Shown here one piece after another: positions 1 through 32,000 of a DNA stretch of 32,000 nucleotides. Numbering within the stretch: the first letter of the stretch is position 1; every line of letters starts with the position of its first letter. A program made the position numbers and the translations under genes. This DNA comes from Edaphobacter aggregans (GTDB lineage: Bacteria > Acidobacteriota > Terriglobia > Terriglobales > Acidobacteriaceae). The DNA lies in the NCBI RefSeq assembly GCF_003945235.1, contig NZ_RSDW01000001.1, positions 1,050,001 to 1,082,000 of the forward strand, given 5' to 3'. The notes under the pieces are model-generated. The model ran no database searches, was not told where the DNA came from, and worked only from the letters and a program-made list of their open reading frames with translations.

Positions 1-1
1 C

Positions 2-622
2 GAGGAATTCAAGGGGCAGTTCAACTCCTCGAAAACTCTGCGAATCAAAGCCAAACGTCTTTATGAATCAGTTGGCGATCACGCCGGCGTCGCCGTGGCC
101 TCCAGCAATCTTGCGCAGCTAGCCTTCCATCAGAATGATCTGCCTACAGCTCGCAAGAACATGGCCGAGGCATTTCGCGAAGCACAACTCACAAATCAGA
201 TCACCGACAACAATCTTGCAGCAATGTACACCGTGAAGAGCGCCCTCTCATATATGGAGAAGGACTTCCACGCGGCGATCGCGGCAGACCAGCACGCCAT
301 AGATATCTGGACTCGTGTCCACGGCCCCGAATTCTACCAACTAGGACTTGCCTATAGACTCCGCGGCCAGGCATCCAGTCAACTCGGTGATAGTCAGCAG
401 GCGATCTCCGATCTCCAGCATGCGCTGAAGCTTTTAGAAGGAATCCCGGGCAAAAATAGTCAAACCTATTTAATGACAGAGCTCATCTACGCGCGCATGC
501 TTCGCGATGCAGGATCGACCCAGGAGGCCGAATTCCTTGAGAAGAAGGCGCAGACTGCTCTTACGACCGTTCGCATTCAGCAGTGCGGCGGTTGTACCAT
601 TAGCGCAGAAAGCTTCCGGTAG
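2..622 (+). CDS. TPR-repeat protein, C-terminal part (5' end outside the window)
   Basis: Frame 2 is open from base 2 (EEFKGQFNSS...) into the listed 95..622 ORF. It has helical TPR-like repeats rich in Ala/Leu/Tyr (AMYTVKSALSYMEKDFHAAIAADQHAIDIW; LGLAYRLRGQASSQLGDSQQAISDLQHALKL). Stop at 620-622. Confidence 0.6.
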   Translation, partial: EEFKGQFNSSKTLRIKAKRLYESVGDHAGVAVASSNLAQLAFHQNDLPTARKNMAEAFREAQLTNQITDNNLAAMYTVKSALSYMEKDFHAAIAADQHAIDIWTRVHGPEFYQLGLAYRLRGQASSQLGDSQQAISDLQHALKLLEGIPGKNSQTYLMTELIYARMLRDAGSTQEAEFLEKKAQTALTTVRIQQCGGCTISAESFR

Positions 623-629
623 GGTGACA

Positions 630-1766
630 ATGAAGCAGCGACGCGAAACCTACACCAACGGCATTTCATCCGCGCTTGAATTAGGCTCGCTGCACCTTCG
701 CGGAACATTTGTGGCGCTTGCGGCGGCGGTAATCATGTCTTTCCTCACCGCCACCGTCTGCCACGGGTTTGTTAATTCGACCCACTCGGCCCCCATGACC
801 CCCGCGCTGCTCTTCGGTGCAGCCTTCTGGCTCTGGTGGGGAGTCGTCGCAATCGCCATGTGGTGGTTTGCGCAGCGATGGCCCTCCCTGCTCACTTGCA
901 CGGCGCGAAGCCTTTCTCTTCACGCCGTACTTGCCTGCCTGCTGGGTCTCGCACACCTGGCATTGTTGCAGCAAATGCTCAACTTCGCCGCCCGGCATTG
1001 GCCAGCCTGGGCCCCCGCGATGGACTACTTTAATCTCATGCGATTTGGATTCGAATTCCTGCTCTACGGATTCGTCCTCGGATTCTCCGGGCTGCTCCAT
1101 GTGCAATCGCAGGCCCAGCGAGACGCAATGCGCTCCCTCGAGTTGGAAAAGCAGCTCTCGCAAGCTCAACTCAAAGCCCTGCAGATGCAGCTAGAGCCGC
1201 ACTTCCTCTTCAACACGCTCAATGCGGTGACCACGCTGGTCGAGCTAGGAAGAAACCAGGAAGCCTCCGAGACACTCGCACACCTCAATACCATTCTGCG
1301 AACAACCCTGCAGCGAAATACCCCTGAAAAAGTCCCCTTCGCACAGGAATTGCAAGTGGTCGAAAGCTACCTGGCAATCCAGCAGGTCCGTTTTGCAGAC
1401 CGTCTCCGCGTGCAGTTCCATACAACACCCGAAGCGCTCGACGGCCTCGTCCCCTGCTTCATCCTGCAGCCCATCATTGAGAACGCCATCCGCCATGGAA
1501 TCTCCCACCGCGAAAGCGATGGCCTGCTCGAAACCTCTGTCGAACGCATCGGCGACAAACTAAGCCTGCGCGTCCGCGACAATGGCCCGGGCCTGAACGG
1601 CTCCTCGAAGCAGAGCAATGGCCATGGCATCGGCATGCGCAACACGCGCGAGCGCCTCTCTTACTTCTATCCCGGCGCATACGACTTAGTTGCCGTCGAA
1701 CCCGAGACCGGCGGGTACGAAGTCACCATCCGAATTCCCTACGAGCGCCAGAGATCACGCGCATGA
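630..1766 (+). CDS. LytS/YehU-family sensor histidine kinase (membrane bound)
   Basis: Several N-terminal hydrophobic segments precede the LytS-type phospho-acceptor block LEPHFLFNTLNAV and the HATPase boxes IENAIRHG, RDNGPG and GHGIGMRN. The ATG at 630 lies just after the upstream stop. The listed 507 start would overlap the TPR gene with an Arg-rich junk extension. Confidence 0.85.
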   Translation: MKQRRETYTNGISSALELGSLHLRGTFVALAAAVIMSFLTATVCHGFVNSTHSAPMTPALLFGAAFWLWWGVVAIAMWWFAQRWPSLLTCTARSLSLHAVLACLLGLAHLALLQQMLNFAARHWPAWAPAMDYFNLMRFGFEFLLYGFVLGFSGLLHVQSQAQRDAMRSLELEKQLSQAQLKALQMQLEPHFLFNTLNAVTTLVELGRNQEASETLAHLNTILRTTLQRNTPEKVPFAQELQVVESYLAIQQVRFADRLRVQFHTTPEALDGLVPCFILQPIIENAIRHGISHRESDGLLETSVERIGDKLSLRVRDNGPGLNGSSKQSNGHGIGMRNTRERLSYFYPGAYDLVAVEPETGGYEVTIRIPYERQRSRA

Positions 1767-2539
1767 AGCTCAAAACCATCGTTGCGGACGACGAGCCGCT
1801 GGCAAGAGAGAGGCTCAAGCTCCTCCTCTCACACGATGACGAGGTCGAAGTCATCGCCGAATGCCGGAACGGTAAGGAGACCATCGCACGTCTGAAATCC
1901 GCTCCGGCCGACCTGCTCTTCCTCGATATCCAGATGCCCGGCATCGGAGGTTTCGACGTCATCGACTCCATGGGTCTTCCTCATATGCCCCCAACCGTCT
2001 TCGTAACCGCGCATCACGAGTTCGCAGTCAAAGCCTTCGCCGTACAAGCCATCGACTACCTCACCAAGCCCATCGAACCCTCGCGCCTGCAAGACACACT
2101 CGCCCGCGTAAAAGACCGAATTGCCGGCAACGCAGCGCTCCAAACCAAAGAACAGTTGTCCGACGCCCTGGCCGCCTTGCGAAACCCAGCCCGCAACGAC
2201 AGACCTTGGCAGGAACGCTTCATCGTTCGAGACGGCGCCAAAGATGTCCTCATCAACGTCAGCGACATCGATTGGATCGAAGCAGCAGACTACTACTCCT
2301 GTCTGCACGTCGGCGGCAGAAAGTACATGCTGCGCGAGAGCATCAAGCAGTTAAGCACCAAACTCGACCCCGCCAGATTCGTACGTCTTCATCGATCAGT
2401 CATCGCAAAAATCGAACAAGTTAAAGAGATTCATCGAGACGGCCGAGCCGAGTACTTCGTCGTCTTGGCCAGCGGTCAGCGCCTAAAGATGAGCAAGGTC
2501 GGCTGGAAAAACCTCACCACAGCCAACAACACCCCGTAA
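1763..2539 (+). CDS. LytTR-family response regulator (receiver + LytTR DNA-binding domain)
   Basis: Receiver motifs are present (IVADDEP, LLFLDIQMPG, YLTKP). The C-terminal LytTR block reads DIDWIEAADYYSCLHVGGRKYMLRESIKQL...FVRLHRSVI. ATGA start/stop overlap with the kinase at 1763-1766. Confidence 0.9.
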   Translation: MKLKTIVADDEPLARERLKLLLSHDDEVEVIAECRNGKETIARLKSAPADLLFLDIQMPGIGGFDVIDSMGLPHMPPTVFVTAHHEFAVKAFAVQAIDYLTKPIEPSRLQDTLARVKDRIAGNAALQTKEQLSDALAALRNPARNDRPWQERFIVRDGAKDVLINVSDIDWIEAADYYSCLHVGGRKYMLRESIKQLSTKLDPARFVRLHRSVIAKIEQVKEIHRDGRAEYFVVLASGQRLKMSKVGWKNLTTANNTP

Positions 2540-2551
2540 TATGGTGCGCAT

Positions 2552-3319
2552 ATGGAGAGGCATACTTTTCGTCACGACGGACTGCGGCTCTCGTATCTCG
2601 ATTCGGGCGGTACAGGCCGAGTACTTATTGCCCTGCACGCGCACATCATGGAGGCCGTAACCTTTGCCCCTCTGGCCGAGGAGTTGGCCCCCAAATGGCG
2701 CATAATCGCACTCGACCAACGCGGCCACGGACACTCCGACCACGCCCCTACCTACACGCGTGACAACTATATTCGCGATCTGGAGGCCCTCTTCGAGCAC
2801 CTGAGTCTCACCGATGCCGTTCTCCTGGGCAACTCCCTCGGCGGAGTCAACGCATATCAGTTCGCCGCACGGCATCCCGACAAGATCCGTGGCCTCATCA
2901 TCGAAGACATCGGCGTCGAAATTGGAGATGACTTAGGTTTCGTGCTCGCCTGGGACGGCGAGTTTGCAACCCGAGAGGCCCTCGCGGAGTCTATAGGCCC
3001 ACGCTTCTTGCCCTACCTCAAAGACGCGTTCCGCGAGACCCCCACCGGCTGGAAACTAGCATTCGCCCCCCACGACATCGTAGCCTCCGGAAGATGCCTG
3101 GCAGGGAATCACTGGCAGGACTGGCTCGCCACCCAGTGCCCCGCCCTGTTCCTCCGCGGACGCGACAGTAACGTGACGACCCACGCCGCCACGGAGCGGA
3201 TGGTCGCCCGACGACCGAACACGCTTCTGGAAACGCTCGACGGCGGACACATCCTCCACTTCGATAACCCGATGGGCTTCGCAAACGCGGTACGAGAATT
3301 TCTACATCAGTTCGAATAA
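2552..3319 (+). CDS. alpha/beta-fold hydrolase
   Basis: HG-type oxyanion region (LIALHA), nucleophile elbow GNSLGG, and a C-terminal acid/His region (LDGGHILHFDNP). It starts 12 nt after the LytTR gene and is probably co-transcribed. Confidence 0.8.
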   Translation: MERHTFRHDGLRLSYLDSGGTGRVLIALHAHIMEAVTFAPLAEELAPKWRIIALDQRGHGHSDHAPTYTRDNYIRDLEALFEHLSLTDAVLLGNSLGGVNAYQFAARHPDKIRGLIIEDIGVEIGDDLGFVLAWDGEFATREALAESIGPRFLPYLKDAFRETPTGWKLAFAPHDIVASGRCLAGNHWQDWLATQCPALFLRGRDSNVTTHAATERMVARRPNTLLETLDGGHILHFDNPMGFANAVREFLHQFE

Positions 3320-3514
3320 AGGCAGCGCGGACTCCCGCGTAAACGACAGTGGAGCACTTGACACACCCGATACTCCTACTAGCCATGGAAAGAGAAGCCC
3401 GCCAAAAACCCGACCCTTTCGTTGGACTAAACTCGCACGGAAGTCCGACATTAAGCCCATTACTTTGAATACTTTGGAACTTTTTTGTATACCAGGGGGG
3501 AGGCCCCCCGAAAG

Positions 3515-4591
3515 TCACAAGTCAGCATCCGCAGACGCCAGTTCCCTCACCCCCGACTTGAGCGCGTGAACGATGCCGGCAACGCGTTCCACGATAAGGC
3601 CGACCTGGTGGTCATTGTGGTAGCCATCCCGCTGGGCACGAGCATGTCCAGCCGCAGCAATACGGTTCCGCGCAGCCTCATCCGGCAGGTAACGCCGAAT
3701 CTTCTGGACGCACTCCTCGAAGCTCGAGAAAAAGACAGCCTCTTCGTCCTCGCGGAACCGCTGCAGATGACCATCAGAGCGTTCGGCCAGCAAAAATCCC
3801 CCGCAGCCAGCAATCTCGAAGCTCTTATGCACAAACTCGTCCTGATTGGAACGAGTAATGAAGCTGAGGTTGATCTTCGAGCGCCAGATGGCCTCACGGT
3901 ACTGCTGCTGATACAGTTCGCCCCCGCGATAGAGACCTGAAAAAGCCTCTGGCGAGAGCGCCCGCTGCCACGAACGCTGATTGCCCGAGATGACAACCTT
4001 GAACTCACTCGAAAGCCTGCTGAGCGTCTCGGCGCGGTCATCGTAAGGAGTACCCACAAAGGAGACCTCACGATTACGATCCTGATCGGACCAACCGCCC
4101 GGCGACGGAAAGTGGATCGTAGGCTCGTAGGCGGTTTGGATCTTGATGACGTCCCGCGCCCCCCGGCTTCGGTAGTCAGCAATGTTCTTGTCACGCTGGA
4201 CAACGTGAAGATCGTAATGAGGAATGTCCTTCATATATAGCCGCCAACCAGGATCGCGTCGTGGGCCGAAGGGGTTGTCGATCATGTAGCTGACAGTGAC
4301 AATGCCCAGTGCGCGAAGTCGATCGAGTGTGCCGGGCCGCATGGAAAGAAGCTTGTCGGCCCAGAGGATGTCAGGCTTCTCCTGCTGGGCGAGGCAAAGG
4401 ATGTCGTGATTGAGGCGATCGACCGAGGGTCCAGCAGCAAGACGAAAAGCGATCTTGCGAAGCACCGGATTATGCGGTTCGTAGTCGAAAGCGTTCAACG
4501 GGATAACGTGATGGCCGAGACGCTCCAAGGCCCACAGGCGATAGAGCGAGGAATCGTTTGGGGAGAGGCCCGTAGCGTAGAGAATCTTCAT
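3515..4591 (-). CDS. glycosyltransferase-like protein (CgeB/DUF3880-type)
   Basis: Full-length 358-aa ORF. The N-terminus MKILYATGLSP..LYRLWALERLGHHV and the C-terminal FEIAGCGGFLLAERSD...F..DEEAVFF resemble CgeB-family GT-B proteins. The family call is from memory of the sequence pattern. Confidence 0.6.
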   Translation of the reverse strand: MKILYATGLSPNDSSLYRLWALERLGHHVIPLNAFDYEPHNPVLRKIAFRLAAGPSVDRLNHDILCLAQQEKPDILWADKLLSMRPGTLDRLRALGIVTVSYMIDNPFGPRRDPGWRLYMKDIPHYDLHVVQRDKNIADYRSRGARDVIKIQTAYEPTIHFPSPGGWSDQDRNREVSFVGTPYDDRAETLSRLSSEFKVVISGNQRSWQRALSPEAFSGLYRGGELYQQQYREAIWRSKINLSFITRSNQDEFVHKSFEIAGCGGFLLAERSDGHLQRFREDEEAVFFSSFEECVQKIRRYLPDEAARNRIAAAGHARAQRDGYHNDHQVGLIVERVAGIVHALKSGVRELASADADL

Positions 4592-4743
4592 CCAGCCCTA
4601 GTGTAGCCGTAGCCAACGTCCGCCGAAATCAGGGAAGAAGAAGGTGGCACCTCTTGCTGCAACGCCCCGGAGATCACCTTAGGACTCACGGTTGGCGAGC
4701 CCGCCAGTTTTGGGAAGTCTCTCAGTAGAAGATGGAGGTAGTC

Positions 4744-4772
4744 AAAACCTCGCTCACCAACGTCGAGCGAGG
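4744..4772 (-). terminator. rho-independent terminator downstream of the carbonic anhydrase gene
   Basis: Minus strand reads CCTCGCTC-gacgttggt-GAGCGAGG followed by TTTTG. The 8-bp stem arms are at 4748-4755 and 4765-4772, and the U-tract is at 4744-4747. Confidence 0.65.
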
Positions 4773-4779
4773 TCTCGAG

Positions 4780-5523
4780 CTAATCCAGCAGGGTGACGCT
4801 GCCAGCGCCGAGGTCATAGTACCCGGCGACGACTTTAACCTTGCCTTCTTTCACCATAGCTGCGATGACAGTCGACCCCTCCCGGAGCAGCGCGGCCTGA
4901 ATCTTTGCGTTTGCCTTGGTAACGGCTACAACGTCCGGTCCTGCCTGGTTTACGGCCGGCCGGATATGCGGGAATAGTGCGCTGATCTGTCCAGGAACTT
5001 CATTGTTAGCGATTGCCGCCTTCATTGCTCCACACCCGGCATGCCCGAGTACAAGGATCACTTTTGTGCCCAATACGGCGGCACCAAACTCGTGGCTGGC
5101 GATGAGTTCGGGGGTGACAACATTGCCGGCTACACGGGTAACGAAGATATGACCGATGGTCTGATCGAAGATCAATTCGATCGGCACACGTGAGTCGGCA
5201 CAAGAGAGGACTGCTGCAAACGGCTCCTGCCCTTCTACTGTGTGTTGCCTCAGAATCGCGAGATCCTTTTCGCAATGAGTCATGTTGTTCGATATGAAAC
5301 GCCGATTGCCGTCCATGAGTTCCTTCAACGCAGCATCGGGGCTAGATATAGTTTGCGCGAGCGCCTGAGTGGGAAAGACGGATCTCATCGCTCCTGTTGT
5401 GAACAATCCCGCCATGGTTCCGGTCAGCGTGGTTTGCAGGAACCGCCGCCTGGAAGGACTGGGCGCGGTATGTGCATTGAAATCCTGATTCTCGTCGGAA
5501 TGCTGTTCGCTTGCATGTTTCAT
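4780..5523 (-). CDS. beta-class carbonic anhydrase with twin-arginine (Tat) signal peptide
   Basis: Zinc-ligand motifs CADSRVP and GHAGCGAM are present, as is the Tat motif SRRRFLQTTLTG. The ATG at 5523 is preceded by GGAAGGGGAAAAG. The listed 5583 start adds 20 aa without an RBS. Confidence 0.85.
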   Translation of the reverse strand: MKHASEQHSDENQDFNAHTAPSPSRRRFLQTTLTGTMAGLFTTGAMRSVFPTQALAQTISSPDAALKELMDGNRRFISNNMTHCEKDLAILRQHTVEGQEPFAAVLSCADSRVPIELIFDQTIGHIFVTRVAGNVVTPELIASHEFGAAVLGTKVILVLGHAGCGAMKAAIANNEVPGQISALFPHIRPAVNQAGPDVVAVTKANAKIQAALLREGSTVIAAMVKEGKVKVVAGYYDLGAGSVTLLD

Positions 5524-5607
5524 CTTTTCCCCTTCCGATACACGTTGTCTTCTGGTTGTCCCGGTCGGATTCTTTAGTCGCATTTAAGTGAGTCCTGATG
5601 GGTAAGT

Positions 5608-5636
5608 GATTACAAGGCATAAATCAGCGGTGTCAA
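5608..5636 (-). promoter_or_regulatory. candidate sigma70-type promoter for the carbonic anhydrase gene
   Basis: Minus strand has TTGACA (5636-5631), a 17-nt spacer, then GTAATC (5613-5608), about 85 nt upstream of the ATG. The -10 hexamer is weak. Confidence 0.25.
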
Positions 5637-5928
5637 AAAAACAGGCGTGCACGGAGACAAGGCCTATATGGTGTACAACTAGAAAACCACGCGAAACTTT
5701 ATGCTCCGAACCACCATGTGATCCACCGTAGGGTTGAATGAAGGATTGAATATGAATTGGCCCCCTGGCGTATTTTCATTGCCGAGATTGCGTTGGTTCG
5801 TCACTTTTTATGCGTCAAATATTCGAGGCGACATGCCTAATTTTTCGCCTGTTGTTAGACGAGAGGTGACGGGTGTTCGATTCGTGTGGTCACTACGAGT
5901 GGAGTGATATTGGAATAAGCCAAAAGAG

Positions 5929-6471
5929 TCAGGCTGGCGAATCGACTAGTCTGCGCCCCTTAAGACCCATCATGAGGCGAGTGAGACCTGTCAGAAGCAT
6001 GCTGATGCCCACCAAGGTCCCCAAAGCCCAGAGAGAACTGACGGGCCAATGCTTCCATATCATCACGCCGAGGAGGAGAGTTACGATTCCGTGCAGCAGC
6101 AGCCATTCGGAGCCAACACTCTTGCGGGACCAAATAAAAGTGCCGATATCCGTAATGCCTTCTATGAAGAAAAAGACGGCAAGCATGAGGGTGAGACCGG
6201 CAAGTCCGATCAAGGGATGCACCAACAAGTACCCTCCGACAAAGATGTACAGAACGGAGACCAGAAGCTTCCAAATTTTGCTTCCGACACCTTCAGACTT
6301 GAAGGCATACACGAGCTGGATAATGCCCTCGAAGAGAATGAGCCATGAAAGCACCCTGGCGACTCCGATTGAGGCGAGCGCCGGCAAACTGATTGCGAGT
6401 ATTCCGAGGACTATGAGAAGAATCGCAAACCAGACGGATGATTTATAACTTTGCCGGGGCTCCGCACTCAT
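5929..6471 (-). CDS. HdeD-family (DUF308) acid-resistance-type membrane protein
   Basis: 180 aa with six hydrophobic segments and the family-typical start W..ILLIVLGILAI..P......V.....ILF.GI..L..AF. Confidence 0.7.
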   Translation of the reverse strand: MSAEPRQSYKSSVWFAILLIVLGILAISLPALASIGVARVLSWLILFEGIIQLVYAFKSEGVGSKIWKLLVSVLYIFVGGYLLVHPLIGLAGLTLMLAVFFFIEGITDIGTFIWSRKSVGSEWLLLHGIVTLLLGVMIWKHWPVSSLWALGTLVGISMLLTGLTRLMMGLKGRRLVDSPA

Positions 6472-6508
6472 ATCGATGTGTCTCCTGCTGGTATTTATGT
6501 CGACGTGT

Positions 6509-7108
6509 TTACCGGCTCGGTAGTGACGCTGGTTGCTGCAAGCGGAATTCGAGCAATGTGCCGGCAGGAATATTGATCTGCTCTCCTCTCGAAATCAGAG
6601 AACTCGCGCCTCCCCCAGCAGCACCGATCGCCGCTCCACGCCCTGCGTTTCCTCCGATCGCACCGATCACCGCCCCAAGACCAGCTCCGCCTGCGGTGCG
6701 CCGTGCTGTACCGCCGAGGGCATTGGCTCCCTGAACGCTATAGTCGTTGCTGAGAATCGGAAAGCGTGTGTTGTTGATTACAATGTCAGTTAGCTCCAGC
6801 GACAGTTCCGATCTCCCGGCTGCGCGTCCAGCGCCTGACGATTGAATGATTCGACCGTGAACCACGGCTCCAGCCGGGGCGGCAACAGTATTTCCAGACA
6901 TGACATTTGTCTCGAGGCGACCGGTAAACAAAGTACCGGCACGATTCCTGCCCGAGCCAATCGAATCCGTCATACGGATCAAGAGCCGTGTTCCGGCTGG
7001 AACCGATATCATTCCTTGTTGTGCCCTTGCCGATGTGATCGCCGCAGCGCACAAAAATATCAGAAGTGTGGCTAGCGAGCTTTTACGGAATTGCAATAAC
7101 TTTTTCAT
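6509..7108 (-). CDS. secreted protein with beta-rich N-domain and C-terminal glycine-zipper
   Basis: Signal peptide MKKLLQFRKSSLATLLIFLCAAAITSARAQ. Repeated P-A-G-T/A blocks (ISVPAGTRLLIRM, VAAPAGAVVHGRI, INIPAGTLLEF). Glycine zipper GGAGLGAVIGAIGGNAGRGAAIGAAGGGA. Confidence 0.6.
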   Translation of the reverse strand: MKKLLQFRKSSLATLLIFLCAAAITSARAQQGMISVPAGTRLLIRMTDSIGSGRNRAGTLFTGRLETNVMSGNTVAAPAGAVVHGRIIQSSGAGRAAGRSELSLELTDIVINNTRFPILSNDYSVQGANALGGTARRTAGGAGLGAVIGAIGGNAGRGAAIGAAGGGASSLISRGEQINIPAGTLLEFRLQQPASLPSR

Positions 7109-7158
7109 CTCTCAAATCCTTCCTGCCTTAGCGTGGCTGTGGGTTAATCCCGTTTCGA

Positions 7159-7668
7159 TCACGATTGATTTGCGGGCAGCTTTGAAGCAACTTGAAGATC
7201 GTAGATGTGCTGCAGCTGGCTATCGACTTCGAAGAATTTAGTGGCGATTTCTGCGGACAGGGCCTTCTTCATGGTGTCGTAATACTTCTTCCGCAGTTCG
7301 GCACGCTGTGTTTCTAGCTCAAGCGACTTACTCATCACTTGATCGGCCGCATCATCGGAAATGCTCGGATAATCCTTGGCGTAATCGCTCATTAGTTGAG
7401 CCTCGGCGTCATCCAACTTCGCCCGCTCCGCTTCATAGTCCTTGTAAATCGGCCAAAATGTTTGGGAATCTGCGTCGCTAAGGTGCATGATCTCCTTGAC
7501 GAGCATCTCCCTCTTCGCATTGACGTCCATCCTGAGGAGCTTCTCGTATGCCTGGAGATTGAGTTCCTTATCGCTAGTCGTCTTCGGATCTTTCGCAAAA
7601 GTAGACTGTGTTGCCAGAAACGGCAAAGCGACGACGCAGACTAATAGGGTTCCTTTGATTGTTTTCAT
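7159..7668 (-). CDS. secreted all-helical hypothetical protein
   Basis: Signal peptide MKTIKGTLLVCVVALPFLATQSTFA. The remainder is charged and helical (E/K/D/A/L rich). I recognise no family. Confidence 0.5.
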   Translation of the reverse strand: MKTIKGTLLVCVVALPFLATQSTFAKDPKTTSDKELNLQAYEKLLRMDVNAKREMLVKEIMHLSDADSQTFWPIYKDYEAERAKLDDAEAQLMSDYAKDYPSISDDAADQVMSKSLELETQRAELRKKYYDTMKKALSAEIATKFFEVDSQLQHIYDLQVASKLPANQS

Positions 7669-7782
7669 GCCGTACCACCTTTCACAAGATTGTTAGGGCT
7701 TGTGTGTCCCATCTCACGAGACACGGTTTTGCTCTCGCAATCTTCCAGCCGCAGGCAGACTGCGAGAGCGTCACGTGGTTAT

Positions 7783-8772
7783 TCATCTTTCCCCCGCCGC
7801 CGGCACCCATCCGCTATCAGCGGATATCAACTCCACGCCGGCTACGCTGGTGCTTATGTTGAATGATCGCAAACCAGCCCGCCTATCGGGTCGGGCTCCA
7901 AACTCCAGGAGAAACTGGTTATCGAGGCTATTTTGTAGACGATCCAGAAATGGTCTGAAACTGACCGGAGCCTGGAGTCCGAGGAAGAAAGCTTCACCGC
8001 CGGTCCGATCTGACAACTGTGCCATAGCATTCTGTCCGTTGGTTGCTTCCCAGAAGTTTCGATGCATGTGTCCAACCCCAGGGGTGTATAGCCCATAGAT
8101 GATGGTTCCTGTCCGTTGGGCAATATTGGCTGTGGTAGTCACGTCGGGAATAGTGTTGAGACCGCGAGTGGGTGTTGTACGTCTGGCCCGATCGATTCCG
8201 TCCGTGATCATAACCAGTGCCCGACGGTTCGCATGTTGAGGCCAACGATTCATCAGGTCGTTCGCAGAAAGATAGGGACTGCCGAACGCTCCCGCATTAC
8301 GCAAAGGCAATCGCAGGGCGTTGGCCGCCAGAGCATGATCCGTTGTAAAGTTCTGGGCGATTTGCACCGTGGCATTCCGCATATAGCCAACACCGACTGA
8401 CGTAGATGGCGGCTGAGCGTTGATAAAGGCGCGTAGGTCGTTGAGCTGAGACCCCAAGCTCGTGTCGGAAGCGTCATCGATCAGGATAAAAAGATCGAGT
8501 CCGGCTGCCGCTCCGCGCGCAGGCACCCATTTGGTGACGCGCAGTGTCTCTCGGCGCTGCCTCACGCTCACATCATTCTGGCTTACAGTAGGCGCGCTCC
8601 CATCACTCAAACCGGATGCGGTTACGGTCATTCGCACAGGGACTGTAGGCCCAGCTGCCTCTTGCTGTGCAGTTTCCTGCGCGCGCGCCGCAAAAACGGT
8701 CGCAAATATCAAAATGAAAAGAGTAAGAACCTCACGTCTGATACGGTACTGTTTCATCCGATCCTCCTTCAT
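7783..8772 (-). CDS. secreted von Willebrand factor A (VWA) domain protein, Acidobacteria-type
   Basis: Signal peptide ...LTLFILIFATVFAARAQ. MIDAS-like LFILIDDASDTS and a later VMITDGIDR. An alternative start at 8757 (MKQYRI) has the better RBS (AAGGAGG). Confidence 0.75.
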   Translation of the reverse strand: MKEDRMKQYRIRREVLTLFILIFATVFAARAQETAQQEAAGPTVPVRMTVTASGLSDGSAPTVSQNDVSVRQRRETLRVTKWVPARGAAAGLDLFILIDDASDTSLGSQLNDLRAFINAQPPSTSVGVGYMRNATVQIAQNFTTDHALAANALRLPLRNAGAFGSPYLSANDLMNRWPQHANRRALVMITDGIDRARRTTPTRGLNTIPDVTTTANIAQRTGTIIYGLYTPGVGHMHRNFWEATNGQNAMAQLSDRTGGEAFFLGLQAPVSFRPFLDRLQNSLDNQFLLEFGARPDRRAGLRSFNISTSVAGVELISADSGWVPAAGER

Positions 8773-8897
8773 CTCTCATCCTCCGCAGCGCCCAAACGTC
8801 GCTCTGAACGGGATTTGTAGAGGCCGGTTCCACTGGAGTGGCCATCGAGGAAATCTCCCGCCAAGGCTTCACGTCGCGCTGAGTTGAAGCCGCGCTA

Positions 8898-8944
8898 ACT
8901 ATAAAAACCTTTGTTAGATAGGGCAATTGGACCTTAGTCCAATC
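8898..8944 (-). promoter_or_regulatory. operator-plus-promoter upstream of the VWA gene
   Basis: Minus strand reads GATTGGACTAAGGTCCAATTGC (8944-8923, palindrome ATTGGAC-N4-GTCCAAT). It overlaps a -35 TTGCCC (8926-8921), followed by a 17-nt spacer and a -10 TATAGT (8903-8898). The 22-mer is identical to 14536-14557. Confidence 0.6.
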
Positions 8945-8950
8945 GGCGAT

Positions 8951-10918
8951 TCAGGCGTACGCAAAAAGCTCACGTGCCACTGCCAACGGCAGTTCCACCC
9001 TGAAAACAGACCCTCCTTCAGGTCGATTATCGAAGGTAATACGGCCTCCGAGAGAGTCAAGGATAGAACGGCAGATCGACAGTCCCATGCCGAGGCCTTC
9101 ACTCTTAGTCGTGAAGAAAGGCATAAACAATTTCATCTTGTCCTTTTCGGCGATGCCCGGACCATTGTCTTCCACAAGGATGATTCCACAGTTTGCGTCC
9201 GTCCCCATGCACGTCGTCACAGTGAGGACTCTTCCCTCTTGCGGTATATTTCGCATAGCGTCCATGCCATTGTTGATCAGATTCAAAATGACCTGTTGCA
9301 ATGGAATTTCATCACCCAGCACCTTCGGTACGGCGTCTGAAAGTATCAAGCGAAGCTCGACACCACGAAGGAGCGCATCTTTCCGCACAAGTCGGCTTAC
9401 ACCAGTTGCGATCTCATTGAGGTCTACCTCGTGACGAGCGATCGTTTGCTTCTTGAAGAGTGCCCGCATGTTCTCCAATACTGCCCGTGCCCGCTTATCA
9501 TCCTCTCGAATGTCGGCCAACGCTGCTCGGATTTCCAGCATGTCGGGCGAAGGCCTGGTGGCAAGACGTTCGGCTGCTTGCGCGTTCCCGAGGATCGCAG
9601 CCAATGGCTGGGCTAGTTCGTGCGCAAGTGAGGCAGCCATATGACCCATCGACGCTACACGGTTTAGATGAGAGATCTCTTCCAGTGCCAGTTGGCGTTC
9701 CAAAAGCTGCTGTGCCTTGGTCCTTCGTTTGATCAGCCAGATCAATAGAAATACTAGCGCCGTCTCAGCAACTAAGAAACCGAGCAAAGCGATAATTCTA
9801 TATTTGTATTTTTCCCAATCCGTCGGCTGCCGAAACAGGATCGTAGATTCGGGTGGAATCTTCGACTCCGAAATATCCCAGCGTCGTAGTTGCCGTGCGT
9901 CGAAGATGAATCCATTGGTGCCCACTACGGCAGGTATATCCTGCGGTTTCTCACCGCTCAGAATTCTGGATGCAATTTTGCCCGCCTCCCGGCCCTGGCC
10001 TGCAAAACTACTCACATAGCCGCCAACCGCTCCATGACCTATAAGAGTGTCAAACAGAACAAAGATCGGGGCATTGGCCACACTCGTTAGCATCTCGAGT
10101 GACGTAGCTCTTGGAAAATAAGTTTCGGCTGCATCTCGTTCGAGTGCGGTGTACAAGACGATCGTGTCACTGGGCAGGCGCTTCAGTCGCTCAATGAGCG
10201 CGGGCATGGCGAGGTCAGTGAGGTAGGTTATTTCAAGTTGAGATTCGTAGGTGGTGAGACTCTTTTTGACAGCGGCCTCAAGCTCTCTGTCATACAAGCC
10301 TGTGCCACCAACCACAACGACGTGTCTGGTAGTTGGAAGCAAACGCAGAGCCACGTCCAAAGTTCTTTCTGGCTGCCTGTTTAGCCAAACCCCTGTAAAG
10401 GAAGGGCCAAACTGCGGATTGCCTGCTTCCTCTTTTGTCGCGCCGCTGAAAACCACCGGAGTGTTTTTGAAGTAGGTTTCATGTGCCTCAACCATGAACT
10501 GAATCGGCGATGGCCCGGCAGCGATAATTAGATCGAGTTTGCGATCTTTATATTTGCGAATATAGGTTTCGCGGATCTGCTGTTGTGAAGCCTCATCTGG
10601 AAATAGACTCGTTTCCATCGACTCGGTATAGAGTTCAACCAGATAGGGTGATTCTTCATCCAGAGTGGCACGCAACTGAGGGTCAATCAAACGGAATGCG
10701 AGCGCCGAGGGCCCTGTCTCATAGATAATGAGGATCTTACGGACGCCATGCGCGGCTGTCGCTGCGGTCAGTTGAATTGAAAAAGTAAACGCTAGAAGAA
10801 TGAACACCGTGGCTGCACGCCACCGGCGATCGCGCTTGTCGGCAGAGATGCGCGATAAGAAGTGCCGATAGACGAGTCGTTCAACGGCCGGTATTCGATT
10901 ATCCAGATGGCCGGCCAA
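8951..10918 (-). CDS. sensor histidine kinase with periplasmic ABC-substrate-binding-like sensor domain
   Basis: One N-terminal TM segment, then a periplasmic domain of about 300 aa of the ABC_sub_bind type (KILIIYETGP...VVVVGGTG...). A second TM segment (IIALLGFLVAETALVFLLIWLI) follows, then H-box SLAHELAQPLAAI and HATPase boxes NLINNGMDA, DNGPGI and GLGMGLSI. The listed start is TTG and the true start is uncertain. Confidence 0.85.
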   Translation of the reverse strand: MAGHLDNRIPAVERLVYRHFLSRISADKRDRRWRAATVFILLAFTFSIQLTAATAAHGVRKILIIYETGPSALAFRLIDPQLRATLDEESPYLVELYTESMETSLFPDEASQQQIRETYIRKYKDRKLDLIIAAGPSPIQFMVEAHETYFKNTPVVFSGATKEEAGNPQFGPSFTGVWLNRQPERTLDVALRLLPTTRHVVVVGGTGLYDRELEAAVKKSLTTYESQLEITYLTDLAMPALIERLKRLPSDTIVLYTALERDAAETYFPRATSLEMLTSVANAPIFVLFDTLIGHGAVGGYVSSFAGQGREAGKIASRILSGEKPQDIPAVVGTNGFIFDARQLRRWDISESKIPPESTILFRQPTDWEKYKYRIIALLGFLVAETALVFLLIWLIKRRTKAQQLLERQLALEEISHLNRVASMGHMAASLAHELAQPLAAILGNAQAAERLATRPSPDMLEIRAALADIREDDKRARAVLENMRALFKKQTIARHEVDLNEIATGVSRLVRKDALLRGVELRLILSDAVPKVLGDEIPLQQVILNLINNGMDAMRNIPQEGRVLTVTTCMGTDANCGIILVEDNGPGIAEKDKMKLFMPFFTTKSEGLGMGLSICRSILDSLGGRITFDNRPEGGSVFRVELPLAVARELFAYA

Positions 10919-11087
10919 CGATGCACCTCCGACCCGCTTCGTAATTCGATTACAGACCTAGCAATGTCCACTGACACATACAACAAAATCAACAAGATAC
11001 GACGTCAACGATCTTTTGTAACCGACTGCAGGATTGTACTTATGAAGATTCTCTTCCTGAAGAAAAGGTTGCCTTTGCGCGCGCTCT

Positions 11088-11795
11088 TCATCCTGCTCTG
11101 AGGTAGAGAAGCAACTCGGCGTGTTCTAACGTAACCGGACAACATTTATTGTGAGCGTCACTATCCTTCGGAGATAGGTGGTGTCGAATTGCGAAGCGAA
11201 CGAGATCGGAATTAGTCTTCAGGTCAAACTCTTCCATGATGCGGTATTTGTGAAAGCTACGGTTCGCACAGCGATGATTAAGGACTGCCGCCACCTCTTT
11301 CATAGAGTGTCCTTCGGCTAAGAGCCGTAACACCTGTCTCTGACGTTGCGTAAGCTCTTTGGTGCGATCATGATGGGGGTCACGGACAAACTCATTCATC
11401 AATTTCTGCGCGATACTTTGGTGTCACATAGGTTCGTCCACCCAAAACTTCTCCTATAGCTCCATACCGGCGGATTTCTTCAAAAGATATCCAGACGACC
11501 AATGGCGCAAAGCCATAGAAGCAACGTCGGGGTCCTCATTCATCGTGAGAACGATAAGCTTGGTTTTGGGTAAGAGCTTTTTCAACTGCTGTCCAGCATC
11601 GAGTCCATTGAGCAATGGCATGGCATACTAAGATCCAACAAAAACAATATCGAGTTTCATCTCCAACGCAACTGAAAGCATGCTTCGACCATCCGACACC
11701 ATTTCGACAACGTGGCAATCAGGCTCGAGCAGGCTCTTGAACGCCTCGGCAACCATTGTGTGGTCATCTGCGATCAGAATTCTTGGCCTGTCCAT
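11088..11795 (-). pseudogene. degraded NarL/LuxR-type response regulator (premature stops plus frameshifts)
   Basis: The ATG at 11795 opens a receiver domain (MDRPRILIADDHTMVAEAFKSLLEP...LDIVFV). It hits an in-frame TAG at 11630-11628, where the phospho-acceptor Asp block should be; DLSMP reads in another frame. The same frame resumes (MPLLNGLDAGQQLKKLLPKTKLIVLTMNEDPDVA..GYLLKKSAG) to a second TAG at 11456-11454. The linker AIGEVLGGRTYVTPK is in a second frame and the LuxR HTH (TQRQRQVLRLLAEGHSMKEVAAVL) is in a third (listed ORF 11088..11402). Confidence 0.7.
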
Positions 11796-12185
11796 TCGCC
11801 CCCGAACCCTGCTTTACTAGACATGTTGTCCTAAAGAACCAAGATGTGGCTGCCCTCAAGACCTCACGAGCTCTAGTCACTTGCATTTCATAGAGCCACA
11901 ATTATGGGCGTCCTAAATGGTTTTCTCATCTGCTAAATCTGACAGGATTCCCGGAGCATTCTCCAAGAGCTACCGTAGCAGACTGAATATGTCGTCCCAC
12001 TTCAGTAAACTACGTTTGCAGTTGGATACATCGTGATTTTCAAAAGCCTCACAAGGCGACACGCTTCGTGAAAATGCACAACTCTCGAGCCAATAGATAA
12101 GACAACAGGATTCGAGAAATTATCCAGTATTCCAGCAAACACCGCTATCTTGAAACTGATCCACAATTTTTTTAGGAGGTGCTGC

Positions 12186-13307
12186 GTGCCAGGAGTGGAC
12201 TCAATATCTCTTCGCCTTCGCGAACCATACAGGCTGGTAGGAGTTTACAGAGTTCGCTTTATGAGCTCGTGCTTGGGCCTATTACTCTGTACTTGCCTCT
12301 GGGGTGTCTTTATGCCCGAAGTGTACGGGTCCACTCGCTTGAAGACCGATGTTGTCTACATGAAAAATGGAGACAAAATCACGTGTGAGATCCGTTCGCT
12401 CGAGCAAGGACAATTGACGATCAAACAGGAATATGCCAATTCCACAGTGGCCCTTGATTGGGAGAAAGTTGATCGAATCGAGACGCAGCAGCCATTCGTG
12501 GTAGCTGACACCCGAGGCAATGCCTTCAACGGAATTCTCTCAGAGAAAACTGATCAGAGTTTCCTTACCATCGTTGGAAGCACCACGGGCAAAATCTCAC
12601 ACGATGAGGTGGTCAGTATTCAGCAGACAGGAGAGACTTTTGTTCGACGACTGAAGGGATCGATCGACCTGGGGCTTGACTTTGCTCAATCGAACTCCCA
12701 AAAGAACCTGACACTACAGTCCGATCTCACCTACCAGGCCACGAGACAGTTCTTTGCAGTCACATCCAGTTCTCAGTTCACAAGTCAACAGGAGACCAAC
12801 AATACCAGTGAAACGACGGTCAAGAGTGAGTATTTTCACCAGCTTCGCAAGTCAAACTGGTACGGAGGAGGAATCGCAAACTTTCTTTCAAGCTCGGAGC
12901 AGCAGATCAGTTTACGTTCTACATTCGGGGGAGCCCTTGCGATCCGGCCTGTTTACACGAACAAGACGAATCTTTCGCTCATTGGTGCTCTCGCCTATAC
13001 CTCTGAGAAAGATGCATCGAATGCCACATCGACAGCAAGTACTCAGGCGCTCGACTCTGCTGTTGCGGTCCAATTTTCAACGTTCCGGTTCGACTCAACA
13101 AACTTTGCTACAACTGTGTGGATTTATCCGAGCCTGACTTCCCCAGGTCGGGTACGTATGACCATAAATCAGGACGTATATTACAAGTTCTACAAAGATT
13201 TCTATGTTCGTGCGAGCTTCTACAGTAACTACGATAACCGCCCCGTAGTAGGAGCTCCTTCGAATAACCTGGGTGCATCTTCGACAGTCGGATGGTCTTT
13301 TCGGTAA
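12186..13307 (+). CDS. DUF481-like outer-membrane beta-barrel protein
   Basis: The long ORF begins with a signal-like segment (SSCLGLLLCTCLWGVF) and an N-terminal VVYMKNGDKITCEIRSLEQGQLTI module. The remainder has alternating beta-strand character and is rich in S/T/N/Y/F, ending ...VGWSFR. The GTG at 12186 lies 6 nt after AGGAGG (12174-12179). Alternative starts are 12150 (TTG) and 12261 (ATG). Confidence 0.65.
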   Translation: MPGVDSISLRLREPYRLVGVYRVRFMSSCLGLLLCTCLWGVFMPEVYGSTRLKTDVVYMKNGDKITCEIRSLEQGQLTIKQEYANSTVALDWEKVDRIETQQPFVVADTRGNAFNGILSEKTDQSFLTIVGSTTGKISHDEVVSIQQTGETFVRRLKGSIDLGLDFAQSNSQKNLTLQSDLTYQATRQFFAVTSSSQFTSQQETNNTSETTVKSEYFHQLRKSNWYGGGIANFLSSSEQQISLRSTFGGALAIRPVYTNKTNLSLIGALAYTSEKDASNATSTASTQALDSAVAVQFSTFRFDSTNFATTVWIYPSLTSPGRVRMTINQDVYYKFYKDFYVRASFYSNYDNRPVVGAPSNNLGASSTVGWSFR

Positions 13308-13324
13308 AGCTCCAGACTTGTCTT

Positions 13325-13951
13325 TTACAACGACGGCAGATGGCCGCAAGCGCGCAAGCGTTCAACTAGTCGGACGATGTCAGTAACAGACTGTGCACCT
13401 AGCTTCTGCATGACCCTGCCACGCTGCACCTTGATCGTCTTTTCTGCCGTACCGAATTCACCGCCAATTTGCTTGTTCAGCATGCCTTGCGCCACGCGCA
13501 CACATACCTCCCGCTCTCTCAGAGTCAAGGTTTCGAAGACCGCGCGATCGCGGCCGAGCGTATCGAGACGAACACAGGCTTGTCGCGACCTGGCGAGCGC
13601 TGCATCCACGGCAGCAAGCAGTTGACTCGCATCGAAGGGCTTCGTGAGAAAGTCGACAGCGCCCGCTTTCATGGCGCGAACAGAGTCGGGGATATTAGCG
13701 TGACCACTGATGAAAACAATCGACATGCTTTCATGTGCTCGCGTTAGCACTTGCTGCAAATCGAGTCCGCTCATCTCAGGCATCTGAAGATCGAGGACGA
13801 CACATGCTGGGTCGGAATCGAGTTGCTGCCCCAGGAACTCTCGAGCGGAAGGATAGGTTCGGACCTGTCTACCGTGCGAGCGAAGAAGTCGCTCCACCGC
13901 ACAACGAACACTCAAGTCGTCGTCGATAACGTGAACTGTACCTTCTGTCAT
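13325..13951 (-). CDS. FixJ/NarL-family response regulator (receiver + LuxR-type HTH)
   Basis: Receiver motifs VHVIDDD, CVVLDLQMPEMSG and FLTKP. C-terminal HTH LTLREREVCVRVAQGMLNKQIGGEFGTAEKTIKVQRGRVMQKLG. Confidence 0.9.
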   Translation of the reverse strand: MTEGTVHVIDDDLSVRCAVERLLRSHGRQVRTYPSAREFLGQQLDSDPACVVLDLQMPEMSGLDLQQVLTRAHESMSIVFISGHANIPDSVRAMKAGAVDFLTKPFDASQLLAAVDAALARSRQACVRLDTLGRDRAVFETLTLREREVCVRVAQGMLNKQIGGEFGTAEKTIKVQRGRVMQKLGAQSVTDIVRLVERLRACGHLPSL

Positions 13952-14041
13952 GGATCGCGCTCCATGGGTATTTCGCCAACTGGCGTCTTACATGGGCCGA
14001 AGGGTTCCCGTCTGACGCCTAAGAGTCTAGCACCAGGATTG

Positions 14042-14419
14042 CTATGTGATCACCTTGTTGATTAATGAAATCAATTGATTTTCATCTACGGGCTTTCTCA
14101 AGTAGGGGCTATCACCGATTCGGACACTCCAATCGGCGAAGTCGGACTCAGAGTGTGCGGTGACAAAAAGATGCGGAATCGGCGAGCCTAGTTCAATCAG
14201 GCGATCCCTCAGTTCAAAGCCATTCATCTCTGGAAGTTCAATATCAAGAATGAGGCAATGTATCTGCAACAGTTCGGGATCAGCTAATGCAGCTTCCGCG
14301 GATTCGTACGTGACACACTCAGAGCCACGAGCCCGGAACAAGCGGCTCATAGCTTTGCGTACAGAAAGGTCATCATCGACCAATCCAATGCGCGTCGCAG
14401 TTGGAAGACAGTCGATCAT
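14042..14419 (-). CDS. stand-alone receiver-domain response regulator
   Basis: Motifs IGLVDDD, CLILDIELPEMNG and YLRKP, with no output domain. The ATG at 14419 is one codon inside the listed TTG start at 14422. Confidence 0.85.
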   Translation of the reverse strand: MIDCLPTATRIGLVDDDLSVRKAMSRLFRARGSECVTYESAEAALADPELLQIHCLILDIELPEMNGFELRDRLIELGSPIPHLFVTAHSESDFADWSVRIGDSPYLRKPVDENQLISLINKVIT

Positions 14420-14449
14420 CAATTATGTGCAGCTATGCCCAGAAGTAGA

Positions 14450-14485
14450 AATATACAACGAGTGATGAAATGTGCAATTGGCCCT
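14450..14485 (-). promoter_or_regulatory. candidate promoter of the regulator operon carrying a half-copy of the shared operator
   Basis: Minus strand reads GAAGGGCCAATTGCAC. The -35 TTGCAC is at 14477-14472, followed by a 16-nt spacer and a -10 TATATT (14455-14450), about 30 nt before the ATG at 14419. It shares CCAATTGCAC with the sortase promoter, but the distal palindrome arm is missing. Confidence 0.45.
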
Positions 14486-14535
14486 TCTGCTTACGCAGCC
14501 TTCTTTTTTGTAGGGACTTCGTATCGACCGTCGAT

Positions 14536-14583
14536 GATTGGACTAAGGTCCAATTGCACCCCCTCCGAACGGGTTGTTATAGT
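14536..14583 (+). promoter_or_regulatory. operator-plus-promoter upstream of the sortase operon
   Basis: GATTGGACTAAGGTCCAATTGC (14536-14557) overlaps a -35 TTGCAC (14554-14559), followed by an 18-nt spacer and a -10 TATAGT (14578-14583). A second TATAGT lies at 14595-14600. The leader to the ATG at 14718 is about 130 nt. Confidence 0.6.
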
Positions 14584-14717
14584 CCGTTTCGGCTTATAGT
14601 GTAAGAAACCCCGCGATTCGCTGGTCGCGAGTATAAGTGGACTTTCTAGCTCGATTTAGTCACTACAGGTGACAGCGCCGTCGGCGCCGTCAGCGGAAAG
14701 GCGGCGAAAGTTACGCG

Positions 14718-15413
14718 ATGAAGTCTTATCGGCGACTCGAACGTGTCTTGTTGATTGCGGGTTTGGCCTTGCTAATAGTAAGCATCGTTGTGCGACTCAA
14801 CGGGTTGGTGATGGCACGGGCCGGGGTCTGGAGTTTTGAAGCGCATCAATCGGAGTCGGCGGACTCTGCCGGCGGGAAGCCAGAGAATTCTTCGCTCGAT
14901 TTCAGCCTTTGGTCGGAGAAACGAGTCCGCGCATACAAGGCTGCTTTGGGGATGAAGTTTGATGCGCCGTTGGCAGTTCTCGCTATTCCAAGGATAGGAC
15001 TTGAAGTGCCTGTATTCGACGGAACTGACGATCTGATTCTCAACCGGGGAGCGGGCAGGATTACAGGAACAGCAAAGCCGGGTCAACCAGGAAATATCGG
15101 CATAGCCGCGCACCGCGATGGTTTCTTTCGCGGCCTGAAGGACATTCGCGTGGGGGATCGCATCGAACTTCGGACACAGGGTGATGCGGCCCTCTACGCA
15201 GTCGACGATATAGAGATCGTGCAGCCTACCGACGTAACCGTACTACGGAATCGTTCAAGCCCTTCACTCACTCTGGTGACTTGCTATCCGTTCTACTTCG
15301 TCGGGGATGCCCCGCAACGTTACATAGTCCATGCATCAATTGTGGATTCCGACAAAACCGCCGCGTCTAAATTCAATTCTGCAGTTCAGAAGGAAAAGGA
15401 GCATACACAATGA
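14718..15413 (+). CDS. sortase-family transpeptidase (N-terminal membrane anchor)
   Basis: TM anchor VLLIAGLALLIVSIVVRL. Catalytic His in IGIAAHRDGF (codon 15111-15113), Cys in TLVTCYPF (codon 15282-15284) and Arg in QRYIVHA. Confidence 0.85.
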   Translation: MKSYRRLERVLLIAGLALLIVSIVVRLNGLVMARAGVWSFEAHQSESADSAGGKPENSSLDFSLWSEKRVRAYKAALGMKFDAPLAVLAIPRIGLEVPVFDGTDDLILNRGAGRITGTAKPGQPGNIGIAAHRDGFFRGLKDIRVGDRIELRTQGDAALYAVDDIEIVQPTDVTVLRNRSSPSLTLVTCYPFYFVGDAPQRYIVHASIVDSDKTAASKFNSAVQKEKEHTQ

Positions 15414-16201
15414 ACTTAAAAAATAGCTGGGCACATATTGGGCCGGTGCTTGCGGTGGGGACTCTTTGCGTAGTCCTCACTCCTAGCATAAGCGCTCAGG
15501 TACAAACGGAAACCGAAACCACCCATGGAAAGGCTACGCATGATGTACAGGTCGAGCGCGGCGAGGTCGTCATGGTGTCGGGCAATGACCTTATCGTAAA
15601 GAAGGATGATGGTCAGATTGTGCACATTCCCAATGTCCCGGAAAGCGCCCGGGTCAATGTGGATGGAAAGCAGCTTAGTGTTCACGAGTTGCAACCGGGC
15701 ATGAAGTTGCAACGCACAATCACGACGACAACGACTCCCCAAACCGTTACGACAACGCAAAACGTAACAGGAACCGTATGGCACGTCACCCCTCCAACCA
15801 GTGTGATCCTCCGGTTGGAAGATGGTACCAACCAGCAGTTCACTATCCCCAGGGGTCAGAAGTTCATGATCAATGGGCGGGAGACTGATGCTCGGGACTT
15901 GAGAAGGGGCATGACGATTACAGCTACCAGAATCGTCGAGGAGCCAATGACGGTGGTCACGCATCAGAGGGAAGTGACGGGCACGATGCCGCCGCCTCCA
16001 CCTGCTCCCCCTGCAAACACTCCGATCCTGATCGTTGTGTCGCGACCGACACCAGCACCTGCAGCCGCTGCCGAGGCTGAGGCGCCGGCCAAGTTGCCTA
16101 AGACTGGATCGATTGTGCCTTCCATCGGGCTCCTGGGGATCGTGTTCCTGGGCGCGTCGTTTGGTTTGACGATGTTCCGGAAGTTACGCGCTGTGGCTTA
16201 G
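15410..16201 (+). CDS. secreted LPKTG-motif protein (predicted sortase substrate)
   Basis: Signal peptide ...LCVVLTPSISA/QV, then two related beta-rich modules, a Thr-rich linker and a Pro/Ala-rich spacer. The C-terminal sorting signal is LPKTG (16094-16108), 23 hydrophobic residues, then RKLRAVA. ATGA overlap with the sortase stop. Confidence 0.85.
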   Translation: MNLKNSWAHIGPVLAVGTLCVVLTPSISAQVQTETETTHGKATHDVQVERGEVVMVSGNDLIVKKDDGQIVHIPNVPESARVNVDGKQLSVHELQPGMKLQRTITTTTTPQTVTTTQNVTGTVWHVTPPTSVILRLEDGTNQQFTIPRGQKFMINGRETDARDLRRGMTITATRIVEEPMTVVTHQREVTGTMPPPPPAPPANTPILIVVSRPTPAPAAAAEAEAPAKLPKTGSIVPSIGLLGIVFLGASFGLTMFRKLRAVA

Positions 16202-16261
16202 GAAGTATATGGCCCTCTGGTAAGTACGGTGGGCCGTTCTTCTCTTCTCAGTTAGAAGTTA

Positions 16262-16298
16262 TTTGACCCTTCCGTCCGCAATGGATGGAAGGGTCAAA
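16262..16298 (+). terminator. strong stem-loop after the sortase operon (no U-tract)
   Basis: TTTGACCCTTCC (16262-16273), a 13-nt loop, then GGAAGGGTCAAA (16287-16298) form a perfect 12-bp stem. No T-run follows on either strand, so intrinsic-terminator function is uncertain. Confidence 0.35.
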
Positions 16299-16403
16299 CA
16301 GCGTACCTTCATGGGAGCTTTAAGTCTCATTCTCTTATTCCCATTGGAGATTGAAAGACGTTTCGTGGGTGAAGCGTTGGTCGCTTTGAGAAGGGAAATA
16401 CCG

Positions 16404-16825
16404 TTGAAATTCAAACTTCGTCCATCATTAGTACTTACGGTGCTCCTGGTTGGGCTTTGTCAGACGATCTTCGCGCAAGACTTCGACTTAGCAGCACCAG
16501 GCGCGGTGCCTCCTCCTACCTTGGCCACCGGCGGCGCTGCCACGCTATTTCAGAATGTCCGCATCTTCGACGGTAATAAGTGCCACGCTCTCAGCTCCCT
16601 CCAACGTGCTGGTTAGAAACCACGTCATTGAACTCATATCTGTAAGTCCGATTCATTAATCCTTATCCCGGCAAACTGGGTGTCGTCGAAGAGGGCGCAC
16701 TTGCAGATTTGATGTTGATCGATGGCAATCCCTTGGAAAACATCAAGCTCATCGAAGATCCTGGCAAAAACTTATTGGTCATCATGAAGGATGGCACGAT
16801 CAACAAAAATACGCTGCCTCGGTGA
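16404..16825 (+). pseudogene. amidohydrolase remnant (frameshifted and internally deleted)
   Basis: A TTG at 16404 after AAGGGA opens a signal peptide and N-terminus (KFKLRPSLVLTVLLVGLCQTIFAQ...LFQNVRIFDGN). The next conserved stretch PSNVLVRNHVIELIS is in the +1 frame from about 16597, with a stop at 16657-16659. The extreme C-terminus PGKLGVVEEGALADLMLIDGNPLENIKLIEDPGKNLLVIMKDGTI is in a third frame (16661-16825). The roughly 300-codon catalytic core is absent. Confidence 0.7.
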
Positions 16826-16865
16826 GGACATTTTCATAAGAGACTCAGACCGCATCCAAATCATT

Positions 16866-18518
16866 ATGAGCGAAGAGCCTGCTGTCATAGCAGCCGCGAA
16901 GATTGACCAGAGAGACTCATGGAAGGCGATGACGATTATTGGCCTCGGGCAGGGGCTGATGACGTTCAATGTCAGTGCACTGCCCATCTCCATGAGCGGC
17001 ATTGTTGGAAGCTTCCACGTTCCACCTACCGCCGTGGGTACTGTGATTGTCGTTCACTCGTTGTGCGTCGCGGCCTTTGTCATGCTGGGCGCCAAGCTCG
17101 GGCAGATCTACGGATCGAGAACAGTGTTCCGGGTGATGAGCGCCGTCTACGCCGTCTCAATGGTGATGACGACGTTTGCTCCCAATATAGCCGTCATGCT
17201 AGCGGCCCAGGCCATCGCCGGAGTGGCAGCCGCTGCCGGCGTTCCCACGCTGGTCGTTCTGATCGCCAATAACTATAGAGGCAGGCAACAAGGCCAGGCA
17301 CTCGGTTTGTTGGGCGGTATTACCGCGCTGGCAGGGATGCTGGCGTTCTTCGCAGCCGGAGCACTGGAAACCCTGGCGACATGGCGTTACACCTTCGCAA
17401 TTCTCATCCCATGGTCGATTGGGCTAGCCTACTTCGGACGCCAGCTTACCCCGGTGGACAAAGTTCCCGGAATCAAGATCGATTTACTGGGCGTGGTACT
17501 CTCCGCGTCCGCCATCATCCTCATTAGTCTCGGCTTCAACAATCTCAACTACTGGGGTGTCCTTCTGGCGAGACCCGCCGCTCTGTTCAATCTCGGTGGT
17601 CTGTCGCCGGCACCGGTGATGATCCTGTTGGGCCTTGTATTGGGCCAGGGATTTTTCGTGTGGTCGCAGCGTCGCGTCGCGAGCGGAAAGACGCCTCTTC
17701 TAGCGCTTCAGGTTATCGAGGGACGCCAGGAGCAGGTGACGGTACTGGCTATGCTGATTATCGTCCTACTCGGTAAGGCACTGACTTTCCTCATGCCGCT
17801 TTACATAGAGATTATTCAAGGTGGATCGAGCTTCCAAACCGCGGTCTACCTCATTCCGTATCAGCTCTCGCTCTTCGTTGCTGCGGTGTTCATCGTCCGC
17901 TTGTATGGCACACTGTCGCCACAGGATATCGCTCGCTACTCTTTCGTCATTGTCGCCGTTGGGTTTGTAGGCTTAGGAGTGACGTTTCAGAACGACTGGA
18001 ACAATCTGGCAGTCATCTTTTTTCTTATCGTGATCGGCATCGGCCAGGGTTCACTGGCGACACTCCTGTTCAACGTCCTGGTAACTTCTTCGCGGAAAAA
18101 ATTCGCGGGTGACGTCGGTTCGCTGCGGGGCACTACCAATAACCTGGCCTCTGCACTAGGTACCGCAATTGCGGGCGCACTTATGGTTGGCGTTTTGAGC
18201 CTTAACGTCGAACGTAGTTTGATAGACCACCCAACCCTTCCACCGGAATTGATCAAGCTGGTGGATCTCGACACCGTGACGTTCATCAGCAACGATCATC
18301 TTATCGACGCGCTAAAAGCCATTGGAACAAAGCCCGAACACATTCTCGAATCAGTACGCATCAACGCGGAAGCGCGGCTGCAGGCGCTGCGCCTGTCGCT
18401 ATTCTTTTTAGGGGGCTTGGCGTTTATGGTGATCATCCCTACCAGAGGTTTGCCCAAGCATATCGCCGGTCCCGAACCGAGCGGGCACGAAGAAACGTCA
18501 GAGTCTGGCGACAAGTGA
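16866..18518 (+). CDS. MFS transporter (14-TMS drug/H+ antiporter-like)
   Basis: About 14 hydrophobic segments, typical MFS loops (GAKLGQIYGSR), and a long hydrophilic loop before the last TMS. The ATG at 16866 (MSEEPAV) avoids overlap with the amidohydrolase remnant. Confidence 0.8.
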   Translation: MSEEPAVIAAAKIDQRDSWKAMTIIGLGQGLMTFNVSALPISMSGIVGSFHVPPTAVGTVIVVHSLCVAAFVMLGAKLGQIYGSRTVFRVMSAVYAVSMVMTTFAPNIAVMLAAQAIAGVAAAAGVPTLVVLIANNYRGRQQGQALGLLGGITALAGMLAFFAAGALETLATWRYTFAILIPWSIGLAYFGRQLTPVDKVPGIKIDLLGVVLSASAIILISLGFNNLNYWGVLLARPAALFNLGGLSPAPVMILLGLVLGQGFFVWSQRRVASGKTPLLALQVIEGRQEQVTVLAMLIIVLLGKALTFLMPLYIEIIQGGSSFQTAVYLIPYQLSLFVAAVFIVRLYGTLSPQDIARYSFVIVAVGFVGLGVTFQNDWNNLAVIFFLIVIGIGQGSLATLLFNVLVTSSRKKFAGDVGSLRGTTNNLASALGTAIAGALMVGVLSLNVERSLIDHPTLPPELIKLVDLDTVTFISNDHLIDALKAIGTKPEHILESVRINAEARLQALRLSLFFLGGLAFMVIIPTRGLPKHIAGPEPSGHEETSESGDK

Positions 18519-18540
18519 CTTGTGCCCACCACGAAGACAG

Positions 18541-19815
18541 CTAATGCTGGGCCCGCAGCAGCGCGATGACCTGCTCAGCGTGAACGACACCCACAAGACG
18601 TTTGTCACGGTCGACAACAGGCAGTGAATGAAGGTTGTATTTATCGAAGAGCTCCGCAACCTTGCGGCCGTGAGCGTCCGCATCGCAGGTAACCAGATGG
18701 CCGTGCGGCAGTTCGTCGAGGACAGACTCAGGAGCCGCCAGCAGCAGCCGGGCAACCGGAATGATTCCAGTGATGCGTTCGTCAGCATCAAGCAGGTAGA
18801 CGTCAGTGATGATCTCGATATCACCCTCAAAGTCGCGGAAAGCCTGCACAGCATCCCCCACAGAAGAGGTCACGGGCAAAGCAATGTACTCAGTGGTCAT
18901 CCGGCCTGCAGCAGAGTCCCCCTCGAACTCGAGCAGTTCCTCAACTTCTTGGCGCTCTTCTGGATCCATCTCTTCGAGAATGGCCTCCGAACGCTCTTCA
19001 GGCAGTTCAGCAAGCAGGTCCGCTGCTGCGCCTGGATCCATCTCCTCGACGATGCCCGCAATCTGCTCGGAGCCCAGCGACTCGATAAGCGACTGTTGCA
19101 TCTTCGGTTTGATCTCTTCGAGAGCCTCGGCAGCGACCTCCTCGTCAAGGCTCTCAAATAGTGCCTGCCGTTCCGCAGGAGCCAACTCTTCGAGGATATC
19201 GGCGATATCAGACGGGTGCATCTGAGATAGTCGATCCTGATCGATCTTGAGCCGAACGCGACGCTCGGGGTCGATCAGGTCCACGAAGTCCCAGGGAATC
19301 ACGCTGGGGCTGAAGCGATCCGCGAGACGTTCGACTGTAGTGGCTGGCAAGCCCTTCAGCAGACGACGAACCGCTCCACGCATCCCGACTTCGACCTCGG
19401 CAATACGCAGCGAGAGGTCAGGACTGTCCTCCTGGGCTGGCTCCCATGTCAGATTAACGTCATTGACGCGAACGACTTTGCGCCCATGAACGTCGATGAT
19501 CTGCTGGTCAAGCAGGTCGCGTTCGAGCAAAAGATAAGTCTCGTCATCGGACAGCGGCGCGGGAATAGCGCCCTCTCGAAGCTGAATCGCACCCGACGGC
19601 GTGTGGCACAGTTCATTGACGTAAACAAAGGAAGGCCGATCACCGCGCTTGCTCGCGACCAGCTTGAGCACAAGACCGTAAACATGCGACGCATTGACCG
19701 AAGGAGCCACGGCAAACTCGCGCACATGGCCGACCGCACTCCCCGTCGCATCGACCACCGGAGTCCCCATCAGCGAGGCGATGCTCGTCGTCTTGTGATT
19801 GTCATGCTTGGTCAC
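18541..19815 (-). CDS. soluble PRC-barrel / MgtE-N / CBS-pair protein (no membrane domain)
   Basis: N-terminal PRC-like blocks (LMGTPVVDATGSAVGHVREFAV; IIDVHGRKVVRVNDV). Acidic helical MgtE-N region (DIADILEELAPAERQALFESLDEEVAAEALEE...). Two CBS motifs at the C-terminus. No hydrophobic segment is present. Confidence 0.75.
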   Translation of the reverse strand: MTKHDNHKTTSIASLMGTPVVDATGSAVGHVREFAVAPSVNASHVYGLVLKLVASKRGDRPSFVYVNELCHTPSGAIQLREGAIPAPLSDDETYLLLERDLLDQQIIDVHGRKVVRVNDVNLTWEPAQEDSPDLSLRIAEVEVGMRGAVRRLLKGLPATTVERLADRFSPSVIPWDFVDLIDPERRVRLKIDQDRLSQMHPSDIADILEELAPAERQALFESLDEEVAAEALEEIKPKMQQSLIESLGSEQIAGIVEEMDPGAAADLLAELPEERSEAILEEMDPEERQEVEELLEFEGDSAAGRMTTEYIALPVTSSVGDAVQAFRDFEGDIEIITDVYLLDADERITGIIPVARLLLAAPESVLDELPHGHLVTCDADAHGRKVAELFDKYNLHSLPVVDRDKRLVGVVHAEQVIALLRAQH

Positions 19816-19827
19816 GGTCGAGTTTTC

Positions 19828-21876
19828 CTACCAGACCTTACATACTTGCGCTTTTACCATCCGCTGTCCAGCCTTGCACCCAAATGCCGTCGCGAACTGC
19901 GGCATGTTGGTCACAATGCCATTGATCCGCGCAAACCCCGGCGAATGCGGATCGGTAAGCGCCTGCAGCCTGCTGTTTGCCTCACGAGTGTTCTCGCACG
20001 CCCACTGGGCAAAGCCGATAAAAAATCTCTGGTCAGGCGTAAAGCCCTCCTCCGGCTTCAAGTCAGCCCCGGCCGTAGCCTTCTTCCACGCAATGTAAGC
20101 AATTAGCGTCCCGCCAAGATCAGCCACATCCTCGCCGCTAGTCAGCTTGCTGTTGATATGAATGTCATCGACCACAACATACGTAGCGAACTGATCGCGG
20201 AGGCAGTTGATGCGGTCCTCAAACCCCTTCGCATCGTCCTTCGTCCACCAGTCCTTCAGGTTGCCCTGAGCATCGAACTGCCTTCCCTCATCGTCGAAAC
20301 CATGCGTAAGCTCATGCCCAATCGTTGAGCCAGTATTCCCATAGTTAGGCGCATCGTCCAGCTTCGCGTCATACAACGGCGGCTGCAACACGCCAGCTGG
20401 AAAATTAACGTCATTCATCTGTGGATTGTAATAAGCATTCACCGTAGGCGGAGTCATATCCCACTCATTACGATCCACCGGCTTGCCAACCTTGGCCCAG
20501 TCCCGAGTATTCTCAAAATCCGCCGCACGCACCGCATTGCCATAATAATCATCAGGCTTAATGGTCAGCGACGAGTAATCCCGCCACTTATCCGGATATC
20601 CAATCTTGTTCCGCACCGCATGCAGCTTCCGCAACGCCTCGGCTTTCGTCGCCGGACTCATCCAGTTAAGCTGCTCGATCTCGCCCTGCATCGCCTGCTC
20701 GATCTGGTCCGTCATCACGACAGTCTTCTGCTTCGTCTCTGGCGAAAAAGTACGCCGCACAAACTCCTGCCCTAACGCCTCACCCAGCGCACGATCAACC
20801 TGCCGCACGCACCGCTTCCATCGCGGAGGCATCTGCTGCGTCCCACGCATGTAGCGGCTGTAAAAATCAAAATTCGCCGTCTCAAACGGGGAAGAAAGCG
20901 AAGGAGCAGCCGCCGTCACAACATGAAAGCGCAGATAAGCCTTAAGCGCATCCAGTGGCTCATTCATAAGAATGGCATCGACAGCTTTCTGAAACTCCGG
21001 CTGCGAAAGATTCAGCGTCGTCACATTCGGAACACCCTGCGCCGCCAGATAATCCGGCCACGAAACAACCGGGCTGCGAGCCGAAAGCTCAGCCACAGTC
21101 ATCTTGTGGTACTGCTTATACGGATCGCGCCGTTCCACACGCGTCAGCGAAGCTTTCGCCAGCGCCGTCTCAATGCGCATAACGGTAGCCGCATCCTGTT
21201 TTGCCTGCGCAGCCGGAACCCCAGCCAACTCCAGAATCTGCGCAACATAGGCTAAATACTTCTGCCGCGTCTCCTCGCTCTTGGCATCGGTCTTCAGGTA
21301 GTAGTCGCGATCAGGCAGACCAAGCCCGCCAGCAGCGATATCCGCAATCACCTGGTTCGAATCCCCCGGATCCTGCGTCGAGCCGGAATTAAAGAAAAAC
21401 GTCCCCCGCGTATGCCGATTCAGCGGCCCAAGATACGCAATCAGCGCCTTGCGGTCAGAAAGCTTGTCAATCGCCGCCAACTCCGGAGCCAGCGGAGCGG
21501 CCCCGCGCTTATCGATGGCAGCCGTATCCATGCAAGCCGCAAAGTAGTCGCCGATCTTCTGCTGGAGTGGCGTACGATCACTCCCCTTCGCGTCAGCCTC
21601 CAGAATCCCCCACAGAAACTGCTGGTTGTCATTGGCCAGCTTGCTATAAACGTCCCACCGAGCCTGATCGGCAGGAACGGGATTATTCTTCATCCACCCG
21701 CCGCAGGCAAACTTGTAAAAGTCCGTACAAGGGTCGACAGACTTATCAAGCGAGCTCACATCGAGACTCGGCGAGTAAGGCATGGCCTGCAGGGGCTTAG
21801 CTACAGACGACTGCTGGGCAAACGCGTTTGCGCCAGCCAGAAGAACGGCAAAAAGGGGGGCGAAGGCAACTCGCAT
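19828..21876 (-). CDS. M13-family zinc metallopeptidase (PepO / endothelin-converting-enzyme-like), secreted
   Basis: HELTHGFD zinc motif, a downstream ENxADxGG-like GEDVADLGG, and C-terminal ...CKVW. The ATG at 21876 gives signal peptide MRVAFAPLFAVLLAGANAFAQ after a GAGGAA RBS. The listed 22209 start adds 111 aa that look non-coding. Confidence 0.9.
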   Translation of the reverse strand: MRVAFAPLFAVLLAGANAFAQQSSVAKPLQAMPYSPSLDVSSLDKSVDPCTDFYKFACGGWMKNNPVPADQARWDVYSKLANDNQQFLWGILEADAKGSDRTPLQQKIGDYFAACMDTAAIDKRGAAPLAPELAAIDKLSDRKALIAYLGPLNRHTRGTFFFNSGSTQDPGDSNQVIADIAAGGLGLPDRDYYLKTDAKSEETRQKYLAYVAQILELAGVPAAQAKQDAATVMRIETALAKASLTRVERRDPYKQYHKMTVAELSARSPVVSWPDYLAAQGVPNVTTLNLSQPEFQKAVDAILMNEPLDALKAYLRFHVVTAAAPSLSSPFETANFDFYSRYMRGTQQMPPRWKRCVRQVDRALGEALGQEFVRRTFSPETKQKTVVMTDQIEQAMQGEIEQLNWMSPATKAEALRKLHAVRNKIGYPDKWRDYSSLTIKPDDYYGNAVRAADFENTRDWAKVGKPVDRNEWDMTPPTVNAYYNPQMNDVNFPAGVLQPPLYDAKLDDAPNYGNTGSTIGHELTHGFDDEGRQFDAQGNLKDWWTKDDAKGFEDRINCLRDQFATYVVVDDIHINSKLTSGEDVADLGGTLIAYIAWKKATAGADLKPEEGFTPDQRFFIGFAQWACENTREANSRLQALTDPHSPGFARINGIVTNMPQFATAFGCKAGQRMVKAQVCKVW

Positions 21877-22111
21877 CGCAATATTCCTCGTCTTCGCATA
21901 GTAGCTCACCGAATCGGCGATTTGGCCGATTAGGTGACAAGGTGATACCAATGTGCTGTAAACGGAGGCGATCTTGGGAAGAAAGACGAAGCGACCATCC
22001 TTGACATTCGAGGCTTCCACAAGCACACTGCCATCATCGCTGGTGTCTGCCGTTGACGACTGGCATACAGAAACTGCAAGGACAGCCTTGGCCGACTCAA
22101 CGACAAGCCGT

Positions 22112-22528
22112 ATGACCTTTACCCTTGACTCGTCCCTCGATAGCGTCAACAAGATTGAGCAGATCGCAGAGCAATACGCCTCGCGGGCCGGATTCGACGA
22201 AGACACCATCCCTCACATCGCCATGGCCGTGCGCGAGGCAGCCGTCAACGCCGTCCTCCACGGCAATGCCTACGACCCTCACAAGCACATCACGGCCGCA
22301 TTCGAGACAACCTCTGACGCGCTCACGATCCGAATTACCGATCAGGGCCCAGGCCTCGACCCGGACACCCTCCCCGACCCCCTCGCGCCAGAAAATATCC
22401 TCCGAGGCTCCGGTCGCGGCATCTTTCTGATACGAGCCTTCATGGATGAGGTACACTTTCGGCAGCTACACCCTGGCACCGAACTGACCCTCATCAAGCA
22501 TCGCACACCCGCGCAGTCGGGGACTTAA
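22112..22528 (+). CDS. anti-sigma-factor-type serine kinase (RsbW/SpoIIAB-like, HATPase_c_2)
   Basis: N box [13 protein letters not shown] and G boxes TDQGPGLD and [14 protein letters not shown]. The family-typical N-terminus begins at the ATG at 22112. Confidence 0.8.
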
Positions 22529-22542
22529 GGAGAAGACGACAC

Positions 22543-22890
22543 ATGAGCATGAAAGTATCTACTCGCCAAGTGGACGGCGTTACCATTCTGGATCTTAGCG
22601 GACGCATCACCCTCGGCGAAGGCAGCGTAACGATTCGCGACGCCGTTCGCGACGTGCTGGCCAAGGGCTCCAACAAGATTCTGCTTAACCTCGGCGATAT
22701 CAATTACATCGACAGCTCAGGCATCGGCGAGCTGGTCAGCGCCTTCACCACGGTGAAGAACAGCGGCGGCGAGCTGAAGCTGCTCAACCTGACCAAAAAG
22801 GTCCATGACCTCCTCCAGATCACCAAGCTGTACACCGTCTTCGACGTGAAGGACGACGAGGCTTCCGCAATCTCCTCTTTCACCAAGTAA
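22543..22890 (+). CDS. STAS-domain anti-sigma-factor antagonist (RsbV/SpoIIAA-like)
   Basis: 115 aa with the phosphorylatable-serine block [13 protein letters not shown]. It starts 14 nt after the kinase gene. Confidence 0.85.
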
Positions 22891-22911
22891 ACCAGTCCAG
22901 CCGACATCAAA

Positions 22912-22943
22912 AGAGGCCGCCGCATCCCTTTGCGACGGCCTCT
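22912..22943. terminator. hairpin between convergent STAS and LemA genes (possible bidirectional terminator)
   Basis: AGAGGCCGCCGCA, a 6-nt loop, then TGCGACGGCCTCT pair at 12 of 13 positions. It is flanked by TTCTCCT on the plus strand and TTTGATG on the minus strand. Confidence 0.5.
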
Positions 22944-22955
22944 TTCTCCTGTCCC

Positions 22956-23540
22956 CTACTTCGAAAAATCAACCTTCGGAGCCACACTGTTCTCCGGATT
23001 GCCCTTGAAGTACTCGTCGCGATAGTGGAAGCCCGCAATCCCAGCCCATATGCTATTCGGGAATTGCCGCACGAAGACGTTGTAATCCTCCAGCGTCTTG
23101 TTGTATCTCTGGCGTTCCACAGCGATGCGGTTTTCCGTTCCGGCCAGCTCATCCTGCAGGCGCATGAACTGATCGTTCCCCTTCAGGTTCGGATATTGCT
23201 CCTGCAGCCGAAAGAACGGTCCCAGAGCAACGTCCATCTTGGAATTGGCGTTGATACTGCTCGCACGGTCGGACCCCGCAGCCAAAATGCCAGCACGCGC
23301 ATTGGCAATGTTGGTCAAAATGGTCGACTCTTCCGCTACGTATCCCTTCACCGACGCAACCAGGTTCGGAATCAGGTCCAGACGCCGTTGCTGCACCACG
23401 CTGACCTGCGAGTACGCCTGATTGATGGCCTCATTCTTCTGCACCAGCGTGTTCTTTGTGCTGATGTAGCTGCCACCGGCAAATAAAAGCACCAGTATAA
23501 GAAGACCGACAACACCAAGTACAACCCATAAAGATTTCAT
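22956..23540 (-). CDS. LemA-family protein
   Basis: Single N-terminal TM segment, then the LemA signature region (QVSVVQQRRLDLIPNLVASVKGYVAEESTIL..IANARA; NRIAVERQRYN). The ATG at 23540 follows GAGGAAAC. Confidence 0.85.
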   Translation of the reverse strand: MKSLWVVLGVVGLLILVLLFAGGSYISTKNTLVQKNEAINQAYSQVSVVQQRRLDLIPNLVASVKGYVAEESTILTNIANARAGILAAGSDRASSINANSKMDVALGPFFRLQEQYPNLKGNDQFMRLQDELAGTENRIAVERQRYNKTLEDYNVFVRQFPNSIWAGIAGFHYRDEYFKGNPENSVAPKVDFSK

Positions 23541-23666
23541 GTTTCCTCTATTTCCCTTCATCTGAAGTTGCGATGTACTTCTTTGGCAGGTCTATCGGCT
23601 GTACTGTATCACTACCGCCGAATCAGGCTGCCCTTCCTAGCGAATAGTTGGTCTACATAGGTACCC

Positions 23667-24467
23667 TCAAAAGTCTCCGCTTGCGCCACCACCACCGGAG
23701 CTTCCCCCGCCGAAGCCGCCAAAGCCGCCGCCGCCGCCGCCGTCGTCCCTGTCCCGGCCTCCTCCACCATAACCGCGGCCGCCACCCCCGCCCATCAGGT
23801 TCCCCAGCAGGAAGAAGATCAGACCGACATTACCGGTCTTCACCAGGAAGAAGAGGATCAGCAGGATTGCGCCGCCCCCAAGCATAATCTGAAACAGGCT
23901 CAGGTGAACCGGCTGCGACACCGGCTCTCGGCGATAGCTGTGAACGGGTTGATCCAGCGTCAGGGTGACACCGGCATCCTTGGCAATGACCTGGGCAATC
24001 TGCTGCACCCCCAGCGGAATGGCCGTGTTGTAGTCACCCTGGCTCGCCGCCGGAACCATAGAGCGGCCAATGTCCCCCACCTTGGCATCATTCAGGATGC
24101 CCTCAAGGCCGTACCCGACCTCGATGCGGCCACGCCTGGGAGTCATCACCAGCAGCATCAAGACCCCGCGATCGGTGCCCTTGGCCCCCACCTTCCACTT
24201 CTCTTCAAGCGCTGTAGCGAACTCCTCGATCGAGGAATCATCCTCAATCCTTTTGATCGTGACCACGGCAATCTGGGCATGGGCCTTGCGATCCACCTGA
24301 GCGCAAAGGTCCTCCACACTCTGCTTTACCGAAGGCGAAAGAACACCAGCAAAATCATTCACATAACCGGTAGGAGGCGGAAGAGTCGCGACCGCCTGGG
24401 CGTGAACCGCCCCAGCCGGGGCTACCAGCAAAAGAACGACAATCAACCATCTTGCAACACGGGTCAT
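23667..24467 (-). CDS. TPM-domain (YgcG-like) protein with C-terminal TM and Gly-rich tail
   Basis: Signal peptide, then a TPM block (GYVNDFAGVLS...QIAVVTI...RGVLMLLV...RIEVGYGLEG..ND), a TM segment, and the tail GGGGGRGYGGGGRDRDDGGGGGGFGGFGGG. Confidence 0.8.
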   Translation of the reverse strand: MTRVARWLIVVLLLVAPAGAVHAQAVATLPPPTGYVNDFAGVLSPSVKQSVEDLCAQVDRKAHAQIAVVTIKRIEDDSSIEEFATALEEKWKVGAKGTDRGVLMLLVMTPRRGRIEVGYGLEGILNDAKVGDIGRSMVPAASQGDYNTAIPLGVQQIAQVIAKDAGVTLTLDQPVHSYRREPVSQPVHLSLFQIMLGGGAILLILFFLVKTGNVGLIFFLLGNLMGGGGGRGYGGGGRDRDDGGGGGGFGGFGGGSSGGGGASGDF

Positions 24468-24529
24468 TGATGGCCATTCTACGCTCTACGCTTGCAAAGC
24501 CGGTTTACCCCTTTTCCGCGCCAGCTCTT

Positions 24530-24928
24530 GTCTTTGTCTTCGCCTTTCTTGGTTGTCATCCCGTAGGGATCTGCTTCTGTAGTTGTCGTTGTTCTCGCAT
24601 CTAGGTACCCAAGGCTTCAGCCTTGGGTTTCTCTCCTCTATCAAGAAAGGGCTTTAAGCCCTTGGGGTATGCCCTCCTGACCGCCCCCGAAACCTTGTCA
24701 AGCCCCCAAACCAAGCATCCTACACATTCCAAAGCACATCCTCGTGGCCTAATAATTCCCCTCCACCCGCTATAATAGGAACAGAGATAAAAAGAGCCTC
24801 GGCAAAGCCGAGGCTCTTCGCACTTAACGTCCGGACTGCCGCCTACCCGAAGTCCAGACTTAACTTACTTGTTTCTAAGACTTTAGAACCAGAAGTACCC
24901 CAGAGGGAGGGGTTACTTTACCGAACCA
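24530..24928 (+). repeat. non-coding structured module, copy A (orphan copy)
   Basis: Aligns by eye over most of its length with the reverse complement of 30920-31289. Exact shared blocks include 24755-24772 = rc 31072-31089 (18 nt), 24690-24708 = rc 31135-31153 (19 nt) and 24849-24859 = rc 30990-31000. It contains hairpins CCCAAGGC-ttca-GCCTTGGG and AGAGCCTCGGC-aaa-GCCGAGGCTCT, plus a TATAAT at 24771-24776. Confidence 0.8.
24787..24817 (-). terminator. hairpin + U-tract that can terminate the DUF4142 transcript (embedded in repeat copy A)
   Basis: Minus strand has AGAGCCTCGGC-ttt-GCCGAGGCTCT (perfect 11-bp stem, 24793-24817) followed by TTTTTAT. It lies about 115 nt downstream of the DUF4142 stop. 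Confidence 0.6.
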
Positions 24929-24933
24929 GCACA

Positions 24934-25608
24934 CTAATTGTTCGAAGGCGGTGCAGGCTTGGCGGAGCCGTGGTCGGGGATAGTAAGCCCCTTGGCTCGA
25001 GCCAGCTTGGCCCCTGTAACCAGGTGCAAATGGATCACGCTCGCGCCGTTATCCACAGCAGCCTTCAACTCCGGATCGGAGGTGCTGACGGCTTCCACGC
25101 GAAACTCGCGGAGGGCCTCGTGGTGATCCTTCACCATGTACACAAGGTATTCCTTGTCGAAGTCGTCCCCCGACATTCCGTTGAGCTTGTCGTATTCAAC
25201 CTGGTCGTCTTTGGCCATCTTTTTAGGCAGCATGACCCCCATGGAGCCTGCGATGGGTGCCATATCGTTATTGAGCTTGGTGTGGTCATCCACCATCTTC
25301 TGCCCATAATCTTTGACATCCTGACTGTTGGCCTTCACAGCCGCCAGCTTGCCAAGTTGAACTTCACCCAGACCGCCCTCGGCGGCCTTACGCAGAAACA
25401 TCTTGTCCTTCATCTCCTGGGCCGTATCGTTCGGCCGACCGGTCGAGTCCTGCATCGAGGGCAGCGTCGTCGGCGACTGTCCAGGACGATTAGGCTGCTG
25501 CGCCTGAGACGGAAGGGGGCCCATAGGATCAGCCTGAGCCAAAAGCGCAGCCGGACTAACGACCATCGCAGCTCCTAAAAGAATGACGCAAACAGTGTGG
25601 GATTTCAT
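24934..25608 (-). CDS. DUF4142-domain secreted protein
   Basis: Signal peptide MKSHTVCVILLGAAMVVSPAALLAQA. Two DUF4142-type helical halves (FLRKAAEGGLGEVQLGKLA...DVKDYGQKMVDDH; FDKEYLVYMVKDHHEAL.EF). Confidence 0.75.
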   Translation of the reverse strand: MKSHTVCVILLGAAMVVSPAALLAQADPMGPLPSQAQQPNRPGQSPTTLPSMQDSTGRPNDTAQEMKDKMFLRKAAEGGLGEVQLGKLAAVKANSQDVKDYGQKMVDDHTKLNNDMAPIAGSMGVMLPKKMAKDDQVEYDKLNGMSGDDFDKEYLVYMVKDHHEALREFRVEAVSTSDPELKAAVDNGASVIHLHLVTGAKLARAKGLTIPDHGSAKPAPPSNN

Positions 25609-25760
25609 TATTAACTCCTCTGACGGCTTAGTTCATGGATCATGAAGCCGCCATGATCGCATGTAGTTTTGGTGTCCGTGCATCCTGCGAGGTTGCCTTC
25701 AGACCGCGCCGATGCTGTTGCACTGTCCTGCACTGTATTCTGTCGTCTGGAGTTCGATCA

Positions 25761-27845
25761 ATGACCAACAGTGTTATAGCGCCGCCCATCGCCCGCAAAG
25801 AACCCTCCTCGACAACGCTGCATGGGCAGACCCTTGAGGATAACTACGGCTGGATGAGGGACAAAAGCTCCCCCGAGGTCCTCGCCTACCTCACTGCGGA
25901 GAACGATTACACCACCGCCGAAATGAAGCCGACCGAAGAACTGCAGGCCAAACTCTACGCCGAGATGCTCTCACACATCAAGGAGACCGACGTCTCGGTC
26001 CCCTACCGCGATCACGGCTGGTACTACTACACCCGCACCGTCGAGGGCAGCCAATACCCCATCCACTGCCGCAAGCTCGCCCTATCCCCCCACTACGACG
26101 ACTCCCAACCCGAACAAGTAATTCTGGACGTGAACAAGCTCGCGGAAGGTCAGCCGTTCATGTCGATCGGCGGAATGAGTATGAGCCCGGACGGCCACAA
26201 ACTCGCCTACTCTACCGACAACACCGGCTTCCGGCAATACACGCTGCATATCCGCGATCTCGAGACCGGCGTCGATCTGGCCGATACAGCCGAACGCGTA
26301 GGCTCTCTGGTCTGGGCAGCCGACTCGCACACGCTCTTCTACACCACGGAAGACGAGGTGACCAAACGCCAGGACCATCTCTTCCGGCACCGACTCGGTG
26401 ACCCAGTCGAGGAGGACGCCCTAATCTACGAGGAAACAGACGAGCGCTTCAACCTGGGAGTCGGCCAGACCCGCGACGGCAAATACCTCCTGATGGAGGC
26501 AGGCAGCCACACCACCAACGAATGCAGCTACCTCCCCGCCGACACCCCCGGCGGAGTCTTCCTGGTGATCGCCCCCCGTCAGGACGAACAGGAATATTAC
26601 GTCGACCACCGGCACGGCTTGTTCTACATCCGAACCAACGACACGGGAAAAAACTTCCGTGTCGTGACGATTCCGGTCGATGGCGGAGGCCGCGAGGCCT
26701 GGAGCGAGCTCATCCCGGAAGACAAGGATGTGCCACTTGAAGATTTCGATTTATTCGATTCATTTTGCGTTAGTTCTACGAGAGAGCTTGGCCTCACCTC
26801 GCTGGAGGTGACGCAGTTCAAGGAGGAAGGAACATTAGGGGAGACAAGGAAGATCAGCTTTCCAGAGCCTACATATACCGCTCAGAGTCATGTAAACCGT
26901 GAATTCATAACGGACAAGTTTCGATACAGCTATCAATCGCTCGTCTCTCCAGCCTCAGTCTACGACTATGACGTAAAAGCGGGCACGTCCGAGTTGCTGA
27001 AGCAGCAGGAGGTGCCGGGTGGGTTCGATTCGTCGAGATACGCATCTGAGCGAGTGTGGACGACGGCAGTGGACGGGGTGAAGATTCCTGTATCCGTTGT
27101 CTACCGACGCGACTTCTTCCAGAAGGACTCGACTAGTCCGCTGTATGTGTACGGATATGGGTCGTATGGGTATCCGCTGCCCGTTGGGTTCAGCCCGGCG
27201 CGGTTGTCGCTACTAGATCGCGGGGTTGTGTTGGCTTATGCCCACATACGTGGTGGCGGCGAGATGGGCGATGTGTGGCACGATGCTGGCAAGATGATGG
27301 TAAAGCGCAACACCTTCTCCGACTTCATCGCCGTCACGGAGCACTTGGTCGCCGAAGGATACGGAGCGAAGAATCGGGTTGCGATTGAGGGTGGCAGCGC
27401 CGGCGGACTGCTCATGGGTGCGGTGGTAAACGAACGTCCGGACTTGTTCCGGGTGGTGCTGTCACATGTACCGTTCGTGGACGTGATGAATACGATGCTG
27501 GACGCTTCCCTTCCCCTGACTGTGGCCGAGTACGAAGAGTGGGGGAATCCAAATGAGCTTCCCGCGTTTGAGTACATGCTGTCTTACTCTCCTTACGACA
27601 ATCTGAAGCCAGGAGCTTATCCAGCGATGCTGGTAAAGACGAGTTTGAACGACTCGCAGGTGATGTACTGGGAGCCAGCAAAGTATGTCGCAAAGCTAAG
27701 GACACTGAAGACGAATGATGCGCCTTTACTCCTTCACATCAATATGGATGCGGGGCACGGCGGAGCCTCCGGGCGGTATGACTACCTGAAGGAAATTGCT
27801 TTTGACTATGCGTTTTTGCTGACACAGTTGGGGGTGGAGGGGTAG
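25761..27845 (+). CDS. ptrB: S9A serine peptidase, oligopeptidase B (protease II)-like
   Basis: N-terminal PPIARKEP...LHGQTLEDNYGWMRDK. A beta-propeller region is followed by the catalytic GGSAGGLLMG (Ser), ...DSQV (Asp) and MDAGHGG (His). The ATG at 25761 fits the family N-terminus. Confidence 0.85.
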   Translation: MTNSVIAPPIARKEPSSTTLHGQTLEDNYGWMRDKSSPEVLAYLTAENDYTTAEMKPTEELQAKLYAEMLSHIKETDVSVPYRDHGWYYYTRTVEGSQYPIHCRKLALSPHYDDSQPEQVILDVNKLAEGQPFMSIGGMSMSPDGHKLAYSTDNTGFRQYTLHIRDLETGVDLADTAERVGSLVWAADSHTLFYTTEDEVTKRQDHLFRHRLGDPVEEDALIYEETDERFNLGVGQTRDGKYLLMEAGSHTTNECSYLPADTPGGVFLVIAPRQDEQEYYVDHRHGLFYIRTNDTGKNFRVVTIPVDGGGREAWSELIPEDKDVPLEDFDLFDSFCVSSTRELGLTSLEVTQFKEEGTLGETRKISFPEPTYTAQSHVNREFITDKFRYSYQSLVSPASVYDYDVKAGTSELLKQQEVPGGFDSSRYASERVWTTAVDGVKIPVSVVYRRDFFQKDSTSPLYVYGYGSYGYPLPVGFSPARLSLLDRGVVLAYAHIRGGGEMGDVWHDAGKMMVKRNTFSDFIAVTEHLVAEGYGAKNRVAIEGGSAGGLLMGAVVNERPDLFRVVLSHVPFVDVMNTMLDASLPLTVAEYEEWGNPNELPAFEYMLSYSPYDNLKPGAYPAMLVKTSLNDSQVMYWEPAKYVAKLRTLKTNDAPLLLHINMDAGHGGASGRYDYLKEIAFDYAFLLTQLGVEG

Positions 27846-27851
27846 CCTCCA

Positions 27852-29843
27852 TCAGGCCTTGGCGGTGACATCGTCTTCGATGAGCTTGTCGCCTTCCCCG
27901 GGGGCCAGGAAGAGGTTGGTTTCCAGGCCGTGCTGGCGGGTGTAGAGGTCGTAGTAGCGGCCGTGGAGTTCGTAGAGGGACTCGTGGGTGCCACGTTCGA
28001 CGATTTCTCCCTGCTCGACGACGAGGATCTGATCGGCTCGGCGAATGGTGGAGAGGCGGTGGGCGATGACGAAGGTGGTGCGGCCCTGCATGAGGTAGCT
28101 CAGACCGTTCTGGATCATGGCCTCGGACTCGGAGTCGAGGGAGCTGGTGGCCTCGTCGAGGATGAGGATGCGTGGGTCGGCCAGAATGGCCCGGGCGATG
28201 GAGATGCGCTGGCGCTGGCCGCCGGATAGCTTGACGCCGCGTTCGCCTACGATGGTTTCGTACTGCTCAGGAAAGCGCTCGGCAAACTCGTCTACGCGGG
28301 CGATACGGCAGGCTTCCATTAGCTGCTCTTCGGTGGCGTTGGGGCGGGAGAAGAGGATGTTCTCGCGGATAGTGCCGTCGAAGAGGAAGGTCTCCTGCAG
28401 GACCACGCCCAGCTGTTCGCGGTAGCTGGAGAGGCGTATGGTTGCAAGGTCGAGGCCGTCGACCAGGACCTTGCCGCTGGTGGCGGTGTGGAAGGCGCAG
28501 ATCAACGAAATAATTGTGGATTTGCCTGAGCCGGAGGAGCCTACGAGGGCGGTGACGGTGCCGGGGGTGGACTGGAAGCTGATGCCATGGAGGACGGGCT
28601 TGTCGGTCTCGTAGGCAAAGGTGACGTTCTGGAAGGCTACATCACCGTGGATGGGGCCTAGGACCTCGGTGCGGGCGGGCTCGTTGTCCTCGGCTCGCTC
28701 GGAGAGGATCTCGTTGGTGCGGTCGAGTCCGGCGACGGCTTCGGTGAGCTGGGTGCCGATGGCGACCAACTGCGCTATCGGGGCGATCATGAAGGCTAGG
28801 AACATGACGTAGGTGACGTAGCCGCCGGTGGTGAGGTGGCCAGCTACGACCTGGTGTGCGCCGAGGTACATGATCAGCGCGCCGACGATGCCGAGGACTG
28901 CGGTGGAGGCCAGCGACATCAGGGATTGCGCGGTGAGGGATGAGATGACGTTCTGGAGGAGGCGATTGGCTCCTGCGGCGAAGACGTTGGCCTCGTTCTC
29001 TTCGGCGTGGTAGCCCTTGACGACGCGGACTCCGCCGAGCGACTCGGTGAGACGTCCTGTGACCTCGGAGTTGATCTTGGCGCGTTCGCGGAAGATCGGA
29101 CGGATGGTCTTGAAGGCCTTCTGGAGGATGAGTCCGAAGATGACGAGGATGACGAAGGTGACGAGCGTCATCTGTACGCTGAGCTTGATGAGGTAGCCGA
29201 AAGCGAAGAGTGCTGTGAGCAGGCCGCCGAAGAAATCGATGACGCCGGTGCCGATGAGGTTACGGACGCCTTCGACGTCGGTCATGATGCGGGCGACGAG
29301 GGTGCCGGTACGGTTCTCGTCGTAGAAGGCTACGGGGAGGCGGCCGATGTGGGCCTGGACCTTCATGCGCAGCTCGGCGATGAGGCGTTGACCCTCTTTT
29401 GACAGGATCTGCGTAAGAGTGAAGGACGTGATGCCCTGGACGAGAGTGGCTACGGCGACGGTGCCGACGATCCAGGGCAGGACGTAGAGCTGGTGCTTCC
29501 CCATGACGTTGTCGATGAGGTAGCGGGTGGAGGCCGGCAGGACGAGTCCGCTGGCGCGGTTGATGATCATCAACAGGAAGCTGCCGCCGAGGAGCAGGCG
29601 GCGGGGTTTGACTAGCTTCCAGACCTCGGGGAGGACTTTCTTCAACTGGGGCTTGGGCCGGGATTTGGTGAGATCGGATGCGATTGCGCGGCCGGTGCCA
29701 CGGGAGGGCCGGTCGGCAGCCTTCATACCGTGGCCAAAACTGGACTGTCCTAGGGGAGAAGCCATAGTTCGAGTGTACGCCTGTGGCTTCTTCCAGTCGC
29801 GGGTGGCGCGGGTGTCATCGCAGAGGATACAAGGCTCGTCCAT
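27852..29843 (-). CDS. ABC exporter, fused permease/ATPase (MsbA/multidrug-type)
   Basis: Six TM helices, then Walker A GSSGSGKST, signature LSGGQRQR, Walker B ILILDEATS and an H-loop (AHRL). The ATG at 29843 lies 5 nt after GAGGGG. An alternative internal start is at 29765. Confidence 0.9.
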   Translation of the reverse strand: MDEPCILCDDTRATRDWKKPQAYTRTMASPLGQSSFGHGMKAADRPSRGTGRAIASDLTKSRPKPQLKKVLPEVWKLVKPRRLLLGGSFLLMIINRASGLVLPASTRYLIDNVMGKHQLYVLPWIVGTVAVATLVQGITSFTLTQILSKEGQRLIAELRMKVQAHIGRLPVAFYDENRTGTLVARIMTDVEGVRNLIGTGVIDFFGGLLTALFAFGYLIKLSVQMTLVTFVILVIFGLILQKAFKTIRPIFRERAKINSEVTGRLTESLGGVRVVKGYHAEENEANVFAAGANRLLQNVISSLTAQSLMSLASTAVLGIVGALIMYLGAHQVVAGHLTTGGYVTYVMFLAFMIAPIAQLVAIGTQLTEAVAGLDRTNEILSERAEDNEPARTEVLGPIHGDVAFQNVTFAYETDKPVLHGISFQSTPGTVTALVGSSGSGKSTIISLICAFHTATSGKVLVDGLDLATIRLSSYREQLGVVLQETFLFDGTIRENILFSRPNATEEQLMEACRIARVDEFAERFPEQYETIVGERGVKLSGGQRQRISIARAILADPRILILDEATSSLDSESEAMIQNGLSYLMQGRTTFVIAHRLSTIRRADQILVVEQGEIVERGTHESLYELHGRYYDLYTRQHGLETNLFLAPGEGDKLIEDDVTAKA

Positions 29844-29862
29844 AGCAGCCCCTCTTCCAATC

Positions 29863-30240
29863 TCAACTGGTTCTTAGACGTCGGGCGTTGATGAAAGACC
29901 GGACGCAGGCGAGGACGTAGAGGAGGCAGAGGAGCGAGAGCGCTCCCTTTTCAAGGATGGAAACCGGGTGAGGGAGAGCGTCTCCACGGGCGAGTCGGAT
30001 GGTCTGGATATCGGCGGGGATGGTGCCGAGGAAGACGAGGAGAGCGACTGTGACCGAGATGTGCATCCAGAGCATGCGCTTCTTTGAGTCCTCCGTGTTG
30101 GCCATAACGCCGAAGAAGACGAAGAAGGCGCCAATGACGCACGGGATAAGCGCGGTAGGGTGGGCGCTGCCGGTGTAGACGAAACCGGCGATGCCGAGAA
30201 GGGCGAGAAGGACGCCGAAGCCGATGGTGAGTTTTGCCAT
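29863..30240 (-). CDS. small 4-TM membrane protein (unknown family)
   Basis: 125 aa with four clear hydrophobic helices. AAGGAG lies 10 nt upstream of the ATG at 30240. Its coding frame gives a sensible protein, whereas the overlapping frame gives Arg/Pro/His junk. Confidence 0.65.
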   Translation of the reverse strand: MAKLTIGFGVLLALLGIAGFVYTGSAHPTALIPCVIGAFFVFFGVMANTEDSKKRMLWMHISVTVALLVFLGTIPADIQTIRLARGDALPHPVSILEKGALSLLCLLYVLACVRSFINARRLRTS

Positions 30241-30931
30241 GATGCAGTGACTCCTTTGGGTGAAGGATCAGGATACTTGATGATGGGGTCGACCGCGGAT
30301 CAGTGCGGATAGGCGTGGATGGGAGGCGAAAAGGCTTAACAGCGATTTTCACCGATGACACCGATGGGGTTGGTGGGTTTTCTGCGGTGGCTTGTAGGGT
30401 GGGGAGGATTTGGGGTTTGGGTTGTGGTTTGGGTTCTTGGGTGGGTTGGTCCTGGGCGAACTGGTCGAGGAGTTGGCGCATGATGCTCTTGGGGCGGCCA
30501 GCGGCGGTGTCCTGGTCGTACTCGGATAGAGGGGCGAGGAGGCCTTGTTCGGGGTCGGTGGTGATGTCTTCGATGGGGGTGGCTTGGGTTGCGTAAGGGT
30601 CTTGGCTTTTGCGGGCGGGTTTGGGGTCGCGGGGCAGGTTGGTGCTGGCGATCTGCAGGCCGTAGAGGAGGAGGCCGGCGCGGCGGGGGTCGATTTCGTT
30701 GCGGGCGATGCGGCGGAGGACTTCGCCGATGGAGAGTTGGATGGCGGCGCGGTCTTCGGGCATGGGGAGGTCGAAGAGGGCGGTGCGGGCGGGGCGTTGG
30801 CGTGGATCCTGGACCGGGCGGCGGGTGGTGTGGTGGTAGTAGCAGAAGTCTTCTCCGCGCAGGCATGGGCTGCCGCAGCGGTGGCCGTCGGTGAAGATGT
30901 GGCGGCATTGGTAGCGTTTTGGTTCGGTCAT
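29951..30931 (-). CDS. Cys/His-rich (putative zinc-ribbon) protein; 3' end abnormal, with no stop before the next gene
   Basis: The ATG at 30931 follows GGGGGGAG. The N-terminal motif is C-x9-C-x3-C-x6-C-x2-HH (30830-30907), followed by a helical segment (AIQLSIGEVLRRIARNEIDPRRAGLLLYGLQIA) and a Pro/Gln-rich tail. The frame then runs through the RBS and first 290 nt of the 4-TM gene. Either the gene is frameshifted or the true C-terminus lies near 30250-30400. Confidence 0.5.
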   Translation of the reverse strand: MTEPKRYQCRHIFTDGHRCGSPCLRGEDFCYYHHTTRRPVQDPRQRPARTALFDLPMPEDRAAIQLSIGEVLRRIARNEIDPRRAGLLLYGLQIASTNLPRDPKPARKSQDPYATQATPIEDITTDPEQGLLAPLSEYDQDTAAGRPKSIMRQLLDQFAQDQPTQEPKPQPKPQILPTLQATAENPPTPSVSSVKIAVKPFRLPSTPIRTDPRSTPSSSILILHPKESLHHGKTHHRLRRPSRPSRHRRFRLHRQRPPYRAYPVRHWRLLRLLRRYGQHGGLKEAHALDAHLGHSRSPRLPRHHPRRYPDHPTRPWRRSPSPGFHP

Positions 30932-31289
30932 GATGGGTACTCCCCCCTGGTGGACGTAAGGCCTCAAAGTCTTCTAACGAAATGGTTTAGGTCTGGACTT
31001 CTGGTCTGTGGGTTAAATGCGAAGAGCCCCCGGCTTTCGCCTGAGGGCTCTTTTTGTGTCTAGTTCTATTTTAGCGGGTGGAGGGGAATGATTAGGCACG
31101 GGGATGTGCTTTTAAATGTGCGAGATAAGTGGGTTGGGGGCTTGACAAGGTTTTGGGCGGGGACAGGAAGGCATACCCCAGGGGCTGAAGCCTTGGGGTA
31201 CCTCGATGCAACGGCAACTACAAATGCAACGGCAGATCCCCACGGGGATGACAAATAAGAAAGGCCACAGCAACAACAGCGACAAACAG
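30920..31289 (-). repeat. non-coding structured module, copy B (promoter/leader of the Cys/His-rich gene)
   Basis: Inverted counterpart of 24530-24928. Read on the minus strand it holds a -10-like TAAAAT (31073-31068), an A-run plus hairpin (31023-31051) and about 90 nt of leader, then RBS GGGGGGAG and ATG ACC GAA CCA (30931-30920). Confidence 0.8.
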
Positions 31290-31299
31290 TAACGGCGGG

Positions 31300-31998
31300 T
31301 TAGCTGGCGGCTAGTTTTTTGATTTGGGCTACGAGGTCGGCGGGTTGCCAGTCGTTGGTGGGGTACCAGGCGGCTACTTTGCCGTCTTTGCCGATGATGA
31401 TGGTGGAGAGGGAGTGGGTGAGGGATTTGGCGTCACCGGGGGTGATGCCTACATTGAAGAACTGGGTGACGGCGGGGAGGTCTTTTTCGGACGGGGCGGC
31501 GAAGTCCCAGTGCTTGAAGGTCTCGGTGGTGTAGTTGCCGGTGTAGGCTCCGCCGTAGCTGCGGAGGACTTTTGGGGTGTCGTAGGTGGGGTCGAAGGAG
31601 ATGCTGAGGAGGTGGGTTTTGGCGTAGAGGTCGGGGTCGGCCTGGAGGGCTTTGTCGATCTCGGCGAAGTTGCGGGACATGCGGGGGCAGTAATCGGCTA
31701 GTGGGCAGCGGGTGTAGACGAAGGTGGCGACGAGAACTTTGCCTTTGAACTGCGAGAGGTGGAGGGTGCGGTCGCTTTGGTTGAGGAGGGCGAAGTTGGG
31801 GACGGCGTCTCCGGCTTGAGGGACGTGGTACTGGACGGCGGGCTTGTAGTCGGGACGGCCCTGGGCTATGACGACGATGTTGTCGAGGAGGACGTCGCGG
31901 AATTCGGCACCGTCGGCGGTGGCGAGGATGGTGGCGGTGATGAGGTCGCCGGGGTGGAGCTCGCTGACGACGGAAGGGTCTTTGAGCTTGTAGGGCAT
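31300..31998 (-). CDS. SCO1/SenC-family thioredoxin-fold copper chaperone (5' end probably outside the window)
   Basis: Block KGKVLVATFVYTRCPLADYCPRMSRNF (CxxxC-type metal site), a downstream SFDP..DTP, and HS..T.IIGKDGKV. The frame is open to the window edge, and the first listed Met has no visible signal peptide. Confidence 0.8.
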   Translation of the reverse strand: MPYKLKDPSVVSELHPGDLITATILATADGAEFRDVLLDNIVVIAQGRPDYKPAVQYHVPQAGDAVPNFALLNQSDRTLHLSQFKGKVLVATFVYTRCPLADYCPRMSRNFAEIDKALQADPDLYAKTHLLSISFDPTYDTPKVLRSYGGAYTGNYTTETFKHWDFAAPSEKDLPAVTQFFNVGITPGDAKSLTHSLSTIIIGKDGKVAAWYPTNDWQPADLVAQIKKLAAS

Positions 31999-32000
31999 GG

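Follow-up and report, generated by a model that had tools for sequence, protein, structure and literature searches.

The sortase locus of Edaphobacter aggregans (Acidobacteriaceae) raises the question of why the promoters of two divergent operons carry the same palindrome over their -35 elements, and which protein might read it. In the window, by which we mean the whole stretch of 32,000 nucleotides analysed here, the 22-mer GATTGGACTAAGGTCCAATTGC was found exactly twice, once ahead of the sortase gene (box A) and once ahead of the gene for a VWA-like protein (box B; table 1). No extra copy was detected in the 32-kb window when up to three mismatches were allowed, and relaxed scans of the window returned only the two full boxes and a third, half-degenerate one. 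There were no matches in 100 dinucleotide-preserving shuffles of the window, so an exact duplicate of this length is not expected by chance. A preliminary description of this DNA had put the expectation for a shared 22-mer near 1e-4, and its arithmetic is correct. It had also read the inverted repeat ATTGGAC-N4-GTCCAAT within the 22-mer, placed the second copy in the same orientation to its downstream gene as the first, and seen the palindrome fused to a promoter (TTGCAC and, 18 nt later, TATAGT at site A); the sequence bears out all of this, and the fusion to a -35/-10 pair holds at both loci.

With its two half-sites at a spacing that suits an HTH dimer, the box forms an inverted repeat of about 18-20 bp, as class-II operators of GerE-HTH regulators do. 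It dictates both -35 hexamers, which agree with TTGACA at four (TTGCAC) and three (TTGCCC) of six positions. The promoter at site B was also found independently by a consensus promoter scan. Among the explanations that we weighed, the one we consider probable, if well short of certain, is that the 22-mer serves as the operator of the REC-GerE response regulator encoded in the same cassette, as an activator site of the class-II type.

Table 1. Features of the window discussed in the text, in window coordinates
Feature	Positions	Strand	Remarks
Box A	14536-14557	+	GATTGGACTAAGGTCCAATTGC; kept in L001-L006, L097, L111
Palindrome of box A	14537-14554	+	
Core of box A, GGACT-AA-GGTCC	14540-14551	+	
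Predicted -35, sortase-operon promoter	14554-14559	+	TTGCAC; box A ends with its TTG(C)
Predicted -10, sortase-operon promoter	14578-14583	+	TATAGT; 18-nt spacer; invariant in L001-L005, L097, L111
Sortase leader	14584-14717	+	about 130 nt before the sortase gene; conserved; three predicted hairpins
Sortase	14718-15413	+	Pfam Sortase, 9.5e-30; nearest NCBIfam model class D, 138.5 bits against a cut-off of 140
Secreted 263-aa protein	15410-16201	+	C-terminal LPKTG, hydrophobic segment, RKLR
Box C, degenerate copy	14475-14494	-	GTAAGCAGAAGGGCCAATTG; 14/20 to consensus; same register to its -35
Predicted receiver/regulator-operon promoter	14450-14477	-	TTGCAC (14477-14472), 16 nt, TATATT (14455-14450)
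Stand-alone receiver (REC only)	14042-14422	-	first gene divergent from sortase
REC + GerE response regulator	13325-13951	-	FixJ/StyR subfamily; recognition helix AEKTIKVQRGRVMQKL; proposed box binder
Sensor histidine kinase	8951-10918	-	periplasmic ABC_sub_bind, HisKA, HATPase_c
Box B	8923-8944	-	identical 22-mer; kept in L001-L003, L005, L006, L034, L076, L101
Predicted -35, VWA-operon promoter	8921-8926	-	TTGCCC
Predicted -10, VWA-operon promoter	8898-8903	-	TATAGT; 17-nt spacer
Secreted VWA-like protein	7783-8772	-	first gene downstream of box B; acidobact_VWFA 48.9 bits, weak, below cut-off
Three genes after the VWA gene	5929-7668	-	conserved order
169-aa protein	7159-7668	-	
199-aa protein	6509-7108	-	
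180-aa protein	5929-6471	-	orthologues in relatives carry DUF308

The genes on either side of the boxes form a cassette. Homologues of its proteins carry names from Edaphobacter and Silvibacterium, which puts the window in Acidobacteriaceae. The preliminary gene calls for the sortase and for the FixJ-type (REC + GerE) regulator were upheld by domain searches. The regulator gene does lie divergent from the sortase gene, as had been described, but not immediately so: the stand-alone receiver gene comes first, and the REC-GerE gene is second in that operon. From its C-terminal features, the secreted 263-aa protein is likely the dedicated substrate of the sortase; an LPXTG-protein gene is always paired with the sortase gene in eight related contigs (L001-L008), and an MFS transporter gene is the third plus-strand gene after site A. 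The VWA-like protein of the window has no sorting signal. The core of the kinase is FixL-like, and in relatives its gene adjoins the regulator gene (directly in L001-L005).

Two stretches of the window have a different gene content from its relatives. Positions 10919-13324, 2.4 kb between the kinase and regulator genes, have no counterpart in L001-L006. One ORF of this insertion (11088-11402, minus strand) is GerE-only and 104 aa long; its recognition helix is aberrant, and it may be what is left of a response regulator. A second ORF, OMP-like and 385 aa long (12150-13307), has WSFR at its end, and L104 has both a full regulator and an OMP gene of 48% identity beside its own cassette. On the other side, at 16202-16790, the amidohydrolase gene of L001-L006 is missing, and the gap holds only a 117-aa ORF (16263-16616) with no family match.

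The conservation of the box was investigated in the Acidobacteriaceae contigs L001-L006, which encode sortases 94, 84, 81, 76 and 65% identical to that of the window. Their gene order is DUF308, two small genes, VWA, kinase, REC-GerE and REC, and divergently sortase, LPXTG protein, amidohydrolase and often MFS; the REC-GerE regulator is present in the cassette of all six. We found GGAC-N4-GTCC at both box positions in each of them, while the neighbouring and intervening DNA has diverged, which agrees with the earlier reading of the 22-mer as a regulator site. The relatives share the consensus ATWGGAC-YAAR-GTCCWAT-TG with TATAGT at a distance of 17-18 nt, and in the most distant relative, L006, the -10 is TAGAGT or TACAGT instead. 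In L006 the kinase gene is absent from its position and box B still stands upstream of the VWA gene; thus box B is part of the VWA promoter rather than of the kinase gene's 3' end. Two further Terriglobales contigs (L007 and L008), with sortases 57-60% identical, have a sortase-substrate pair with neither two-component genes nor the box, so the regulation of the pair appears to have been rewired there. In these two contigs the sortase/LPXTG pair (L007 9392-11509, L008 9384-11496) lies within a cluster of DUF1269, DUF308, peptidase M48 and peptidase M50 genes, and in L008 genes for sigma-54 activators are found at the edge of the locus.

The preliminary description had proposed a pattern search for the motif. 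We scanned reference genomes, one genome per species, with the 20-mer pattern ATWGGACYAARGTCCWATTG (16 fixed and four two-fold positions), which demands TTG at its 3' end, so that promoter-fused copies alone could be found. At least 120 stretches matched, against about 17 expected by chance by our own arithmetic (596 Gb, both strands). The box is not restricted to this locus or to one phylum: the matches listed come from Paraburkholderia, Caballeronia, Cupriavidus, Verrucomicrobia, Desulfobacterales and other delta-proteobacteria, Alphaproteobacteria (Rhizomicrobium, Dongiaceae), Tepidisphaeraceae, Aminicenantes, Coatesbacteria, Omnitrophota, Rokubacteria and various Acidobacteriota. Among the matches listed there are one to four boxes per genome, several genomes having two to four unlinked ones, and three cassette-bearing Acidobacteriaceae genomes are represented by exactly their two cassette sites. 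Caballeronia glathei DSM 50014 has at least three boxes among these matches. The gene most commonly found directly downstream of the listed boxes encodes a stand-alone receiver (at least 15 cases), followed by Ysc84/SYLF (at least nine members by Pfam), DUF3300, HlyD, DUF2092, MIP, patatin, OmpA, DUF883, Gly-zipper proteins and others; in Acidobacteriaceae, the sortase and VWA genes take this place. In two Aminicenantes stretches (L015 5308-5688, L019 3216-3596), homologues of the 169-aa protein of the window (33-39% identity) are encoded shortly downstream of a box, and this small secreted protein may have belonged to the regulon for a long time. Some boxes of Paraburkholderia (L027, L061, L065) are fully symmetric including their flanks (TGCAATTGGACCAAGGTCCAATTGCA) and could serve promoters in both directions.

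Could the 22-mer be an element that no regulator reads, such as a dispersed repeat of the REP or MITE kind, a hairpin or terminator in the RNA behind the kinase gene, or a -35 read by an alternative sigma factor? The motif is present in many genomes, and the RNA of site B, where the box starts 6 nt past the kinase stop codon, folds into a 9-bp hairpin just past that codon (-13.4 kcal/mol, with a modest z of -2.1). However, this hairpin has no U-tract behind it and is missing from the output of the terminator scan, and site A does not lie behind a gene; an intrinsic terminator was rejected on these grounds. A dispersed repeat was rejected as well. The likeness between the copies stops at the 22-mer, the -10 excepted, there are two full copies in the 32-kb window with the -10 in a fixed register, and the copy number per genome among the matches listed is far from the hundreds of unrelated sites that the preliminary description had named as its counter-case. 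A sigma factor would have no need of the upstream half of the palindrome, which is as conserved as the half at the -35, and the -10 is sigma-70-like; the -35 of an alternative sigma factor was accordingly rejected. We regard a non-regulator element of any of these kinds as extremely improbable.

The position of the box relative to the promoter was examined in 116 distinct instances among the matches listed, the Acidobacteriaceae cassette loci being left out. When these instances were aligned on the box, A stood at +41 in 84 of 116 and T at +45 in 76 of 116, and in 29 of 116 TAnnnT followed TTGnnn at a 17-nt spacer, where the background rate is 0.75% per position. With all listed instances aligned, the -10 signal appeared at one fixed distance from the box and nowhere else, and the geometry of TTG-N3, 17 nt and TAnnnT was seen across 116-132 boxes among the matches listed. 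The activator-box geometry suggested for site A in the preliminary description thus recurs at a fixed 17-nt spacing outside the Acidobacteriaceae cassettes. If transcription starts about 7 nt past the -10, the centre of the palindrome would lie near -43.5, or near -44.5 at site A with its 18-nt spacer; we infer the start sites from the -10 hexamers alone, and the centre likewise. On these predicted starts the arrangement agrees with a class-II site, centred near -41.5 to -43.5 over a weak -35 of the sigma-70 type.

The same geometry bears on the sign of regulation. If the sign were the opposite, the same regulator would sit on the same site as a dimer that blocks RNA polymerase at the -35 and represses the sortase and VWA promoters until a signal frees them. 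The box does overlap the -35 hexamer, and LuxR-type proteins including EL222 can repress from sites within the core promoter (PMC5001607). However, the repressing EL222 box lay between the -35 and the -10, whereas an EL222 box that replaced the lux box over the -35 of PluxI activated transcription in Escherichia coli (PMC5001607). At hspX, DosR activates from a box centred at -43.5 that covers a suboptimal -35 and is combined with a good -10, and it does so through contacts with sigma region 4 and alpha (PMC13486717, PMC3177182). Poor, box-dictated -35 hexamers such as those at sites A and B are typical of activator-dependent promoters, and a constant centre and spacing across phyla are expected if contacts with the polymerase matter. 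Repression is in our judgement unlikely.

Which protein, then, binds the box? In tblastn searches with the window proteins, at least 36 of the 120 listed 8-kb tiles carried a full-length homologue of the REC-GerE regulator, an underestimate because the tiles are fixed 8-kb blocks. Outside Acidobacteriaceae these homologues near boxes showed 43-54% identity, and a kinase and a stand-alone receiver were usually encoded alongside. A candidate cognate GerE-HTH regulator is thus encoded nearby or co-inherited with the box, and the link that had been proposed between the box and the neighbouring FixJ-type regulator extends across phyla. About two thirds of the listed tiles had no regulator gene within 8 kb, which fits unlinked members of a regulon; such tiles are expected on this reading and are not proof of it.

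The regulators linked to boxes share the HTH motif LNKQ...EKTxK.hR.RVM.K, in which EKT.K is kept in at least 90% of the sequences. For the whole protein of the window, the closest solved structures are StyR (1yio, E = 5e-48) and FixJ (5xso, E = 1e-32), and for the HTH domain alone they are StyR, then EL222, then FixJ, with DosR further down. The recognition helix reads EVTVK in StyR and PRTVE in FixJ; it reads EKTIKV in the window regulator and EKTVK in EL222. We take the DosR helix to be EKTVKN, a sequence whose numbering fits K179, K182 and N183. The LuxR/FixJ-type reading of the preliminary description is consistent with these comparisons, since the helix of the window regulator matches those HTH proteins whose sites share the GGAC-N4-GTCC core.

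Another GerE-type protein might instead bind the box, either the GerE-only ORF of the insertion or a paralogue elsewhere in the genome, and the neighbouring regulator would then be unrelated to it. Soil bacteria encode many NarL/FixJ-type regulators, the GerE-only ORF is a second GerE-domain gene in the same locus, and in the window the 2.4-kb insertion parts the kinase from the regulator. Yet that insertion is absent from L001-L006, all of which keep both boxes, and the helix of the GerE-only ORF, HRCANRSFHKYR, shares nothing with EKTxK; for its unrelated helix and the missing insertion in relatives, this ORF was rejected as the binder. Moreover, it is a REC-GerE protein with EKTxK that travels with the box across phyla. 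A binder other than the cassette's own regulator seems to us decidedly unlikely.

The third box of the window lies ahead of the signalling genes themselves. Where none is expected, the window contains three matches to AARGNCCAATTGC, the third at 14474-14486 on the minus strand, and all three CCAATTG heptamers of the window are located at the three box promoters. In box C the right, promoter-proximal half-site (GGGCC) is intact and the left, distal half is weak, and the block containing it upstream of the stand-alone receiver is kept in L001-L006. We infer from these features that box C is a weaker site on the signalling operon itself, which suggests autoregulation of, or feedback on, that operon. 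In other phyla the stand-alone receiver gene very often has a full box ahead of it, and an ancestral feedback loop is therefore suggested.

The leader between the sortase promoter and the sortase gene is strongly conserved in seven relatives, with one hairpin right at the predicted 5' end, and CTTA/TAAG is swapped for CTCA/TGAG in some of them. It may be stabilising or regulatory. RNAalifold predicted hairpins in the leader but only two compensatory pairs, too few for a structured RNA to be claimed. Rfam gave no match in the whole window at gathering thresholds and none for 14400-14800 at E up to 1; thus the box and the leader are not a known RNA element. No tRNAs were found in the window.

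If the cassette's own regulator is the binder and an activator, the following scheme can be proposed. The kinase would phosphorylate the REC-GerE regulator, and a dimer of the regulator would bind the half-sites GGACY and RGTCC. The centre of the bound dimer would lie about 43.5-44.5 bp upstream of the predicted start, over a -35 that is presumably kept poor on purpose (TTGCAC or TTGCCC), and from there the dimer would recruit RNA polymerase of the sigma-70 type in a class-II manner, like that of a lux box or Dev box. Activation would turn on the two divergent surface-protein operons, that of the sortase and its LPKTG substrate and that of the VWA-like protein, and the weaker box C upstream of the stand-alone receiver would provide feedback on the receiver/regulator operon.

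A LuxR/NarL-type dimer over the -35 is a textbook mechanism. In the literature on the motif, on the target families together with two-component systems, on FixJ motifs in Burkholderia and on sortase regulation in Acidobacteria, we found no description of the box, of its pairing with an EKTxK-type regulator of the FixJ family, of its spread over many phyla or of such a control of an acidobacterial sortase system. The kind of element is well known, and this box and its pairing with the regulator across phyla appear to be undescribed. Going further, we tentatively suggest, as a serious possibility held with some doubt, that an ancient, undescribed regulon is defined by the box ATTGGAC-YAAR-GTCCAAT-TG on the -35 together with a trio of signalling genes, with envelope targets, self-feedback and recruitment of the sortase genes in Acidobacteriaceae. 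This reading draws on exact-pattern matching and on the matches listed (at least 120). A trio of sensor kinase, EKTxK-type FixJ-family regulator and stand-alone receiver is plausible, and so is a range that includes Acidobacteriota, Burkholderiaceae, Verrucomicrobiota, Desulfobacterota, Alphaproteobacteria, Planctomycetota, Aminicenantes and others. It is also plausible that the targets vary and are mostly secreted or envelope proteins (Ysc84/SYLF, DUF3300, DUF2092, DUF883, Gly-zipper, OmpA, patatin), that feedback runs through the receiver gene, and that in Acidobacteriaceae the system was recruited to a diderm sortase system.

The proposal provides a concrete pair of regulator and operator for Acidobacteriaceae, soil bacteria that are dominant yet genetically poorly understood, and it ties a two-component system to a rare diderm sortase/LPXTG system and to an operon for a VWA surface protein. 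Because the same box and regulator occur in the tractable genera Paraburkholderia and Caballeronia, the regulon and its signal could be solved there and then transferred. A regulon worked out in such hosts would offer a first way into the function of several widespread domains that lack an assigned one.

Several known systems resemble parts of this one. The penL system of B. thailandensis was considered as a precedent for the box and rejected, since its cis element differs. The dedicated sortase system of Proteobacteria (TIGR03784/03787) likewise places a diderm sortase next to a single substrate, with a VWA protein close by and a two-component system dedicated to it. However, its sortase is of class GN and its LPXTG target contains the VWA domain, whereas the substrate in the window is a separate 263-aa protein; the window sortase reaches 79.5 bits against the class GN cut-off of 158, being nearer class D, and the receiver reaches 33 bits against the marine_sort_RR cut-off of 336. 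At the level of the site, the ACTU motif of CrbR (ErdR) in Gammaproteobacteria is needed by this LuxR-family response regulator for activation of acetate-utilisation genes, and its core, GAC-YAAR-GTC, is related to that of the box, one instance of the motif being CTTGACCAAGGTCGATT (PMC5715377). It differs in lacking the GG/CC of GGAC/GTCC and the ATT/AAT flanks, and its kinase (CrbS) and targets are other ones.

The StyR/FixJ/TtrR subfamily provides the best overall sequence match to the window regulator and the same domain architecture. The score against the FixJ equivalog model (NF006900) is 176.2 bits, below the cut-off of 255, and the window kinase differs in sensing through a periplasmic ABC_sub_bind domain. 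Because the recognition helices of StyR and FixJ differ from that of the window regulator, different DNA sites are expected for them.

DosR (DevR) of Mycobacterium tuberculosis has the same two helix lysines as the window regulator (EKTVKN, as we take the DosR sequence to read, against EKTIKV). The window regulator is not a DosR orthologue: only the HTH matches, with E about 3e-4, the overall identity to the DosR sequence that we assume is 26%, StyR and FixJ are much closer, and the target genes are unrelated. The Dev box of DosR shares the palindrome GGAC(T)-WW-(A)GTCC with the window box, the predicted centre of which, near -43.5, is as at hspX. In contrast, the outer G of the Dev half-site (GGGACT) is T in the window box (TTGGAC), the flanks are ATT/AAT instead of TTS/SAA, and the G4G5G6A7C8T9 half-site within a 20-bp palindrome was not found in the box. 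DosR reads GGGACT/TGTCCC via K179, K182 and N183 (PMC13486717), and Dev boxes act in tandem pairs or more (PMC3177182), whereas the promoters of the window and its relatives have one box each.

The closest parallel for the site itself is EL222 of Erythrobacter litoralis. EL222 binds two RGNCY half-sites that are two A/T pairs apart (Rivera-Cancel 2012, as cited in the review PMC4428443). This 12-bp rule, RGNCY-WW-RGNCY, is fitted exactly by GGACT-AA-GGTCC, GGACC-AA-GGTCC and GGACT-AA-AGTCC, which are all the variants seen, and it also accounts for the conservation of the YAAR "spacer" of the box. The inputs differ, EL222 being driven by light through a LOV domain and the window regulator through a phospho-receiver, and the window box, which nature has joined to the -35, has extra conserved flanks (ATT...AAT). 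Even so, the recognition helices of the two proteins, SEKTVKMHRGLVMEKL in EL222 and AEKTIKVQRGRVMQKL in the window regulator, are nearly identical.

Follow-up and report, generated by a model that had tools for sequence, protein, structure and literature searches.

A class-D-like sortase and its dedicated LPKTG-tailed substrate in a diderm acidobacterium

The window analysed here, a 32-kb stretch of DNA, carries a sortase gene (14718..15413, + strand; 231 aa) followed directly by the gene for a predicted exported protein with a C-terminal cell-wall sorting signal (15410..16201, + strand; 263 aa), referred to below as the substrate. The original prediction had described the first gene product as a sortase with a membrane anchor and the catalytic His, Cys and Arg landmarks. 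Profile searches bore this out, since the match to the Pfam Sortase family was well over the cut-off (PF04203; 103.4 bits, cut-off 26.6) and TIGR01076 was also matched (85.9 bits, cut-off 39.35). The sortase domain covers residues 84–209 and holds His132, Cys189 and Arg201 in canonical order, within the motifs IAAHRDG, TLVTC and QRYIVHA, respectively. This triad is invariant across 16 sortase orthologues sharing 57–94% identity. The membrane anchor is an N-terminal hydrophobic stretch, RVLLIAGLALLIVSIVV (residues ~11–33), ahead of the domain, and the catalytic domain is predicted to be extracytoplasmic and anchored at the cytoplasmic membrane. We conclude that this open reading frame encodes a genuine sortase, with predicted transpeptidase function.

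To place the sortase within the known classes, its scores against curated class models and solved structures were compared. The best NCBIfam class matches were SrtD (NF058671; 138.5 bits, cut-off 140) and the class D model NF033746 (121.1 bits, cut-off 165); these were the top class scores, while the protein fell below all curated class cut-offs. The nearest solved relative is the class D enzyme SrtD of Bacillus anthracis (2LN7; 75 bits, E = 5e-20), and a second class D structure, Clostridium perfringens SrtD (4D70), scored 56.5 bits (E = 2.7e-14). Structures of other classes reached ∼56 bits (class C), at most 48 bits (class E) and at most 40 bits (class A). Close homologues of the sortase carry the PGAP label ‘class D sortase’. 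By these similarity scores the enzyme is class-D-like, closest to B. anthracis SrtD; as it lies below the curated class cut-offs, class D properties are transferred to it by analogy. Assignment to the proteobacterial ‘class GN’ type was rejected, because TIGR03784 gave 79.5 bits against a cut-off of 158.25.

The substrate begins with a signal peptide (residues 1–29), with cleavage read from the sequence at LTPSISA|QVQ, and it lacks a lipobox. It continues with two β modules (residues ∼44–108, nt 15539–15733, and residues ∼113–182, nt 15746–15955) and a conserved Pro-rich stalk (residues ∼192–228, nt 15983–16093). Searches of Pfam and NCBIfam returned no family for this protein, the LPXTG anchor being the sole match, and no VWA domain was present in the Pfam search. 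A PDB sequence search with the substrate family profile yielded no match with an E value under 0.48. AlphaFold2 gave a poor model from 24 close sequences (pLDDT 56), and an alignment of 62 sequences raised the value to 84.9, with >90 over residues 33–195. Comparison with hhalign showed that one module is a homologue of the other (probability 99.5%, E = 4.6e-23); this duplication is visible only by profile–profile comparison, as BLASTP between the modules gave no significant match. Thus, the two small β modules and Pro-rich spacer of the original prediction were recovered, and in the model the substrate is a tandem duplication of a ∼65-aa β-barrel module followed by a Pro-rich stalk. Foldseek searches of the PDB matched generic tandem barrels only (di-Mop/TOBE/EF-P; best E = 9.5e-4), with poor fits (TM about 0.16–0.31, rmsd >20 Å), and no molybdate or other ligand binding was deduced from these matches. 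Residues conserved throughout the family are mostly Gly and hydrophobic, and the family alignment contains no conserved catalytic-type residues. The family comprises 1168 clusters at 50% identity and is previously undescribed.

The C-terminus of the substrate forms a cell-wall sorting signal (16094..16198, + strand) composed of LPKTG (16094–16108), a 23-residue hydrophobic helix (16109–16177) and the basic tail RKLRAVA (16178–16198). This had been recognised as a textbook signal from the letters, and the assignment held: the TIGR01167 LPXTG_anchor model scored 18.4 bits (cut-off 15.9), with motif, helix and tail all present. Across 81 substrate loci the motif was LPKTG in 41, LPKTA in 25 and another LPxT[GA] variant in 10. 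Motif, helix and basic tail are kept in orthologues down to about 35% identity, and the signal is likewise kept in the representatives of clusters at 50% identity. It is the sole credible LPxTG-type tail of the window, and this, together with its conservation in orthologues, makes the LPKTG tail more than a chance occurrence. Two further regular-expression matches to LPxTG in the window were rejected, as they lie in antisense ORFs within real genes.

The stop codon of the sortase gene overlaps the start codon of the substrate gene by 4 nt (ATGA, 15410–15413). At this junction (15396..15413, + strand) a Shine–Dalgarno sequence, AAGGAG (15396–15401), lies within the end of the sortase gene, 8 nt 5′ of the second ATG. 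Translational coupling of the two genes had been proposed; the overlap itself is confirmed, but it occurs in only 20/66 sortase–substrate pairs, the remaining pairs having gaps of mostly 50–100 nt. The overlap and the coupling it implies are lineage-specific and not conserved. Two stable hairpins lie just 3′ of the substrate stop codon (16209..16298, + strand), at about 16209–16237, followed by a pyrimidine-rich run, and at 16262–16298. The region folds at −56.1 kcal/mol (z = −6.1 against shuffled sequences) and contains an inverted repeat with 16-nt arms. These hairpins probably mark the end of a bicistronic operon. Rfam returned nothing at gathering thresholds over the whole window.

Upstream of the sortase gene we identified a putative operator and promoter (14537..14583, + strand). 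It consists of an 18-bp palindrome, ATTGGAC-TAAG-GTCCAAT (14537–14554), a −35-like TTGCAC (14554–14559), an 18-nt spacer and a −10-like TATAGT (14578–14583). A consensus promoter scan missed this proposed promoter because its −35 element matches at only 3/6 positions. The palindrome occurs twice in the window (0.12 copies expected by chance), and the second copy (8898..8943, − strand) is 5′ of the gene at 7783–8772 with the same arrangement: ATTGGACTAAGGTCCAAT (8943–8926), TTGCCC, an 18-nt spacer and TATAGT (8903–8898). The sortase-side palindrome is kept in four related loci (L001, L002, L003 and L065) although their flanks diverge, and the second operator/promoter copy is kept in five (L001, L003, L010, L017 and L065). 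The operator is confined to Acidobacteriaceae relatives. The second copy precedes a putatively co-regulated envelope operon (5929..8772, − strand) encoding a VWA-like protein (7783–8772), a secreted helical protein of 169 aa (7159–7668), a Gly-zipper protein (6509–7108; Gly-zipper 23.9 bits) and a DUF308/HdeD-like membrane protein (5929–6471; DUF308 85.5 bits). This operon is putatively part of the same regulon, an assignment made from the shared operator only, and the presence of one 18-bp palindrome at two promoters suggests a small envelope regulon.

Genes of two-component signalling lie between and beside these promoters. Divergent from the sortase gene is a stand-alone receiver (REC) gene (14042..14422, − strand; Response_reg 69.9 bits), followed by the gene for a LuxR/NarL-type response regulator with REC and GerE HTH domains (13325..13951, − strand; Response_reg 92.5 bits, GerE 52 bits). 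The latter is syntenic in the five loci that keep the second operator copy and is our candidate for the protein that binds the palindrome. The gene at 8951..10918 (− strand) encodes a sensor histidine kinase whose periplasmic sensor domain resembles ABC_sub_bind (Pfam HATPase_c, HisKA and ABC_sub_bind), and similar kinases adjoin the sortase pair in distant loci, e.g. L063. A REC gene is immediately upstream of the sortase gene in 29/65 pair loci (18 co-directional, 11 divergent), but the stand-alone REC proteins of different lineages are only weakly similar (50–80 bits, where unrelated REC domains reach about 60 bits) and may not be orthologous. Response regulators occur near pairs in 42/65 loci versus 3/16 (P = 0.0015), and a two-component system adjoins the pair at roughly every second locus. 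Genes for carbonic anhydrase, SulP or bestrophin (pH/bicarbonate) were present in only 6–11 of 80 loci, and we do not count them as part of the system.

Next to its substrate is where the sortase is generally found. Members of the substrate family are present in the genomes of about 398 species; a sortase gene is directly upstream in 67/81 substrate loci, and, starting from the sortase, the substrate gene is directly downstream in 63/70 informative metagenome loci and elsewhere in the locus in three more. Because adjacency holds both from the substrate side and from the sortase side, we regard sortase and substrate, on the evidence of these gene neighbourhoods, as a dedicated system that is conserved, rather than as neighbours by chance. 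In 0.94 Mb of related loci there was no further ORF with an LPxT[GAS] tail. Four intact substrate paralogues lack the motif and have a plain transmembrane (TM) anchor, and all four are without an adjacent sortase; loss of the motif is associated with the missing adjacent sortase (Fisher P = 4.5e-4, without phylogenetic correction). Sortase and substrate genes have a GC content of 0.52–0.57, similar to the DNA around them. The comparison across related genomes thus found both the pair and the tail conserved in orthologous loci, and it refines the original notion of a single substrate: there is one substrate family, with 2–3 paralogues in some genomes. We found no study of an acidobacterial sortase in the literature searched, the only mention being a COG count table for Solibacter.

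The host is a member of the Acidobacteriaceae (Terriglobia) and a diderm. The nearest homologues that are named, or lie on named contigs of up to 1.2 Mb, are from Edaphobacter, Silvibacterium and Acidobacteriaceae at 76–86% identity, and the genes flanking the pair are syntenic with genomes of these groups. Related loci carry RND/HlyD tripartite-pump genes and one gene of the Phenol_MetA_deg family, whose members are described as outer-membrane channels. Acidobacteria are among the diderm bacteria without Lpp, the Braun's lipoprotein (PMC8263019). An outer-membrane host had been predicted from features of the window, and that conclusion stands on the homologues and the literature, whereas some of the clues first offered for it do not: the ‘DUF481-like barrel’ (ORF 12150–13307) matched nothing in Pfam or NCBIfam even at E ≤ 1, and the ‘Acidobacteria-type VWA’ protein (7783–8772) scored only 48.9 bits with TIGR03436, below the cut-off of 81.25. 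No unambiguous outer-membrane marker was found within the window. In the literature searched we found no account of which peptidoglycan type Acidobacteriaceae have.

The closest parallel is the class D cassette of B. anthracis, basI-srtC(SrtD)-sctR-sctS. The active-site strands of the two sortases are near-identical (TLxTCYPFxxxGDAPxRYI), and in both clusters a small dedicated LPxTA/G substrate adjoins the sortase and a two-component system is present. The B. anthracis enzyme sits in a substrate–sortase–two-component-system operon (PMC3297441; locus L081), cleaves LPNTA with m-diaminopimelate (m-Dpm) as acceptor, and attaches BasH to peptidoglycan that lies in a compartment between two membranes (PMC3297441). 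In contrast, the acidobacterial host is a diderm that does not sporulate, its sortase gene precedes the substrate gene instead of following it, and BasI is not homologous to the substrate (hhalign probability 2.7%). The two-component systems also differ, with a LuxR/GerE regulator, a stand-alone REC and a kinase with a PBP-like sensor here, and an OmpR-type (Trans_reg_C) regulator with a HAMP kinase in SctRS. As BasI is non-homologous and SctRS belongs to another subfamily, we rejected an orthologous cassette in favour of an analogous architecture, and the resemblance may be convergent. C. perfringens SrtD (4D70) is a class D fold relative, from a Gram-positive host and more distant than B. 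anthracis SrtD. Its preferred motif, LPQTGS, is similar to the LPKTGS of the substrate.

Among Gram-negative bacteria, the proteobacterial ‘class GN / marine’ sortases with an adjacent VWA/vault-like LPXTG target are described from comparative genomics only (PMC3237569, PMC8225981); the account of one-sortase/one-VWA-target pairs in the original prediction agrees with Haft 2011 (PMC3237569). The acidobacterial pair shares with them one sortase, one adjacent target and a Gram-negative host, but its target has no VWA and belongs to an unrelated two-module family; the nearby VWA-like gene shares the operator but its product has no LPxTG tail. Adjacency of enzyme and target is the rule in single-target C-terminal sorting systems (PMC3237569). 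The PEP-CTERM/exosortase, GlyGly-CTERM/rhombosortase and MYXO-CTERM/myxosortase systems have a similar layout of motif, TM helix and basic cluster in Gram-negative hosts, but their enzymes are unrelated polytopic membrane proteins that recognise other motifs, in contrast to the classical sortase and LPXTG signal seen here. The only established covalent protein–peptidoglycan route in diderms is linking by L,D-transpeptidases (LDTs; Braun's lipoprotein and OMPs; PMC8263019). There, as proposed for the substrate, a C-terminal residue is linked to periplasmic m-diaminopimelate (m-DAP), but by a YkuD LDT instead of a sortase, and the substrate lacks the lipid anchor of Lpp. To cast the substrate as an outer-membrane tether would be pure speculation.

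These computational tests support the core of the original prediction, i.e. a sortase with a dedicated LPKTG substrate in a diderm host, unlike the proteobacterial pairs. On balance, we lean towards reading the pair as a dedicated class-D-like sortase system of Terriglobia, in which the substrate is joined to m-DAP of the periplasmic peptidoglycan under two-component control. The Sec signal peptide, C-terminal helix and basic tail predict that the substrate is exported and held in the membrane. Cys189 would then attack the Thr–Gly bond of LPKT|G (Thr–Ala in orthologues) to form a thioester, and lipid II would resolve this intermediate through the side-chain amine of its m-diaminopimelate. The mature protein, two tandem OB/Mop-like β-barrel modules on a ∼40-residue conserved Pro-rich stalk, would in this way be covalently built into the periplasmic peptidoglycan layer. 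m-Diaminopimelate is typical of Gram-negative peptidoglycan. The acceptor had been called unclear; that caution still fits the attachment to peptidoglycan, which we infer by analogy, whereas for a class-D-like enzyme the acceptor is not mysterious, as class D precedent gives m-diaminopimelate (PMC3297441). In this lineage, the adjacent periplasmic-sensing kinase, LuxR-type regulator and stand-alone REC would probably switch the operon on via the 18-bp palindrome. The conserved Gly and hydrophobic residues and the generic tandem Mop/TOBE barrel fold point to a structural role, and the palindrome shared with the neighbouring envelope-protein operon suggests a structural or protective envelope function and not an enzymatic one. 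The TM-only paralogues show that the protein can also work without sortase processing, which counts against this reading. The fuller picture, in which an envelope-sensing two-component system controls a Terriglobia sortase that covalently incorporates a two-barrel protein with a stalk into the thin peptidoglycan of the periplasm, is possible and offered tentatively.

Cleavage could also occur with the acyl-enzyme resolved off the peptidoglycan, either by water, giving soluble release, or by another envelope nucleophile (a protein amine, lipid head group or polysaccharide), as for T9SS PorU, exosortase and rhombosortase, by which Gram-negative bacteria release proteins or attach them anew. We consider this rather unlikely, although it draws on real precedent: known diderm C-terminal sorting (PEP-CTERM/exosortase, GlyGly-CTERM/rhombosortase and T9SS) operates without a peptidoglycan acceptor (PMC3237569), a sortase–peptidoglycan link is unreported in diderms, with PMC8263019 listing LDT-mediated links only, and VWA-like proteins, co-regulated or encoded nearby, could serve as partners or acceptors. 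The Pro-rich segment ahead of LPxTG is, however, a classical wall-spanning design, and class D relatives use m-DAP, which in this host should be available on the outer side of the inner membrane. To our knowledge, cross-bridge amines of lipid II are the nucleophile of every true sortase characterised so far, pilus assembly aside. It is improbable that the sortase links substrate molecules into fibres or pilus-like chains in the manner of class C enzymes, by joining Thr to a Lys of the following subunit. The second-best PDB relatives are class C sortases, the β-rich modules are elongated, Lys99 is invariant among substrates of at least 60% identity, and some loci have 2–3 substrate paralogues or a second sortase (e.g. 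L005, L006 and L077). Against this, Lys99 falls below 90% conservation in the wider family, the substrate alignments inspected by eye contain no YPKN-like pilin motif or E-box, and most genomes have one substrate gene without separate tip or base subunits. Furthermore, the outer membrane would keep such a fibre inside the cell envelope, and the loci contain no linked gene for a secretin or usher.

The similarity of the sortase to Firmicute class D enzymes and the existence of TM-only paralogues would suit a remnant acquired horizontally from Firmicutes and no longer active, with an idle sortase and a protein tail-anchored in the inner membrane. This is highly improbable given intact ORFs in so many species genomes, a triad that is invariant and an LPxT[GA] motif that is nearly so down to 35–57% identity, motif loss only where no sortase is adjacent, and a GC content that blends with the surroundings. 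Finally, if the host were monoderm or mis-assigned, this would be an ordinary Gram-positive sortase locus, and the lack of an unambiguous outer-membrane marker in the window and of a family match for the ‘DUF481-like’ ORF would be explained. We give this hardly any credence in view of the acidobacterial homologues and flanking synteny, the pump and Phenol_MetA_deg genes of related loci, and the treatment of Acidobacteria as diderm (PMC8263019).

Sortases are textbook Gram-positive enzymes. Since the early 2000s, their role in bacteria that have an outer membrane has been approached through genomics alone, and the function of the proteobacterial sortases has never been demonstrated (PMC8225981, PMC3237569). 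The locus described here defines a second Gram-negative sortase system, unrelated to the proteobacterial one: it is class-D-like, has one new substrate family and is present in about 398 species genomes of an abundant soil class. With one enzyme, one substrate and one motif, together with a candidate regulator and operator, it offers a compact and testable model of periplasmic sortase attachment and of envelope organisation in Acidobacteria, which lack Lpp. An m-DAP-specific sortase recognising LPKT[G/A]S could also serve protein ligation. If the peptidoglycan-attachment reading is true, this would be the first sortase-made protein–peptidoglycan link in a diderm and, beside L,D-transpeptidase and Lpp, a second, independent means by which a phylum without Lpp decorates or braces its sacculus. 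The substrate might then be a spacer or tether between peptidoglycan and membrane, or a stress-induced reinforcement of the envelope.

At 14718-15413 (+), exactly where the original prediction had placed a sortase with a membrane anchor and His, Cys and Arg landmarks, we found an ORF of 231 aa with an N-terminal hydrophobic anchor. The protein scored 103.4 bits against Pfam Sortase (cut-off 26.6) and 85.9 bits against TIGR01076 (cut-off 39.35), and His132 (IAAHRDG), Cys189 (TLVTC) and Arg201 (QRYIVHA) did not vary among 16 aligned orthologues, down to 57% identity. The top NCBIfam class model was SrtD (138.5 bits, below its cut-off of 140), and the class D model gave 121 bits (cut-off 165). 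Since the class D models score best and all class cut-offs are missed, the sortase is, by its sequence, class-D-like, yet it formally belongs to no curated class. Against the proteobacterial 'class GN/marine' model it reached 79.5 bits, far under the cut-off of 158.25, and the same scores set the enzyme clearly apart from the known Gram-negative type that Haft described (PMC3237569). The nearest solved structure was B. anthracis SrtD (2LN7, E 5e-20), with almost identical active-site strands, followed by a class C enzyme and C. perfringens SrtD.

The predicted secreted partner was also located exactly, at 15410-16201 (+). This 263-aa protein has a signal peptide (ending SISA, before QVQ) and a C-terminal sorting signal (LPKTG, a 23-residue hydrophobic stretch, then RKLRAVA), and it scored above the cut-off of the LPXTG-anchor model TIGR01167. 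No relative was found by sequence in Pfam, NCBIfam or PDB. An AlphaFold model built from a 62-sequence alignment (mean pLDDT 84.9; >90 over residues 33-195) has a pair of small all-beta modules linked through long strands, a Pro/Ala-rich stalk (residues ~192-235) and a final C-terminal helix; despite its low model confidence, the stalk holds a conserved PPPPPxPPAxxPILIV motif. Profile-profile comparison (probability 99.5%, E 4.6e-23) identified the two modules as a tandem duplication. The Foldseek matches were all tandem Mop/TOBE/OB-like barrels of a generic kind that superposed poorly overall, which we take as a fold class, not a function. Conserved positions in the wider family are mainly Gly and hydrophobic core residues, which points to a structural or binding role rather than to an enzyme. 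At 50% identity the family falls into 1168 clusters (E<=1e-3), and most full-length cluster representatives carry the sorting signal. At the mature N-terminus (residues 30-32, window 15497-15505), Q30 and V31 are invariant among orthologues of at least 60% identity, followed largely by QT; invariance right after the signal-peptidase site is unusual, and the N-terminal Gln could cyclise to pyroglutamate.

A scan of 185,579 genomes, one per species, yielded 398 relatives of the substrate, and pairing was counted in the genome loci of the best 80 plus the window (81 loci). A same-strand sortase lies immediately upstream of the substrate in 66 loci, and one more is cut by a contig end. The tail motif was LPKTG in 41 loci, LPKTA in 25 and another LPxT[GA] sequence in 10. 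The motif is gone from four intact paralogues (L039, L073, L076 and L079), which keep a plain C-terminal transmembrane helix with a basic tail, and all four lack the sortase neighbour (Fisher p = 4.5e-4, ignoring shared ancestry). These paralogues represent a natural 'tail-anchored' version of the substrate. In a separate, reciprocal test on metagenome contigs, with the sortase as anchor, a substrate-family gene was directly downstream in 63 of 70 informative loci, elsewhere in the locus in 3 and missing from 4. The pair and its tail are conserved across related genomes, and the pairing is a dedicated one. Neither a six-frame scan of the whole window nor 0.94 Mb of genome loci (searched for LPxT[GAS]-tailed ORFs) revealed a further credible sorting signal. 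Several genomes carry two substrate copies, one beside the sortase and one not, so the predicted 'single substrate' holds for a single substrate family. Other arrangements included two substrate-family genes inside 12 kb (L005, L076, L077), a second sortase gene directly downstream of the substrate (L006, 6917-7666) and a sortase fragment within the locus (L077, 3260-3598).

In the window, the sortase stop overlaps the substrate start (ATGA, 15410-15413), and an AAGGAG ribosome-binding site lies within the end of the sortase gene, 8 nt upstream of that start. This overlap forms the junction in 20 loci, and most of the others have a 50-100-nt spacer; thus, what is conserved is co-transcription and not the proposed translational coupling. 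Two strong hairpins 3′ of the substrate stop codon (z = -6.1) fit a bicistronic operon. Past the operon and the first terminator-like hairpin, an inverted repeat with 16-nt arms (TTTGACCCTTCCGTCC/GGATGGAAGGGTCAAA, 16262-16298) and no U-tract could act as a second terminator or bind a protein.

Divergent from the pair are genes for a stand-alone receiver (REC) domain (14042-14422) and a LuxR-type response regulator (13325-13951), beyond which lies a kinase with a periplasmic PBP-like sensor (8951-10918). Among pair loci, a REC gene is directly upstream of the sortase in 29/65 (18 co-directional, 11 divergent), and a response regulator occurs within 6 kb in 42/65, compared with 3/16 loci without the sortase. 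In 'Acidoferrales' genomes, kinase, LuxR regulator, REC, sortase and substrate follow in that order on a single strand. The 296-nt intergenic region 5′ of the sortase contains a perfect palindrome, ATTGGACTAAGGTCCAAT (14537-14554; arms ATTGGAC and GTCCAAT around TAAG), abutting a promoter-like TTGCAC-18 nt-TATAGT; close relatives keep both elements amid sequence that has otherwise drifted. An identical second copy (8943-8926, -) has the same geometry (TTGCNC, 18-nt spacer, TATAGT) and stands upstream of a VWA-like gene, followed by genes for secreted helical, Gly-zipper and DUF308/HdeD-like proteins. By chance, 0.12 sites would be expected in the window; the syntenic loci L001, L003 and L065 retain both copies. 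The palindrome likely serves as an operator for the LuxR-type regulator whose gene lies between the two sites, and we infer a putative small envelope regulon that the intervening two-component system would drive.

Between the kinase and response-regulator genes, a segment of ~2.4 kb (~10919-13324) has a GC content of 0.47-0.49, compared with 0.52-0.57 nearby. It is missing from L001, L003 and L065, where the kinase-regulator distance is ~200 nt, and is probably an insertion. The segment contains what appears to be a frameshifted pseudogene of a NarL/LuxR-type response regulator, in three consecutive ORF fragments (11088-11795, -; REC N-terminal part 11628-11795, REC C-terminal part 11454-11621, GerE HTH 11088-11402), and a 385-aa ORF (12150-13307) with no family match and a beta-barrel-like C-terminus (GWSFR). 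In distant Terriglobia (L020 5165-10051; L053, L075), genes for one or two VWA-like proteins (~340 aa, 40% identity to window 7783-8772) and for a beta-carbonic anhydrase come after the pair in the same orientation; in the window, both kinds of gene occur a few kb from the pair (7783-8772 and 4780-5583). Other loci show a loose recurrent company of SulP/STAS, bestrophin-like, MscS, DUF3300/DUF2950 and RND genes.

The sequences closest to each of the two proteins (80-99% identity) are from soil metagenomes and from MAGs named Edaphobacter, Silvibacterium, Acidobacteriaceae and Terriglobales, and the flanking genes are syntenic with the closest genomes among the substrate relatives. The best 80 of the 398 relatives are nearly all Terriglobia; three (L054, L068, L078) are pair loci in MAGs whose bins are assigned to Candidatus Binatia and Eremiobacterota (Aquilonibacter, Baltobacteraceae), reflecting either mis-binned contigs or lateral spread beyond Acidobacteriota. 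A mis-assigned host for the window itself is extremely improbable. Related loci hold RND/HlyD pump genes and one gene of the Phenol_MetA_deg family, which we take to be an outer-membrane channel. Among the original clues to an outer membrane, the 'DUF481-like' barrel had no family match at all, and the Acidobacteria-type VWA protein did match an acidobacterial VWFA model but under its cut-off. The predicted outer-membrane host was nonetheless upheld, since Acidobacteria are diderm; they are listed among diderm bacteria without Braun's lipoprotein (PMC8263019).

The parsimonious model is classical sorting moved into the periplasm. We infer that the substrate would be exported by Sec and retained there by its C-terminal helix and basic tail, that Cys189 would attack the Thr-Gly (or Thr-Ala) bond, and that the m-diaminopimelate amine of lipid II would resolve the thioester; the substrate would then be incorporated into the sacculus, where its Pro-rich stalk would carry both barrels clear of the glycan layer. 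A close precedent by analogy is B. anthracis class D SrtC, which cleaves LPNTA, uses m-diaminopimelate and anchors BasH in a peptidoglycan compartment with membranes on both sides (PMC3297441). Its operon, basI-srtC-sctR-sctS (PMC3297441), likewise unites substrate, sortase and two-component system. However, the gene order is reversed in the window, SctR is OmpR-type whereas the window regulator is LuxR-type, and BasI, considered as a homologue of the substrate, is unrelated to it; the cassettes are therefore analogous, not demonstrably orthologous. Among alternatives to peptidoglycan anchoring, a different acceptor or simple release of the substrate would share the cleavage step and is unlikely, though the most serious competitor, and polymerisation of the substrate is improbable. 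It is established what the parts are, that they are conserved and reciprocally linked, and that motif and sortase covary; we regard an inactive relic as very improbable.

Automatic annotation already labels the genes 'class D sortase' and 'LPXTG cell wall anchor domain-containing protein', and sortase COG counts for Acidobacteria were tabulated in 2011 (PMC3174227). Reviews still cite proteobacterial examples only, as 'not well characterized' (PMC8225981), and our literature search found no description of the acidobacterial pair, its substrate family or its regulation. In conclusion, the enzyme family and the sorting signal are classical; their setting is a diderm phylum, and they come with a dedicated substrate family that is new and with a distinct regulatory context.
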